64,000 bases of DNA from Bacteroidia bacterium. GTDB lineage: Bacteria > Bacteroidota > Bacteroidia > M30B66. The notes beneath the pieces were generated by a model. The model saw only the letters and a program-made list of their open reading frames with translations, did no database searches and was not told where the DNA came from. Of this stretch, positions 1 through 64,000 are shown in pieces. Location of the stretch: contig JAIBAI010000008.1 of NCBI GenBank assembly GCA_019695235.1, positions 2,607-66,606 of the forward strand. Direction: 5' to 3'. Numbering within the stretch: the first letter of the stretch is position 1; every line of letters starts with the position of its first letter. The translations under genes were made by a program, and so were the position numbers.

Positions 1-618
1 CTTATCTGTGTTATCGTTTCGGGTGGCTGCCAGTAAGGCGCCCTGTACAGAGGCCGAAACCCAATAGGGAATATTGGCAAAATTAATGGCCCGGTTGGCA
101 CTGAAATAGTCGCTCCAGTCGCCGGGAGTGGTGGTTTTACTAATCCAGTATGCATAGCTCTTGCGGCCAACCAGGGTGGCCATGAGCAAAGGAGCCTGTT
201 CTTTTAGGCTCAGGCGTGAATTGGTTATGTTATCTTCCACATCCGAAAGATAACTGTCAATAGCATTTACGGGAACATTTGATAAACCGTTCAGCATGAT
301 CTCGACAAATATCTGCTGTCGGTTGTTAAACACACTGGCTTTGGACGTTTTGTTTCCAAGCCAGCCTGCAGAGCGGATCAACTGGTTGCCAAAGCCATTC
401 AGCGCCTTGTATATCACCGCTTTCAACTCATTTTCCACGGTTGATGCCGATGCAGGGTAGGGATAGTACAGGGGCTGCACGTAATCGTACACCGCCTGTA
501 CAACATCATCTACCGTCGGGTCGGCAGCAACAACCGCATCCAGTCCCGCAGTAAACTGGGTGCCGATTAACGGGTACGGGTTGATGCGTATGACAGGGTA
601 TTCGATCAAAGAAGGCAT
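1..618 (-). CDS. N-terminal part (about 205 aa) of a paralog of the 1035..2045 protein; the gene runs off the window start
   Basis: Reverse-strand ORF starting at the ATG at 618 (MPSLIEYPVIRINPYPLIGTQ...). About 95% nucleotide identity to 1430..2045, with roughly 10 aa substitutions. The C-terminus, including any Cys tail, lies outside the window. Confidence 0.5.
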   Translation of the reverse strand, partial: MPSLIEYPVIRINPYPLIGTQFTAGLDAVVAADPTVDDVVQAVYDYVQPLYYPYPASASTVENELKAVIYKALNGFGNQLIRSAGWLGNKTSKASVFNNRQQIFVEIMLNGLSNVPVNAIDSYLSDVEDNITNSRLSLKEQAPLLMATLVGRKSYAYWISKTTTPGDWSDYFSANRAINFANIPYWVSASVQGALLAATRNDNTDK

Positions 619-700
619 ATTTTATAAAGAGCAAAAACTATACAAATGGACAACACCGATTATCAATAATTTATTCTTATTTGTCCATACTTTAAGAGAG
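1..700. repeat. Copy A of a tandem duplication covering the gene 5' region plus about 80 bp of upstream sequence
   Basis: 1..700 aligns almost base-for-base with 1415..2120. The upstream stretch is conserved (catattttataaagagcaaaaactatacaaatggacaacaccgattatcaataatttattcttatttgtccatacttt). Confidence 0.8.
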
Positions 701-704
701 GGGT

Positions 705-1022
705 TCACCCGCCCATAAACCACCAAAATAAACGAATGAGAGCAGACATCCCAAAAACAAGGACCATAAAAGCGTATAGTTTTTCGTTAAACAAAGATGC
801 TCTTTTAATTTTTGGAGCAAGAACCGGTATAGAAAGCAGGCACAGGGTCAGCAACAATATGTTCATTCCCTGAGGAGAAATCAGGTTAAGGTAGGATATT
901 CTAAACATATCCATTCGATCTTCAAATGTTTCTGTATTTTTTGTTATTATGTAACCTAAAATAAAATCATAAATATTCAGGAGAAATACTATAAATGTAA
1001 ATCGAATCAAATTAGCCCTCAT
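705..1022 (-). CDS. Small hydrophobic protein (105 aa, about 3 TM helices), possibly an immunity or accessory membrane protein
   Basis: ATG at 1022, 12 nt downstream of the stop of the 1035..2045 gene on the same strand. Three hydrophobic segments (FTFIVFLLNIYDFILGYII, ILLLTLCLLSIPVLA, YAFMVLVFGMSALIRLFWWF). Confidence 0.45.
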   Translation of the reverse strand: MRANLIRFTFIVFLLNIYDFILGYIITKNTETFEDRMDMFRISYLNLISPQGMNILLLTLCLLSIPVLAPKIKRASLFNEKLYAFMVLVFGMSALIRLFWWFMGG

Positions 1023-1034
1023 CTTTTTTATATG

Positions 1035-2045
1035 TTAACCGGGTTGGCAGAATGGCCCCCCGCAAAGAATATAATGACCACAGTTAAAACATGCAGCATC
1101 ATGGTACCAGCATACCTCATGCCACAGATAACAACAACCCTTATAATTACCGCAACACCCCCAGTCCTTACCTAAGCCTAATTTGCATGTTGCTGTCGGT
1201 TTTGGTTTTGGTTTCCATCTTCCGGAATCTTCTCCACCATTCCCGGTTTCTTCAACTTGGTTTATCCTATTGCCTCCGAAAATTTCATTTAGCCGTTCTG
1301 TTTCCAACTTTGCTAGTTCAAAATGAATTTTAGGTCTTCTGGATATGTAATTCAACATCACCCTACTGGCAGCAACTGCCAAACTGGAGGCCAGGGCATG
1401 CGCCGGATCAATGCTTACATTTTGGGGCTTATCTGCATTATCGTTTCGGGTGGCTGCAAGTAAGGCGCCCTGTACAGAGGCCGAAACCCAATAGGGAATA
1501 TTGGCAAAATTAATGGCCCGGTTCGCATTGAAATAGCCGCTCCAGTCGCCGGGAGTGGTCGTTTTACTAATCCAGTATGCATAGCTCTTGCGGCCAACCA
1601 GGGTGGCCATGAGTAAAGGAGCCTGCTCTTTTAGGCTCAGGCGTGAATTGGTTATGTTATCTTCCACATCCGAAAGATAACTGTCAATAGCATTTACGGG
1701 AACATTTGATAAACCGTTAAGCATGATTTCGACAAATACCTGCTGTCGGTTGTTAAACACATTGGCTTTGGACGTTTTGTTTCCAGGCCAGCCTGCAGAG
1801 CGGATCATCTGGTTGCCAAAGCCATTCAGCGCCTTGTATATCACCGCTTTCAACTCATTTTCCACGGCTGATGCCGATGCCGGGTAGGGATAGTACAGGG
1901 GCTGCACGTAATCGTACACCGCCTGTACAACATCATCTACCGTCGAATCAGCAGCAACAACCGCATCCAGTCCTGCGGTAAACTGGGTACCGATTAACGG
2001 GTACGGGTTGATGCGTATGACAGGGTATTCGATCAAATAAGCCAT
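1035..2045 (-). CDS. 336-aa protein with no signal peptide: about 257-aa N-domain ending in a double-glycine leader-like motif (LAKLETERLNEIFGG), then a Gly/Pro/Lys linker and a 10-Cys C-terminal tail
   Basis: Complete ORF. Motif L(-12)/E(-9)/L(-7)/I(-4)/GG(-2,-1) at aa 246-258; second GG at aa 270-271. Ten Cys in the last 50 aa (CKLGLGKDWGCCGNYKGCCYLWHEVCWYHDAACFNCGHYILCGGPFC). A tandem paralog lies upstream. Confidence 0.6.
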   Translation of the reverse strand: MAYLIEYPVIRINPYPLIGTQFTAGLDAVVAADSTVDDVVQAVYDYVQPLYYPYPASASAVENELKAVIYKALNGFGNQMIRSAGWPGNKTSKANVFNNRQQVFVEIMLNGLSNVPVNAIDSYLSDVEDNITNSRLSLKEQAPLLMATLVGRKSYAYWISKTTTPGDWSGYFNANRAINFANIPYWVSASVQGALLAATRNDNADKPQNVSIDPAHALASSLAVAASRVMLNYISRRPKIHFELAKLETERLNEIFGGNRINQVEETGNGGEDSGRWKPKPKPTATCKLGLGKDWGCCGNYKGCCYLWHEVCWYHDAACFNCGHYILCGGPFCQPG

Positions 2046-2120
2046 ATTTTATAAAGAGCAAAAACTATACAAATGGACAACACCGATTATCAATAATTTA
2101 TTCTTATTTGTCCATACTTT
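1415..2120. repeat. Copy B of the tandem duplication, period about 1414 bp
   Basis: Direct comparison with 1..700. Confidence 0.8.
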
Positions 2121-2355
2121 AAGAAAAGGGTGGAGGGTGTAGAATAACAGAAATCAAAGTTAATAAGTTAAGCTATAAAACCAAAATGATTAAATTTAAC
2201 ATTGATGGTAGAATAAATAAAGAAGTATGACAAGGGGTTTGACTTAAAAAAGAATTCAGCATTTTGGGTAATCAACAACCCGAAAAGCATATCTCAAAGA
2301 GCAGGTACACAAAACTGTTAAAAGGCGACCCTTCCCGGGTTGTCTTTTATTCTTC

Positions 2356-3195
2356 TTACCCTAATTCCTCTAATGAAAATGTTTCTTTCACCCGGATGCC
2401 TTTTTCAGTCATCTGCAATGTGGCGCAGGCATTGTTCTTGTCATGCTCGAAGAAAAGGACATAATTATCCTCTACACAACGATTAAGGATACGTTCTTTT
2501 TCCTGCAGGGTTTCCAGTGGGCGCATGTCATAAGCCATCACCCAGGGAAGCGGCAGATGTGCTGTTGAGGGGCACAGGTCGGCCATATAAAGTATTTTCC
2601 GGCCATTGTAAGTAATCAGCGGAAGCATCATCGCTTCTGTATGGCCAAAAACATATTCAATCTGAAAGCCAAGCGGGGTATCGTTTTCTTTGATAAATTC
2701 AAGCTGTCCGGATTCTTGTATAGGCAGTATGTTTTCTTTCAGAAACGAGGCCTTTTCGCGGGCATTGGGGTGTATTGCCCAGTTCCAGTGTTTTTCGTTG
2801 CTCCAGTACCTGGCGTTTTTAAATGCAGGGCGATAGCCTTCACGCATTTTATCCCATTCGATAGCACCACCGCAATGGTCAAAATGCAGATGGGTTAAAA
2901 ACACATCTGTAATATCTTCACGGTGAAAGCCAGCTTTCTGAAGTGAAGCATCGAGGTTGTCATCACCATGCAGGTAGTAATGGGAGAAGAATTTCTCTGA
3001 TTGTTTGTTTCCCATACCGGTATCAATCAGCATTAAGCGTTCCTGGTCTTCAATGAGCAAACAACGCATCGCCCATGAGCACATATTGTTTTCATCAGCC
3101 GGATAAAGTGGATGCCACAAAGATTTGGGAACAACGCCAAACATAGCGCCGCCGTCGAGTTTAAACCTTCCGGTTTCGATGGTATACAGTTTCAT
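2356..3195 (-). CDS. MBL-fold metallo-hydrolase
   Basis: HLHFDHCGG (HxHxDH) metallo-beta-lactamase signature. Probable start MKLYTIETG at 3195. Confidence 0.85.
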   Translation of the reverse strand: MKLYTIETGRFKLDGGAMFGVVPKSLWHPLYPADENNMCSWAMRCLLIEDQERLMLIDTGMGNKQSEKFFSHYYLHGDDNLDASLQKAGFHREDITDVFLTHLHFDHCGGAIEWDKMREGYRPAFKNARYWSNEKHWNWAIHPNAREKASFLKENILPIQESGQLEFIKENDTPLGFQIEYVFGHTEAMMLPLITYNGRKILYMADLCPSTAHLPLPWVMAYDMRPLETLQEKERILNRCVEDNYVLFFEHDKNNACATLQMTEKGIRVKETFSLEELG

Positions 3196-3302
3196 GATTG
3201 TTTGAATTAGCCTTACACAGCAACATTGCCATGTTGACAAATATAAACCCAACACTTTATCCGGCAGGCAGCAACATTTATTTTTACCCTAAATTATTTG
3301 CG

Positions 3303-4667
3303 ATGAATATTCACCTTATTGCCATCGGCGGCAGTGCTATGCACAACCTGGCGATTGCCATGCACCAAAAAGGATATATTGTAACTGGCTCGGATGATGA
3401 AATTGTTGAACCTTCCAGAACACGATTGCAAGGCCTTGGGCTGCTTCCTGCGCAGGATGGATGGTTTCCGGAAAAAATTCATCCGGCATTAGATGCGGTT
3501 ATTTTAGGGATGCATGCCCGTGCCGACAACCCGGAGCTTGCAAGGGCTAAGGAACTGGGTATTCCGGTGTATTCTTATCCGGGTTATATTTTTGAACAAA
3601 GTCGTAATAAAACCCGGATTGTAATAGGCGGGAGCCACGGTAAAACATCTATCACCGCCATGATACTTCATGTGATGCACCAATGCGGCAAAGACTGTGA
3701 TTACCTTGTGGGGGCGCAGTTAAAAGGTTTTAACACCATGGTTCGGCTTACGGATGCGCCTGTGATTCTGCTTGAGGGAGATGAATACCTAAGTTCAGCG
3801 CTTGAACCAATCCCGAAATTTCATCTGTATCATCCTCATATTGCTCTTCTGAGTGGTGTTGCCTGGGATCACATCAATGTATTTCCAACTTTTGATAACT
3901 ACCTTGAACAATTCCGTATCTTTATTGACAAGATAGCATCCGGGGGTAGTCTGATCTATTACGAAGGCGATGAACACTTAGTGAATCTGGCTAAAAATGC
4001 ACCATCCGGCATAGAACTTTTGCCATACAAAGAACATCCGGCAAAGATTGAAAATGGGCGCACCTTTCTCATAAAGCCAGATGGCACTACGGCTCAGATT
4101 CGTGTTTTCGGCAAACATAACCTTCAGAATATCAATGGTGCACTGCATGTGTGTGTTGCTTCAGGAATATCGGAAGCTGAATTTTACGAGCATATTCAAA
4201 GCTTTACCGGTGCTGCGCGCCGACTTGAGGTAATATTCGAAAAAGATGATTTTACCCTTTTCAAAGACTTTGCCCATTCGCCTTCAAAGTTAAAAGCAAC
4301 GACAGAAGCTGTACGCGAACAATTTCCGGGCAGGAAGCTCATTGCCTGCATGGAATTGCACACTTTTAGCAGTTTAAATGAGCAGTTTCTTGAGGAGTAC
4401 CAAGGTGCAATGAACATGGCTGATGAGGCCTTCGTTTATTTCAACCCTCATACTGTGGAACATAAGAAGCTGAAACCTATCAGTAAAGAACAGGTGTCTG
4501 CTGCTTTTGGCCGAAGTGACTTACGTGTATTCAACCATTCAGGCCTTATGCTTGATGCGTTGAAGCAGCAATCGTGGAATAATGCCAATTTACTGATGAT
4601 GAGCTCAGGTAATTTCGATGGCATTCAAATTGAGGACTTGCCCCAATTACTCCATCTCACCCAATAG
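3303..4667 (+). CDS. mpl: UDP-N-acetylmuramate:L-alanyl-gamma-D-glutamyl-meso-diaminopimelate ligase (Mur ligase family)
   Basis: Mur ligase N-terminus MNIHLIAIGGSAMHNLA plus P-loop GGSHGKTSITAM. ATG at 3303 is preferred over the upstream ORF start. Confidence 0.8.
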   Translation: MNIHLIAIGGSAMHNLAIAMHQKGYIVTGSDDEIVEPSRTRLQGLGLLPAQDGWFPEKIHPALDAVILGMHARADNPELARAKELGIPVYSYPGYIFEQSRNKTRIVIGGSHGKTSITAMILHVMHQCGKDCDYLVGAQLKGFNTMVRLTDAPVILLEGDEYLSSALEPIPKFHLYHPHIALLSGVAWDHINVFPTFDNYLEQFRIFIDKIASGGSLIYYEGDEHLVNLAKNAPSGIELLPYKEHPAKIENGRTFLIKPDGTTAQIRVFGKHNLQNINGALHVCVASGISEAEFYEHIQSFTGAARRLEVIFEKDDFTLFKDFAHSPSKLKATTEAVREQFPGRKLIACMELHTFSSLNEQFLEEYQGAMNMADEAFVYFNPHTVEHKKLKPISKEQVSAAFGRSDLRVFNHSGLMLDALKQQSWNNANLLMMSSGNFDGIQIEDLPQLLHLTQ

Positions 4668-4676
4668 GCTACAAGG

Positions 4677-6308
4677 TTGTTGACCCCGGCAAAGCCACAA
4701 CTGTTTCAATATAAGCAACTTACACAGTTGGTTCTTTGTGTAGCGTTTCTGCTTTATGGCCTGTGGTCGGTGCCACTTGCCTGGTTTGAGCACGACTGGA
4801 ATATGATTCCTGGCGATTGGGGAGACGTTCGTTTTAACAATTACCTTCTGGAGCACGGATACCGGTGTCTGCGTGGCTTAGAAGATAGTTTTTGGGATGC
4901 TCCGTTCATGTATCCTTTTGCGAACGTGATTGCATTTTCAGACAATTTATTAGGCACCATGCCATTCTATGCGGCATTTCGTTTTGCAGGCTTAGACCGG
5001 GAAACAAGTTTGCAATGCTGGATTCTGGTGCTATTTATACTGAATTACCTCAGTGCCTATTGGGTTTTACAGCGTTGGTTTGGCAATTTGGCACTTTCTA
5101 TCGCAGGGGCATGGGTGTTTGCATTTGGAATCATTCTGACCGGGCATGTAAACCACCTCCAGGTGTTTCCCAGATTTATGGTTCCTTTGGTAATGTATGG
5201 TACCTGGCAGTTTTTTAAAAACGGGAAGGTTCAGATGTTTGCCTTGTTGTCAATTGGCCTGCTATACCAGTTCTATTGTGCTGTTTATCTGGGGTTTATA
5301 TTGTTTTTCTGTCAGCTTTGCCTGCTTTTTGCCTATAAAATTGTCTTTGGGCGGCCTGATGGTTTTCGCAAGCTTCGACCATTGTTCTTTTGGGGGGCAT
5401 TGTCGGTTATCCTGATGTTACCATTGATGCTGCCATACATGGAAATATCAGCTATTACAGGTATGCGGACTTTTGAATCGCTGCAATCAACCATCCCCCG
5501 GCCGGTTTCCTATTTCTTTTCCCATCCGGCAGCAACAACCTGGAAAGGCATTTTGTCGGATCACAGTCAGTTTGCCTTTGACGATTGGTGGTTTCATTTT
5601 CAATTCACCGGGGCTTTGCCCTGGCTGGGGCTTTTGGCATGTGTTGTTTTTCTTTTCCGGTACAAAAAGGAGGTATTTGCGAAAGAAGCTACTGCCTTGT
5701 TGCTGGCACTGATATTTAGTCTGGCATTCACTACCCAATTTGGCAATTTCTCACTGTATCACTTGATTCATGCCATACCGGGTTTTTCATCCATGCGTTC
5801 AATTGATCGTTTTATGGTTGTGATTGTGTTTTCATTTGTATTGGTGATGGTAGCAGGGTTTGTGCAGGTTTTTTCGCAAATAAAGTACGGGAAGTACCTT
5901 GTTTTTCTGATACCGCTTGCTGTGGTAGTTGACAATAGAATAGAGCCCTGGGAACTGAAAAGGATTTACAAACAGGAGGCCCGGGATGAACGCAATGCCG
6001 TGAAGGAAGTGCTTGAGAACAATTATGATGGTCATTCAAAAGCCGTGGCTTATATGGTGACCAATGTTAATATGGATTTACCAAGTTATCACGATAAGCT
6101 TATACGTGATCATTTAAGTATCATGACAGCAGCTCAGGATTTGGGTATCAAGGTGGTGAATGCTTATTCCGGCCATTACCCACCGGGATATATGGATTTT
6201 TTTGATTACCGCGATGAAGCAACACTTCACGCCTGGTTACAGGCTAATCAAATAAATGACGCGGACGTCCAGCGAATTTATGCGCCCGTAGGCACAATCA
6301 ATCAGTAA
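4677..6308 (+). CDS. Polytopic membrane protein of about 12 or more TM helices, possibly a PMT/ArnT-like glycosyltransferase
   Basis: Many hydrophobic helices throughout. No specific catalytic motif recognised. Confidence 0.45.
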   Translation: MLTPAKPQLFQYKQLTQLVLCVAFLLYGLWSVPLAWFEHDWNMIPGDWGDVRFNNYLLEHGYRCLRGLEDSFWDAPFMYPFANVIAFSDNLLGTMPFYAAFRFAGLDRETSLQCWILVLFILNYLSAYWVLQRWFGNLALSIAGAWVFAFGIILTGHVNHLQVFPRFMVPLVMYGTWQFFKNGKVQMFALLSIGLLYQFYCAVYLGFILFFCQLCLLFAYKIVFGRPDGFRKLRPLFFWGALSVILMLPLMLPYMEISAITGMRTFESLQSTIPRPVSYFFSHPAATTWKGILSDHSQFAFDDWWFHFQFTGALPWLGLLACVVFLFRYKKEVFAKEATALLLALIFSLAFTTQFGNFSLYHLIHAIPGFSSMRSIDRFMVVIVFSFVLVMVAGFVQVFSQIKYGKYLVFLIPLAVVVDNRIEPWELKRIYKQEARDERNAVKEVLENNYDGHSKAVAYMVTNVNMDLPSYHDKLIRDHLSIMTAAQDLGIKVVNAYSGHYPPGYMDFFDYRDEATLHAWLQANQINDADVQRIYAPVGTINQ

Positions 6309-6343
6309 GTTACCTGAGAGGGCGGCAGGCTGTTGCTATCAAG

Positions 6344-6856
6344 TTATACCTTGCGGGAGAGCGGATATTTCTTTAGCATCAGTCGGCCAATAACCAAAGC
6401 ATAAACAAAGCCAATTAAAGCCAAACCAATGAAGGTAAATAAGATCCAGGCTGTTGTAAAAGGGAAAGTTTGTGTTGACTGTATCCAGGCTTCGATATCT
6501 GCCGGATTCGAGCCGTTTGTTTTTAAATCTTCGATACGGTTGGCAACAAACCTTGCTTTAAAATCAACATCAAGGTAGTTGAGATACACATACAGAAACA
6601 GGGTATAAATGAGGGATGCCAACAAGGCAATCGAAATGGCAGGTTTAAACGCATCTAAAAAGCCCATTCCATTAGGATGCGACAGTTTCCTGCGCTCCTC
6701 TACACCCCGGTACATTCCAATCAGCATAAAGCCCAATACCGGCAATAAGGGGTACTTGCCCAGCAAGCCCTCTGCCTGCCCGCTGAGGAGCAGGCCTGTT
6801 TTCCAAATCACAGAGAGCCCCAGAATGAGGAGGCTGTACTTTGTTTCCGGCTTCAT
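6344..6856 (-). CDS. Small 4-TM membrane protein (DUF4199-like)
   Basis: 170 aa with four hydrophobic segments. Its start overlaps the rho stop (ATGA). Confidence 0.4.
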   Translation of the reverse strand: MKPETKYSLLILGLSVIWKTGLLLSGQAEGLLGKYPLLPVLGFMLIGMYRGVEERRKLSHPNGMGFLDAFKPAISIALLASLIYTLFLYVYLNYLDVDFKARFVANRIEDLKTNGSNPADIEAWIQSTQTFPFTTAWILFTFIGLALIGFVYALVIGRLMLKKYPLSRKV

Positions 6857-8673
6857 CAGGAGTTCATCGAGATGAGAAACTCTTCATTGCTTCTGGTGCC
6901 CTGCATCTGTTTGCTAATGAATTCCATAGCTTCAACAGTATTCATGTCGCTCAGGTGGTTTCTAAGAATCCACATTCTTTGCATGGTTTCTTTGTCAACC
7001 AGCAAGTCGTCTCTTCTGGTACCTGACGACATGAGGTCAATCGCCGGGAACACCCGTTTGTTGGCCAACTTACGGTCGAGCTGTAATTCCATGTTACCGG
7101 TTCCTTTGAACTCTTCGAAGATTACTTCATCCATTTTCGAGCCGGTATCAATCAATGCTGTAGCAAGGATGGTCAGAGAGCCGCCTTTTTCAATTTTCCG
7201 TGCTGCTCCGAAGAAGCGTTTGGGTTTGTGAAGGGCATTTGCATCTACCCCGCCGGAGAGTACTTTTCCGGAGGCAGGTTGCACCGTATTGTATGCTCTG
7301 GCAAGGCGGGTAATTGAATCTAACAGGATGACTACATCATGGCCGCACTCTACCAGTCGTTTTGATTTTTCTAATACGATATTGGCAATTTTCACGTGGC
7401 GGTCGGCAGGTTCATCAAAAGTAGATGCAATCACCTCGGCTCTAACGCTTCGTGCCATATCGGTTACCTCTTCCGGCCGCTCATCAACCAATAAAATAAT
7501 CAGGTACACTTCCGGATGGTTGTCTGCGATGGCGTTTGCCACCTCTTTGAGTAAAACGGTTTTTCCGGTTTTTGGCTGCGCTACAATCAGGCCCCGCTGG
7601 CCTTTACCGATGGGGGCGAACAAATCAAGGACGCGGGTAGAAAGTGTTCCGTGTCGGTGGTTGGCGAGTTTTAATTTCTCATCAGGGAACATTGGTGTGA
7701 GGAAATCAAAAGGCACCCGATCACGTACAAACGATGGGTCGCGTCCGTTAATTTTCTCAATTTTCACCAGCGGGAAGTATTTCTCACCCTCTTTGGGTGG
7801 TCTTACAAATCCGTTGACGGTATCGCCTGTTTTCAGTCCGTGGAGTTTGATTTGCCCGGCAGCCACATACACATCATCTGGTGAGGCAAGGTAATTATAG
7901 TCGGATGAGCGCATAAACCCATAGCCTTCGGGCATGATTTCCATGACACCTTCAGCCTGCACCAACAGGTCAGGAACTGGTATTTCGGGCTGGTTCGGCT
8001 GGTTTTGTTGATTCTGTTGGCTTTGTTGTGGATTTCTTGGCAGGTTCTGGCGATTACCCGGAGGAATATTTTGCCAGTTGTTACGTTGCTCGTGTTGTCT
8101 TTGTTGTTGCTGTTGAACCTGTGGAGCAGGGGCCGGGTTGGGGCCGGGTGCACTTACTGCACCTTCTACTGCCTGGGGTGGCTGGTAGTCGGCCAGGTTA
8201 TCGCCTCGTTTGTCAAAGGTCACCCTGTTAGTTCTCTCTTCGCCCGAACGGTGTTTTGGATGTGGTTTCCTGAAGGGAGCTGGCGGCTCTTTTAGTTCTC
8301 TTGCCGGTTCTTTGCTTAGGGGTGCAGTCTGAGCAGGTTTCTCTGTCTTTTCCGGCATGGGTCGTCTGGGCTTGCGCTCCACACGGGGCTGGGCTTTTTC
8401 AGGACTTGTCTGCACCAAAGGCTTGACCTCAGCTTCTAAAGCGGGGGCGGGTGGTGCTGGTTCTTCGCCTGTTACTTTTACCGGCGTTGGTGCTGGTGTA
8501 CTGCTTCGCTTTAATTTTGAAGCCATTTCCGGTTTTACGGCCTGTTCATCGAGGATTTTGTAAACCAGTTCGCTTTTTTTCAGTGATTCCGATTTAGGAA
8601 TCTCAAGTTGCTTGGCAATGTCGCGTAATTCACCAACGAGCTTTGCATTCAACTCTGTAATATCATACATCAT
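6856..8673 (-). CDS. rho: Transcription termination factor Rho with a large Q/N/P-rich N-terminal insertion
   Basis: Rho N-terminus [24 protein letters not shown]. Walker [26 protein letters not shown]. About 190-aa low-complexity insert ([18 protein letters not shown]...[14 protein letters not shown]). Confidence 0.95.
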
Positions 8674-8861
8674 TTAAGGTGTTTCAATAAATTTTATCTA
8701 CTGGGAATAGTCCTGATTTGAGGAGCAGTAAGGTACCCGGGGAAATCCGACTAAAGGAAAGTAATTCTTTGGAAGTAAAGAGAACTGCTGCAATAATACA
8801 ACAAAAACGACGATGTCAATAGGCTTTAACATTTTTTTAACCGATATCGGTTCTGGTTGCC

Positions 8862-8869
8862 TATTTTTG
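8862..8869 (+). promoter_or_regulatory. Candidate Bacteroidetes -7 promoter element TAttTTTG
   Basis: TATTTTTG matches the TAnnTTTG consensus and sits 18 nt upstream of the ATG at 8887. Confidence 0.3.
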
Positions 8870-8886
8870 CCTCCCTTTCTTATACT

Positions 8887-9312
8887 ATGGTTCAACGAAT
8901 TCAAAGTATCTGGCTTTTGCTTTCCGCGCTATGTGCGGGTTTAGTGTTTTTGGTGCCTATGGGGCAAAGTCCTGATGGATTAAGCCTTTATGTATATGGA
9001 TGGCTCAGCAAGGGTACCACAACAAACCAAACAGATGCGTTATGGTTGCTTTCTCTTGCCTGTACCTTACTCCCACTGCCGATAATCTTTCAGTTTAGAA
9101 AGAGGGCACGTCAAAAAAGGATGGTACTTGTTCTGGGCGTGCTGAATATTGTACTTGCCGCACTTTTGTATTTTGAGGTATCGCTTGTAGCTCAGGCGAC
9201 CATTTCAATGGGCATATTGCTGATACCTTCCTCGGTTATTTTTTTGGTACTGGCATATTTAGCAATAAGTAAAGACGAGAAACTAATTCGTTCAGCCGAC
9301 CGGCTCCGGTAA
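8887..9312 (+). CDS. Small membrane protein (hypothetical, 4 TM)
   Basis: Hydrophobic ORF. ATG at 8887 is preferred over the TTG at 8857. Confidence 0.45.
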   Translation: MVQRIQSIWLLLSALCAGLVFLVPMGQSPDGLSLYVYGWLSKGTTTNQTDALWLLSLACTLLPLPIIFQFRKRARQKRMVLVLGVLNIVLAALLYFEVSLVAQATISMGILLIPSSVIFLVLAYLAISKDEKLIRSADRLR

Positions 9313-9320
9313 AACCTTTT

Positions 9321-10760
9321 ATGCAGAAAACCTTCATCCAAAACCTGATACTGCTGCTGACGCTTAATCTACTGATAAAGCCGTTTTGGGTATTTGGTAT
9401 TGAAGCCGAGGTTCAGCGCCAGGTAGGAACTGAGAGTTATGGCTTGTATTTCGCGCTATTTAACTTTTCATTCTTATTGAATATTCTGCTTGATTTTGGT
9501 ATTACCAATTTCAACAACAAAAACATTGCGCAAAACAACCACCTGATTACCAAGCACTTTTCGAGCATTTTGTTTTTAAAGTTGTTACTGGGTTGCATTT
9601 TCATGCTGGTTACCATGATAATTGGGTTTACTGTTGGGTACAATAAGAAAGAACTGGGTTTACTGGCCATGATGGGCTTCAACCAATTTCTTTCATTCAT
9701 GATTATGTACCTGCGATCAAATCTGGCCGGATTGCACCTATTTAAGACCGACAGTATCATATCTGTATTAGACCGGAGCCTGATGATTATTTTATGCGGA
9801 GCCGTCTTGTGGGGTCACGTATTGGATGAACCAATGACTATCGAATTGTTTGTATATACCCAAACACTTTCATACTTAATTGCTACCGGCATTACCCTGG
9901 CTATTGTTATCAGAAAGGCACACTTTAAACGGCTCAAATGGAATTATCCTTTTTTTCTGCTAATTCTTAAGAAGAGTTTCCCGTATGCGATTCTGGTGCT
10001 GTTGATGACATTTTATAACCGGATAGATGCGGTGATGCTTGAGCGTATGTTACCTGACGGCAAGTTAGAGAGCGGATTATATGCGGCAGCGTATCGCGTT
10101 CTTGACTCGGCAAATATGTTCTCGTTCCTGTTTGCCGGATTATTACTTCCGATGTTTTCAAGGATGCTTCGCTTTAAAGAACCTGTGGAACACCTTGTGA
10201 AGCTGGCATTTACCATATTAATTACGCCTGCCGTGATTGCTGTATGTGCAGCATTATTTTTCAGTCAGGAAATTATGGGGCTACTGTACAATGCCCATGT
10301 TGATGAATCTGCTGCGGTTTTTCGCATCATCATGGGTTGCTTTATTGCCTCTTCGCTTACCTATATTTTTGGTACCCTGTTGACCGCCAATGGCAACCTT
10401 AGGCAACTCAATGTTCTGGCAGCTTCAGGCATGGCAATTAACCTGCTTCTTAATCTCATTCTTATTCCAAGATTCCATGCCACCGGAGCAGCTTTTTCAA
10501 GTCTTATCACCCAAAGCACCTCTGCTATACTTCAAATGCTATTGGCACAAAAACTTTTTGGGTTCAGGATTAACAAACGCTTAATCGCACAAGTAACTGT
10601 TTTCATTCCTGCATGTTTGCTTATCGCATGGCTCTGCAGTAATCTATTCGACAATTGGGTATCAGGCTTTTTTCTGCTTGTTTTCCTGGGTACCGGGCTG
10701 GCATTTTCTATTGGCCTGTTGCATATTAAGTCAATCTATCGCATTTTAAAATACGGATAA
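9321..10760 (+). CDS. Wzx-like polysaccharide/oligosaccharide flippase (MATE-like polysaccharide biosynthesis protein)
   Basis: 479 aa with about 12-14 TM helices. Its N-terminal pattern (K P F W V F G I E A E V ...) is typical of the Bacteroidetes polysaccharide biosynthesis family. Confidence 0.65.
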   Translation: MQKTFIQNLILLLTLNLLIKPFWVFGIEAEVQRQVGTESYGLYFALFNFSFLLNILLDFGITNFNNKNIAQNNHLITKHFSSILFLKLLLGCIFMLVTMIIGFTVGYNKKELGLLAMMGFNQFLSFMIMYLRSNLAGLHLFKTDSIISVLDRSLMIILCGAVLWGHVLDEPMTIELFVYTQTLSYLIATGITLAIVIRKAHFKRLKWNYPFFLLILKKSFPYAILVLLMTFYNRIDAVMLERMLPDGKLESGLYAAAYRVLDSANMFSFLFAGLLLPMFSRMLRFKEPVEHLVKLAFTILITPAVIAVCAALFFSQEIMGLLYNAHVDESAAVFRIIMGCFIASSLTYIFGTLLTANGNLRQLNVLAASGMAINLLLNLILIPRFHATGAAFSSLITQSTSAILQMLLAQKLFGFRINKRLIAQVTVFIPACLLIAWLCSNLFDNWVSGFFLLVFLGTGLAFSIGLLHIKSIYRILKYG

Positions 10761-10773
10761 ACCATTCGCATCT

Positions 10774-11817
10774 ATGGAAACTCCCAATGAAAAAAGTCTC
10801 TTTGATTCAACACAATTGCTGTTGTTTATATGGACAAAACGTAAGATAATACTCATTGCCACCGCCATTTCAATGGTAGGTTCAATTGTGTTTTCTTCAC
10901 CCTTTTTCATAAAACCCAAGTTTCGTTCTTCGGTTATTTTATTTCCAACAACCAACAGCTCAATTTCTCGCTCTCTTTTAAGTGAAGCTACATTTGAGAA
11001 TGAGAACATCATGCAGTTTGGAGCAGAAGAGCAGGTTGAACAAATGATGCAGATTCTGCATTCTGACGAAGTAAGAGACCGGGTTATAAAGAAATACAAC
11101 CTGATGGATCACTACCGTATCAATCCAAATAGTACGTACCCACGTACAGAATTGAACCGGAAGATTGATGAAAACATTTCATTCAGTCGTACAGAGTATT
11201 TATCAGTTCGTATTGATGTTATGGACGAAGACCCTCAGATGGCTGCAAACATTGCCAATACCATTGGTGATCTACTTGACTCTGTAAAGACACGCATGCA
11301 GCAAGATCGGGCAAAAAAGGCACTTGCCATTGTTGAGAAAGAGTATTTTGATTTTCTGCACTACATGAATGCACGTGAGGATACCCTCAATAAACTTAGG
11401 ATGTTAGGGGTATTAAACTATGATGCACAGGTTGAACGTTTGAGCGAAGCCTATGGTAAAGCGGTAATGGCAGGCAATGCATCAGCCACAAAAATCATTG
11501 AGGATAAGATGAATATCCTGGTGCAATATGGTGGTATTTATACCGCAATTATTCAAGACATGGAACATGACCGGTTAGCCTTAAGCCGTTTGAAAACGAA
11601 ATACGAAGAAGCAAAAGTGGATGCCAGTCAGGAGCTGCCAAATAAGTTTGTTGTGAACGTTGCAACACCTGCTGAAAAGAAGGCCTATCCTGTGCGATGG
11701 CTTATCGTGGTGGTATCTACGCTTGGAGCCTTCCTGCTCTCAATTATTGCTGTTATCCTGCTCGAAAACTTAAATAGAATAAGGTTTGCCAGGTATTCTG
11801 AATCAACGCACCAGTAA
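10774..11817 (+). CDS. Wzz-like polysaccharide chain-length determinant
   Basis: N-terminal TM (IILIATAISMVGSIVF), large soluble coiled-coil region, and C-terminal TM (WLIVVVSTLGAFLLSIIAVILL). This is the Wzz topology. Confidence 0.5.
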   Translation: METPNEKSLFDSTQLLLFIWTKRKIILIATAISMVGSIVFSSPFFIKPKFRSSVILFPTTNSSISRSLLSEATFENENIMQFGAEEQVEQMMQILHSDEVRDRVIKKYNLMDHYRINPNSTYPRTELNRKIDENISFSRTEYLSVRIDVMDEDPQMAANIANTIGDLLDSVKTRMQQDRAKKALAIVEKEYFDFLHYMNAREDTLNKLRMLGVLNYDAQVERLSEAYGKAVMAGNASATKIIEDKMNILVQYGGIYTAIIQDMEHDRLALSRLKTKYEEAKVDASQELPNKFVVNVATPAEKKAYPVRWLIVVVSTLGAFLLSIIAVILLENLNRIRFARYSESTHQ

Positions 11818-13237
11818 ATGGTTTGAGCGCTGGTTCTTATTGATAACCGGCCTCTTTATTGTTGCCAACAGTCTGCTGATTTGGCAGGGGATTTTTTATT
11901 TCTCTGCGCTGCCGCTTGTTGTTCTCATCTTGTTGGCCGCTCTGTTTGCACTCGACAAACTGGTATATTTTATTGTATTTTTTGTACCCTTCTCCCTCAC
12001 GCTCGAATTCAGTGAATACGCGGCTTTGTCGGTACCCAGCGAGCCGCTTTTATTTGGGGTATTGCTCATTTTTATTTTCCGGATAGTTTACGCAGGAGGG
12101 TTTGACCGACAGGTGACCCGGCACCCCATTACAGTTCTTATTTTACTCTACCTCGCGTGGATGGTGATAACCTCCCTGACCAGTACGATGCCAATGGTAT
12201 CATTGAAATATACCTTAGCCCGTATCTGGTTTATGGTGAGCTTCTACTTTATCGCAACGCAGGTATTCAGGTCGGCAAAAAATATTCGCTTTTGGATTTG
12301 GCTGTTTACTGTTCCGCTTTCTATCGTAATCATTTACTCTATCGTCCAGTTTTTTAATTACAACATTGACAAAAATGCGCTGTACTGGGTAATGCAGCCG
12401 TTTTTCAAAGACCATACCATTTATGGTGCAGTAATTGCCATGATGCTTCCGGTGATGATAGTTTTCAGTTTTGACAAATCGTATCTTCCCAAATACAGAT
12501 TAATTTCAGGGGCTTTTTTCATAATCATTTTTGCCGGAATTGTTGTTTCTTATACACGGGCTGCATGGTTAAGTATTGTTGCCGCTTGGGGTGTTTACCT
12601 GCTGTTTCGTTATAGAATAAGCTGGAAATTGATTTTAGCTGCATTTGTACTGGGCATGGTGCTGCTTTTTCAATATCAGCATGAAATAATGTTGCGCATT
12701 GGCCAAAACCGTCAAAGTTCTTCAAAAGACCTTGCTGAGCATTTGCAATCTGTTTCAAATATTCGAAACGATGCATCCAACCTTGAACGCATTAACCGCT
12801 GGAGCTCGGCCATTAGGATGTTTAAAGATAAGCCTGTTCTCGGATTTGGTCCGGGAACATATCGCTTTCAATATGCCCCCTATCAGCGCTCTTATGAGCA
12901 AACCTATGTAAGTACAAATTCGGGTTCGCTCGGAAATGCACACAGCGAATATCTGGGGCCCCTTTCTGAGATGGGATTTCCGGGACTGTTGCTCTTTCTG
13001 TTGATTATTGCTTATACTATCTACTGTGCCTCAAGGGTGTACAATGCAAACCGTGGGAAACCTAATGGCTATTTGGTTATTGGCATATTAATGGGTCTTA
13101 TGACTTATTTCTTTCATGGAATCCTGAATAATTTCCTTGATCAGGACAAGGCTGCATTGCCTTTCTGGTCAATGATAGCCATGATTGTTGCACTCGACGT
13201 TTACCATCGCCACCCTGCGCAAGAAAAGCAGGTTTGA
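11786..13237 (+). CDS. O-antigen ligase/polymerase family membrane protein (WaaL/Wzy-like)
   Basis: Multi-TM protein with a large loop and YTRAAWLS-like motif region. Start is uncertain (TTG at 11786 overlaps the previous gene by 32 nt; no in-frame ATG before the first TM helix). Confidence 0.55.
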   Translation: MPGILNQRTSKWFERWFLLITGLFIVANSLLIWQGIFYFSALPLVVLILLAALFALDKLVYFIVFFVPFSLTLEFSEYAALSVPSEPLLFGVLLIFIFRIVYAGGFDRQVTRHPITVLILLYLAWMVITSLTSTMPMVSLKYTLARIWFMVSFYFIATQVFRSAKNIRFWIWLFTVPLSIVIIYSIVQFFNYNIDKNALYWVMQPFFKDHTIYGAVIAMMLPVMIVFSFDKSYLPKYRLISGAFFIIIFAGIVVSYTRAAWLSIVAAWGVYLLFRYRISWKLILAAFVLGMVLLFQYQHEIMLRIGQNRQSSSKDLAEHLQSVSNIRNDASNLERINRWSSAIRMFKDKPVLGFGPGTYRFQYAPYQRSYEQTYVSTNSGSLGNAHSEYLGPLSEMGFPGLLLFLLIIAYTIYCASRVYNANRGKPNGYLVIGILMGLMTYFFHGILNNFLDQDKAALPFWSMIAMIVALDVYHRHPAQEKQV

Positions 13238-13514
13238 ATTTTCTAACAGACAAAATAGCGGCCCTTATGTGATAGGGCATGTTTGTAAAAGCTTGTACGA
13301 AAGGGACATTCACTCCTCCGGATACAAGTAAGTAGTAAATTCTTACACGAAATTTACTTCTGTTTTGAGTCGTTTTTCGGTGATTCTGCCAGCGGCATCG
13401 CCACCTGCGGTATCACGTCTGTGTTAAATCTTACATCTGTAACCTGTAGCTGCTTTAAGGCAAAGCCAAAGGCAACCGATGATTGAAATTTGTCGTTGAG
13501 CAAATAAAAAATAC

Positions 13515-14021
13515 ATGACTCAGACCTCTACACACAAATTTACCGGGCTTTTTCCACTACTTATTGGTACTTTAATGTTGCTTGCTATTGTGCAGCAAAG
13601 CTCAGCACAGACAACACATACCTTTAAGGTAGAAAGCCCGAGCCAGGCACAACCGTTGGTAAAAGACTCGGTAGATAATTTCTTGTCATTTGCCCCAGTG
13701 TTCGCAGATGGCAAAACATTCCTGCGTTGGCTGGTAGAAAACGACCAAAAAGATGGTGTGTTTATTATTGAACGTTCAACTGACGGAAGCACCTTCGAAG
13801 CCCTTGGTTTCAAAGACAGAGTAGGTACCGACAAAAAGGTTAACCTGTTTTATTCGTATGTCGACAGTGAACCTCCTGCGGGTTATGCTCACTATAGGAT
13901 TATGCAGGTTGGTACAGACCGTAGTTTTAATTATTCATCTATTGAGCGTGTAAAGACTGGTCCTGCGTCAAATTCGGGTGGGAACGCTATCAATAGCGAA
14001 GAAAATAAGGAAGCAAAATAA
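13515..14021 (+). CDS. Small secreted protein (signal peptide plus about 90-aa beta-module), cassette 1
   Basis: Signal peptide ...AIVQQSSAQ. Module VDNFLSFAPVFADGKTFLRWLVENDQKDGVFIIERSTDGSTFEALGFKDRVG...YRIMQVG. Paralogs at 16031 and 18433. Confidence 0.65.
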   Translation: MTQTSTHKFTGLFPLLIGTLMLLAIVQQSSAQTTHTFKVESPSQAQPLVKDSVDNFLSFAPVFADGKTFLRWLVENDQKDGVFIIERSTDGSTFEALGFKDRVGTDKKVNLFYSYVDSEPPAGYAHYRIMQVGTDRSFNYSSIERVKTGPASNSGGNAINSEENKEAK

Positions 14022-14033
14022 TCCCTTTCAAAC

Positions 14034-15749
14034 ATGAAAAAACGTCAGGAAATAAGGCGAAAGATTCAGCTCAACCAAAGGGTACTATTAAAACGCCTTC
14101 CGGTTTATATACTGCTGGGGCTGACTGGAGTTGCGCTATGGTTCACCTACCTATTTACAATCAATGGTGTTAAAAGCTATGGCGCTATAACAGCCGATAC
14201 CACACAGTCGAACCTGCTTAACGTAACAATTAACCGGGATTTTCCTGTTCAGTCATTGCAAAATGATCTGGTTCCATTTTTGATATGCTATACCCATGAA
14301 GAGCTTCGGCACACCGATCAGGGTGGCAAAGTAATCAGCCGTGATGGTGCTGATATTCATTTTTTTGGTTTTGATAAGTCTCCGCTGGTTTATGAAATCG
14401 AACGCTATGAGCCTTTCACAGGCAGGGTTTGGGCTTGGGTTCACCTGAATCATGAGCTGGCAAAACAAGGCAAAATATTTATTGGCTATGGAGAAGCTTC
14501 TGATGAAATGCTTACCGGTTTTGGGTACCCCTACTTCTCGGTTTGGCACCTCAATGGAGGTTTTCAGTCTTCTGCTGCCTATCCACTTGCAGGAGAATAC
14601 CGGATGATAAAAGATGGTGAGGGGAAGATTTGTGGAGCAAAAGAATTCAACGCTTCAAGCCAGGCATCCATTTCTTTTGACCGGCCTGTTTCGTTTCCAA
14701 CGCATGGAAATATACAGGTGTCGGCTTGGTTTAAACCAAACACTACCGGAGATGTACAATATCTTTTTACCGACAAGAACAATAAAGGAGGTATAAGTCT
14801 TTTTATTGACCGGAATAATCGTCCTGCTTTTGAACTTTATAAAGGAAGTAAAAAACAAAGTGTCAAGGGTTCAACACCAATCTCTGCTGGTGTATGGTAT
14901 AAGTTTACAGCCGGTATTGACACCATAAAACAACAACTTTATATCTATGTCAACAATCAATTGGTAGGTGTAAGCCAAACCAACTGGTCGTACCAAAATG
15001 GCGGGAGGTTGGTAATTGGTGCTGTATCTGAGCGCTGCCACAGCTTCCTCGACGGAACACTTGATGAATTGCGTGTGTCTTCTTTGGGTAATGATTCTTT
15101 GCTAATTGGTTCCCAATTCCTATGTGAAAACAATCCACAATATCTGCTTGGTTCATCTGCACTTGTTTCTGAAAAGAAAGAAGGTGCAAAAATTTCAGAT
15201 CTTGAAGCTGAGGCAAAAAACGAGTACGTGGCAGTACGTTGGTTTAGTGAGAACGAACACCTCGCCGAATATTATATGCTTGAAAGAGCTTCCGGCAAAG
15301 ACTCATTCAGAACCATTCAAACCTGTGAGGTAAGAAGTAACAGTGGCACTGGTGGTCAAAATTATGTTCTTCTTGATAAAGAACCCCTCCAGGGCGAATC
15401 TGTTTACCGCATCAGTACTTTTGGTCGGGCAGGAAAACAAACTCCTGAGCTAACCGCAAAAGTATTTTTCAGCAATTCAGGAAACCCGATTTCAATCCGG
15501 CAAGTATCACCTAACCCGTTTAAAAGCAGGTTTGATGTGAGTTTCAGCACACAAACCAAAGAAGCGGTACAAATAAGTCTGACGAGTATGAGTGGTGAAA
15601 CCGTACATAAATCTGCATTTACGCCAGAAGAAACAGGGGATCAACTTTTCCACTTCAATGGTTCAGATAAGCTGTCTCCGGGCGTTTATTTTCTCAATCT
15701 CAGGCAGTCTGACTACCAGCGCACACTTAAGTTGGTTAAAAGAGGATAA
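14034..15749 (+). CDS. N-anchored/secreted protein with DUF2341-like N-domain, LamG-like jellyroll, beta-module and T9SS C-terminal sorting domain (cassette 1)
   Basis: N-terminal basic region plus hydrophobic segment. GGKVISRDGADIHFFGF...YEIERYEP.TGRVWAWV. LamG signature LDGTLDELRVSS. Module VAVRWFSENEHLAEYYMLERAS.KDSF. T9SS CTD ...PGVYFLNLRQSDYQRTLKLVKRG. Confidence 0.7.
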   Translation: MKKRQEIRRKIQLNQRVLLKRLPVYILLGLTGVALWFTYLFTINGVKSYGAITADTTQSNLLNVTINRDFPVQSLQNDLVPFLICYTHEELRHTDQGGKVISRDGADIHFFGFDKSPLVYEIERYEPFTGRVWAWVHLNHELAKQGKIFIGYGEASDEMLTGFGYPYFSVWHLNGGFQSSAAYPLAGEYRMIKDGEGKICGAKEFNASSQASISFDRPVSFPTHGNIQVSAWFKPNTTGDVQYLFTDKNNKGGISLFIDRNNRPAFELYKGSKKQSVKGSTPISAGVWYKFTAGIDTIKQQLYIYVNNQLVGVSQTNWSYQNGGRLVIGAVSERCHSFLDGTLDELRVSSLGNDSLLIGSQFLCENNPQYLLGSSALVSEKKEGAKISDLEAEAKNEYVAVRWFSENEHLAEYYMLERASGKDSFRTIQTCEVRSNSGTGGQNYVLLDKEPLQGESVYRISTFGRAGKQTPELTAKVFFSNSGNPISIRQVSPNPFKSRFDVSFSTQTKEAVQISLTSMSGETVHKSAFTPEETGDQLFHFNGSDKLSPGVYFLNLRQSDYQRTLKLVKRG

Positions 15750-16030
15750 TATCATCCTTTTATATTCAATAAAAACATGTTGAATGCATTAATCCTGACA
15801 GGGCTAATGCATTTTTTAATTGTACAAAATTGAAATTTAGTTTAAGTGCAAATTCTTTCACACATAATTTCTGGGTGTTTTCACAAAACTCTTGTAAATA
15901 AAGGGTTTCAGCGTATGAAAACAAGGATTAGCCAAAAATCTTACATCTGCAAGAAAGTAAACAGCAAGGCAAGAAACAGGTATAACTGTAGCCTGGAGTT
16001 TACGTAACAGAAGCCATCAACCTTTTGAAC

Positions 16031-16507
16031 ATGAAACGGATTTATTTTAGTTTAGTACTGGCCGCCGGAATGGTTGCCTTCGCATCTTCAGATTTGAATG
16101 CGCAACAGGTATCAGCCACGAGCACCTCGATGCTTGGCAAGGGTAACCTTGTGCCGGATTCTGTAGATAATTTCATCTCCTTCTCACCGGTGTATATGGA
16201 GGGTAAAACCTATGTACGCTGGCTGGTAAAAAACGATCGTAAAGACGGTGTTTTCATTGTTGAGCGTTCTGGTGATGGTGCAGAATTTGAAGCCATGGGT
16301 TTTCGTGATCGCGTAGGCACTCAGCTTTCAGTAAATCTCTTCTATTCTTATGTAGATGAAGAACCACTGGCAGGCTATAATCATTACCGGATTTTACAGG
16401 TAGGAGCCGACAACACTTACCGCTACAGCCCTGTAGTTAAGGTAAAAACAAACATTCCTGAACGTCAGGCTGGCTCTGTTGCTATTGACCAACCTGAATC
16501 AAAATAA
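16031..16507 (+). CDS. Small secreted beta-module protein, cassette 2
   Basis: Signal peptide ...FASSDLNAQQ. Module KTYVRWLVKNDRKDGVFIVERSGDGAEFEAMGFRDRVG...YRILQVG. Confidence 0.65.
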   Translation: MKRIYFSLVLAAGMVAFASSDLNAQQVSATSTSMLGKGNLVPDSVDNFISFSPVYMEGKTYVRWLVKNDRKDGVFIVERSGDGAEFEAMGFRDRVGTQLSVNLFYSYVDEEPLAGYNHYRILQVGADNTYRYSPVVKVKTNIPERQAGSVAIDQPESK

Positions 16508-16544
16508 TCAGAAGGCACCTCCCTTTCTTAACAACATTTCATTT

Positions 16545-18317
16545 ATGAAGAAGAACTCTACACGCCTCGCACCCAAAACCAAAGTAAAGGTCAGCCTCCG
16601 GAACCGCTTACGGTATGTGACAATTGCCGGTGCTTTTGCCTTTGGTATTTTTTCAGTCACTATGGTGTACAACTCTTTGATTAACACTGAGGAGAGCCGC
16701 GCCAACAACCGTTTCAACGGTATGGAAACTTTGGCTGAATTCAAATTCAGAAAGCAATTGGTGCTCAACCAGGAATTGATCCCTGAAAACACTTTATTAC
16801 AAGATTTCCCCGTGATGGTTGCTTTGGCCGATCCGGATTTGAAATCTGCATCCAATGGCGGGAAAGTTCTCAGTGAAAAGGGTTTCGACATCCGTTTCAC
16901 CAAAGCCGATGGTGTTAGTTTACTTGAATACGAGATTGAAAAATACAATCCGGCAACAGGCGAATTAGTTGCCTGGGTGAACATGGACACCCTCAGCAGA
17001 GGTATTTCACGCCATGTTTATATGTATTTCAGCAATAAGTTTTCTGCTGATGAAAGCAGCCAGAATACTTGGAATAAGACTTACAAAGGTGTGTGGCATT
17101 TGAGAGGAATTCTCAGCTCAAAAACACCTTTCTCGACCCAGGTTGCCCAGAAAGCTGTAACACCAGTAACGCAGGATAAAGATGTATATGTTGCAGCTGA
17201 AAAGAATTCAAGCCGCTACCCTTGTCTGAATACCCCTGAGGATGTTGATATTACTGGCGACTTGAGCGTGTCTGCCTGGGTGTATATCACAGGAAGCAAA
17301 GAAATGACAATTCTTTCGAACCAGAACGGTTTTAACGGTGGCTATCGTCTTTCACTCAACAAGAATCAAAAACTCGAATTGTCGGTGAGTAACGAAAATG
17401 CTGAATCCGCTGCTATCAAAGGTAGCTCTGATGGCACCACACTCGAGAAAAACAAATGGTATCATGTTGCAGCGGTGTATTCTGACCGTGGTGATTCTAT
17501 GTGTACTTATGTAAATGGCAAGCGTGATCGCTTTCTTACAACATACGTAAGCATGGCGGGAAGCAGCAGCCCCCTTCAAATAGGCAGAGAACCCTCTAAG
17601 AAAATTTTCTACTTCGGTGGACAAATAGAGGAGGTACATGTCCGCAATGTGGTGATGAACAATCACTGGATTCAAACAGAATACGTCAATCAAAATAATC
17701 CGATGGAATTCATTAAACCGGGCATGACTGAAAATATCACCCAGCAAATTTCAATGAGCCTTTTGACGCTTGATGCAGAAACACAAGGACAAACAGTTGA
17801 GTTGAAATGGCTTACTGTAAACGAGAACAACAATGAACTTTTCACCATTGAACGTTCTACCGACGGGCTTACCTATGAAGTAATCGGCACCAAACCAGGA
17901 GCAGGGAACAGCATAGAAGTGTTAAGTTATCGTTTCAGAGACGAGAAACCGGTGGTAGGGAAAAACTTCTACCGTGTTAAATTAACCGACACGCAGGGAA
18001 ACAACGAATTTTCAATGATTACTCCGGCCAGCGTGGAAGCGATGGGCGAGGATAAAATTCAAATTGCCTCAGCGCAACCCAATCCATTCAATAAAGATTT
18101 CATGGTTGAATACCGGGTTCCAAAAACCGGAATGGCCAAAGTAAAACTTACAAGTGTTAAGGGAGATGTATTGCATGAGCAGGAAGTTGCCTGCGAAAAA
18201 TCAAAAGCTCAACACTTCCAGTACAAGGATGATGCCGGTATCCGTGCCGGTGTTTATTTCCTCACAATAGCACAGGAAACCGAATCCAAGACTATCAAAC
18301 TAATCAAGAAGCTGTAA
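16545..18317 (+). CDS. DUF2341-like/LamG-like protein with T9SS C-terminal domain, cassette 2
   Basis: ATG at 16545 (MKKNSTRLAPKTK) by analogy with its paralogs. GGKVLSEKGFDIRFTKADG..LEYEIEKYNPATGELVAWV. LamG GGQIEEVHVRNV. Module VELKWLTVNENNNELFTIERSTDGLTYE. CTD GVYFLTIAQETESKTIKLIKKL. Confidence 0.7.
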   Translation: MKKNSTRLAPKTKVKVSLRNRLRYVTIAGAFAFGIFSVTMVYNSLINTEESRANNRFNGMETLAEFKFRKQLVLNQELIPENTLLQDFPVMVALADPDLKSASNGGKVLSEKGFDIRFTKADGVSLLEYEIEKYNPATGELVAWVNMDTLSRGISRHVYMYFSNKFSADESSQNTWNKTYKGVWHLRGILSSKTPFSTQVAQKAVTPVTQDKDVYVAAEKNSSRYPCLNTPEDVDITGDLSVSAWVYITGSKEMTILSNQNGFNGGYRLSLNKNQKLELSVSNENAESAAIKGSSDGTTLEKNKWYHVAAVYSDRGDSMCTYVNGKRDRFLTTYVSMAGSSSPLQIGREPSKKIFYFGGQIEEVHVRNVVMNNHWIQTEYVNQNNPMEFIKPGMTENITQQISMSLLTLDAETQGQTVELKWLTVNENNNELFTIERSTDGLTYEVIGTKPGAGNSIEVLSYRFRDEKPVVGKNFYRVKLTDTQGNNEFSMITPASVEAMGEDKIQIASAQPNPFNKDFMVEYRVPKTGMAKVKLTSVKGDVLHEQEVACEKSKAQHFQYKDDAGIRAGVYFLTIAQETESKTIKLIKKL

Positions 18318-18336
18318 CCTAACCGTTACTTTTTAA

Positions 18337-18370
18337 CCCCGCGAGGACTTGTTCTGAGCGGGGTTTTTTA
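18337..18370 (+). terminator. Rho-independent terminator
   Basis: CCCCGCgaggacttgttctgaGCGGGG followed by TTTTTT, directly after the stop at 18317. Confidence 0.7.
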
Positions 18371-18432
18371 ACGCAACGTTTACGCTTAAATCAAAAATGA
18401 ATTTTTCTCCCGTTTAACCTAACCCTATCCGT

Positions 18433-18918
18433 ATGAATTTCTGTCATAAATATTCACAGCGAAAAAAATTACTCATCCTTTCTGCACTGATAGGTTTGAT
18501 ATTAAGCGGTACGGGCGATGCCGCTGCTCAGCAACAATACGGTGCAGGCCTTGTAGGTTCAGCCCGCTTGTATCAGGAAGAAAGCAACAATATTGTTTCG
18601 TTTTCGCCCGTTTATGCCGAAGGGAAATCTTATATCCGATGGCTTGTACAAAATGATGAAAAAGACGGCATCTTCATTGTGGAGCGTTCTTCTGACGGCA
18701 TTCTTTTCGAAGCGCTCGGCTTTAAAGACCGGATTGGTTCATCACTTTGTGTAAACCTTTTTTATTCGCTAACCGATGAAACCCCTTTTCCGGGCACCAC
18801 ATGGTATCGTATCATGGCTGTTAGTACCGACCAAACCTATTCATACAGTTCAGTGGTACGTGTGAAAACCCAGGCGGCGAAAGAACCCGGAAACGGAAAT
18901 ACCGTATTAGGAGAATAA
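18433..18918 (+). CDS. Small secreted beta-module protein, cassette 3
   Basis: Signal peptide ...GTGDAAAQQQ. Module KSYIRWLVQNDEKDGIFIVERSSDGILFEALGFKDRIG...YRIMAVS. Confidence 0.65.
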   Translation: MNFCHKYSQRKKLLILSALIGLILSGTGDAAAQQQYGAGLVGSARLYQEESNNIVSFSPVYAEGKSYIRWLVQNDEKDGIFIVERSSDGILFEALGFKDRIGSSLCVNLFYSLTDETPFPGTTWYRIMAVSTDQTYSYSSVVRVKTQAAKEPGNGNTVLGE

Positions 18919-18955
18919 GATTTCTCGTAAAACAAGAATAACCAGATAATCTATC

Positions 18956-20347
18956 ATGAAACCCAGGCTACACCTCAAACCAAAAAACAAGGTACGTGTA
19001 AGTGCTTCGGTTCGTCTGGTAGTTGCAGGAGCAGTGTTTGCAACACTCGTTGCTGTAGGCTTTCTGGTTTATTACAATTTCGGAACAAGTACCGATACGT
19101 GGGCATTTAACGAATCACGTTTTTCGGGTTATGCCTGGCGAAAAAAAATAAGTTTCGACAAAACGATATTACAGGGTAATGAGACTTTGTACAATTTCCC
19201 ATTATTAATTGAAGTGAAAGACCCTGATTTAAAACATATTAGCCGGGGCGGGAAAATGGTTCACCTTAAAGGTGGTGATATCCGGTTCAGTAAAGCAGAT
19301 GGTGAAACTGTTTTGATTTCACAAATTGAACACTATAATCCTGAATCCGGGAGGCTATTGGCCTGGGTACTTCTGGATACGCTGTCGGCAAAAAGTGCAT
19401 CTTCGATATACCTCTATTTCAGCCGTGCCGATATACCACCCTCTAATAATTCGCTCTTCTGGGAAGGTTCGTATCAGGCCATCTGGCATTTTAGCAATAG
19501 TCTCCAGGCCGACAATTCACGCCGAATTCGTGCTACCATGATGGGCACATCTGAAGCAAATGGTGTTGTTGGAAATGGGAGAAATTTTAGTGCTGCTAAT
19601 AGCGACTGTGCTCAATTTCCCTGGTTACAGGAACTTGATTTAAAGGCCGATATCAGTGTATCAGCATGGGTTCAGTTGCATTCAATTAACCGTCATCAGG
19701 TAATTCTATCAAATCAGGGCGACCAACCAGGTGGATACCGTTTGTATATTGACAAGAACAACAAAGTGGCATTTGATTTTATCAATTTGGCAGGAATGCA
19801 CCTAGGCACTGAAAGCAGCCCGGGTGGTCAGGAACTAGAAAACGGGCAATGGTACCATATCGCTGCTGTTTATTCTTTGGATGATAAAACCATTCGCACT
19901 TACCTCAACGGTCAATTAGACAAAGTAGCCGTGGTGAATGACTCCCCGGCGCCAACACCCGCTGCTTTGCAAATGGGGCGCGATCAGTTTGTTGCTGATA
20001 CATATCTTGATGGTACTATTGACGAGGTACGCTTAAGTAAAATGGTTAAATCATCAACCTGGCTTTTAACTGAATATTACACGATGAAAATGGCCGGAAG
20101 CCTTTTCCGGATGGGGCCTTCAGAAGCGTTGCAGATGCATGCATCTGCTGTGAAATCAAACAAAGAAGCCATGAATCTGCTTAGCCGAACCGAAGCAGAG
20201 CAGCAGGAAGCCGTCAACCAGTTACAGGCAAAGAAAAACTCCGGAACCGCACCAACACTCATCCCAATGAGCGAAAACAACGACGTAATAAAAGCCCGTC
20301 TTGAAAATATCCGCAGGGTGTCTAAAGACAATGCGAAGGCTGAATAA
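18956..20347 (+). CDS. DUF2341-like/LamG-like protein, cassette 3, with no beta-module or T9SS CTD; C-terminus is a coiled coil
   Basis: GGKMVHLKGGDIRFSKADGETVLISQIEHYNPESGRLLAWV. LamG DGTIDEVRLSK. C-terminus ...EAEQQEAVNQLQAKKNS...ARLENIRRVSKDNAKAE. Confidence 0.65.
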   Translation: MKPRLHLKPKNKVRVSASVRLVVAGAVFATLVAVGFLVYYNFGTSTDTWAFNESRFSGYAWRKKISFDKTILQGNETLYNFPLLIEVKDPDLKHISRGGKMVHLKGGDIRFSKADGETVLISQIEHYNPESGRLLAWVLLDTLSAKSASSIYLYFSRADIPPSNNSLFWEGSYQAIWHFSNSLQADNSRRIRATMMGTSEANGVVGNGRNFSAANSDCAQFPWLQELDLKADISVSAWVQLHSINRHQVILSNQGDQPGGYRLYIDKNNKVAFDFINLAGMHLGTESSPGGQELENGQWYHIAAVYSLDDKTIRTYLNGQLDKVAVVNDSPAPTPAALQMGRDQFVADTYLDGTIDEVRLSKMVKSSTWLLTEYYTMKMAGSLFRMGPSEALQMHASAVKSNKEAMNLLSRTEAEQQEAVNQLQAKKNSGTAPTLIPMSENNDVIKARLENIRRVSKDNAKAE

Positions 20348-20451
20348 GATAACGCAGCCGCTTTATTTTGCCATTTGTGCGCTATTAAAAGATTTATTAA
20401 GGCCTCATTGTATTAAGCAAATATGGCCTGCAAAAACCAGCTCTCTTAATT

Positions 20452-20478
20452 AGCGGCTAAAAGCAAAGCCGCTTTTTA
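20452..20478 (+). terminator. Rho-independent terminator
   Basis: AGCGGCTaaaagcaaAGCCGCT followed by TTTTT. Confidence 0.5.
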
Positions 20479-20604
20479 CTATTTTTGGGCATAATGTTCG
20501 CTAAGCAGGATGTTGTTAGCACCAGCAATCTGAACAGCTGTCATCAATCAATACTTGAGAATAAAAAGATATTGCAAATTTCATTATTACATTCAAAAAA
20601 ACGC

Positions 20605-21822
20605 ATGAAAGCGCTACAAACAATAACAATGGCATTATTTATCACGGTATTACTATCTTCATGTAAAAAAGAAGATGATGTTGTCCCTAATCATGATAAT
20701 CCAAATAATATAACACTACTCAATACGAGTCAATGGACAGTCGTTGCGAGCCATATTCAAAAGAAACAACAGGGCAATCTGGGCGGGCGTTTCGGTACTT
20801 CTGCGTTCAGTTTACAAAAGCAGGATGAGTTGCGTTGGTATCTATACTTTAGTCACATGACAGGCATTCAGGACCCGATAGAGATTGTTGTAAACAACCA
20901 AAATGCTGTAACTGTAACTAAGCCACCAGGAAATATGGCTTCAGATTTCAGAGACATAAAAACCATTTATGGAGCCGACACGTGGGAAACCCGCATATCT
21001 TCTACATCTTCCAATAATTCCATCAATATCAATTCGTATAAAAATGGGCAATATACAGACATTGGTTATTCAAACTTTACTATGCATAAATTACAAGCAT
21101 CCGAAGATGGACTTTTGACTTCTAAAGAGTTCTATGGTGGCAACAATAGCGTTTCCCATTATCATTATGGTAGCGGGCAGTGGAAAGATAATGTGTTTTG
21201 GGCTACCCAATTTGTATCAACCCGTTACAATGGTAAAACCTATGTTGCCACTTTACTAAATGACGGAACAACGGGTACTCAAGGAACCTTTACAGTATTT
21301 GAAGAATCTAACACTCCTGGCCCCTCCAATGTTTATGAGATGACCAATAAGAATGAAGTGATAATTCCAAATGCAGGATATATTATGCACTCAACTCGCC
21401 ATAATGAAAATCTTTTTGTTGCTATTAATGCTCAGTGGCAAAATAAATATGTGGTGTATAAAATCAATCTAAATAACTATTATGTACAAAAAGTAATGGA
21501 AGAAACGAAAGTAGAAAATTATGAGAATCCCGAATTTATTATAAAAAACCTTGCTTCATTAGCGGAGATAGACCCACAAGGAAATTTATATATGGTAGCC
21601 AATCGCGTGGAAAATATGGATTCACATTACAGCATCAGGAAATACAAAACTACCGGTGGCAGCGAAGTAATACTAAAAGAAGAAGGCCTTAAAAAGCTCA
21701 CACGAATTGATGCTGTTTATTTTTTCAATAATAAATTACATGCTGCAATTATTTACAGAGAAGAATTGGCCGGTAATAACGGAATGAACAATTACCACAT
21801 GCAAATAATTTGTCAAAAATAA
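20605..21822 (+). CDS. Hypothetical lipoprotein, the first gene of the AT-rich region
   Basis: Lipoprotein signal MKALQTITMALFITVLLSSC. AT-rich coding sequence with no recognisable catalytic motif. Confidence 0.5.
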   Translation: MKALQTITMALFITVLLSSCKKEDDVVPNHDNPNNITLLNTSQWTVVASHIQKKQQGNLGGRFGTSAFSLQKQDELRWYLYFSHMTGIQDPIEIVVNNQNAVTVTKPPGNMASDFRDIKTIYGADTWETRISSTSSNNSININSYKNGQYTDIGYSNFTMHKLQASEDGLLTSKEFYGGNNSVSHYHYGSGQWKDNVFWATQFVSTRYNGKTYVATLLNDGTTGTQGTFTVFEESNTPGPSNVYEMTNKNEVIIPNAGYIMHSTRHNENLFVAINAQWQNKYVVYKINLNNYYVQKVMEETKVENYENPEFIIKNLASLAEIDPQGNLYMVANRVENMDSHYSIRKYKTTGGSEVILKEEGLKKLTRIDAVYFFNNKLHAAIIYREELAGNNGMNNYHMQIICQK

Positions 21823-21864
21823 TTTTGAAGCAAAATTTAACTCACTCTTTAGTAGCATCAATCA

Positions 21865-22908
21865 ATGAAGAATTTATTAGGATACATACTACAGCTTTTG
21901 CTTTTATTAAATGTAACCGTTAGCAAAGCTCAAAGTACCAATTGGTATTATGACCAACAAACCCGCTATGGCACTTTTCGCCATTACTCTAACGGTGGTG
22001 CCAAACTTATAACTACATCCAGGGGTGGGCGTGATTATGCAGGAGAAATGGCAGCATCCTATCAGGAACTGGTACAGATGAAGGAAGAGCGGGAAAGGCA
22101 ACGGATGATTGAAATTGAGCGCATGAGAAGGGAAAGCTTGCAGCAAGGTAGCAGCGGTTCAACAAGTGCTGTTCAAAAAAACTATGGTCCCACGCCTGCA
22201 GACTTAGCCCGGCAAGAGCAGCAAGAAAAAGATCGTTTTTACAAGCAGTATGAAGAGCTTTTGCACAACGCAAATGGTCTGTCTAACCAGGCACTTATTC
22301 TTTCTGAAATGTACAAACTGCGACCTAATGATACTGTTGCGCTGCGACTGTTCGGCATATATGCAAAACTGGGGAGAGAAGAAGATATGGATAGGTTGAA
22401 TAAATCATTTTCAGCCTCCTTTATAGCTGAAAATCATGATATTATTTGGTCAGGATGGGGACACAAAAGCTATATAGCCGGCACTTACAAATTAGTATTA
22501 ATGTACTTGGCGAAAATAAATGAACCTGACCTGAATAGTTTTGCACAAACGCTTTGCAGCCACCTGAGGTTGCACAATTGGAATGAGCTACCAGTATTGC
22601 TTGAAAAATACAGCAGTCGCTTTCCGGAGCTTTTATCGGTTTCCCCGAAACTTACTTCTGCTTTTCGTTACTTGAGTGCCCGGCAAATTGGAACAACAGA
22701 AGCAAAAGCAACTGCCGCTGAACTGCATCAGTTTGCCGTGACCCGGCGTGAAAACCGTATAATGGATTTTGTCAATATTGTTGTTCTTGATGCCGCGGTA
22801 AGTCTTGATCCGGAAAACAGCATCTACCGTGAAGAACGATTTAATTCAAATTCTATTCTCCAACTCAAACCTGCGATGCAGGAGGATTACGATTTTTTCA
22901 GCAGATAG
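21865..22908 (+). CDS. Hypothetical secreted protein with a coiled-coil segment
   Basis: Signal peptide MKNLLGYILQLLLLLNVTVSKAQS. Charged coiled coil EERERQRMIEIERMRRESLQQ. Confidence 0.45.
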   Translation: MKNLLGYILQLLLLLNVTVSKAQSTNWYYDQQTRYGTFRHYSNGGAKLITTSRGGRDYAGEMAASYQELVQMKEERERQRMIEIERMRRESLQQGSSGSTSAVQKNYGPTPADLARQEQQEKDRFYKQYEELLHNANGLSNQALILSEMYKLRPNDTVALRLFGIYAKLGREEDMDRLNKSFSASFIAENHDIIWSGWGHKSYIAGTYKLVLMYLAKINEPDLNSFAQTLCSHLRLHNWNELPVLLEKYSSRFPELLSVSPKLTSAFRYLSARQIGTTEAKATAAELHQFAVTRRENRIMDFVNIVVLDAAVSLDPENSIYREERFNSNSILQLKPAMQEDYDFFSR

Positions 22909-22918
22909 AAACCCCATC

Positions 22919-23881
22919 ATGAAATATATTTTCTTTTGTTTGTGTGCAATAGGCACTTTGCTGCCACTTCACAGTACTGCGCAATATTATGTAGGATGGA
23001 ATCGTGTTTTCCCTGACCGTGCAGGTAAAGTGATTGCTTTTAAGGCAGTTTATTCGGGCGCTTCCGACACGATTTACTTTGTAGATGTTGCTACCGGCAC
23101 TATTACAGACAGGGTGGCCGACGGGAGTTTTGGCTTAGAGTTTAAAATGTTGAAGGCTAAAGTATTGAACCGTGAGAAGGAGATGAATAAAGCACTTGTT
23201 GCGTTTCATACTTTGTCTCATTTTGAAAGGGACAAGGGAAATATGGAAGAATACATTGTGCGTTGGAAAAATGATTCAACAATTGCCAGCGCATTTTTGC
23301 CTAAAGTAGAAGTGCACAGTTATGAACCAAGAGTCTTTTATAAACCAGACAAACCCCGAAAGGTGCTGCTGGGGGTACGGCTTAACGGCGTAGCAATGCT
23401 TTACGACATGCTGGATACAACCAAAAATGGAGCAGCTAAGCTGCTTTACAGTAAAGACATAAATAAGGCCGACTACGAGGACTGGGAACGTGGGTACTTC
23501 CAGCAGGCTGTTATTTCGCCCAGCGGGAACCACGTTTTCACAATGCCTGACGGCACAATGATAGACATTGTAAAAGGTAAGAAAATATGGGATTTCAACT
23601 ATAAGAAAACAGGCTCATCTGATGTGGTTTTTAGCGAAGACGGCACGCGCATCGCCATTGAACATCAAGACAAATCAGTATCGGTTTTCAACGTAAAGAA
23701 AGGCAAGAGGCTGTATAAGATTCCTGCTCCACCAACGTTCCCGGGTGAGTTGGAAGTTGACCATTTGCTGCCACTCCCCGATATGCAGAGCTGCTTTGTT
23801 TTCTACATGGATTATAAGAATAGTGTAGCGAAAGTATTGTTGTTGAATTCTGATGGAAACTATAAAGAGATTAAGTTTTAA
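22919..23881 (+). CDS. Hypothetical secreted protein
   Basis: Signal peptide MKYIFFCLCAIGTLLPLHSTAQ. Beta-rich sequence. Confidence 0.45.
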   Translation: MKYIFFCLCAIGTLLPLHSTAQYYVGWNRVFPDRAGKVIAFKAVYSGASDTIYFVDVATGTITDRVADGSFGLEFKMLKAKVLNREKEMNKALVAFHTLSHFERDKGNMEEYIVRWKNDSTIASAFLPKVEVHSYEPRVFYKPDKPRKVLLGVRLNGVAMLYDMLDTTKNGAAKLLYSKDINKADYEDWERGYFQQAVISPSGNHVFTMPDGTMIDIVKGKKIWDFNYKKTGSSDVVFSEDGTRIAIEHQDKSVSVFNVKKGKRLYKIPAPPTFPGELEVDHLLPLPDMQSCFVFYMDYKNSVAKVLLLNSDGNYKEIKF

Positions 23882-23939
23882 CCTTGTTGGATCAATCGTT
23901 CGAATGCCGCTTTTTATTAATTGCATTCAATAAGTTACC

Positions 23940-24182
23940 ATGCCAAAATTAAAACGCTGGCTTTATGCAATTGCGATCGCAATTTTTTCCACTTTACTGG
24001 TGGCTTATGCTTATGATATTGAAAAAGAAATACCCATCGAACCTTCGAGCACACAGGCAGGACGACAAGACATACTGATTACAGTAGCTGATGCATTAGG
24101 GCTTACAGGTAGTATTTTAGTGGCGTTGGTGGCTACTGGTATCGGACTGTATTATGCTATTCGCCAACACTTCACAAGATAA
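23940..24182 (+). CDS. Small 2-TM membrane protein
   Basis: 80 aa with two hydrophobic helices. Confidence 0.35.
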   Translation: MPKLKRWLYAIAIAIFSTLLVAYAYDIEKEIPIEPSSTQAGRQDILITVADALGLTGSILVALVATGIGLYYAIRQHFTR

Positions 24183-24657
24183 TATTTTAATGAAATTGAT
24201 TGGCACAATACTCATCTTCATCGGAATAATTTTCGGTGTGTTCGGCGCAAGGTCGTATTGGCACAATTATTTGTATAATCAGGCCAGTACTACAGTAAAA
24301 GCTACGGTGAAATCCGCTGAAATAAAACCCATGTCAGGAAAAGCGGTAGGCAGTATCCGGATTGTTCTTAGTTATAAGCGTGATGGCCTTACAGACAGTT
24401 TAGAATACAATTTTTCAGAGGCATATTCAAATAAAGAACCCCTGCCCAGCGAGGAAGAATTGAAATCCGCAACTTATTATGTGCGCTATGTACCAAAGGA
24501 AAAAACAAATAAAAACATACCCGATTGGGTTATGGTAAGCAAAAAAGGTGAATTTGAAGAATTTTACGGCATATCTACGTTTACACAAATGTTCACGTTT
24601 ATTTTGCTGGGAATTATGGTAAGGATGTTCGCACGAAAAAATCAGGCGACGTTATGA
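24154..24657 (+). CDS. Membrane protein (DUF3592-like; N- and C-terminal TM)
   Basis: TM near the N-terminus (LIGTILIFIGIIFGVF) and near the C-terminus (MFTFILLGIMV). Alternative ATG at 24190. Confidence 0.4.
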   Translation: MLFANTSQDNILMKLIGTILIFIGIIFGVFGARSYWHNYLYNQASTTVKATVKSAEIKPMSGKAVGSIRIVLSYKRDGLTDSLEYNFSEAYSNKEPLPSEEELKSATYYVRYVPKEKTNKNIPDWVMVSKKGEFEEFYGISTFTQMFTFILLGIMVRMFARKNQATL

Positions 24658-25031
24658 CAAAACTTTTCTTTTTAATAATTACGCTCCTTGTGACAAAAAA
24701 CATTGTCTGTCAGTCTGACAACAAGCTTCTTATTGGTGAGTTGACAATAAGCCAAACGACAATCGAAAGGGCAAAAGTTGGTGACACTCTGGCATTTATA
24801 TTCACTAAGAAAAAATTTGTTGGTAGTATTAAAATTCACTCCGACAGTTCAATTTACGCTTGGGCAACCTGTACTTTAGGGCAAAAAGGGTATTTTTGGT
24901 GTAAAATTGGAACGTGGGATAGAAAAAAATTTGTTATCTTAAATTTACATTGCAAGACTATCATTCTAAAAAACATAACAACAGACATTGGATTAGGGCA
25001 ACAAAAGTTAATAATTCAAGACATCTGGTAA
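24654..25031 (+). CDS. Hypothetical small secreted protein
   Basis: N-terminal hydrophobic signal MTKLFFLIITLLVTKNIVCQS. Confidence 0.35.
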   Translation: MTKLFFLIITLLVTKNIVCQSDNKLLIGELTISQTTIERAKVGDTLAFIFTKKKFVGSIKIHSDSSIYAWATCTLGQKGYFWCKIGTWDRKKFVILNLHCKTIILKNITTDIGLGQQKLIIQDIW

Positions 25032-25120
25032 AGAAATTATAGCAGACGCTTTAAGCAATATAGCGGTGTACTGCGACCAGACACCTAACAGCGACTATAT
25101 CTCAAACGGAAGGTGCTTAG

Positions 25121-25669
25121 ATAATAAAAATTTGTGTCTTTAATATAGACATTATTGCACAAAAGCAAGCCATTGACATTCCGGGTAGAAGAACGATATT
25201 TGACTTTGCCTGCAATATCGAAAGCAAACTTTTTGGATTTGATGTAAAAACCAAAGATTTAGATTCAACAAGCTATTCAGATGGTGGTGTCTGTGCCGTT
25301 GGTAATCTTCTTAAATTTCTTGCAAATGATAAAGGAGTCTTTATGATTGTAGAGTTTGGGCACGACAAATCAACAACAAAGAATAGTAGCCGGGATATTG
25401 AATACATTCGAGTAGCGCCATTTCATTGCCTGCCAGAGAACACATATCGAATAGAGAATTTGGGAACCGGGCAAGTAAGGCTAAACTACACCGTAAATCA
25501 GGTTTGGGATGAGATTGACTGGAACAGGTCTTACAGTGACTTTTTTGATATTTTTTGCCAACTTTCAATAACCCATTACAAGAGAGTAAAAGCAGACGCA
25601 GAAAAGCGCATTAAATCAATAGAACAGTTCAAAGATGGCGGATATGAAAACTTTCGATTTATCAGATAA
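25121..25669 (+). pseudogene. Start-less ORF remnant adjacent to the methyltransferase, possibly a decayed partner such as a restriction endonuclease
   Basis: Open frame from the stop at 25118 to 25669 with protein-like composition. The first ATG is at 25343 (108-aa ORF); no ATG/GTG/TTG upstream in frame. The frame overlaps the MTase start. Confidence 0.3.
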
Positions 25670-27179
25670 GGCCTTACAAATAGGTAATGTGTTCACCCCT
25701 CTTAAATGGGGTGAATTTGCTATTGCAAAATTTGACCTTTTTTCAAAATGGATCAACGGGGCTTCAATATTTGATCCGACAATGGGGGAAGGCAACTTAC
25801 TTGAAGCCTTGATAACTTATGGGGTATCGCAAGGATTTACCATCAATGAACTACCGACCCATAGCCTTTTTGGCAATGAATTAAATACGGTTTATTTCAA
25901 TAGAACCATAAATAAGTTTTCTGAGAAATATGGCTTGGATATGTCTCTAAACCTTACGAATGAAGATTTTCTTAGGCTTGCGTCAGCGAAATACGATATT
26001 GTTTTTGGCAATCCCCCTTGGCAAAACTTTGTTGATTTGCCCGAGAGCTATAAAGAACAAATAAAAAGCTATTTCTTCAAATTTGACTTAATTGGCAACA
26101 GTCAAAGCCTTTTATTAGGAGGGAGTAGAATTGATATAGCTGCCCTTATCATTCAGATTGCCATTAAAGATTTTATAAAACAAGATGGTGAAGCAATAAT
26201 ATTTATGCCGCTTTCACTATTCTTAAATGATGGGGCAAATAGAAATTTCAGAACATATAGCATCGGTACAGCAAATTATCGTGTTAATTCCATTTTCGAC
26301 TTCAATGATGAAGATGTTTTCGGTGGGATTGCAACACGTTATGGGTTGACACATTTCATTAGAGACAAAAAATCTCTATTCCCAATTCCATATTTCCACA
26401 ATGAAAATGGAAGTTGGCACGAGTTCCATGCTAAACCAATGTTTCATGAAACCGATCCATTGAACATCGTCCCAAAGAATGAAATTGGGGATTTTGAAGA
26501 CATAAAACCCGTTGTAATCAAAAAGGAATCAAGTCCAAGACAAGGAATTAATACGTGTGGCGCAAATGATGTTTATTTCTTTGATAAGCTTAGTGAAGTT
26601 AATGAAAACCTAGTGCGTGTTTCCAATAAGAGTAAAGTCAGCATCGAGCTCCCTAAGCAATTCATCTTTCCTCTTATTACAGCAAAAGAGTTTAGAACGG
26701 GAATAAAATCCCCTTCGAAATGGGTTCTCTTGCCCTACAACACCAATGGCAAACCACTAGAATGGAAGCAGATTCAAATGTTTCCTGAACTTAATCAATA
26801 CCTTGAATCAAACAAAGAGATATTGCAAAGAAGAAAAGGGGTAATGTTAAATGCTTTGCTTAATAGGGGGCATTGGTGGGCAATGTTGGGAGTTGGTGAA
26901 TATAACTTCTTCCCATACAAAGTAGTATGGGAAGCATACGGCAAAACTAGTTTTAATCCAACAGTGTTTGAAGGGTATTGGCAAGCGAACCAGTCACTAC
27001 AAGCATTTATACCAATTAAAACATTAACTGAAGCTCAAAAGGTTCAAGCTGAGTTGTCAAATAAACAAATAGAAAACTATCTACTGTCTTTAAAAATGGA
27101 AGGGACAATGAATTGGGCACAACCGGGCAAAATAAAAAGGATTATCAAATACGAAGAAGAAACACTGACCTTATTTTGA
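25635..27179 (+). CDS. N6-adenine-specific DNA methyltransferase, TaqI/Eco57I-like gamma class
   Basis: Motif I FDPTMGEGNLL. Motif IV IVFGNPPWQNF (NPPW). C-terminal TaqI_C-like RQGINTCGANDVYF. Confidence 0.75.
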   Translation: MADMKTFDLSDKALQIGNVFTPLKWGEFAIAKFDLFSKWINGASIFDPTMGEGNLLEALITYGVSQGFTINELPTHSLFGNELNTVYFNRTINKFSEKYGLDMSLNLTNEDFLRLASAKYDIVFGNPPWQNFVDLPESYKEQIKSYFFKFDLIGNSQSLLLGGSRIDIAALIIQIAIKDFIKQDGEAIIFMPLSLFLNDGANRNFRTYSIGTANYRVNSIFDFNDEDVFGGIATRYGLTHFIRDKKSLFPIPYFHNENGSWHEFHAKPMFHETDPLNIVPKNEIGDFEDIKPVVIKKESSPRQGINTCGANDVYFFDKLSEVNENLVRVSNKSKVSIELPKQFIFPLITAKEFRTGIKSPSKWVLLPYNTNGKPLEWKQIQMFPELNQYLESNKEILQRRKGVMLNALLNRGHWWAMLGVGEYNFFPYKVVWEAYGKTSFNPTVFEGYWQANQSLQAFIPIKTLTEAQKVQAELSNKQIENYLLSLKMEGTMNWAQPGKIKRIIKYEEETLTLF

Positions 27180-27270
27180 CTCTAAAACAGCAACTATTCA
27201 AATTGGCGGTGCTGTGGAAACATCAAGCCTTGTGACCTATTTATCAGATTGTCGCAGTAAGTACCCGAGT

Positions 27271-27308
27271 AAAAAAAAAGAGGCTGCCTTTTCAGGCAGC
27301 CTCTTTTG
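27271..27308. terminator. Bidirectional rho-independent terminator between the MTase (+) and gdh (-)
   Basis: aaaaaaaaGAGGCTGCCttttcaGGCAGCCTCttttg, with T-runs on both sides. Confidence 0.7.
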
Positions 27309-27326
27309 CATAGCATTCAAATCTGC

Positions 27327-28751
27327 TTATGGGAAAACTCCCAATGTGTCATAAGACTTCGCGATTTTCCTGATTGCTACCACAAATGCTGCGGTACGCA
27401 AATCCTTAATACCAGGCGTTGACTTAAACTCAGAACGGATGGTGTGGTAAGCGGTAATCATGGTTTCTTCAAGGCCTGAATACACCAGATCTAACTCATC
27501 TGCACCACGCTCTACCAGATTTTTCTGGGCGGCGGTAGCTGTTTTGCCGGTCATGTTTTCAACTACCGAAATCATATTTCTTCCGGAAGCTTCATCGTAG
27601 CGTTTGCCTAAACGTCCGAAACGAACATGGCTCAGGTTTTTCAGCCATTCGAAATAAGATACGGTCACCCCACCAGCATTTAAGAAAATGTCGGGAATTA
27701 CCATGATTCCTTTTTCATTCAGAACATCTTCAGCCTCCGGAGTTACCGGACCATTCGCTGCTTCTCCTACAATCTTACATTTAAGTCGGGCAGCATTGTC
27801 TTTGTTGATCTGGTTCTCTAAAGCTGCCGGAATCAACACATCACATTCAAGTTCTAATGCTTCGTATTTATCGTAAGGCTGCGTTCCGGCGAATCCGGTA
27901 ATACTTCCGGTTTTCTTACGGTGCTCGTCAAGAGCAATCGGGTCAATTCCATCCGGGTTGTATATTGCACCATCCCATTCTGCAATGGCGATGATGCGAC
28001 CGCCACCTTCGTGAACAAATTTCGCAGTATGGAACCCTACGTTACCAAAACCCTGAATGATAAAGGTTTTGCCGGGAAGACCGGTAGTAAGGCCTAGTTT
28101 TTCACAATCTTCAGCAATGCTAAGCGCTTCACGGATACCGAAGTAAACACCCAGCCCGGTTGCCTCTTTACGACCCCTGATTCCTCCCTGTGATACCGGT
28201 TTACCGGTTACACATGCCAAGGCATTGATTTCATTTGGGTAAAAAGTCGCATACGTATCAACAATCCAAGCCATTTCACGTTCGCCAGAACCATAATCAG
28301 GTGCCGGAACGTCTACGCCCGGCCCGATAAAGTTCTTTTTGATCAATTCAGAAGTGTACCTTCTGGTGATGCGCTCCATTTCTTCAACGGTAAGGTTGCG
28401 CGGACTGATATTAATCCCGCCTTTCGCCCCACCAAATGGAACATCTACAATAGCACACTTGTACGTCATCAACGCAGCAAGGGCCATCACCTCGTCCTGA
28501 TTCACGGTAGTACTAAAACGTATACCTCCTTTGGTTGGCACTTTGTGATGGCTGTGCTCGACCCTGAAGGCCTCAATAACCTCGAATTGCGACCCGATTT
28601 TCACCGGGAAACGCATTCTGTAAACACTGTTGCAATACTTGATTTGATCAAGAATGCCTGCGGGAACATCCACAAATGCTGCCGCGCGGTCGAAATACTT
28701 GAGAACATCTTCGTAGAAGGCATCCTCCCGCTTTTCGGTTAACTTAGACAT
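27327..28751 (-). CDS. gdh: Glutamate dehydrogenase (Glu/Leu/Phe/Val dehydrogenase family)
   Basis: Catalytic region KGGIRF...[11 protein letters not shown] and Rossmann GFGNVG. Start [10 protein letters not shown] at 28751. Confidence 0.9.
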
Positions 28752-28911
28752 GATAAATATTTTGGGGTTGTTGGGCGCAAACCTACGAAGAAGATTTGAT
28801 GTGCAACCATTCAAATAAATTCTTTTGCTTTCTAATTTAAAACAATGGGTTCGATTGTGGTTTCTCCTTTTGTTTTCTGGAAAAACATTTGTTGTTATCC
28901 ATAAAATCTTG

Positions 28912-30189
28912 CTACTCCGGCATCAGGTCTTTACCGATGTCGCGCCGAAAATACATTCCCTGGTACTGAATTCCTTCAATCGCTTTATAAACTTTTGCTC
29001 TTGCCTGCCGGATGTCTTCGGCAAGGACTGTACAGGCCAACACCCGTCCGCCGCTGGTGAGTACCTTATTCTCTTCACTTTTGGTACCTGCATGGTAAAT
29101 TTCTACTCCTGCTACCTGGTCAAGACCAGCAATGACAAAGCCTTTTTGAAATATTTCCGGATACCCGCCTGAAACACATACCACTGTGAGAGCAGTCAGG
29201 TCATCGGTTTCGATAGTGTGATTCTTCAGCTTGCCGGTTCCTGCTGCATATAATAAATCTACAAGGTCGTTTTTCAAACGTGGAATCACCACCTCGGTTT
29301 CCGGATCACCCATCCGGCAATTGTATTCAATTAAATAGGGTTCATGGTTCACCACCATCAGACCTAAAAAGATAAAACCGTTGTATAAGATCCCTTCTCG
29401 TTGCAGCCCGCGGATAGTAGGCTCAACCATTCTCTCTTTTACAAGCTGTGCAAGTTTTTCATCATAAAAAGGTACCGGAGAAACTGCCCCCATCCCCCCG
29501 GTATTCAAGCCGGTATCTCCCTCGCCTATTCTTTTGTAATCTTTGGCTTCCGGTAAAATAACGTAATCATGCCCATCTGTCAAAACAAACACTGAACATT
29601 CGATACCTTTCAAGAATTCTTCAATTACCACCTCCTGGCCTGCTGTTCCGAACTTCCCACCAAACATCTGCTCTAACTCCGAAACAGCCTCCTCAAAGGT
29701 GTTAGCTATTACTACCCCTTTACCAGCAGCAAGTCCGGACGCCTTTATTACATAAGGTGCGTTTAGCTGTTTCAGAAAGGCAATTGCCTCTTTCGCCTGG
29801 TGTTGTTGAAAGCTCTGATAACGGGCGGTAGGTATCCCATGCCGCTGCATAAATGCTTTTGAAAAGGCTTTACTGCCTTCGAGCATAGCACCTGCACTCC
29901 CTGGTCCGATAATCGCCATTTTCTCAAGACCCGGTATATTTTCAAGAAAATCTCTAATGCCTTTTACCAGCGGCTCCTCAGGGCCTGCCACCAGTAATTC
30001 AACACCCTGGCTCAGGCAAAAGGTACTTATTTGTTCAAAGTCAGTCAAACTTAAAGGCACATTTGTGCCAAACGCAGCCGTACCGGGGTTTCCCGGGGCA
30101 ATAAACAACTTGCTGCAATGTTTACTTTCTGACAATGATTTTGCCAATGCATTCTCGCGTGCTCCTGAACCGAGTAATAAGATATTCAT
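28912..30189 (-). CDS. purD: Phosphoribosylamine--glycine ligase
   Basis: [20 protein letters not shown]-terminus, then ATP-grasp region. ATG at 30189. Confidence 0.9.
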
Positions 30190-30310
30190 TTGGCAAACAT
30201 CCTGATTTTTTAGCCCTGACATATAATTATTGGCTAAAAAACTGAAAGCATGTTTATATCTCATTCATTATCCGGCATTTGCATATAATTAACACAAATT
30301 CAACACTTAG

Positions 30311-31540
30311 ATGTTTCCATTAGTAATTTTTCTACTTTTGCACCGCGATAAACAGCCCCTGTTCATGACAGCCGAAGCAAGGAAATTCTCTCTTAAACAC
30401 CTGATACCCTTACTATTTTGTCTGTTTAGCCTGCAATTGGCTGCACAGGATGAACATGCATCACATGCTGCAAGTCAGGCCACAGATAGCACTGCGGCTG
30501 CCCATACAAGCGATGCGCATGCTGCTGATTCTCATTCTGCAGCATTTGACCCGGGTAAAATGATTGTTGACCACATCACCGATACCCACGACTGGCATCT
30601 TTGGGGGCATACCCATGTTCCACTACCTGTTATTCTCTATACCCCTTCCGGCTTTGAGTGTTTTTCATCCGGTGTATTTAAAAATCACGAAACACATGCT
30701 TCACAGGCCCATACAGGCAAGCATCATACCTATGTGCTTGAAGATGAGAAAATTCTGGTGCTTGGTGTAAACGGTGAAGTTGATCCTACCCTGAGTGCTT
30801 CTATTATTGACGTTTCGATTACAAAAAATGTTCTAACTATTTTTATCGTTAGTGCCATCATGTTATTGGTATTCTTATCGGTAGCAAGGGCATATACACG
30901 CAAGCCCGGTCAGGCTCCCAAAGGACTTCAGAGTTTCATGGAGCCCCTGATAATCTTTGTGCGTGACGATATTGCAAAACCCAGTATCGGCCCGAAGTAT
31001 GAAAAATTCATGCCTTACCTGCTGACTGTTTTCTTCTTTATATGGATTGCCAACTTATTAGGTCTTGTACCTGTTATCCCTGGTGGCGCCAACATGACTG
31101 GTAACATCGCAGTAACTTTTTCACTTGCTGTATTAACTTTTATTATTACAACAGTAAATGGTAACGGGCATTACTGGCGACATATTCTTGCAATGCCCGG
31201 TGTGCCTGTTTGGGCATTGGTATTGCTTTCACCCATTGAGGTGCTGGGGATGTTTCTTCGTCCTTTCGTACTGATGATCCGATTGTTTGCCAACATTTCA
31301 GCCGGGCACATCATTGCCCTGGCATTTTTCAGCCTTATCTTTATCTTCGGCGATGGTGGAAAAAGTGTTGGTGGTGGTCTGGGCGTTGGTGTTGCTTCCT
31401 GGCTCTTTACAACTTTCATGATGTGTCTTGAATTGCTGATTGCATTTTTGCAAGCTTACGTGTTCACGCTGCTCTCGGCAATATATTTTGGCTCGGCTGT
31501 TGAAGACCATCATCATGAAGCACACGCCTCTCACAGCTAA
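30311..31540 (+). CDS. atpB: F0F1 ATP synthase subunit a with a His-rich N-terminal extension and a His-rich C-terminus
   Basis: Conserved a-subunit C-terminal helices (LRPFVLMIRLFANISAGHI...LQAYVFTLLSAIYF). About 150-aa His-rich extension after a signal-like segment. Tail EDHHHEAHASHS. Alternative start at 30365. Confidence 0.85.
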   Translation: MFPLVIFLLLHRDKQPLFMTAEARKFSLKHLIPLLFCLFSLQLAAQDEHASHAASQATDSTAAAHTSDAHAADSHSAAFDPGKMIVDHITDTHDWHLWGHTHVPLPVILYTPSGFECFSSGVFKNHETHASQAHTGKHHTYVLEDEKILVLGVNGEVDPTLSASIIDVSITKNVLTIFIVSAIMLLVFLSVARAYTRKPGQAPKGLQSFMEPLIIFVRDDIAKPSIGPKYEKFMPYLLTVFFFIWIANLLGLVPVIPGGANMTGNIAVTFSLAVLTFIITTVNGNGHYWRHILAMPGVPVWALVLLSPIEVLGMFLRPFVLMIRLFANISAGHIIALAFFSLIFIFGDGGKSVGGGLGVGVASWLFTTFMMCLELLIAFLQAYVFTLLSAIYFGSAVEDHHHEAHASHS

Positions 31541-31562
31541 TTTTAAATGAATTTTTGTTTAA

Positions 31563-31826
<264 letters not shown>

Positions 31827-31909
31827 TCGCCAATTTGAACGATCTGCCGGTTATGCGGTTGGCCTAACTGGCAGATCTTTTTTAAGCAAGAAAAACGTAA
31901 AACAAAAAC

Positions 31910-32404
31910 ATGAAACTCGTTACCCCTGACATAGGTCTGATAATCTGGATGAGCTTAACCTTTCTTACGGTGCTCTTCCTGCTCAGCAAATTCGCATGGA
32001 AACCGATTCTTAAAATGATTCGTGAACGCGAAAAGTCTATTGAAGATGCCCTTGGTGCCGCCGAACAGGCCAAAGTGGAAATGAAAAAATTGTATGCCGG
32101 AAACGAGCAGTTGCTGCGCGAAGCCATGAATGAGCGTGATCAGATCCTGAAAATCGCACGTGAAACAAAAGAGCAAATTGTAGCTGAAGCCCGCCAGAAA
32201 GCAGCGGAAGAAGCTGAACGCATCGTTGCATCAGCCCGTGAAACTATCCGGCACGAAAAAATGGCTGCCGTTATTGACCTGAAAAATCAGGTGGCCAGCC
32301 TTTCGTTAGAAGTCGCAGAAAAACTGGTACGACAGCAACTTTCTTCTGACGATAAGCAAAAAGAACTTGCCGCGAAACTGGTTGCAGATGCCAAACTGAA
32401 TTAA
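31910..32404 (+). CDS. atpF: ATP synthase subunit b
   Basis: Single N-terminal TM then a long charged helix, between atpE and atpH. Confidence 0.8.
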   Translation: MKLVTPDIGLIIWMSLTFLTVLFLLSKFAWKPILKMIREREKSIEDALGAAEQAKVEMKKLYAGNEQLLREAMNERDQILKIARETKEQIVAEARQKAAEEAERIVASARETIRHEKMAAVIDLKNQVASLSLEVAEKLVRQQLSSDDKQKELAAKLVADAKLN

Positions 32405-32410
32405 TCAGCC

Positions 32411-32968
32411 ATGCACGATACCCGCTCTGCCATAAGATATGCCCGCTCACTCTTCCTGCTTGCGCTTGAAAGAAGTGAAATTGAAGTGGTTTTCGCTGAT
32501 ATGACCCTTATTGGTAATACCATACGCGAAAACAAAGAGCTTGACAACCTGCTTAAAAGCCCTATTATCAAAGCCGACCGGAAGATAAGCATCCTCAATG
32601 CTATTTTCAAAGGTAAAATAGGCCAACTCAGCAACGCATTTCTCGAACTACTTGTGAAAAAAAGAAGAGAGATGCATGTGGGTCAAATTGCCCGTAGCTT
32701 TATGCAGTTGTATTTCGAAAACAACGGTATCGAAGAGGCACAGCTCATTACTGCTTTCCCCGTGGATGAAGAGTTCAGACAAACCATCATCGCATTGGTT
32801 GCAAAACAAACACATCAAAAAGTTGAATTGCAGGAGACTATTGATAACACTGTAATTGGTGGCTTTGTACTTCGTTTTGGTAACAAGCAGATTGATGCCA
32901 GCATAAGTACCGAAATGGCTGAACTTCGCCGCGAATTCGAACAAAACCTTTATATTAAAGACTATTGA
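32411..32968 (+). CDS. atpH: ATP synthase subunit delta
   Basis: 185-aa OSCP-like protein. Position lies between atpF and atpA. Confidence 0.75.
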   Translation: MHDTRSAIRYARSLFLLALERSEIEVVFADMTLIGNTIRENKELDNLLKSPIIKADRKISILNAIFKGKIGQLSNAFLELLVKKRREMHVGQIARSFMQLYFENNGIEEAQLITAFPVDEEFRQTIIALVAKQTHQKVELQETIDNTVIGGFVLRFGNKQIDASISTEMAELRREFEQNLYIKDY

Positions 32969-32992
32969 TTACCCCAATCAAACTGAAACGAA

Positions 32993-34573
32993 ATGGCTGA
33001 AATCAAACCTGCAGAAGTTTCTGCGATCCTTAAACAACAACTATCCGGCTTTACCACAGAAGCACAACTTGAAGAAGTAGGTACCGTATTACAGGTGGGC
33101 GATGGTATTGCCCGTATTTACGGACTGAATCACGTACAATCAGGTGAGCTTATTGAGTTCTCCAATGGACTTCAGGGCATCGTGCTAAACCTTGAAGAAG
33201 ATAATGTGGGTGCTGTATTACTTGGCTCTTCCAGTGGCATCCGTGAAGGTGATATCGCAAAGCGTACCCGTCGTATTGCCTCTTTGAAAGTGGGCGAAGG
33301 AATGCTTGGCCGTGTAGTTGATACCACCGGTACCCCTATTGATGGGAAAGGGCCTATTGCAGGTGAAACTTTTGAAATGCCCTTTGAAAGAAAAGCTCCG
33401 GGGGTAATTTACCGCCAGCCTGTTAACGAGCCGCTGCAAACGGGTATCAAAGCAATTGATGCGATGATTCCTATTGGGCGTGGGCAAAGGGAGTTGGTAA
33501 TTGGTGACCGCCAGACTGGAAAAACAGCTGTTTGTATTGACACCATCATCAATCAGAAAGAATTCTATGATGCAGGAAACCCTGTTTACTGTATCTATGT
33601 TGCTATCGGACAAAAAGGTTCTACGGTAGCCAATATTGTTAAAACCCTCGAGGAGAACGGTGCAATGGCATATACAGTTGTTGTTTCGGCAACAGCTTCT
33701 GACCCTGCCCCTATGCAGTTCTACGCTCCATTCTCAGGTGCTGCAATCGGTGAATACTTCCGTGATACTGGTAGGCCGGCACTGATTATCTATGATGACC
33801 TTTCTAAGCAAGCCGTTGCTTACCGTGAGGTGTCGCTTTTGCTGCGTCGTCCACCCGGACGTGAGGCATACCCTGGTGACGTATTTTACCTGCACAGCCG
33901 TTTGCTTGAAAGAGCCGCTAAAATCAATGCCTCTGATGACATTGCAAAGCAAATGAACGATTTGCCTACTTCACTACAAGGCAAAGTGAAAGGGGGAGGC
34001 TCGCTTACCGCATTGCCAATCATCGAAACCCAGGCAGGTGACGTATCTGCTTATATCCCAACCAACGTAATTTCGATTACCGATGGTCAGATTTTCCTTG
34101 AGTCGAATCTGTTCAACGCAGGGGTGCGCCCGGCGATTAACGTAGGTATCTCCGTATCAAGGGTTGGTGGTAACGCACAGATTAAATCAATGAAGAAGGT
34201 GGCCGGAACCCTGAAACTCGATCAGGCCCAGTACCGTGAATTGGAAGCCTTTGCGAAGTTTGGTTCAGATTTGGATGCTGCTACCAAAAACGTACTCGAC
34301 AAAGGGGTGCGTAACGTGGAAATCTTAAAACAACCACAGTACACACCATTTAAAGTTCAGGACCAGATTGCCATTATTTATGCTGGTGTAAAAGGTCTTC
34401 TTCGTCAGGTGCCGGTAAATAAGGTGAAAGAGTTTGAACACGATTACCTGGCTATGCTGAATACACAACACTCGCAGGTAATGAACGACCTGAAAGCAGG
34501 TAAATTTACCGACGAAATCACTGAAGTACTTGAAAAAGTGGCTCGTGAACTGTCAAAAAGATATAACGCCTGA
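32993..34573 (+). CDS. atpA: ATP synthase subunit alpha
   Basis: P-loop [10 protein letters not shown]; highly conserved alpha-subunit sequence. Confidence 0.95.
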
Positions 34574-34594
34574 TAAACCCTCTTTTTTCTCCCA

Positions 34595-35482
34595 ATGGCC
34601 AGTCTGAAGGAAGTTAGAAACCGTATTACCTCTGTAAGCTCAACACAGCAGATTACAAATGCCATGAAAATGGTGTCTGCCGCTAAATTGCGCAGGGCAC
34701 AAGACGCCATTCTTCGGTTAAGGCCTTATGCTGAAAAATTGCAGGAGATTCTGGGCAACCTGAGCACCAGTGCCGAAAATGCTGAAAGTGGAGTATATAC
34801 TGCCCAAAGAGAACCTAAGAAAGTTCTGATGGTGGTTATATCTTCAAACAGAGGTCTTGCAGGGGCTTTCAACGCCAACGTAATGAAAGAAGCCCGGAAA
34901 ATAGTCAACACACGTTATGCCAGCCAATTGGCCGAAGGCAATGTGTCATGGATGTCAATTGGAAAGAAGTCGGGTGATATCATCACAAAAAGTCAGTTCA
35001 ATTTGCTAAGCAGCCACAATGAACTTTTTGATGGCTTAAGCTTTGAGAAGGTATCCCTGCTGGCCCAACGCATCATGGATGGCTTTGTTGCCAAGGAGTT
35101 TGACCGGGTCGAAATTGTGTATAACCGCTTTAAGAATGCAGCGGTACAAATACTTACTACTGAGCAATTCTTACCGGTTCCACCTCCTGTTGCATCAAGT
35201 GAAGGTACAAAATCACAAAGTTTCGACTATATCTTCGAACCAGACCAGCAAACGATTGTAGAAGAATTGATTCCCAAATCACTCAAAACACAATTGTACA
35301 AAGCAATTTTAGATTCTTTTGCTGCTGAACATGGTGCCCGTATGACTGCCATGAACAAAGCAACCGACAATGCCCGTGAGTTACTCAAAGAACTTCGTTT
35401 GACTTACAACAAAGCCCGTCAGGCATCTATTACTAACGAAATCCTCGAGATTGTTGGTGGCGCTGAAGCCTTAAACGGCTAA
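34595..35482 (+). CDS. atpG: ATP synthase subunit gamma
   Basis: MASLKEVRNRITSVSSTQQITNAMKMVSAAKLRRAQ N-terminus. C-terminus ...ITNEILEIVGGAEALNG. Confidence 0.9.
   Translation: MASLKEVRNRITSVSSTQQITNAMKMVSAAKLRRAQDAILRLRPYAEKLQEILGNLSTSAENAESGVYTAQREPKKVLMVVISSNRGLAGAFNANVMKEARKIVNTRYASQLAEGNVSWMSIGKKSGDIITKSQFNLLSSHNELFDGLSFEKVSLLAQRIMDGFVAKEFDRVEIVYNRFKNAAVQILTTEQFLPVPPPVASSEGTKSQSFDYIFEPDQQTIVEELIPKSLKTQLYKAILDSFAAEHGARMTAMNKATDNARELLKELRLTYNKARQASITNEILEIVGGAEALNG
35397..35480. repeat. Left copy of an 84-bp perfect direct repeat (the 3' end of atpG)
   Basis: gtttgacttacaacaaagcccgtcaggcatctattactaacgaaatcctcgagattgttggtggcgctgaagccttaaacggct is identical to 36124..36207. Confidence 0.85.
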
Positions 35483-35510
35483 GGTTCATACGTGATTGCA
35501 GAAAAAAGGT

Positions 35511-35864
35511 TTAAGGCTGTACCCGCCTGACAATTTCAAGACAGCCCTCTTTGCGGTTAGTGTCTGAAATAAAATCTCTGATATCTTGGAAATGGGCTAA
35601 TAATAAAGCTACAATGCTTTTAGTGCCAGTATTTCCGGTTCGCAACCAAATTATCTTAGGTGGGTAACCATATAGTGTCAAAAGGTCGAAGAAATCAGCA
35701 TCAAAAGTTACAATGATACATTGATTTTCTTTTGCAAATTGCCAAATTTGGCTATCAGAAGCAGCAGCAAGGTCAAAGTCTTTAACATGCTTTGCTTCCG
35801 GAAATTTATCTTTTATCTCCTGCAGAACTCTGAAAGAAATATTTTGATCAAGCAATAATTTCAC
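35511..35864 (-). CDS. DUF5615/PIN-like putative toxin
   Basis: 117 aa (MKLLLDQNISFRVLQEIKDKFPEAKHVKDF...). It forms the usual pair with the DUF433 gene and overlaps its stop. GTG start. Confidence 0.5.
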   Translation of the reverse strand: MKLLLDQNISFRVLQEIKDKFPEAKHVKDFDLAAASDSQIWQFAKENQCIIVTFDADFFDLLTLYGYPPKIIWLRTGNTGTKSIVALLLAHFQDIRDFISDTNRKEGCLEIVRRVQP

Positions 35865-36085
35865 AATGCAATTCTAAGCATGTGCTCCCGTTCAGCGGCA
35901 TAGGCCAAAACAGCCTGTATATCTTCAATGGTCAACTCAGGAAAATCTGAAACAATCTCATCACGAGTCATACCCGAAGCCAGCCACCCTAAAATGTCAT
36001 AAACCGTAATTCTCAGGCCACGTACACATGGCCTGCCAAAACGAACCTGAGGGTTAATGGTTATGATTTCTGTATAATGTTTCAT
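35861..36085 (-). CDS. DUF433 domain protein, putative antitoxin
   Basis: DUF433 signature ...RFGRPCVRGLRITVYDILGWLASGMTRDEIVSDFPELTIEDIQAVLAYA. ATG at 36085. Confidence 0.55.
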   Translation of the reverse strand: MKHYTEIITINPQVRFGRPCVRGLRITVYDILGWLASGMTRDEIVSDFPELTIEDIQAVLAYAAEREHMLRIAL

Positions 36086-36123
36086 GCAACTAAGATACAA
36101 AAATTTGCTGCGATTCGCAAGCT

Positions 36124-36207
36124 GTTTGACTTACAACAAAGCCCGTCAGGCATCTATTACTAACGAAATCCTCGAGATTGTTGGTGGCGCTGAAGCCTTA
36201 AACGGCT
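36124..36207. repeat. Right copy of the 84-bp direct repeat, a duplicated atpG 3' fragment
   Basis: Identical to 35397..35480 and followed by TGA rather than TAA. Confidence 0.85.
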
Positions 36208-36226
36208 GATTCTCTATCTTTGGAGA

Positions 36227-37288
36227 ATGAATGTTGATTTTATCCTGGCAGGAAGAGGTCTGGCGGGCTCGGTATTAGCTTTGCAGCTTTTACGAGCGGG
36301 CTACTCGGTGGTTTCGATTGACGACCCTTCGATTTCAAATTGTTCAAGAGTCTCGGCCGGAATGATCAACCCTTTGGGTTTTAGGAAGATTTCGCATTCA
36401 TGGCGCGCTTTAGAAGCACTGGAGATTGCACAAAAGTTTTATCAGCAACTCGAAGAATTTTCAGGAAGAAGGTTTTTTCACCAGACGGGGATGGGACGCA
36501 TCTTCGGCACAGAACACGAAGCCATACACTGGAACAGCTTTGCCTTACAGGATGAATTTTCAGCAGATCTTGGCCTGGCTGGCTCTTTTGAGCCCGGACC
36601 ACATGTAAATGCTCCGTTTGGCGCGGCAATGATTAAAACTGCCGCCTCTGTTGACATGCTTGCTTTTCTTGCTGCTGCACAGGAAGTTCTTGCTCCAAAC
36701 ACCCAACTGGTACAGGATAAGTTTGTTGCCGATGAAGTTGAATTTTCCCATAATGGTGTGATATACCGTGAGTTTACTGCACGTGGCCTGGTACTTTGTG
36801 AAGGTTGGAGAAACACAGAGAACAAATGGTTCGCAGATTTACCACTCCGTCCGGCGAAAGGGGAGATTTTGACCGTGAAAGCCGAAGGATTGCCAGACAT
36901 TCCCTTCAGCGGAGGTGTCTTTGTGTTGCCTGCCGGTAACAACGTATATAAAATTGGTTCAACCTACGAATGGGGGCAAAAGGATGAAATTCCCACCCCG
37001 CACCAAAGAGCTGACCTCGAGAAACGCCTGGCCCACCTGATACGCATACCATTTGAGGTAGTATCGCAGGAAGCCGGTATCCGCCCCACGGTAAGTGATC
37101 GCCGCCCTCTGGTTGGACGCCACCCACGCATACCGCAGCTGTATATCTTTAACGGACTCGGCACCCGTGGTACCATGCTCGCCCCAATGCTCGCAAGCCA
37201 AATGGTTGAATTTATGGGTAACAACACCCCCGTATCTTCCGAGTGTTCGATTGGCAGATTCAAGCAACACCATGAAACGGTGGGCTAA
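36227..37288 (+). CDS. FAD-dependent oxidoreductase (DAO family)
   Basis: N-terminal dinucleotide-binding motif DFILAGRGLAGSVLALQL. Confidence 0.7.
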   Translation: MNVDFILAGRGLAGSVLALQLLRAGYSVVSIDDPSISNCSRVSAGMINPLGFRKISHSWRALEALEIAQKFYQQLEEFSGRRFFHQTGMGRIFGTEHEAIHWNSFALQDEFSADLGLAGSFEPGPHVNAPFGAAMIKTAASVDMLAFLAAAQEVLAPNTQLVQDKFVADEVEFSHNGVIYREFTARGLVLCEGWRNTENKWFADLPLRPAKGEILTVKAEGLPDIPFSGGVFVLPAGNNVYKIGSTYEWGQKDEIPTPHQRADLEKRLAHLIRIPFEVVSQEAGIRPTVSDRRPLVGRHPRIPQLYIFNGLGTRGTMLAPMLASQMVEFMGNNTPVSSECSIGRFKQHHETVG

Positions 37289-38405
37289 GCCGAAAAACGT
37301 TGCAATCGAACGTACCTGGTTCGAGAATTTAGATGCTACCCGTTTCTTTGGGTTTTTTCATGTTTTTCTGGCACATTGTTTCTTTAGCAATTCGCCGGTT
37401 ATTCGTGATACTGGTACTTTTCAGTTTTTAAACGCTCACCTTAAATCCGGCTTTTTAGGTCTTGACTATTTCTTTGTTCTGTCGGCCTTTCTACTCACCT
37501 GGCTTGGGTTAGAAGAAATAAAAAATACAGGAGCATTTCATCCTTTAAAATTTATCATTAGAAGAGGTTTGCGGCTATGGCCACTTTATTTTCTGCTTGT
37601 AGGGGCTGTGTATATTGTTGCTGTATTTGTGCCTGATATTTCTTCTTTGCCCCCTTTACAAGTGTTTCTCCTCTTTTACGCCAACATCTGGATGGCTGAA
37701 CAGGGGCAAAATTTTCTATTTATTTTGGTTTTCTTCTGGTCTATTTCAGCAGAAGAACAATTTTACCTGCTGTGGGCACTGGTCTTGAAATGGCTTCCGA
37801 AAGCCTTGCCCTGGCTGTGCCTGCTGATGATGGTAGGTTCAATTCTATTCAGATACCAGTACGTGCACGAAAACAATACCCTTTCATTCCACACACTGAG
37901 TATCCTTGGCAATTTTGGCACCGGAGGACTTGCCGCCTGGCTGACTTTTAACTTTGAAACCATCAGAAATTGGCTGCGTAATCTTAGTCGCCTGTTTATT
38001 GCATTGCTTTATAGCACCCTTATTTTTCTTACGGTGTTTTATTTCTGGCTCTTTTCAGGGGTTCAGGGCACAGTGATTGAAAAACAGGTGTTTGCCTTGC
38101 TCTTTGCTTTTATTATCCTTGAACAATGTTTTTCAGCGCGCTCTTTTATCAAATTCGGGCAATTCAGCATTTTCAATTATCTGGGTAGAATTTCTCTGGG
38201 CTTGTATTGCTATCACGGGCTTGTGCTGACCTTTGCAACAAAGTATCTTGCGCAAAACAACGCATTTCGGGTGTTTCTGCTCAATCCTTTGATTATTCTG
38301 GCGCTTACGCTGCTGCTTTCAATTCTCAGCTACGAATTATTTGAGAAACGGGTACACGGATTGCGCAGGTTTTTCTACCCAAAAATAAATTTAACAAAGC
38401 ACTGA
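37272..38405 (+). CDS. Acyltransferase family 3 membrane protein (O-acyltransferase)
   Basis: MKRWAKP...RFFGFFHVFLAHCF plus multiple TM helices, which is the acyltransferase_3 pattern. Overlaps the upstream gene by 17 nt. Confidence 0.65.
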   Translation: MKRWAKPKNVAIERTWFENLDATRFFGFFHVFLAHCFFSNSPVIRDTGTFQFLNAHLKSGFLGLDYFFVLSAFLLTWLGLEEIKNTGAFHPLKFIIRRGLRLWPLYFLLVGAVYIVAVFVPDISSLPPLQVFLLFYANIWMAEQGQNFLFILVFFWSISAEEQFYLLWALVLKWLPKALPWLCLLMMVGSILFRYQYVHENNTLSFHTLSILGNFGTGGLAAWLTFNFETIRNWLRNLSRLFIALLYSTLIFLTVFYFWLFSGVQGTVIEKQVFALLFAFIILEQCFSARSFIKFGQFSIFNYLGRISLGLYCYHGLVLTFATKYLAQNNAFRVFLLNPLIILALTLLLSILSYELFEKRVHGLRRFFYPKINLTKH

Positions 38406-38568
38406 TTCACCACTTTCGCGCTTATTAAACCCAGGCTTTACAAATAAATCTCAGGTCAAAACATGGTCTTTATTTTCAAATTACCCATAATAAACCGCTT
38501 AATGTGTAGTTTTGTATTTCGTCCTTTTCTGTTTTGCCGGATAAGGATTGGGTATTAACTTAGGAGAG

Positions 38569-39723
38569 ATGGCTTGTAATGGATGTTCTTCCGGAAGGGG
38601 TGGCATGCCCGCCGGATGCAATAATAACGGGAGTTGTGGAAGTGGAGATTGTGGCTCTAAGCTTGCAGTTTTCGACTGGCTTGCCGGCATGGCTTTGCCT
38701 GATGGTATGGCTCCGTTTGATATTATAGAGGTGCGTTTTAAAAACAGCCGGAAGGAGTTTTTCAAAACAAACGGCATTGCCGGGCTTGTAGTGGGCGATG
38801 CAGTAGTTGTTGAGGCAGCAAGTGGCCACGATTTAGGCATGGTCAGCCTGTCGGGTGAGCTGGTAAAATTACAGTTAAAAAAACTGGGTATCGCCCTTGA
38901 TGAGGTGGTACGCAAAACCTACCGCAAAGCAAAACAATCAGATATTGATAAATGGCAAATCGCCGTTGATCGTGAAAATGCAACCATGATGCGTAGCCGT
39001 GCCATTGCCAATGAGCTTAAGCTCGATATGAAAATCTCTGATGTTGAGTTTCAGGGAGATGGAGCACGTGCCATCTTTTACTATACCGCCGACGGACGGG
39101 TTGATTTCCGGGAGCTCATCAAGCATCTTGCCGATGAATTTAAGGTACGCATTGAGATGAAACAAATCGGCGCCCGTCAGGAGAGCAGCCGCCTGGGCGG
39201 TATCGGCACCTGTGGCCGTGAACTGTGTTGCTCTACCTGGCTCCGTGATTTTCGTAAAGTTGGCAACAGTGCCGCCCGCTATCAGCAATTATCACTCAAT
39301 CCTCAAAAGCTTGCCGGGCAATGTGGTAAACTTAAGTGCTGCCTGAACTTTGAGCTGGATGCTTATTTGGATGCTATAAAAGAGTTCCCACCGGCAAACC
39401 ATAAGCTTGAAACAGCACAGGGTATAGCCAGCCCACAGAAAACTGATATTTTCAGAAAACAAATTTTCTACACCTTTGCTGATGACCCCGGGAATTTTAT
39501 TGCGGTACCCTTAAAACGTGTAAAGCATATTTTCGAACTGAATAAAAAAGGTGAAAAAGCTGAAACCCTGCTTACAGCTAAAGAAATTCCGCAAAAAGAG
39601 GTAATGCCTGATTATGAAAACGTGGTGGGGCAAGACAGCCTGACACGTTTCGACCATAAAAAGAAAAAGAAGAAGAAGAAGCCCGCCCATCATGACAAGC
39701 AAAAACCTGCTCAGAAAAAATAA
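38569..39723 (+). CDS. PSP1 domain protein (YaaT/RicT-like) with a Cys-rich N-terminus and a poly-Lys tail
   Basis: MACNGCSSGRGG...CGSGDCGS, then the PSP1 region RFKNSRKEFFKTNG. C-terminus KKKKKKKKPAHH. A ggagag RBS-like element precedes the ATG at 38569. Confidence 0.7.
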   Translation: MACNGCSSGRGGMPAGCNNNGSCGSGDCGSKLAVFDWLAGMALPDGMAPFDIIEVRFKNSRKEFFKTNGIAGLVVGDAVVVEAASGHDLGMVSLSGELVKLQLKKLGIALDEVVRKTYRKAKQSDIDKWQIAVDRENATMMRSRAIANELKLDMKISDVEFQGDGARAIFYYTADGRVDFRELIKHLADEFKVRIEMKQIGARQESSRLGGIGTCGRELCCSTWLRDFRKVGNSAARYQQLSLNPQKLAGQCGKLKCCLNFELDAYLDAIKEFPPANHKLETAQGIASPQKTDIFRKQIFYTFADDPGNFIAVPLKRVKHIFELNKKGEKAETLLTAKEIPQKEVMPDYENVVGQDSLTRFDHKKKKKKKKPAHHDKQKPAQKK

Positions 39724-40186
39724 ACTGTTGTTTGTGTTGCTTCTCGCACTCCCACTGGTCGCATGCGACAAGGCAAGGGTGTTTGAAGAAAATACAGCGG
39801 TTGACAAAGCCGGATGGGAACAAAACAAACCCGTGAATTTTGAGGTAAATATTGATGACACCTTAAGCAGCTATCGTTTTTTCATGAATGTCAGGCATGC
39901 TGAGGCGTACCCTTACAGCAACCTTTATGTTTTCATGCATACCAGGCTGCCTGATGGGCAAATGGCAAGAGATACCGTTGAACTGATGTTGCAGGATCAG
40001 GAAGGCAACTGGACAGGCTCCGGTTTGGGCGACATCTTCGACCACCAGATAATGTTCCGGAAAAATCTGCGCTTCCCCCGTAAAGGAACTTATCAGTTCT
40101 CACTCGAACAAGCAATGAGAACTCCCATATTGCCTTTTGTGATGGAGATGGGTCTGCGAATTGAAAAAGAACCTCTTGCTAAATAA
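39692..40186 (+). CDS. gldH: Gliding motility lipoprotein GldH-like
   Basis: Lipoprotein signal LLLALPLVAC. Size and position downstream of the PSP1 gene are consistent with GldH. Function not verifiable from sequence alone. Confidence 0.5.
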   Translation: MTSKNLLRKNKLLFVLLLALPLVACDKARVFEENTAVDKAGWEQNKPVNFEVNIDDTLSSYRFFMNVRHAEAYPYSNLYVFMHTRLPDGQMARDTVELMLQDQEGNWTGSGLGDIFDHQIMFRKNLRFPRKGTYQFSLEQAMRTPILPFVMEMGLRIEKEPLAK

Positions 40187-40215
40187 CAGTGTCCCCTTTT
40201 TGGTCGAAATTTCTA

Positions 40216-40668
40216 ATGAACCTTTATCCTCCTCCGCTCTTCAACAGAGTAAGGATACGCAAGGTTAGCCACGACTTCATGGAAGTGGATGTAAGAGTGT
40301 ACAAATCATTGCTGAACCGTAACCTGAACCGCTCAATTTTTGGAGGGTCAATCTTTAGTGCCGCCGACCCTATCCACTCAATGATGTATTGGAAAGCCCT
40401 GAGAAAGCGTAACGTTAAATGCATCGTTTGGCTGAAATCAGCCTATATACGTTACAGAAAACCTGCACGCACCAGTCTTGATTATCATTTTCATCTTTCA
40501 GAAGAAGACCTGCAAAAAGCAATATCCGGTTTACGTCAGGATGGTCGCTATGAGATAGAACATTACGTGAATGCTATAGACCAAACCGGTGATGTGTGTG
40601 CAGAAGTAAGAGCATGTGTGCACATACGCATCGTTCAAAAAGAAGAAGAATCTCTCGGTGCTTTCTGA
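40216..40668 (+). CDS. Hotdog-fold thioesterase-like protein (DUF4442-like)
   Basis: About 150 aa with the pattern IFGGSIFSAADP...; a GTG alternative start lies at 40189. Confidence 0.4.
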   Translation: MNLYPPPLFNRVRIRKVSHDFMEVDVRVYKSLLNRNLNRSIFGGSIFSAADPIHSMMYWKALRKRNVKCIVWLKSAYIRYRKPARTSLDYHFHLSEEDLQKAISGLRQDGRYEIEHYVNAIDQTGDVCAEVRACVHIRIVQKEEESLGAF

Positions 40669-40676
40669 TGACAAAT

Positions 40677-40700
40677 AAAAGACTAACGGGTCTTTTATTT
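40677..40700. terminator. Hairpin plus T-run between convergent genes
   Basis: AAAGACtaacggGTCTTTTATTT. Confidence 0.4.
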
Positions 40701-41561
40701 ACACCCGAATTTTAAAATATAATCCTGGTCAACGCGGTCTGCCCCTGTCTGAAACACCTTCTTCATAGCTACCGCTTTAAGCGAGAGAATATGCTGGTTC
40801 TCATTCAGGTTAAAAAACAAACGGGGGATAAATGTCTTCGCATAAGAACCACTGCCCGTTGCTGTTTCGGTAAGTTTTAACTCAGGATTATTGCCCACTT
40901 GGAAAAAGCCGCTGGGCTTAAGTACCGTACTATCCGTGAGAGTAGCTTCAAGATACAGATACACCTCATCGGGGTTTAACTGCTGCATAGAAGTCTTGGT
41001 TTCTTTATAGTTATCGTAGGTGATGGTGAGTAAATCATCTTCCTGTACCTTCATCGGGAAACCATATACAATGCTCCGTTCAACATTGGGCGGGTTTACT
41101 TCTAACTTTAAATCATCTGACTTGCGATCAGGGTCACCGTAACCTCCGCCATCTTTCGGTTTAACCAGAAACTGAATGTCTTCTTTAAAAACCGTCGCAG
41201 CATCTACCTCATAAAACTGGGTAGGTATCATAGTATAGCTGTAAAGATGGTTGGCTTCTTTTGTCAATTTCAGCAATTCATTGCTGTTTTTCCAGGGGGC
41301 ACCACCTTCACCATTTGCTTTAGGTGAGCCTATCGGGAACTCAAATGGCTTCCATGTCCAGATGTACAGGTCAAGCCCTGCATCTGCGTCGGCTATCAGA
41401 TTTAGCACATAATCCTTACTTTGGTCAAGCTGGTCAAGATTTATCAATATCTTCACTTCGCTGGTTGGGTCATTGTACTCCGCCGGAACCGATGTGACCG
41501 CTTGCCCAAAAGCTGCTACTGTGGTACTTATAAAAAACAAACTCGATAGTATCTTTTTCAT
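40695..41561 (-). CDS. Secreted SusE/SusF-like accessory protein of the starch locus (hypothetical)
   Basis: Signal peptide MKKILSSLFFISTTVAAFGQ. Last gene of the susC-susD operon. Confidence 0.4.
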   Translation of the reverse strand: MKKILSSLFFISTTVAAFGQAVTSVPAEYNDPTSEVKILINLDQLDQSKDYVLNLIADADAGLDLYIWTWKPFEFPIGSPKANGEGGAPWKNSNELLKLTKEANHLYSYTMIPTQFYEVDAATVFKEDIQFLVKPKDGGGYGDPDRKSDDLKLEVNPPNVERSIVYGFPMKVQEDDLLTITYDNYKETKTSMQQLNPDEVYLYLEATLTDSTVLKPSGFFQVGNNPELKLTETATGSGSYAKTFIPRLFFNLNENQHILSLKAVAMKKVFQTGADRVDQDYILKFGCK

Positions 41562-41570
41562 CGTGCTGAA

Positions 41571-42062
41571 TTATTGGCGTGAAAAGGTGAAATCATAAGT
41601 TAAATAGGCTTTCCCACATGTGTCCTTCCGGGTAATAGAAAATCCAAAAACCTGGTCAATCTCCCTGGGCATATTACGCAGTGGCGCCTTTACCGTATCA
41701 CCATTACCGGGCATAAAAAACAAGGTACTGGGGTATGGCAGTGTGTCATACTTCCACGTACCGGCACTGCCTAATAAGCGGGGAAGGTAACCTGCCTGAA
41801 TTACTGCATAAGTACCTCCTTCTTTGTCAAAACGAACAATCATTTTCCTTGATGCATCACTTTGAAAAAACGCAGAAATATCCTTTGCTTCAGGCAATGG
41901 TGGTGATAAATCGGTTTGCTTTACACCTTCAACCTGCCAGGTACCATAAATCCCTTCGCCTGATGCATAAGCCTCACCCATTTCTTTTAATTCTGGCTTG
42001 CAGGAGCTAAGAACCACTCCTGTCAAAAAACCCATGGATAACTGAAAAAATCTGATTTTCAT
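41571..42062 (-). CDS. Small lipoprotein (SusE-like position)
   Basis: Lipobox ...GVVLSSC. Lies immediately downstream of susD. Confidence 0.4.
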   Translation of the reverse strand: MKIRFFQLSMGFLTGVVLSSCKPELKEMGEAYASGEGIYGTWQVEGVKQTDLSPPLPEAKDISAFFQSDASRKMIVRFDKEGGTYAVIQAGYLPRLLGSAGTWKYDTLPYPSTLFFMPGNGDTVKAPLRNMPREIDQVFGFSITRKDTCGKAYLTYDFTFSRQ

Positions 42063-42073
42063 ATTCTGTTATT

Positions 42074-43459
42074 TTATTCACACCCTCCGGTGGGATTTAA
42101 TTGAAAGCCTATTACACTGTTCTCTGCTCCGGGAAATTGAAGAACCATACCCGGACAGTTCCAAATCGCACCTCTTGACTGCGAATCATACCCCAACACC
42201 CCTTTCCGTTTGATTTGCATGGTTCTGTCACCCTCAAAACACATTTCTTTCCTGCGTTCATCACGTATAGCATTTACCAAATCAACACCTGATATGCCCG
42301 ACAACGAATCCAGGCCTGCCCGGTGACGTATTTCGTTCAGGTCATTGAGTGCAGTTGAAACATCTGTTCCTAATGCTGCCAGGGCTTCGGCTCTGGTAAG
42401 TTTCATTTCCGTCAGGTGGAGAATTGGAATCCACATAAATGAACGATCGAACTTCTTTACCGCGTATGTTACAATCCCGGCCTTATCAATCACACGAAAC
42501 CAATTGTCTTTTCTTTTATCCAGCGTGTCAAAAGCAATGAAATTATACAATTCTTCACTTGCCCTCATTGAAGGGTTGTCGTTGTTATCTGAACGATAAC
42601 GCAAGAAATCCCCACCTCTTTCATCACTAATCTTGTCTTGAACAAAGGTACTTACAGTATAAAAGATTTGCTCTGAATTCGCCCCCGCTGTAAAGCGGTT
42701 CAGACTGTCGAGCAAGGCAAACTTACCACTGTTGAGCACTTCTCCGGCAAACTGGGCTGCTTCAGCAAATTTATTCTGATCAAGGTAAAACCTTGCCTTT
42801 AATGCTTTTGCCGACCATTTTGTGGCATAAGCCCCATTGTCATCGGGCAGGTTTTGTTCAGCAAAATCAAGATCTGATAGAATTAATGCCAAACATTCAG
42901 CCAGGGTCGAGCGTACGCCAGCATCCTGTGAATATTTCATGCGCATCACAATTCCAGGGTGACTATTGTTTGCTGTAAATCCGGGTGGTTGGGCAAACAT
43001 GCGCAAAATGGCGTGATGATTCAAAGCCCTGAGAAACCTCGCTTCTGCTTCGATTTTTATCTTCTCTGCTTCTGAAATTTCACTCACTTCATCTTTTTTC
43101 ATGATCAATACATTTGCCCGATAAATTGACAAATATGCGTCTTTGTAACGCCCACCAATCGTACCGTTAAAAATGTCAGATTTGCGGTAATACACCGGTA
43201 AATAATCTGTCTGGCTCACAGGTAAACCCACATCATCACCTAATAATTCCATGAGATTTTGCGCCTGGCCACCATACAGGTTAGCAGCTACATCATACAC
43301 TGAATTCAGCAGTTCACGCAAATCCTGCGCCGTTTTAATCGCCTCGTCGCTGTTGATTTGCGTATCAGTTGACTCCGGTTTTTTCTCCAAAAATTCTTTG
43401 GAGCATGAATACAAAACCGAAAGTAAAATTATTGCAGAAAGTATTTTGCTACGTTTCAT
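42074..43459 (-). CDS. susD: SusD/RagB family nutrient-binding outer membrane lipoprotein
   Basis: Lipobox LSVLYSCSKEF. TPR-like SusD architecture. Follows the susC-like gene. Confidence 0.85.
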   Translation of the reverse strand: MKRSKILSAIILLSVLYSCSKEFLEKKPESTDTQINSDEAIKTAQDLRELLNSVYDVAANLYGGQAQNLMELLGDDVGLPVSQTDYLPVYYRKSDIFNGTIGGRYKDAYLSIYRANVLIMKKDEVSEISEAEKIKIEAEARFLRALNHHAILRMFAQPPGFTANNSHPGIVMRMKYSQDAGVRSTLAECLALILSDLDFAEQNLPDDNGAYATKWSAKALKARFYLDQNKFAEAAQFAGEVLNSGKFALLDSLNRFTAGANSEQIFYTVSTFVQDKISDERGGDFLRYRSDNNDNPSMRASEELYNFIAFDTLDKRKDNWFRVIDKAGIVTYAVKKFDRSFMWIPILHLTEMKLTRAEALAALGTDVSTALNDLNEIRHRAGLDSLSGISGVDLVNAIRDERRKEMCFEGDRTMQIKRKGVLGYDSQSRGAIWNCPGMVLQFPGAENSVIGFQLNPTGGCE

Positions 43460-43470
43460 GTTTCCGGATA

Positions 43471-46400
43471 TTAAAAGCCAATGTCAACAGAGATGCTAAA
43501 GGTCTTCTGCTGGGGTGAAGTTAAATAGGTGATGTTCGGACTCATATTCCTGTCGGTGGCATTCTCAAAATCACGGGCAATTTCAGGATCAAGACCGGGG
43601 AATTTAGTGAGTGTGATAAGGTTGGTGCCTACCAAGGAAATACGTGCGCTTCCCAGCTTCGACTTCTCTAACATTTTTGCCGGAAAAGTGTAGCCAATAG
43701 ACAATGACCGCAACCGTGCAAAGGTTCCGTCGTGTACCCATAAGGTAGTGTTAATCCAGGGTGTACCCGACCCATACGCTGTTGAACTGGTGGTTAACAA
43801 CGGATACTTGGCTTCATCGCCCGGCTGACGCCAGCGGTCAAACTGGTCGGTGCGGTGATTCCAGCCATCCGTATCAAAGGTTCCTAACTGCCGCTTTGAT
43901 GATGAATCATAAATATCACCTCCCAGTACAAACACCCAGAACATGCTCAGGTCGAACGGACCGTATCTGAAATCGTTCTTTACACTTCCGAAGGCATCCG
44001 GCAAAATTGAACCCGCAGAAACCCTGTTCGCTACATCCCAGGTATAGGTTTCGTTGCCGTTTTTGTCGAAATATACTGGTTTCCCATTGGCAGGATCAAC
44101 ATGGCTGAACTGCACCAGGTAATTGTTGCCAATGGGGCGTCCAACAACTAGGCGGGTATCGTTGGTTCCGCCGGAAACTGCATCTTCGGTGTAATCGCCA
44201 AGGCTCGTCAGTTCATTCACGTTGCGGGCAATATTGAAATCAACATTCCACTTAAATTTCCGGTCAATAATATGGGCTTTCAGGCTGAACTCAATCCCGC
44301 GGTTGTTCACCTTGCCCACATTCGCCCATGCATTGGTAAAGCCCGTATTGTTTTGTGCAGAGATATACAGCAGCATATCACGGGTATCCTTATTGTAAAT
44401 GCCAATGTCGCCGGATATCCTGTCGTTGAGCAATCCAAATTCTAAAGCAGCATCAAATGTCAGATTGGTTTCCCATTTTAAATCCGGGTTACTTGGTGAT
44501 GCAGCATCCGGGAAAAAGATGGTTTCTCCATTGTATGCATTTGCCTTTTTGTAAAACACATTGTATTGCGCATAGGCCGGAATATTTGAATTGCCGGTAA
44601 GCCCGTAACTACTGCGTACTTTCAGAAACGAAATAATTTTGTTTCCTTTTAAAAACGCCTCCTCTGATAAAATCCAGCCAAGAGAAGCTGAGGGGAAGAA
44701 ACCATATTTGTTGTTTTTACCAAACTTGCTTGAACCATCGCGACGGCCTACCAGTTCAGCCAAATAACGCTTTTTGTAACTGTATTTTACCCGCCCGAAA
44801 TAGGATATGAAATTCCACTCTTCCTGCTTGGCATTGTTGTCGCTCACTGCCAGCGGGTCATCAGAAGAGAGGTACCCGGTAGCAGAAGTTTCATTCTTGG
44901 TGCTTGAGAAATGCTTTGTTTTTGAATCCTGATACTCTGTACCTAACATGAAATTAAAATCATGCTTTTCTTTCAGTGTCTTCAGGTAATTTGCCACCAG
45001 ATTCATGTTAAAATTCGCAACATCAAAACTCCTGCGATAGGCTTTGGTAAGTAATGGATTGTTCGCATCATAGCCGGCCTTTTGGTATTCATCCTGACGC
45101 CATGCCATATAATCAAGCGAGCCCGTACCACGGATGTATAAATCTTTGATAGGTTGAATCTCTAAACTGATATTATTTAAGGTACGTGTTTCACGACTGC
45201 GCCAATCACGCAATTCACGCATGGCTACAGGGTTGCGGCTGATATCATTGCTCGGCAGAAAATAATCACCGGCCTTATGTATAACCAACCCATCATCATT
45301 CAATACATCTTTCTCATAGTAAATCGGATAGATAGGCAAAGCAGTACTCATTGCAGCCCCCAAACCTCCACTCCAGCCCATGCCTTGTAACAGGTTGGTA
45401 CCCTGAGAAAGCGATGTTCCCAAAGAAACTTTACCCCATTTGGCAAATTTGTAATCACCATTCACCCGCCCGGAGGTACGATTGTATGCATTACCCAACA
45501 TGTACGACTTGTCATTCTGCTGTGCAAAAGAGCCGAAAATATTATAGTTGTCTGCTCCCTTGCCCATACTCAGGCTTGTATTCTGCTGGTATCCTACCCC
45601 AATTGCTTCCTTTACCCAATCGGTATTGGTGCGCCTTGCATCTTCCCATGATATGTTTCCGGGCAAAGCCGGAACGCCTAAACGACCATCATTGACATAG
45701 GCTTCTTCGTACATCTGAAGAAACTCAGTATTGTTCATCATATTTGGCAAGGCCGTAGGTGTTGATACCCCCTGACGTGTTGAAAGGTCAACATGAAACC
45801 CTTTCTTTTTACCTCTTTTAGTTGTGATGAGTATAACCCCATTGGCTCCACGTGAACCGTAAATACCGGTTGCAGCAGCATCTTTGAGCACCTCCACACT
45901 TTCAATGTCGCTTGGCGCAATACTTGCCAGTGGATTGTTGTTTTGACCACCTGAATTGCCATTTAAGAAATAATCCTGCGTGATAGGAATCCCATCTACC
46001 ACATACAAAGGGTCACCTCCGGCAGAAGCTGATGCTACCCCCCGGATGCGTATAACAGAGCTGCTGCCTGCTGCTCCTGAACCGGTAATCACCTGCAAAC
46101 CTGACGCTTTTCCCTGAAGCCCGTTCTCAAAACTCGGTGTGGGCAGTTCGGTCAAATCTTTACCGCTGATGCTTACAATAGAGCCGGTAACCTCTCTTTT
46201 ACGTTGCACACCATACCCAACAACTACCACCTCGTTCATCAACTTCACATTGGGTTTAAGTGACAGGTTTACTGTTTCATCCTTCCCGGCAACAAGGTTC
46301 AAGCTTCGGTATTCTTTGGTATAGCCCATAAAAGAAACTTCAAGGGTTACCTTTCCGGTTTTTCCGGGTTTAAAAGAAAACTTTCCCTGAAGGTCGGTTG

Positions 46401-46551
46401 CTGCTCCGATGCTGGTGCCCTGTAACTTTACCGCCGCACCAATCAATGGCTGACCTGTTTCATCAGAAATAACACCACTGATGGTTTGTGCCGCAAGGGG
46501 CAAGTGCAACAGGCAGAAACAAATGAACGCAAATTGTAGAAGTCTTTTCAT
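43471..46551 (-). CDS. susC: SusC/RagA family TonB-dependent outer membrane transporter
   Basis: 1026 aa with signal peptide, carboxypeptidase-like N-domain, TonB plug (DGIPI...), and a terminal beta-strand ending in F. Confidence 0.9.
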   Translation of the reverse strand: MKRLLQFAFICFCLLHLPLAAQTISGVISDETGQPLIGAAVKLQGTSIGAATDLQGKFSFKPGKTGKVTLEVSFMGYTKEYRSLNLVAGKDETVNLSLKPNVKLMNEVVVVGYGVQRKREVTGSIVSISGKDLTELPTPSFENGLQGKASGLQVITGSGAAGSSSVIRIRGVASASAGGDPLYVVDGIPITQDYFLNGNSGGQNNNPLASIAPSDIESVEVLKDAAATGIYGSRGANGVILITTKRGKKKGFHVDLSTRQGVSTPTALPNMMNNTEFLQMYEEAYVNDGRLGVPALPGNISWEDARRTNTDWVKEAIGVGYQQNTSLSMGKGADNYNIFGSFAQQNDKSYMLGNAYNRTSGRVNGDYKFAKWGKVSLGTSLSQGTNLLQGMGWSGGLGAAMSTALPIYPIYYEKDVLNDDGLVIHKAGDYFLPSNDISRNPVAMRELRDWRSRETRTLNNISLEIQPIKDLYIRGTGSLDYMAWRQDEYQKAGYDANNPLLTKAYRRSFDVANFNMNLVANYLKTLKEKHDFNFMLGTEYQDSKTKHFSSTKNETSATGYLSSDDPLAVSDNNAKQEEWNFISYFGRVKYSYKKRYLAELVGRRDGSSKFGKNNKYGFFPSASLGWILSEEAFLKGNKIISFLKVRSSYGLTGNSNIPAYAQYNVFYKKANAYNGETIFFPDAASPSNPDLKWETNLTFDAALEFGLLNDRISGDIGIYNKDTRDMLLYISAQNNTGFTNAWANVGKVNNRGIEFSLKAHIIDRKFKWNVDFNIARNVNELTSLGDYTEDAVSGGTNDTRLVVGRPIGNNYLVQFSHVDPANGKPVYFDKNGNETYTWDVANRVSAGSILPDAFGSVKNDFRYGPFDLSMFWVFVLGGDIYDSSSKRQLGTFDTDGWNHRTDQFDRWRQPGDEAKYPLLTTSSTAYGSGTPWINTTLWVHDGTFARLRSLSIGYTFPAKMLEKSKLGSARISLVGTNLITLTKFPGLDPEIARDFENATDRNMSPNITYLTSPQQKTFSISVDIGF

Positions 46552-46568
46552 AGGTGTTATGCTGCTTT

Positions 46569-49451
46569 TTAGTTTTTAATCAGTTTGCCATTATACATCC
46601 GTCCTTTTTCAAGCAAGGTATATAAATACATGCCGGATGGCAAATCATTCAAGTTAATTTTTATCTCAGCCTCGCCCGAAAATTGCTGACGAAGCAACAA
46701 CTTACCAAACAGGTCGTATAGCACAACTTCTACTGTTTGCTGCACGCCTGAAGGCAAATTAAAGTGCACGATACCGGATGTGGGATTGGGATAGGCCTGC
46801 AGTGTATTCATGGTAAATGCATTTCCGGATATACCCGCCGGAATACCATCGAATGTATTGGGAGGCGGGATTACTTTTTTATTCAGATAAACGTGGTACT
46901 CGCCGGGAGCAAATGAAAGTGGGGCATTAACATCCTGCACCACAATGCTGTCACCAGTCAAATAGTCATACCACACACCGGGCGCTTGAAACCCTGGATT
47001 CATCTGTTCAGCAACTACATTGAAATTTCCCAGAATCACTGCATTGAGCTCATTGCCGGTAAAGCGCAACACCTTGCGGTAAAGCCCCAGGTCGAAGTAA
47101 TGGTTCAAATCACGAAAAACCGGGAAAGTCTTTTTCAGATAATTCAGCTTGCGAAACACTTCAAACAAATTCCGGCGATTGGCGTCATTGTAATACTCCC
47201 ACTTTACCGGCTTCGCATCTATCCGGCACTGCTCTTTGTAAGTAACACCATCACTGCACCGTTCTATAGAATAATCATAGCCTAATTCACCAAACTCATA
47301 AATCATTTTCGCACTGGGCAGCGGAATGAAAAAACAAGCCGCCAATGCCATCCGGTCGAGAGCCGTTGCTAAATCTTTCACTGAATAGCCTCCTGAGCTA
47401 TTACCGTATTTCAGGTTCTTGTACATCAGCCTTTCTTCATCATGACTCTCCATATATGCCACCAGCCCGTAATTCTGAGGGCCGGCAGAACTATTCCAGC
47501 CACGCCGCTGAATGGTGTTGTCATAGATATTAGACGCATAGCCCATCGTTGCTTCATTATATATATCGGTGCCCTTAGCCCACGACATCATGCCATAATT
47601 GGCCAATTGATACTCTTCATTCCAATCGGCAAAATGCTCGAGAATGATATACGCATCTGAAACAGTACGCCTGATTGAATCTGAAATAGCCTTCAGTATA
47701 TTTATCCGGCTTTGGTCAAACTGCCCCCAGGTACCCACGTCGGCTCCTGAATTCTTCTGCGTAAAACCCTTGCTCAGGTCGAACCGGTAACCATCAATCT
47801 TGTATTCTTCAAGCCAGTGGCGCAATACCTTGGATACAAAATAGCGTGTTGCCGGGCTTTCATGGTTAAAATCATAACCAACATTAAAAGGGTGTTTTGC
47901 CACCTGATTGAACCACGGACTTTGGGCGGTGGTCTGGCCGTACTGACCAGCATCCGGGTCAAAATACATCTTCACCATCGGATTAAGACCGAAGGCATGG
48001 TTTAATACCACATCAACTACCACGGCAATGCCCCGGCTATGACATGAATCAACCAGGCGTTTTAATTCGTTGGCAGGCCCGTAAGCTTTGTCAACCGCCA
48101 TAAAAAACATGGGGTTATATCCCCAGCTGTCATTCCCTTCAAATTCTGCCAGAGGCATCAGCTCAATTGCATTAACACCAAGCGCGGTTAGATAGGGCAA
48201 CTTCTGAATTACCTCATCAAAGGTGCGCTGGTTAGAAAAATCTCTTACAAGCAACTCATAAACAATAAGGTCTTCTTTGGGTGGCCTGGTGTACTGGTAG
48301 GTCTCATCCCATTGATAAGGGTCTTTCTGACACTGAAGCACCCCTACAATGCCGTCGGCCTTTCCTGCCGGATAAGGAAGCAAATCGGGATAGGTACTCT
48401 GCTGAATCCACTGGTCATTCCAGGGGTCTATGATTTTTTCAACATAAGGGTCAGTAACCCGCAAGCCTTCCCGGTCAATAAAATACTGAAAACGATATTC
48501 TTTCTGTGGTTCAAGCCCGGTAATTTCAATCCAGAAAAACTGCCCATCCGGACTCTTCTTCATTCTGTAATCCGGCAAGAATGCCCAGTTGTTAAAGTCG
48601 CCTACCACATAAATAAATTCTTTATATGGAGCCCGAAGCTGTAAATAAACACTTTGCTGGTCGGGGTAAAATATGCCTTCTGTTCTTCCGGAAGGAATAG
48701 CCTCAACAACACCTGCACCATGCCTTGTAATTAATAAGGTGTCATAGATAGTATCGCCAGCATATATTGCCGAAAACACCAGCGTGTGAAGCCCCTCTGC
48801 AATTTGATCTGCATTAATGGTATCATTTAAAGCAACTGATGCTACCTGGCTTTTACGCACCGTGTTATCAAGTGAAAAACTGAGCGCTGCAGCTGCCGAT
48901 GCTTGCCCCGTTACCACCAGATTTTGCCCGCTAAACAGCAATACCCCACTTTGATAATGGGATGTTATACTTGCCGAAAATGAGCCTGTAGCCAGGTCCA
49001 TAAAAACATCCTGCCCACCGGTAGCTTTTCCTTCCTTGCTGCCATTGGCATTTCTGAACACCATGCAAAGCTGTGTTACCGAAGCCCCTGAAGCAATACT
49101 CTGACCACTATTGGTAGCATACCATTCACGAATATCTGGTGCTATTTCAATGGTATAAATGTTGCTATTGCCTACACGGGTCATCAGCCCCTTTCCGTTA
49201 TCCTGCCCCCAATCTCCTACCACATTGTGCCATTTCTGGCCATTCACTGTAAGCCCGGTATGCACATAAACTTTCTCCTGTGGCCCTAAGTTCGCTAAAC
49301 CTCCAGTACCCTGTGAAGCATCGAAGGTAATCAGCACGGCATCATGAGAAGTAGGAAAAGCAGGTGTAAGTGATACGATGGCCTGGCCCTGCACCTGCCC
49401 ATAAATTAACCCTACAATCGTAGCCAAAACATTGCGTAAATACACCGACAT
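46569..49451 (-). CDS. GH13 alpha-amylase with N-terminal beta domains and a T9SS C-terminal sorting domain
   Basis: GH13 regions VVDVVLNHAF, GYRFDLSKGF, YMESHDE. CTD ...VEVVLYDLFGKLLLRQQFSGEAEIKINLNDLPSGMYLYTL. Confidence 0.85.
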   Translation of the reverse strand: MSVYLRNVLATIVGLIYGQVQGQAIVSLTPAFPTSHDAVLITFDASQGTGGLANLGPQEKVYVHTGLTVNGQKWHNVVGDWGQDNGKGLMTRVGNSNIYTIEIAPDIREWYATNSGQSIASGASVTQLCMVFRNANGSKEGKATGGQDVFMDLATGSFSASITSHYQSGVLLFSGQNLVVTGQASAAAALSFSLDNTVRKSQVASVALNDTINADQIAEGLHTLVFSAIYAGDTIYDTLLITRHGAGVVEAIPSGRTEGIFYPDQQSVYLQLRAPYKEFIYVVGDFNNWAFLPDYRMKKSPDGQFFWIEITGLEPQKEYRFQYFIDREGLRVTDPYVEKIIDPWNDQWIQQSTYPDLLPYPAGKADGIVGVLQCQKDPYQWDETYQYTRPPKEDLIVYELLVRDFSNQRTFDEVIQKLPYLTALGVNAIELMPLAEFEGNDSWGYNPMFFMAVDKAYGPANELKRLVDSCHSRGIAVVVDVVLNHAFGLNPMVKMYFDPDAGQYGQTTAQSPWFNQVAKHPFNVGYDFNHESPATRYFVSKVLRHWLEEYKIDGYRFDLSKGFTQKNSGADVGTWGQFDQSRINILKAISDSIRRTVSDAYIILEHFADWNEEYQLANYGMMSWAKGTDIYNEATMGYASNIYDNTIQRRGWNSSAGPQNYGLVAYMESHDEERLMYKNLKYGNSSGGYSVKDLATALDRMALAACFFIPLPSAKMIYEFGELGYDYSIERCSDGVTYKEQCRIDAKPVKWEYYNDANRRNLFEVFRKLNYLKKTFPVFRDLNHYFDLGLYRKVLRFTGNELNAVILGNFNVVAEQMNPGFQAPGVWYDYLTGDSIVVQDVNAPLSFAPGEYHVYLNKKVIPPPNTFDGIPAGISGNAFTMNTLQAYPNPTSGIVHFNLPSGVQQTVEVVLYDLFGKLLLRQQFSGEAEIKINLNDLPSGMYLYTLLEKGRMYNGKLIKN

Positions 49452-49824
49452 ATATTCTAAAAAATTATGCTTACGAACCCCGAAGGTAAAATTTGAGTGT
49501 TACTTTAACACTATTAAAAACTTTAAAGAATACAATCTCTTGCTAATACCCTCATTATCTGTATATTAAAATTTTCACGCAAAAGGGCTTCGTTTTTTGA
49601 AGTCAACACCCCTCAGTAACCATCCTATATGATTGTATTTGAGGTAAGTATAAGGTCTGGTGAACCAAATACAAACATTGTTCAATTTGACCTCAGCATT
49701 TCATCAAATTTTAATGCGTTGTTTTATAGCCACTTACATATCATGGCGTATAAATGACACTCTCGAAGCCATTCAAAAAGCAAACAATTTGTAATTTCGA
49801 TTTTCAAAACAACACATAACCTCT

Positions 49825-51177
49825 ATGAAAAAACTGCTACCCGCCTTTGTAGGCTGTTTTCTGCTTTGGCTCCTGCCAGCAGGGGCTCAAAATTACAATG
49901 TAACTTTTACGGTTGATTTAGGAACAGCCGTTACCCCGCATGCAAATGGGGTGCATATTGCCGGAGATTTTCAGTCAGAGGCTGGGTTTCCTAACGATTG
50001 GGAACCAGGAACCACCGCTTTGACCAATGTACAAGGTACCAACAAATACACTGTTACTGTTCAGATTCCGGCAGGTACCTATAACTACAAATTCGTTAAT
50101 GGTGACAACTGGGGCAATGGCATGGAAGAATCTATTCCAAGTGAATGTGCTTCGGGAGGTAACCGCACACTTGAAGTGAGTGGCGATGTTACCGCTGCTT
50201 TCTGCTATGGCAGCTGCCTGAACGAATGCCCTGCTTCGATTACATACCACACCCTGACGCTGAATATTGACATGCGTTACAACTGTAAATTCAATACCGA
50301 TGGCTCTGATTCGGTTGATTTTGCAGGCCCATACAACAACTGGGCTGGTGGTGATTACCTGTCGGATATTGATGGTGATGGTATTTTCAGCATTGAGCTT
50401 GACAGTGTTCCTGAAGGTGAATTCCAGTACAAAGCCCGTATCATTAAAAACCTATCGCCCGACTGGGAATCAGGCAGCAACAAAACAATTATGGTGAACA
50501 GCGATACCGTTGCTGCAACACGTTGTTTCGGAGCTGATGTAGCCGGTCAGTGCAGCCCTATTCCTGCACCTGGCGATGTAACATTCAGGGTTGACCTTAC
50601 CGAGGAGGTGCCTGCTGCCAATATTTACCTGATTGGCGACTTCACCAACCCTCCGTGGCAAGGTGGTGCTATTGAGTTGTCGCCTGTTTCCGGAAGTCCT
50701 GGGGTGTACGAAGCAACCGTAGAAGATATTTGCCCTGGTACTATCGCCTTTAAATTCGTTAACGGTGATGTGAACACTCCAGCGAACGAGGAAGCCATTA
50801 CTGATTCTACTTGTTCTGCAGACAATGGCGTAGGTGGCAGAAACAGAGTGTTTACCCGTCCAAGCGCTGACCCACAGCTGATTTACTACAAATACAACAC
50901 ATGTACCGACTTAACAGTTGGTATGGTTGACTTCCAGACTGAACAAGCCCGTATGATTCCAAATCCGGCCAGCAATGGTACACAACTTATTTTCGGTAAC
51001 AGTACTGATATCTATACTGTATCACTGTTCAATCTGGTTGGTAAAAAGCATTTTGAGAAATCTGGTGTTTCTGGTAACCTGACTATCGAAAGAGGTACGC
51101 TTAACGCAGGCATCTATTTTGTTCAAATTACCAATGCCAAAGGCCAGAAATCAGTGCAAAAACTGATTTTCAACTAA
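49825..51177 (+). CDS. Secreted protein with three CBM20/25/26-like starch-binding repeats and a T9SS CTD
   Basis: Signal peptide LLWLLPAGAQ. Three repeats of the pattern VTFTVDL...GDF...W....Y.YKFVNGD. CTD IYTVSLFNLVGKK...GIYFVQITNAKGQKSVQKLIFN. Confidence 0.6.
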   Translation: MKKLLPAFVGCFLLWLLPAGAQNYNVTFTVDLGTAVTPHANGVHIAGDFQSEAGFPNDWEPGTTALTNVQGTNKYTVTVQIPAGTYNYKFVNGDNWGNGMEESIPSECASGGNRTLEVSGDVTAAFCYGSCLNECPASITYHTLTLNIDMRYNCKFNTDGSDSVDFAGPYNNWAGGDYLSDIDGDGIFSIELDSVPEGEFQYKARIIKNLSPDWESGSNKTIMVNSDTVAATRCFGADVAGQCSPIPAPGDVTFRVDLTEEVPAANIYLIGDFTNPPWQGGAIELSPVSGSPGVYEATVEDICPGTIAFKFVNGDVNTPANEEAITDSTCSADNGVGGRNRVFTRPSADPQLIYYKYNTCTDLTVGMVDFQTEQARMIPNPASNGTQLIFGNSTDIYTVSLFNLVGKKHFEKSGVSGNLTIERGTLNAGIYFVQITNAKGQKSVQKLIFN

Positions 51178-51202
51178 GCAATTTGTGCTGAAAACATAAA
51201 GC

Positions 51203-51240
51203 AAAAGCCCCTTGCCATATTGGCAAGGGGCTTTTGCTTT
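51203..51240 (+). terminator. Rho-independent terminator
   Basis: AAAGCCCCTTGCCatatTGGCAAGGGGCTTT followed by TGCTTT. Confidence 0.7.
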
Positions 51241-51325
51241 ATATGCACCTTCAAAATACCTACTTTTGCACCTTCATTGTTCAGAGCATCGAACAGCCTG
51301 AACATCATGAGTTTTATTTTCAAAA

Positions 51326-52189
51326 GTGAAGCGTTACTCTCAACTACTTAAACTACGCCTTTCATGGCTGGTGGTTTTCAGTGCAGTGATTACCTACCTG
51401 ATGGCCGATATGCGCACCAACACCCCACACGACTGGTGGAGGGTGCTTATGCTTACCATCGGTGGTTTTATGGTTACCGGCTCATCAAATGCTTTTAACC
51501 AAATCATCGAGCGAAACCTCGACCGGATGATGAGTCGTACGGAAAAACGCCCTATGCCACTAAGAGAAATTTCTATGCCTGCAGCGCTCACTTTCGCTAC
51601 GCTAACCTCTCTGGGGGGCATTGTTATTCTCTGGGTTTTCCTCAATCCACTCTCAGGCATTCTGGGCCTGGTAGCCTTGCTGCTTTATGTGCTTGTTTAC
51701 ACTCCCATGAAACGTATCAGCCCTTTCGCTGTATTTATGGGAGCGTTCCCAGGTGCAGTCCCCCCGCTTTTAGGATGGGCTGCTTCAACAGGTGCAATGG
51801 ATTTTGAAGGATGGGTGCTGTTTGCTATTCAGTTCCTTTGGCAATTGCCCCACTTCTGGGCACTTGCATGGATGCTGCACGATGACTATCTGAAAGCAGG
51901 TTTCTGGATGTTACCCGCCGCCGACGGACGTTCAAAAACATCTGCCCTGCAAATCATGATTTATACCGCCGGAATAATTCCTGTCGGCTTGCTTCCTTAC
52001 CTCTTCGGGTTTGCAGGTGTTGTTTCAGCAGTTATCGTAACCCTGTGCGGTATTTATTTCCTGTTTCGCTCTGTAAAGCTGCACAAGAGCCTCTCTGTGC
52101 AAGATGGAAAGCAACTTTTATTCGCATCACTTATCTACCTCCCGGTGGTGCAACTTGCACTGATGTTTGATACCATACCCCTTCAATGA
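51326..52189 (+). CDS. cyoE: Protoheme IX farnesyltransferase (heme O synthase)
   Basis: UbiA-family polytopic protein. GTG start at 51326. Followed by a cox3-like gene. Confidence 0.75.
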   Translation: MKRYSQLLKLRLSWLVVFSAVITYLMADMRTNTPHDWWRVLMLTIGGFMVTGSSNAFNQIIERNLDRMMSRTEKRPMPLREISMPAALTFATLTSLGGIVILWVFLNPLSGILGLVALLLYVLVYTPMKRISPFAVFMGAFPGAVPPLLGWAASTGAMDFEGWVLFAIQFLWQLPHFWALAWMLHDDYLKAGFWMLPAADGRSKTSALQIMIYTAGIIPVGLLPYLFGFAGVVSAVIVTLCGIYFLFRSVKLHKSLSVQDGKQLLFASLIYLPVVQLALMFDTIPLQ

Positions 52190-52779
52190 TGACGAATTAC
52201 GAACCAATATCCGATTCACCTCTGCTCCGTGAAAAAGTCAACCGGAACATGCTTTATATCGGCATCTTTACGGTTGTAATGCTCTTTGCAGCACTGACCT
52301 CTGCAGTTATTCTGCGCTCTGCTGATACTGGCTGGGCTCCCATTGCAATGCCAAATATGTTTTGGTTTAGCACCGGTGTCATCCTTTTCTCAAGCCTTAC
52401 ACTGAATATGGCCTTTAGTGCTGCCCGAAAAAATGCTTTTAACCAAGTGAAAATATACCTTTCTGTAACACTGGTGCTGGGTATCCTTTTTGGCGTATTC
52501 CAGGTTTTAGGATGGCAACAAATGGTTCACAACCAAATCTTCATGGCAGGCCCCAACGCAAGCCCCGCCGGAAGCTATGTGTACTTCATTTCATTTCTGC
52601 ACCTGGTTCATATCCTGGCCGGACTGCTTTACCTGATGGTTATTTGGACAAAATCACTTCGAAATACATATAATTCCGGTAACCTGATGGGAATAAAACA
52701 TGCTGCTATCTTCTGGCACTTCCTTGATGGACTGTGGATTTACTTGTTTTTGTTCCTCCTGCTTTCGATGAACTTCTGA
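52186..52779 (+). CDS. Cytochrome c oxidase subunit III family protein
   Basis: FWHFLDGLWIYLFLFL and other COX3-like helices. Confidence 0.7.
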   Translation: MMTNYEPISDSPLLREKVNRNMLYIGIFTVVMLFAALTSAVILRSADTGWAPIAMPNMFWFSTGVILFSSLTLNMAFSAARKNAFNQVKIYLSVTLVLGILFGVFQVLGWQQMVHNQIFMAGPNASPAGSYVYFISFLHLVHILAGLLYLMVIWTKSLRNTYNSGNLMGIKHAAIFWHFLDGLWIYLFLFLLLSMNF

Positions 52780-52786
52780 TCAACGT

Positions 52787-55219
52787 ATGAAGATTTCCTA
52801 TAACTGGCTGGGTAAATACATTCAACCCCTCCCCCCCGCTGAACAAACTGCTGAACTGCTTACCAATTGTGGACTCGAGGTTGAATCCTCACAAACTTAC
52901 GAGAACTTCCGGGGCGGACTCGAAGGCCTCGTTGTTGGCTATGTGGTTGAATGTGAGAAACATCCACAGGCCGACCGCTTATCGCTCACCAAAACCGATT
53001 GCGGTGCTTTCGGGCTAAAACAAATTGTTTGTGGGGCTCCAAATGTTAAAGTCGGTCAGCATGTTATCGTAGCCCTGCCGGGTGTTACGCTTTACCCTTC
53101 TCAGGGCGAGCCCTTTACCATTAAAGAAAGTAAGATAAGAGGCGAACTTTCTCAGGGAATGTTGTGTGCTGAAGATGAAATCGGATTGGGAGGCGCTCAC
53201 GAAGGAATTATGGTTTTACCTGGTGCACCTCAACCGGGAACCCCCTTAACAGCACTTTTTCAGGTTTACCAGGATACTGTTTTTGAAATTGGCCTCACAC
53301 CTAACAGGATTGACGCTGCCTCTCACTTCGGCGTTGCCCGTGACTTAAGAGCGGTACTTTACAAAAATCCGGAAATAACCTTAACCCGTCCGGCTGTTGC
53401 AAACACATTCGCTTCGAATGAACCAGGCCCGGTAAAAGTTGAGGTCAGGTGCCATGAAGCTCTTAGCCGATACAGTGGCGTTTGTGTTGATAATGTTAGC
53501 GTTGCCGAAAGCCCCGACTGGTTAAAAAACGCTTTAAAGACAATCGGCCTCAAACCGATTAACAATGTAGTTGACATCAGCAATTACGTATTGCATGAAA
53601 CTGGCCAGCCGCTGCATATTTTTGATTTAGATGCGATTGATTCGGGTGTGGTGCGGGTACAAACGCTTCCCGCAGGCACTTCGTTTCAGACATTAGATGG
53701 TGCACAAAGAACACTGCAGGAAAGTGACCTGATGATTTGCAACGCTGATCAACCAATGTGCATCGCCGGGGTCTTTGGCGGCTTAAAATCAGGTGTTCAG
53801 CAAGAAACCAAACGACTCTTTATTGAGTCAGCACGGTTCAATCCTACCTGGGTGCGAAAAACGGCACGCCATCATAACCTGAATACCGATGCTTCCTTCA
53901 GATTTGAACGGGGTTCTGATCCGGAAATAACCATCTACGCCCTTCAAAGGACACTCGATTTGCTCTTTGAACTCACAGGTGGCAAGCAACTTGGTGCCAT
54001 TGCCGACTGGTATCCGGAACCACAGCCATGGACAGCCTTCTTCTATCCCTGGTGGAAGTTAGACCGATTGGTGGGTTTTACTATACCCCGCAATGAGGCT
54101 GTAGAAATTCTGAGACGTCTTGAGATTGAAATTGTTGACGAAACACCGGAGGGCCTTAGCTTGCGTATTCCACCGTTTAAAGCAGATGTTACCACAGAAG
54201 CAGATGTCACCGAAGAGATTCTAAGAATATATGGCTATAACCAGATTCCACTGCCAGAGAAACTAACGGGTTCTTTCCCTTCTGTTGAGCGGCCGGATGT
54301 CTGGAAACTTAAAAATCACCTGAGCGACCACCTTGCAGCGATAGGCTTTGCTGAAGTGCTTAATAACTCCCTTGCCCCGTCGGCACTCGCAGATTTGCTT
54401 GCCAACGAGCAGCAAAAACCGGTTTTTGTGCTCAACCCTTTAAGCCAGGAGCTAAACGTGCTGCGCAACAGTGCCTTTTACGGACTCTGTGAAACCATCA
54501 GCTGGAATCGCAACCGTCAGCAACAGGACCTTGCAATTTTTGAATGGGGTAAAACCTACCTGATGAATCAGGAAGGTAAATACACAGAAAGCCAGTTCCT
54601 GGCTATCGCTCAAAGCGGATTTACCTCAGAAGAGAATTGGAACCGCCCGCAACAGAAATCAGCTTTTACCCATTTGAAAGGCGCACTTGAAAGGCTTTTT
54701 GAACTTCTGGGAATTGGTAAATCTCAGGTTGATTTTGAATCTTTCAGCCACGCCCTCTTAGAAGAGGCCCTGAGCATACGTTTTGAAGGCAAAACCCTTG
54801 GCTGCATCGGACGTATAGGCCGTGAACTTTCAAAAAGATTCGACCTTGACGAACCTGTATGGACAGCAGAATTAAACTGGGAAATGCTTTTACAGGTTTA
54901 CCAGTTGTATCGCATTAAATACACAGAAGTATCGAAATTCCCGCAGGTACGCCGCGACCTTTCACTACTGCTGAACCAGGATGTGAGCTTTTCTGAACTG
55001 AGAAAAGCAGCACAAAATTCAGAGAAAAAACTCCTTCAGGAAGTTCAGTTATTCGATGTCTATTCCGGAAAGAACCTGCCCCCTGAAAAGAAATCCTATG
55101 CCATCTCATTCACCTTCCTCGACCCGGAAAAGACACTCACCGACGAGCAGGTAAATAAGGCCATGCAGCGCATCATTCAAAGCTACAACAAGCAGTTTGG
55201 CGCAGAGCTAAGAGGTTAG
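52787..55219 (+). CDS. pheT: Phenylalanine--tRNA ligase beta subunit
   Basis: MKISYNWLGKYI N-terminus. tRNA-binding, B3/B4, B5 and FDX-ACB domain order. 810 aa. Confidence 0.95.
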   Translation: MKISYNWLGKYIQPLPPAEQTAELLTNCGLEVESSQTYENFRGGLEGLVVGYVVECEKHPQADRLSLTKTDCGAFGLKQIVCGAPNVKVGQHVIVALPGVTLYPSQGEPFTIKESKIRGELSQGMLCAEDEIGLGGAHEGIMVLPGAPQPGTPLTALFQVYQDTVFEIGLTPNRIDAASHFGVARDLRAVLYKNPEITLTRPAVANTFASNEPGPVKVEVRCHEALSRYSGVCVDNVSVAESPDWLKNALKTIGLKPINNVVDISNYVLHETGQPLHIFDLDAIDSGVVRVQTLPAGTSFQTLDGAQRTLQESDLMICNADQPMCIAGVFGGLKSGVQQETKRLFIESARFNPTWVRKTARHHNLNTDASFRFERGSDPEITIYALQRTLDLLFELTGGKQLGAIADWYPEPQPWTAFFYPWWKLDRLVGFTIPRNEAVEILRRLEIEIVDETPEGLSLRIPPFKADVTTEADVTEEILRIYGYNQIPLPEKLTGSFPSVERPDVWKLKNHLSDHLAAIGFAEVLNNSLAPSALADLLANEQQKPVFVLNPLSQELNVLRNSAFYGLCETISWNRNRQQQDLAIFEWGKTYLMNQEGKYTESQFLAIAQSGFTSEENWNRPQQKSAFTHLKGALERLFELLGIGKSQVDFESFSHALLEEALSIRFEGKTLGCIGRIGRELSKRFDLDEPVWTAELNWEMLLQVYQLYRIKYTEVSKFPQVRRDLSLLLNQDVSFSELRKAAQNSEKKLLQEVQLFDVYSGKNLPPEKKSYAISFTFLDPEKTLTDEQVNKAMQRIIQSYNKQFGAELRG

Positions 55220-55397
55220 ACCGCAGGTACTGATGCTGTTTTGTGCTAAGCTGCTTCAGTGTACTTAGTGTTAAAGAGCCCCTTGAGGGGCCAACGAACT
55301 TCAGAAAAATTAACTTAGGCGACTCCCCGTTCTGTGGCCTCTCATAGGCTGCCCAGCTTTGCTTCTTTGATTTTGCGATGTGTGTACTCGTTCATGA

Positions 55398-55417
55398 TTA
55401 GTCAAATTTATGACTAA
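55398..55417. promoter_or_regulatory. Perfect inverted repeat TTAGTCA-N6-TGACTAA upstream of the KilA-N gene; candidate operator
   Basis: ttagtcaaatttatgactaa. Confidence 0.25.
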
Positions 55418-55511
55418 ACTTGTCTGAGTATTTAGTAGGGCAGAACAAAATTGCCTTCATTGAAAGTATGATACGCCCAATGGAATAAACTGCCAATGAA
55501 AGTGAATAGGT

Positions 55512-56245
55512 ATGAGGAAACAAAATGAAATAAAAGTTAAAGATGTTTTGCTCAGGACGCTTCGTGTTGATAATGAAGACTATATAAGCATTACGGACAT
55601 TGCGAAACAAAAAATCCCATTGAGCCAAAAGATGTGGTAAAAAACTGGATGAGGTTAAAAAACACCATAGAGTATCTTGGACTTTGGGAGCAATTGAACA
55701 ATCCATCGTTTAAAGGGGTCGAATTCGCCCCCCTTTTGAAAGATGCTGGGAGTAACGCATTTACTATGAGCCCGAGCCGTTGGGTAGAGCTAACAGATGC
55801 AAGAGGGATTATTACAAAAAATGGAGCTGGAGGTGGAACTTATGCACAACGTGATATTGCATTCAAATTTGCAAGTTGGGTTTCTGTCGAATTTGAATTG
55901 TACTTGATTAAAGAATTCCAACGCCTCAAACAAGAAGAACAAAAGCTCATTGGATGGTCAGCAAAGCGTGAACTGACTAAAATCAACTACCATATTCATA
56001 CTGACGCAATTCAACAAAACCTTATCCCGAAAGAACTTACACCTGCTCAAACATCCATTGTTTATGCCAATGAAGCCGATGTTCTCAATATTGCTCTCTT
56101 TGGAATTACAGCCAAACAATGGAGAGATGCCAACCCTGATTTGAAAGGAAATATTCGCGACTATGCTTCCATTAATGAACTAATCTGTTTGACTAATTTA
56201 GAAAGCTTGAATGCCGTATTTATCAACGAGAAAATGACGCAATAA
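55512..56245 (+). pseudogene. KilA-N domain gene disrupted by a -1 frameshift in an A6 tract near codon 35
   Basis: Frame A (ATG at 55512): MRKQNEIKVKDVLLRTLRVDNEDYISITDIAKQK, then a stop. Frame B continues NPIEPKDVVKNWMRLKNTIEYLGLWE...GGTYAQRDIAFKFASW. One extra A in caaaaaatc would fuse the two frames. Confidence 0.6.
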
Positions 56246-56383
56246 GAACGGCTCCTTCGCTTGAATAATACTGCTATTCAGCAGATGAAAATTTTACAAG
56301 AAGTGGAAAAAAGAAAGCTGTTGAAATGAGTAAAAAAGAGTTCAGACGGTGTGGTTGCTAACTCCTGGCTGAACCATTGAAAT

Positions 56384-56417
56384 AAAAAAACCGGAAAGAA
56401 AGCTTCTCTCCGGTTTT
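56384..56417 (-). terminator. Rho-independent terminator of hsp20
   Basis: CCGGAaagaaagcttctcTCCGG, with a T-run on the minus strand (plus strand: aaaaaaa at 56384-56390). Confidence 0.6.
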
Positions 56418-56449
56418 ACCCTATGAAAATAACCCTTTGACTAATTTGC

Positions 56450-56899
56450 TTATTGTAACTGAATTTTTCGGCCTGTTTTTTCTTCAACCTTCTTCTTAGG
56501 CAGGTCAAGCGATAAGATGCCATTTTCAAAACGGGCACTGATGCTTTCTTGTGCTACTCCTTCAGGCAAATAAAAACTACGCTGGAAATTTTGCCTGGTG
56601 AACTCTTTACGGGTGTATTTCTTCGTGCTTTCCTGGTTCTCGGTTTTCTTTTCTCCGCTTATAACCAGATGATCATCTTCAACCGAAATGCTGATTTCAT
56701 CTTTTACAAAGCCCGGTGCAGTTAACTCTATGGTAAACAGCGTTTCACTTTCGGCAATGTTCACCGAGGGCATGCTGGTGTTGGCTATTCCTCTGAGGGT
56801 GCCGCCATTGAAGTTATCGAACATCTCATTGAACAGTTGGCCGAAGGTAGGTGCAACGCCACGCATCGTAGCTGGTTTGTTATACTTGATCATTGTCAT
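56450..56899 (-). CDS. Hsp20/alpha-crystallin family small heat-shock protein
   Basis: Alpha-crystallin domain ...LPGFVKDEISISVEDDHLVISGEKK... Confidence 0.9.
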   Translation of the reverse strand: MTMIKYNKPATMRGVAPTFGQLFNEMFDNFNGGTLRGIANTSMPSVNIAESETLFTIELTAPGFVKDEISISVEDDHLVISGEKKTENQESTKKYTRKEFTRQNFQRSFYLPEGVAQESISARFENGILSLDLPKKKVEEKTGRKIQLQ

Positions 56900-57109
56900 G
56901 GTGTGTGTATTGAATTGGTTTGTACAGGTTCCATTTCAAAGAACATTCCACTTGTAAAAACCGGTCATTATGTCGCTTTTTGCTCTGCCCTGCTGTCATT
57001 GTGGCATTTTTGCTTATTTATAACATCCCTGATTGATTATTTTTGTCAGAATCCTTTTAAGGAACGTAATTTGTAAGCAGAATAAGCGTTAAACGAAAAA
57101 TCTAAAAAA

Positions 57110-57790
57110 ATGCCTGGAATCTATTTGTTTCTGATCTTAATTATGGCGGCCAGTTGGTTTGTGAGCTACCGCCTGAAAAGTAAGTTTAAATTATATGGTG
57201 AGATTCCTGTTTCATCCGGTATGTCGGGAAGAGAGATTGCCGAAAAAATGCTGCGCGACAACCAGATTTACGATGTTCAGGTAACTTCTGTAGAAGGTTT
57301 TATGACCGACCATTACGACCCGACTAAAAAAACCGTGAACCTTAGTCCTGAAGTGTACAACGGACGCAGTGTTGCTTCGGCTGCTGTTGCTGCTCATGAA
57401 TGTGGTCATGCCGTTCAGCATGCAACTGCATACTCCTGGTTGAAAATGCGCTCAGCTTTGGTGCCAGTGGTAAGCTTCAGCTCCAATATCGTTCAATGGA
57501 TTCTCCTGATTGGCGTTTTCACCATTCAGGCTGTTCCACAGATTTTGCTGGCCGGAATTGTATTGTTTGCCTTCACAACCTTGTTTAGCTTTATTACCCT
57601 GCCTGTTGAGTTTGATGCCTCGCGTCGCGCCCTGGCCTGGTTAAACAGCACCCGCCTTACTTATGGTGAAGAGCATGAAAAAGCCAAAGATGCCCTGCAA
57701 TGGGCAGCCGGAACTTATGTTATTGCAGCCATCGGCTCACTGGGTACGCTTTTATACTACGTATCCATCTTCCTTGGCCGAAGGGAGTAA
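57110..57790 (+). CDS. Membrane zinc metallopeptidase (YugP-like, HExxH)
   Basis: AAHECGHAVQHA motif plus TM helices. Confidence 0.75.
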   Translation: MPGIYLFLILIMAASWFVSYRLKSKFKLYGEIPVSSGMSGREIAEKMLRDNQIYDVQVTSVEGFMTDHYDPTKKTVNLSPEVYNGRSVASAAVAAHECGHAVQHATAYSWLKMRSALVPVVSFSSNIVQWILLIGVFTIQAVPQILLAGIVLFAFTTLFSFITLPVEFDASRRALAWLNSTRLTYGEEHEKAKDALQWAAGTYVIAAIGSLGTLLYYVSIFLGRRE

Positions 57791-57982
57791 TTGAGCCTCC
57801 TCTTTTTTGAGGAAAGCTTTTCTGACAATATTTTATGAAGGCCTCGGCAAAGCCGTTATAAAGCTTTCATTCATCGGGTTTCTGCGAAAAAACCTTTCAT
57901 CGAACGGTTCCATGTGCTTGCTTGCCCACACGCACCCATTCTTTGCCGGAAAGGACGCTTCGCCGGGGATGTTCCCAAATGC

Positions 57983-58513
57983 TTACCTGTCTTTCCTGGC
58001 AGTAATGTCAATGCGGTGTGCCGCATCTACCCCTTCAACCAGCTTGTCTTTGCCAAATATGAAGTCTTCTCTCTCATAATTGGCTTTGGTGATGCGGGGG
58101 GTGAGGAAAATGGCCTCCTTGGGGCAGGCCTCTTCACACAATCCGCAGAAAATGCAGCGCAGCATATTGATTTCATACTTAGCCGCATACTTCTCTTCAC
58201 GGTAGAGGTGCTTTTCTTCCGGCTTACGTTCAGCAGCCACCATTGAAATAGCCTCAGCCGGACAAGCAACAGCGCAAAGGCCGCATGCTGTGCAGCGTTC
58301 TCTTCCCTGATCATCGCGTTTAAGCACATGTTGGCCCCGATACACCGCTGTAAAAGGCCTTAATTGCTCAGGATATTGTACCGTTGCAGGCTTCCTGAAA
58401 AAATGTTTCAGGGTGATACCTAAACCAACGGCAATACCCGGCAGATAAAGTTTCTCGCCAAGGGTGTACTGTTTGTTTGAAACTACTTTTGAACGATTGG
58501 TAAGCGGCTGCAT
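57983..58513 (-). CDS. nuoI: NADH-quinone oxidoreductase subunit I
   Basis: Two 4Fe-4S motifs CTACGLCAVACP and CIFCGLCEEACP. Confidence 0.9.
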   Translation of the reverse strand: MQPLTNRSKVVSNKQYTLGEKLYLPGIAVGLGITLKHFFRKPATVQYPEQLRPFTAVYRGQHVLKRDDQGRERCTACGLCAVACPAEAISMVAAERKPEEKHLYREEKYAAKYEINMLRCIFCGLCEEACPKEAIFLTPRITKANYEREDFIFGKDKLVEGVDAAHRIDITARKDR

Positions 58514-58526
58514 GAATCAGAATGTT

Positions 58527-59555
58527 TTAGTTATCAATCCAGAGCAAAACTCCTCCGGTGAGAAATATGTTTAACAATGCCAGCGGAAGCATCACCTGCC
58601 AACCCAGACGCATCAACTGATCATATCTGAATCGTGGCAGGGTCCACCTAACCCACATAAAGAAAAAGATAAAGGCAAAAATCTTCAGGAAGAAAATTAA
58701 TGTGCCTAAAAGTACAGTTACATTCTGCGAAAGTCCTAAGCTGTCAATAAAGGGGAATTGATAACCCCCAAAGAACAGACTTGCCATAAATGCAGAACTT
58801 ACAAACATATTTACATACTCGGCAAACATGTAAAAACCCAATTTCATCGAACTGTATTCGGTATGGTAGCCTCCAACCAGCTCAGCCTCACATTCAGGCA
58901 AATCAAACGGCGTACGGTTACACTCAGCAAAGGCGCAAACCATAAATATAAAGAATGCGAGTGGCTGCTTAAACACATACCAATTGAAACCCTGTTGTTG
59001 CTCTACAATCTCACCCAGACTTAATGTGCCGCTTACCATGACTAATGAAATCAATGAAAGCCCCATGCCCAGTTCGTAGCTAATCATCTGTGAAGATGCA
59101 CGTATAGCACCCAGCAAACCGTATTTGTTGTTACTGGCCCATCCACCTATCATAATGCCATATACGCCCAGCGAAACCACCCCAAACACGTACAATACCC
59201 CGATGTTCAAATCAGCCACCTGTAAGGGAATGTCTCTTCCGGCAATGTTTAAAGTGCCACCCCAGGGAATCACTACACTTGTCATCAATGAAGTGAACAT
59301 TGCCAGGCCAGGACCCAAAATGAACAAAAATTTATTCGCTGCACTGGGAATAATTTCTTCTTTGAAAAAGAACTTTCCACCATCAGCCAGCGGTTGTAAA
59401 ATTCCGAAGGGGCCAGCCCGGTTCGGTCCTACACGGTCTTGCATAAAAGCCGCTACTTTCCTTTCGGCATAAGTTGAATACATGGCAATCAGCAGTGAAA
59501 TCAAAAAGATTACCACAACAATTACCGATTTATCTATCAGATATAAGAAATCCAT
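58527..59555 (-). CDS. nuoH: NADH-quinone oxidoreductase subunit H
   Basis: Polytopic NuoH/ND1-like sequence. Start MDFLYLIDKS at 59555. Confidence 0.9.
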   Translation of the reverse strand: MDFLYLIDKSVIVVVIFLISLLIAMYSTYAERKVAAFMQDRVGPNRAGPFGILQPLADGGKFFFKEEIIPSAANKFLFILGPGLAMFTSLMTSVVIPWGGTLNIAGRDIPLQVADLNIGVLYVFGVVSLGVYGIMIGGWASNNKYGLLGAIRASSQMISYELGMGLSLISLVMVSGTLSLGEIVEQQQGFNWYVFKQPLAFFIFMVCAFAECNRTPFDLPECEAELVGGYHTEYSSMKLGFYMFAEYVNMFVSSAFMASLFFGGYQFPFIDSLGLSQNVTVLLGTLIFFLKIFAFIFFFMWVRWTLPRFRYDQLMRLGWQVMLPLALLNIFLTGGVLLWIDN

Positions 59556-59556
59556 G

Positions 59557-60528
59557 TTACTTGAGTTCTTTGGCTGGTAAGGCTTCCGGAGAAGCAACGA
59601 ATTGAGTTCCTTTCAAATAATGGTTTTGTGAAATCACCGAATGACGGTCAATCTTCCTCGGCCCTTCTTCTATCCAATCACTCAGGTCTTTTTTCTCAAA
59701 ACGACAAGTATTGCAAATCCATTCGGCTACTTCACCCCACTGGTCTTTGCGGCCTGTAACACGGTAAATGTCATTGCCGAACTTCCATATTACAGCCTTA
59801 CCAGCGCAGTCAGGGCAATCACGATGCGCATCATAAGGTTTTAGGAACCATACGCGGCTTTTGAACCTGAATGTGCGGTCGGTCAAGGCTCCTACCGGGC
59901 AAACATCTATCATATTACCGGAGAAGTTATTGTTCACAGCACCTTCGATATATGTGCTGATTTCCGAATCCCAGCCCCGGTTCATTACACCGTGTACCCT
60001 TTGTGGTGTCAGCTGATCTGCAACTTTCACGCAACGATAGCACAGAATGCAACGATTCATGTTAAGCTTAATCGTAGGCCCGATATCTATTTCGTCAAAA
60101 GTGCGCTTCTCATAATCGTACCTCGACTGGCTTTTCCCCCGGTCGTATGAAAGGTCCTGAAGATGACACTCTCCGGCCTGATCGCAAATCGGGCAATCAA
60201 TTGGATGGTTTATTAGCAGGAACTCAGTAACCGCTTTTCTAACATCTTTTACCTCTTCAGATGTATAGTTTTGTACCTCCATGCCATCCATGACCGGTGT
60301 ACGGCAGGAGGCAACCAGTTTGGGCATAGGACGCGGATCTTTCTCAGAACCCTTACTCACCTTTACCAGGCAGGTACGGCAGTAACCACCTGATGTTTCA
60401 AGGGTAGAATAATAACACATAGCGGGCGGGGTCACACCCGGTCCGATCATCCGGGCAGCCTGTAAAATAGTGGTTCCCGGTTCGACCTCTATGGTCTGGT
60501 TATCAATGGTAATTTTTATCAGGCTCAT
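59557..60528 (-). CDS. nuoG: NADH-quinone oxidoreductase subunit G, short form with the N-terminal Fe-S domains only
   Basis: 2Fe-2S and 4Fe-4S cysteine clusters (CYYS...CRTC; CPICDQAGEC; CILCYRCV). Only 323 aa, with no molybdopterin-like domain. Confidence 0.8.
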   Translation of the reverse strand: MSLIKITIDNQTIEVEPGTTILQAARMIGPGVTPPAMCYYSTLETSGGYCRTCLVKVSKGSEKDPRPMPKLVASCRTPVMDGMEVQNYTSEEVKDVRKAVTEFLLINHPIDCPICDQAGECHLQDLSYDRGKSQSRYDYEKRTFDEIDIGPTIKLNMNRCILCYRCVKVADQLTPQRVHGVMNRGWDSEISTYIEGAVNNNFSGNMIDVCPVGALTDRTFRFKSRVWFLKPYDAHRDCPDCAGKAVIWKFGNDIYRVTGRKDQWGEVAEWICNTCRFEKKDLSDWIEEGPRKIDRHSVISQNHYLKGTQFVASPEALPAKELK

Positions 60529-60538
60529 GGCAATTCAA

Positions 60539-61900
60539 TTAGGCAACCACAGGGGCAGGTTTAACAGGCATGATAGGCTCTTTATGGCCGTGTTTTGGGT
60601 CTTTCACCTTCTCGGCATGCAGTACATGGTACTCAAACTCATGCCTGAAGTGTCTTATGGCGGCAGCAACTGGCCAGGCAGCTGCGTCTCCCAGCGGACA
60701 AATTGTATTTCCTTCGATTTTTTTAGCAACCCCAACCAGTAAGTCAATATCATCAAGATTGCCCATGCCTTTTTCGAGGCGGCGCAATACTGTTTCCATC
60801 CACCCGGTTCCTTCGCGGCAGGGACTGCATTGCCCGCAGCTTTCATGCCGGTAGAAACGGCTGAAGTTCCAGGTGTTACGTACAACGCATTGGTTTTCAT
60901 CATAAACGATAAAACCACCGGAACCTAACATTGACCCGGTAGCGAATCCGCCATCCGACAATGATTCATAAGTCATCAAACGGTCATCACCTGTTGCTGT
61001 TTTACAAACCAAGTACTCAGGCAAAATGGGCACTGATGAACCGCCAGGTACACAGGCTTTTAAACGTTTGCCATTGGCAATACCTCCACAATATTCATCA
61101 GAGAATAAAAATTCTTCTACCGGTAAACCTAACTCAATTTCGTACACACCGGGTTTATTGATATTGCCGGATGCAGAAATCAATTTAGTACCTGTTGAAC
61201 GCCCGATACCTATTGCAGCATAAGCCTCACCACCATCATTTACAATCGGCACTACGGCGGCTATGGTTTCAACATTGTTAACCACCGTTGGGCAGCGGTA
61301 AAGTCCTTCAACTGCCGGAAAAGGAGGCTTTATTCTGGGGTTGCCCCTTTTGCCTTCCAATGATTCAAGCAGGGCTGTTTCTTCTCCACAGATATAGGCT
61401 CCCGCCCCTACTTGTACATATAAATCAAGGTCATAACCCGAACCCAAGATGTTTTTACCCAGCCAGCCATTGGCATACGCCTCAGCAATAGCCTGTTCTA
61501 AAATTCTTGAAACGTAGAAATATTCGCCCCTGATGTATATAAACGACGTATTAGCACCCAGCGCAAAACTTGAAGTAATCATCCCTTCCACCAACAGATG
61601 CGGGATGCGCTCCATCAGATAGCGGTCTTTGAAGGTGCCTGGTTCTGATTCGTCGGCATTGCATACCAAATAGCGTGGCACACCTTCAGGTTTTGCCAGA
61701 AAGCTCCATTTCATGCCGGTTGGGAAACCAGCCCCTCCACGCCCGCGCAGACCTGATTTCTTCACTTCTTCAGTTACCGCTTCCGGACTCATTGTTTTCA
61801 GCGCCTTCTCAACCGAAGCATAACCTCCGTTTGCACGGTACACATCATAAGACCGGATTCCCGGAACATGATCTTTTGCCAATAATAATTTCCTGCTCAT
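60539..61900 (-). CDS. nuoF: NADH-quinone oxidoreductase subunit F
   Basis: GRGGAGFPTGMKW FMN-binding site and ESCGQCSPCREG 4Fe-4S motif. Confidence 0.95.
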   Translation of the reverse strand: MSRKLLLAKDHVPGIRSYDVYRANGGYASVEKALKTMSPEAVTEEVKKSGLRGRGGAGFPTGMKWSFLAKPEGVPRYLVCNADESEPGTFKDRYLMERIPHLLVEGMITSSFALGANTSFIYIRGEYFYVSRILEQAIAEAYANGWLGKNILGSGYDLDLYVQVGAGAYICGEETALLESLEGKRGNPRIKPPFPAVEGLYRCPTVVNNVETIAAVVPIVNDGGEAYAAIGIGRSTGTKLISASGNINKPGVYEIELGLPVEEFLFSDEYCGGIANGKRLKACVPGGSSVPILPEYLVCKTATGDDRLMTYESLSDGGFATGSMLGSGGFIVYDENQCVVRNTWNFSRFYRHESCGQCSPCREGTGWMETVLRRLEKGMGNLDDIDLLVGVAKKIEGNTICPLGDAAAWPVAAAIRHFRHEFEYHVLHAEKVKDPKHGHKEPIMPVKPAPVVA

Positions 61901-61905
61901 ACCGA

Positions 61906-62484
61906 TTAGTTGCTGTTAACAAAATCCAGGTCTGTATAATTTCTCCGGCGGTCTTCCTTACGATACCGCTCTATCAGGTTATCAATGCGCTCTTCGGTGA
62001 GATTCTCATGGTACTCTGCACCACATTGCAACATAGGTGCGGTTCCACATGAACCCAGGCATTCTACCGTTTTTAAAGTAAACATGCCATCGCTGGTGGT
62101 TTCGCCTGCCTTGATGTTCAGTTTTTTTCCAATGTATTCTACCACATCCTCAGCGCCACGGGTCCAGCATGAAGAGGTCTGACACACCTCTAATACACAT
62201 TTACCAACGGGTTTCAGGTTGTACATTGAATAGAAAGAGGCTACCTCATAAACCTCAACAGGCAAAAGCCCCAAAATCTCCGCGACATAATCGAGTACTT
62301 CCGGACTTAACCAGCCATCTGATTCAGCCTGGGCAATATGTAAAACCGGGAGCATCGCTGATTTTTGCTTTCCTGCCGGATAACGTTGAATGATTTTTTG
62401 GATGCTTTCCAAAGCCGGTTCGCTAAAACGTATCGTCTTGCGTTTTTCCGGGTCAAATTTCTTTACTCCTTGCTCGTTTGACAT
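61906..62484 (-). CDS. nuoE: NADH-quinone oxidoreductase subunit E
   Basis: Thioredoxin-like 2Fe-2S motifs CQTSSC...CLGSCGTAP. Confidence 0.9.
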   Translation of the reverse strand: MSNEQGVKKFDPEKRKTIRFSEPALESIQKIIQRYPAGKQKSAMLPVLHIAQAESDGWLSPEVLDYVAEILGLLPVEVYEVASFYSMYNLKPVGKCVLEVCQTSSCWTRGAEDVVEYIGKKLNIKAGETTSDGMFTLKTVECLGSCGTAPMLQCGAEYHENLTEERIDNLIERYRKEDRRRNYTDLDFVNSN

Positions 62485-62495
62485 AATTAACAGTT

Positions 62496-63707
62496 TTATG
62501 CGTCTAACTCTCCGGCGATGACGTTCATACTTGACATTGTCATAATCGCATCTGAAAGCATTTGCCCTCTGATTAACTCCGGATACGCCTGGTAATAAAT
62601 AAAACAGGGCCTTCTGAAATGCAGGCGGTAGGGCTGTCGGCCACCATCAGAAATGAGGTAAAAGCCCAGCTCCCCGTTTGCACCCTCTACAGAATGGTAA
62701 ACTTCACCTTTTGGCAGGTCAACCTCACCCATGATAATCTTAAAGTGCCAAATCAGTGCCTCAATGGTGGTATATACCTCTTGTTTTTTTGGCAGGTAAA
62801 ACTCCGGACAGTCAGCATAGTGATTGCCCTCCGGCATACCCTCATAAGCTGCTTTGATAATCTTTAAACTTTCTCTGATTTCATTTTGACGCACCATGTA
62901 GCGATCAAACGTATCACCGTCGGTTCCAACCGGAATCACAAAATCAAAATCCTGATAAGATGAATAGGGTGTCATCACGCGTACATCGTAATCAACACCC
63001 GCAGCACGCAGGTTTGGTCCGGCAAAACTATATTCTAGTGCCCTTTCTGCTGAAATCTTGCCCACCCCGATTACACGATCCATAAAAATCCTGTTTCGGG
63101 TAAGTAAACGGTCAAATTCTTCGAAGCGCGCCGGAAACTCTTTCAAAAATGTTTCAAGTTTTTTCCGGAAATCTTTATTGAAGTCTCTTTCAAAGCCACC
63201 TATCCGGCCAATATTAGTTGTAAGCCTTGCACCACAAACCTCCTCATACATGTCGTAAATGCGCTCACGCTCCTGAAACATATAAGTAAAACCCGTAAGT
63301 GCCCCTGAGTCTACCCCTAAAACCGTATTGCAAACAAGGTGGTCTGCAATTCGTGCCAACTCCATGATAATCACACGCATATAGTCAACCTTCTTGGGCA
63401 TCTCTACCTGCAGTAATTTTTCAACCGTCATGTGCCAGCCAATATTGTTTATTGGGGCCGAACAGTAGTTCATCCGGTCGGTTAATGGTGTAACCTGGTA
63501 ATAAGGCCGCTTTTCTGCAATCTTCTCAAACGCACGGTGTATGTACCCAATCGTAGGTTCTGCATCAACAATGATTTCACCATCTAACTTGAGAACATTC
63601 TGAAAAATACCATGTGTCGAGGGGTGGGTAGGCCCCAAATTGAGCGTGTTATAGACCTTGTCGTTGCCAGTGGCCTGATCCTCTCCAAATATTGTTGCTT
63701 CTTTCAT
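62496..63707 (-). CDS. nuoD: NADH-quinone oxidoreductase subunit D
   Basis: LNLGPTHPSTHGI and conserved 49-kDa subunit sequence. ATG at 63707. Confidence 0.95.
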   Translation of the reverse strand: MKEATIFGEDQATGNDKVYNTLNLGPTHPSTHGIFQNVLKLDGEIIVDAEPTIGYIHRAFEKIAEKRPYYQVTPLTDRMNYCSAPINNIGWHMTVEKLLQVEMPKKVDYMRVIIMELARIADHLVCNTVLGVDSGALTGFTYMFQERERIYDMYEEVCGARLTTNIGRIGGFERDFNKDFRKKLETFLKEFPARFEEFDRLLTRNRIFMDRVIGVGKISAERALEYSFAGPNLRAAGVDYDVRVMTPYSSYQDFDFVIPVGTDGDTFDRYMVRQNEIRESLKIIKAAYEGMPEGNHYADCPEFYLPKKQEVYTTIEALIWHFKIIMGEVDLPKGEVYHSVEGANGELGFYLISDGGRQPYRLHFRRPCFIYYQAYPELIRGQMLSDAIMTMSSMNVIAGELDA

Positions 63708-63716
63708 GATGTACAA

Positions 63717-64000
63717 TTATCTACCAAAGAATCTGTCGTCTTTATCTTCCCTTGATGAATCTTCCAACGGAAACTCCTTCCTTAAAGGAAACATCTCCAT
63801 GTGGTCAACATTGAGAATACGTTTTAAATTCGGATGCCCTGTAAAAATTACCCCAAAAAAATCATAGGTCTCACGCTCCATCCAATTTGCCCCGGTCCAG
63901 ATATCTGTAACTGAATCAACCTCAGGATTTGTTACCGGCAACCAGGTTTTAACCCGAAGCCTGTAGTTGGCAACCAGATTGTGCAGGTGGTAAACAACGC
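63717..64000 (-). CDS. nuoC: NADH-quinone oxidoreductase subunit C (C-terminal part; the gene continues past the window end)
   Basis: ...WMERETYDFFGVIFTGHPNLKRIL matches the 30-kDa subunit C-terminus. The ORF is open to the window edge. Confidence 0.8.
   Translation of the reverse strand, partial: VVYHLHNLVANYRLRVKTWLPVTNPEVDSVTDIWTGANWMERETYDFFGVIFTGHPNLKRILNVDHMEMFPLRKEFPLEDSSREDKDDRFFGR

Follow-up and report, generated by a model that had tools for sequence, protein, structure and literature searches.

The movement of chromosomal toxin-antitoxin (TA) modules is a long-standing loose end, as these modules are mobilome-like and yet usually come without mobility genes. A 64,000-nt stretch of a Bacteroidia bacterium genome (contig JAIBAI010000008.1, here called the window) raises the problem in compact form: how did a two-gene TA unit come to lie at the 3′ end of an ATP synthase gene, between two perfect copies of that gene end? 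An earlier note on this DNA, made from the sequence alone, had described the repeat and read it as the trace of site-specific integration or as the residue of a larger element.

The gene in question, atpG, encodes the ATP synthase gamma subunit (34595..35482, plus strand). It is intact, with a predicted product of 295 aa that matches Pfam PF00231 over its full length (E=3.9e-99). Its last 28 codons are encoded by the first repeat copy (35397..35480, plus strand), which is the functional 3′ end of the gene and is identical at 84/84 positions to the second copy (36124..36207, plus strand). An exact match of 84 nt was absent from 100/100 shuffles, and the 84-mer occurs in two copies only within the window when up to 3 mismatches are permitted; sequence comparison thus confirmed, for both copies, the exact repeat that the note had placed around the TA pair. 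The final base of copy 1 is the T of a TAA stop (35480-35482), whereas copy 2, a non-functional relic of the gene end, runs into TGA (36207-36209). The AA of the TAA stop came either from the insert or through a G-to-A change. Copy 2 is followed by a 17-nt spacer (36210..36226, plus strand) containing a -7-like box, TATCTTTG (36215-36222), found by motif search. The same 17-nt spacing in one relative (L096) and in the second copy of a partly duplicated gene end in another (L098) marks this spacer as ancestral. A gene for an FAD-dependent oxidoreductase of the DAO family (36227..37288, plus strand; 353 aa; PF01266, E=1e-29) begins 20 nt past the end of copy 2, which together with the differing stop codons bears out the earlier description.

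Between the copies lies a 643-nt insert (35481..36123, minus strand) holding a DUF433-DUF5615 operon with its own promoter box and nothing else. On the minus strand it consists of a promoter region (36123-36086), DUF433, DUF5615 and a 28-nt tail (35510-35483). The insert had been called AT-rich, which is correct in a mild sense, as its GC content is 0.392 against 0.437 for the window, at the 12th percentile of 643-nt windows. The two genes had also been called convergent; they form one minus-strand operon in which the DUF433 stop overlaps the DUF5615 start by 4 nt (GTGA), and it is the operon as a whole that converges with atpG.

The upstream gene of the operon (35861..36085, minus strand, ATG start) encodes a 74-aa DNA-binding protein of the DUF433 family (COG2442; PF04255, E=9.4e-26), a length also given in public annotations, and is the predicted antitoxin. 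The downstream gene (35511..35864, minus strand, GTG start) encodes a 117-aa Mut7-C-like, PIN-like nuclease of the DUF5615 family (COG4634; PF18480, E=2.6e-35), the predicted toxin, which keeps all family-invariant columns. For DUF5615, 2240 homologues were found, the closest outside the species being 66% identical, and DUF433 stands directly upstream of DUF5615 in 79/80 homologous loci. The two genes are adjacent and co-oriented with the antitoxin before the toxin, as in type II TA systems, and both Pfam scores are well over the curated cut-offs. On family assignment and gene order, the pair would be a VapBC-like type II TA system with predicted toxicity and neutralization. COG4634 has been listed as a "potential" or putative TA toxin family (PMC5499597), VapBC10 of Synechocystis, a PIN-COG2442 pair, was demonstrated to act as a TA system (PMC3834315), and VapB45, a DUF433 antitoxin, is cited in PMC5499597. 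The pair in the window shares with these systems an antitoxin-first overlapping operon that joins a DUF433/COG2442 antitoxin to a PIN-like toxin, and differs in that its toxin belongs to the COG4634/DUF5615 (Mut7-C-like) group, for which no direct experimental test was found in the literature searched.

A motif search placed a Bacteroidota-type -7 promoter box, TATCTTAG, at 36090..36097 (minus strand), ending 4 nt upstream of the DUF433 ATG, with a TTG lying another 20 nt upstream, at the outermost end of the insert. The motif TAnnTTnG lies no more than 50 nt upstream of DUF433 in 58/73 cassettes, mostly at -12, against a background of 7.7%. The box in the window likewise lies at -12 and is a putative promoter element, and the insert is predicted to be a complete expression unit.

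To establish the polarity of the event, empty sites were sought in relatives and recovered through homologues of the DAO gene. The atpBEFHAG operon is syntenic in relatives, and the order atpG-DAO-Acyl_transf_3-PSP1-GldH is kept in L096, L098 and L224. Two lineages, L096/L097 and L224, have a single atpG end with TGA, then 17 or 30 nt, then DAO, and no cassette; both are other species, with AtpG about 77-80% identical to that of the window. The TGATTC(C/T)C junction at the L096 and L224 empty sites is the junction found after copy 2. The repeat codes for the conserved C-terminus of AtpG, and 70/84 and 67/84 of its positions agree with the orthologous ends of relatives. The empty sites identify copy 2 as the ancestral atpG end left in place and DAO as the ancestral downstream neighbour, and the cassette is a derived insertion at the atpG 3′ end. 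No intraspecific empty-site allele (predicted as …GAACTTC/GTTTGAC…AACGGCT/GATTCTC…) was found in any assembly, and among 80 atpG loci from an AtpG scan of species-representative genomes none had DAO or the TA pair downstream of atpG. A canonical -33 box for DAO was not found within the repeat by manual reading, and it is weak speculation that the duplication preserved a DAO promoter.

The same junction has been altered in one further lineage. In L098, L099 and L016 part of the atpG end is present twice, as an independent and decayed duplication of 43 nt. A 76-nt spacer without a cassette separates the copies, and both boundaries of the duplication differ from those in the window. A reading of this spacer as a cassette remnant was rejected, as it has no similarity to any cassette or to the ends of one. 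This second event hints at a site preference and gives weak support to the description of atpG as an integration hotspot.

No mobility machinery was found at the locus. No integrase or transposase was detected within ±6 kb by Pfam annotation or among the scanned window ORFs of at least 220 aa, no tRNA was found at the locus, and the insert ends carry neither terminal inverted repeats nor attC-like or hairpin structures (folding z-scores: repeat -0.14, tail +0.38). A DNA transposon or IS was rejected on the missing transposase, the missing inverted repeats and the length of the duplication, 84 nt against less than about 15 bp, which upholds the earlier view that transposase target-site duplications are far shorter. 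An Eco57I-like methylase gene 8 kb upstream is without flanking repeats. The note had also proposed a search for other copies of the TA pair; no near-identical second copy was present in any collection searched, the next toxin being the 66% identical one. A scan of viral contigs gave no relatives, and plasmids gave six distant cyanobacterial hits, of which the three inspected had no flanking repeats. The characterization of the cassette as minimal holds, in that it is self-contained and has homologues in many unrelated contexts.

Those homologues show that the arrangement is recurrent. Flanking direct repeats were present at 14/64 homologous metagenome cassettes and at 3/189 positional controls (Fisher p=5e-7). 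Three of the 14 are of the integron attC type (L145, L126 and L186); after their removal, at least six cassettes are flanked by a duplicated host gene end or 3′ UTR, a different one each time (36-193 nt). These repeats measure 193 nt in L115, 37 nt in L113 (radical SAM gene), 36 nt in L147, about 75 nt in L162, 55 nt in L151 (terminator) and 42 nt in L190 (ferredoxin gene). Gene-end-duplicating cassettes occur in both orientations, and no tyrosine or serine recombinase was noted beside the homologous repeat-flanked cassettes inspected. Both repeat copies of L190 descend from the native gene end, and in its relatives (96, 94 and 87% identity) another gene lies downstream; because this lineage was further rearranged, L190 gave only the polarization of the copies and no clean empty site. 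The stop codon is the end point of the duplication in 4/7 gene-end cases. Such a boundary is not predicted by a purely random staggered break and might reflect a more specific mechanism. The survey suggests that about 1/6 to 1/10 of DUF433-DUF5615 cassettes have target-derived long repeats, besides the integron-borne fraction. Identical toxins in differing contexts were considered as proof of recent mobility and rejected, as each of the three candidates (P0152, P0138 and P0202) occurs in a single context. The P0138 locus varies in repeat number.

Taken at a probability of roughly 60%, our reading is that a horizontally acquired TA unit entered the atpG/DAO junction by recombinase-independent insertion with long target duplication. 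On this model the target opened once within atpG and once at its stop codon, with 84-87 nt between the two points. The opening may have been a widely staggered break; alternatively, each end of a linear fragment may have become joined to a different sister chromatid at a replication fork. After fill-in or resolution the insert would be bracketed by two copies of the 84-nt segment, of which the upstream one keeps atpG intact (TAA) and the downstream one, the ancestral end, still precedes spacer and DAO in their original form. In a junction this tight, an insertion would be expected to survive only if it restored the genes on either side. Addiction, with a stable toxin and a labile antitoxin, would penalize loss by recombination between the repeats, and such insertions may therefore be preferentially retained. 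The 84/84 identity of the copies could equally stem from recent homologous integration of the Campbell type or from gene conversion.

Insertion with long target duplication has been described for RM units (Nobusato 2000, Gene 259:99; Furuta 2010, NAR 38:2428, PMC2853133), and a later review described this mode for RM only (Mruk & Kobayashi 2013, PMC3874152). Cases were recognized by a duplication of more than 30 bp, an insert that contains the entire unit, the lack of any other mobile element and a repeat that is single-copy at the empty site (PMC2853133). At the atpG locus the direct repeats are 84 nt and 100% identical, the 643-nt insert (below 20 kb) holds a complete unit of promoter box and both intact genes, no mobility gene (±6 kb and scanned ORFs of at least 220 aa), tRNA or att site was found, the repeat being atpG coding sequence, and the target is single-copy at related empty sites in an inter-species comparison only (AtpG 77-80%). 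The cargo is DUF433/DUF5615 and not the RM unit for which the class was first described, and the locus extends the class to TA cargo, outside the RM set. Shared features are a small addiction-type unit without mobility genes, long and variable direct repeats (tens to hundreds of bp) that represent the host target and are single-copy at a relative's empty site, and an insert of lower GC than the host. Repeats of the RM cases, too, frequently extend into the 3′ end of an adjacent gene (by 15 bp and 2 bp in the legend of Fig. 3; PMC2853133).

Two differences separate the locus from the RM cases. Their empty sites are intraspecific and ours are inter-species, and the cargo here is a PIN-like toxin, presumably RNA-cleaving, and not a DNA-cutting restriction enzyme. 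The RM authors suggested DNA double-strand breakage by the unit itself as a common cause (PMC2853133); with a presumably RNA-cleaving toxin, such a self-inflicted break would not apply here. The RM signature is now shown for a TA pair and several of its relatives. That it also accompanies an RNase-type toxin speaks for retention through addiction, or for a host pathway, as the common factor rather than DNA cutting by the inserted genes. Among such cases the locus is a clean polarized example: relatives retain an empty site, the duplication is perfect over 84 nt, and the gene hit is essential and highly conserved.

A TA arrangement of related appearance is the ParDE-like module of Microcystis aeruginosa PCC 7806, which is "fenced" by identical 152-bp direct repeats (Klemencic 2021, PMC7935541). 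It is likewise a two-gene TA unit directly downstream of a host gene with long identical repeats, these starting 14 bp past the stop. It differs in TA family and in its repeats, which are non-coding and include an inverted repeat, and neither an empty site nor a target-duplication reading was given there (PMC7935541). Among integron TA cassettes, L145, L126 and L186 have DUF433-DUF5615 with its own promoter between attC-like repeats that have GCCTAAC…GTTAGGC ends and a strong palindrome (L145 folding z=-4.16). In contrast, the repeat in the window belongs to the atpG coding sequence and does not fold like an attC (z=-0.14), there is no integron integrase, and the cassette has no room for an attC, as only 28 nt follow the toxin gene. 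An integron origin of the cassette was rejected on the missing fold and space.

In its widest form, the proposal would be that DUF433-DUF5615 cassettes, and perhaps addiction modules generally, are a distinct recombinase-less mobile class that inserts at gene 3′ ends by a defined mechanism with a stop-codon breakpoint; we regard this as a long shot. If true, translation termination, or an R-loop where the transcript first becomes ribosome-free, might be what places the breakpoint, the long variable duplications could later permit excision, amplification and homologous re-integration, and the signature that RM and TA units have in common would point to one shared route of insertion instead of cleavage of DNA by the inserted genes. 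The recurrence of the stop-codon breakpoint and the second atpG/DAO event are concrete, testable leads.

The same stop-codon boundary can also be read as the mark of site-specific integration, in which an attP carried a replacement atpG 3′ end and the element was later deleted to its TA module, leaving a CIME-like attL/attR remnant. Phage 21 and e14 reportedly integrate at icd and supply a replacement gene end, and ICESt1 and CIMEs are said to target the fda 3′ end in a similar way, with a replacement end. Elements that target gene 3′ ends have a present or former tyrosine recombinase, a fixed att core and a diverged replacement end, and integrative elements commonly carry TA modules as cargo. 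The locus resembles these elements in having a direct repeat in which a gene 3′ end is duplicated as far as the stop codon while the gene remains functional, and a TAA in the functional copy against the ancestral TGA is what an element-supplied end would give; a preferred att site could likewise account for the L098-lineage duplication at this junction. However, neither a tyrosine or serine recombinase nor any other element gene was found in the insert or within ±6 kb, nor a recombinase among the large window ORFs, and no att-like structure or tRNA is present. Exactly one transcription unit of promoter, two genes and 28-nt tail makes up the insert, and positive evidence for a residue of a larger element is absent. 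The copies are 84/84 identical although the orthologous ends of relatives differ at 14-17 positions, so that an element-borne atpG end would need a source in the same species. Instead of one att core at all insertions, homologous cassettes are flanked by unrelated, locus-specific sequences of different host genes (36-193 nt, either orientation), with both L190 copies native-derived, and the boundaries of the L098 duplication differ on both sides. These observations support neither form of the reading favoured in the earlier note, and we regard it as unlikely.

Perfect identity of the copies would also follow if a circle made of the cassette and one 84-nt copy, released from a conspecific genome through recombination of the two repeats, had been taken up by transformation and integrated by a single RecA-dependent crossover in the atpG end, as crossover with such a circle yields exactly a repeat-cassette-repeat structure. 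The Kobayashi group proposed a "virus-like" cycle for repeat-flanked RM units (PMC2853133), and the insert is present in all sampled strains. Yet no circle junction (predicted as …CGCAAGCT/GTTTGAC…AACGGCT/AAGGTTCAT…), empty allele or polymorphism appeared in any assembly, and 84 bp is a short substrate for RecA-dependent integration. Such a route presupposes an earlier event that created the first repeat-flanked cassette and would explain spread within the species, not the first origin; we consider it improbable.

Duplication and insertion may instead have been separate events, with a local duplication of the atpG end followed by chance insertion of the TA cassette between the copies. A duplication without a cassette does exist at this junction in L098/L099/L016, with its 76-nt spacer, and chance insertion between repeats forms the third class of Furuta 2010 (PMC2853133). 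Against this, two rare events would be needed within the same 100 bp, the perfect copies in the window leave little time since duplication, and the L098 spacer has no sequence in common with the cassette or the cassette ends. Repeat-cassette-repeat structures also recur at many unrelated genes of this TA family's loci, far above positional controls, and a two-step history is very doubtful.

An assembly artefact, in which strain variants were merged into a repeat, is hardly credible, despite the metagenomic source and the breakage of Logan k=31 contigs within the repeat, because the novel junction …GCAAGCT/GTTTGAC…, a new sequence that merging would not generate, is identical in contigs of at least 12 independent samples from several assemblers. 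This possibility, raised by the earlier note against its own reading, was thus checked and excluded: all these contigs share the arrangement with both copies perfect, at 99.8-100% identity, and the assemblies represented include MEGAHIT k141, SPAdes, JGI and an NCBI MAG, several with k above the repeat length. Breakage of k=31 contigs inside an 84-nt repeat is expected of a true genomic repeat. For annotation of the locus, the 84-nt relic and a 41-aa chimeric ORF are a pitfall, as neither is a gene.

In the window, atpG (34595-35482, +; Pfam match to ATP-synt at E=4e-99) has its 3' end duplicated as an exact direct repeat of 84 nt at 35397-35480 (copy 1, +) and 36124-36207 (copy 2, +). None of the shuffled controls (0/100) produced a match to this repeat, and no third copy was found in the window with up to 3 mismatches tolerated. 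The genuine atpG terminus is copy 1, which leads into a TAA stop (35480-35482); copy 2 leads into a TGA (36207-36209), and after 17 more nt comes the ATG of an FAD oxidoreductase gene of the DAO family (DAO, 36227-37288, +). The 643-nt insert between the copies (35481-36123) carries two minus-strand genes of a predicted toxin-antitoxin (TA) pair, DUF433 (COG2442; 35861-36085, 74 aa) and then DUF5615 (COG4634; 35511-35864, 117 aa), both with Pfam scores far above the curated cut-offs and overlapping by 4 nt (GTGA). The pair is a single operon convergent with atpG, and not two genes convergent with each other as the earlier note had described. The AT-richness it reported for the insert is present but only modest (GC 0.392 vs 0.437 for the window, 12th percentile among same-size windows); GC3 of DUF5615 is 0.31 vs 0.41-0.47 in neighbouring genes. 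The junction of cassette and copy 2 also creates a 41-aa chimeric ORF (36084-36209, +), composed of MQLRYKNLLRFASC and AtpG's final 27 residues, which is probably not a gene, though gene callers could pick it up.

An insertion at the atpG end was confirmed by empty sites with a single atpG end in related lineages. An AtpG scan of species-representative genomes returned 80 loci, in none of which atpG is followed by DAO or the TA pair; DAO homologues led to three related genus-level lineages with the neighbourhood intact (purD, atpBEFHAG, DAO, acyltransferase, PSP1, GldH). The atpG TGA is followed by 17 nt and the DAO ATG in the first of these (contigs L096/L097; DAO 57% and AtpG 80% identical to the window) and by 30 nt and the DAO ATG in the second (L224; 44% and 77%), and the third (L098/L099/L016; 49% and 81%) has a duplicated atpG end. 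These junctions start with TGATTCC in L096/L097 and L224 and with TGATTCT after window copy 2, and therefore copy 2, its TGA and the spacer represent the ancestral atpG terminus left in place. On this sequence comparison the novel parts are copy 1, the TAA and the cassette, with the insertion as the derived state. The repeat is host sequence, matching the orthologous atpG ends at 70/84 (L096) and 67/84 (L098) positions, and the two copies match each other at 84/84; the event is therefore far younger than the lineage split, unless the copies are being homogenised.

In a family-wide test, 79 foreign metagenomic loci with DUF5615 relatives were searched for direct repeats in the 400 nt on each side of the cassette. 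A direct repeat scoring at least 24 (24-193 nt) was found in 14 of the 64 loci with enough flank. The score never exceeded 16 in 300 cross-locus control trials, and pseudo-cassettes elsewhere in the same loci reached at least 24 in 3/189 cases (Fisher p=5e-7 for cassettes vs pseudo-cassettes; 2.5e-5 without the attC-type cases). Exact-protein look-ups added two more repeat-flanked loci (L190 and L200-L202); L204 and three plasmid loci had no flanking repeats. In class (a) (L145:975-1879, L126:493-1518, L186:862-1691) the repeats are integron-like and of attC type, with a strong palindrome and the ends GCCTAAC…GTTAGGC. These cassettes, which have their own promoter, are integron-type gene cassettes, so that the same TA family travels in at least two different ways. 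Class (c) holds AT-rich, tandem, REP-like or unclear repeats (L141, L116, L136, L152, L184, L200-L202). Here the cassette of toxin P0138 (L200:1947-3393; L201:514-1595; L202) is flanked by AT-rich repeats of 142-239 nt that are non-coding and contain TTGAAC units in tandem. Contigs with the identical toxin differ in downstream repeat-copy number (gap longer or shorter by about 330 nt), suggesting that the repeats still recombine.

Class (b) repeats duplicate the 3' end or 3' UTR of a neighbouring host gene. The targets are a convergent gene in L115 (193 nt, 87% identical), a convergent radical-SAM gene in L113 (37 nt, 36/37), a convergent ferredoxin gene in L190 (42 nt, 40/42), a co-directional 573-aa ORF in L147 (36 nt, 33/36), a reverse-transcriptase gene whose stop is spanned by the repeat in L162 (about 75 nt) and a terminator hairpin after a LOG-family gene in L151 (55 nt), with L144 (at least 105 nt) a probable case. 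The class (b) repeats are mutually unrelated (36-193 nt), the cassettes stand in either orientation to the target gene, and no common sequence was found at the class (b) cassette ends. In L190 the ferredoxin end is native, as judged from host relatives (96-87% identical in the neighbouring U32 peptidase), and each repeat copy has its own changes relative to that native end. This pattern is exactly what a target duplication predicts, unlike a foreign, element-borne gene end. The L190 host lineage (toxin P0152) also has a larger rearrangement beside the cassette (L190:1-2260 vs L213, L215, L216): downstream of ferredoxin, two HTH genes, NUDIX and the TA cassette stand in place of the convergent 'Gate' transporter gene that follows ferredoxin in the relatives 87-96% identical (L213, L215, L216).

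The earlier note had proposed site-specific integration of an element that supplies a replacement gene end. For 7 gene-end duplications, the position of the repeat boundary on the gene-distal side was compared with the stop codon of the target gene, offsets being counted from the end of that codon in the direction of the gene. The boundary lies at or inside the stop codon in 4/7: at -2 nt in the window (or 0 with one TGA-to-TAA transition), -1 nt in L113 (or 0 with one TAA/TAG difference), and 0 in L147 and L190. It lies at +6 nt in L098, about +10 nt in L115 and about +45 nt in L162, and never far inside the target gene, as selection requires. In the window (TGA/TAA) and L113 (TAA/TAG) the stop-to-stop change is the only difference between the copies. 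More boundaries fall at the stop codon than a uniform model predicts, although this was noticed post hoc and in few cases. An element-supplied gene end would produce such a pattern, and it may instead reflect a breakpoint preference where translation ends. However, the remaining evidence speaks against such an element. No recombinase was found, the repeats at homologues are unrelated and the L190 copies derive from a native end. No integrase, transposase or other mobility gene was present in the insert or the Pfam-annotated 6 kb on either side, or among the scanned window ORFs of at least 220 aa; no tRNA or tmRNA lies within the window, and no inverted repeats occur at the insert ends. No attC-like structure was seen, as neither the repeat nor either insert end is more stably folded than shuffled sequence (z -0.5 to +0.4; the attC-type repeat of L145, used as positive comparison, gave z=-4.2). 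The protein collection held no second copy of the window's cassette (nearest toxin outside the species 66% identical), no relatives were found on IMG/VR viral contigs, and plasmid relatives were distant cyanobacterial ones only. The argument that 84 nt is too long for a transposase target-site duplication stands.

Proteins of the DUF433/COG2442 family are DNA-binding antitoxins. DUF433 lies directly upstream of DUF5615 in 79/80 homologous metagenomic loci, and the window's DUF5615 toxin retains every invariant column of the family alignment. COG4634 has been grouped with Mut7-C-like PIN-like nucleases and entered as a 'potential' TA toxin (PMC5499597), and TA activity was demonstrated for VapBC10 of Synechocystis, a PIN-COG2442 pair (PMC3834315). 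TA function of the window's pair is inferred, because no direct test of any COG4634 member was found in the literature searched. In the 38 nt that separate copy 2 from the DUF433 ATG, a Bacteroidota-type -7 box, TATCTTAG (36090-36097, -), ends 4 nt before the ATG, with TTG 20 nt further upstream at the insert's extreme edge. The motif TAnnTTnG occurs within 50 nt upstream of DUF433 in 58/73 cassettes vs 7.7% background, mostly at -12. With the promoter box and both genes inside it, the insert is therefore exactly one transcription unit plus a 28-nt tail, a minimal cassette as had been proposed; that it is the remnant of a larger element is not supported. A motif search also found a -7-like box, TATCTTTG (36215-36222, +), in the atpG-DAO spacer. 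For DUF433 (36090-36097, -) and for DAO (36215-36222, +) alike, a TAnnTT(T/A)G box ends 4 nt short of the start codon, and in most homologous cassettes (upstream regions of L111-L189) the box sits at exactly -12, which suggests that the DUF433 and DAO 5' leaders are very short or absent. Selection of the duplication to keep the DAO promoter finds little support, as the -7-like box is outside the repeat and no canonical -33 box for DAO was seen at the proper distance inside it.

Assembly artefact, one of the conditions under which the earlier note would have withdrawn its reading, is ruled out by the same structure in at least 12 independent samples. Exact-protein look-ups of AtpG, DUF5615 and DAO (ENA, JGI, NCBI MAG GCA_020848765.1, Logan) recovered contigs 99.8-100% identical over the region, with both 84-nt copies perfect in every contig long enough to include both; none of them carried an empty-site allele of the window species. 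Assemblers using k=141 span the repeat, and Logan k=31 contigs end 30 nt inside it, as a true repeat predicts. Many of the latter (L103-L109, position 1) begin exactly 49 nt upstream of DAO, a point 30 nt inside copy 2. Long repeats fragment short-k assemblies in this way and thereby hide such insertions.

The arrangement corresponds to 'insertion with long target duplication', as named by the Kobayashi group (Nobusato et al. 2000; Furuta et al. 2010, PMC2853133) for small restriction-modification (RM) units with long variable direct repeats and no other mobile element, the repeats being single-copy at the related genome's empty site (PMC2853133). To belong to the class, a duplication must exceed 30 bp and the repeat must align once with the empty site, while the whole unit sits in a short insert that lacks mobility genes. 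The window locus shows all of this, with two exceptions: the cargo is a TA pair and not RM, and the empty site comes from other species. The Furuta Figure 3 legend mentions repeats that reach into the last 15 bp and the last 2 bp of genes beside them (PMC2853133). Within the literature searched, the class has been described for RM systems only (PMC3874152); a Microcystis ParDE-like TA pair is 'fenced' by identical 152-bp repeats starting 14 bp past the upstream gene's stop, and that report offers no target-duplication interpretation (PMC7935541). The window locus extends the class to type II TA cargo. As an example it is both clean and polarised, and it lies in an essential operon; the survey connects TA cassettes with an insertion mode already known and provides a stop-codon pattern that can be tested.

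The resulting locus reads A-R-X-R-B, where R is host DNA and X an autonomous expression unit without recombination functions, and at unrelated genes the related cassettes are arranged in the same way. We infer that X was joined illegitimately to the target at two positions separated by 84-87 nt, possibly through a widely staggered break and fill-in, or with each end of a linear fragment joined to a different sister chromatid at a fork. Given the tight junction (atpG, 17 nt, DAO), only events rebuilding both neighbours would survive, and a long duplication would do so automatically. After insertion, precise excision by RecA should be possible through the 84-nt repeats; if the pair is addictive, cells losing it would be penalised, which would explain both the persistence of such structures and their enrichment around TA and RM units. 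As a possible common cause, Furuta et al. put forward double-strand breaks made in DNA by the RM unit (PMC2853133). The PIN-like toxin probably cuts RNA, and the same signature with such a toxin argues for a host pathway plus retention by addiction, and not for DNA breakage by the cargo.

The atpG-DAO gap of the third lineage is 136 nt in L098, L099 and L016 (the GTDB representative) and contains a decayed second atpG end of 43 nt, 81-86% identical and with an in-frame stop (L098:1842-2003; L099:1664-1825; L016:5850-6030). The decayed copy takes in the TGA and 6 more nt (TTGTAT) and lies 17 nt before the DAO ATG. Between it and the real atpG end is a 76-nt gene-less spacer with a small hairpin, in which no similarity to the window's cassette or any homologous cassette was found. 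The four lineages are about equidistant, with L096 and L098 slightly nearer each other, and therefore tree parsimony cannot separate two gains from one gain and one loss. Both duplication boundaries differ from those of the window, which favours two independent events, the one in the L098 lineage looking like the older. This second duplication at the same junction lends weak support to the view of atpG as a hotspot.

Elsewhere in the window, about 8 kb upstream of atpG, is an Eco57I-like RM methylase homologue (25635-27179, +; Pfam PF07669, E=2e-9), with no flanking direct or inverted repeats found. Upstream of it are small ORFs (23940-25031) and several unannotated ORFs (20485-23881) without a Pfam hit. 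A direct repeat of 300 nt, 97% identical (1-300 and 1428-1727), reaches the window's left edge. Its second copy is inside a 336-aa ORF (1035-2045, -) that has no Pfam hit and is rich in cysteine at its C-terminus; after this ORF comes a membrane-like one of 105 aa (705-1022). The arrangement resembles a two-gene unit duplicated in tandem, which may encode a bacteriocin-like protein and an immunity protein.
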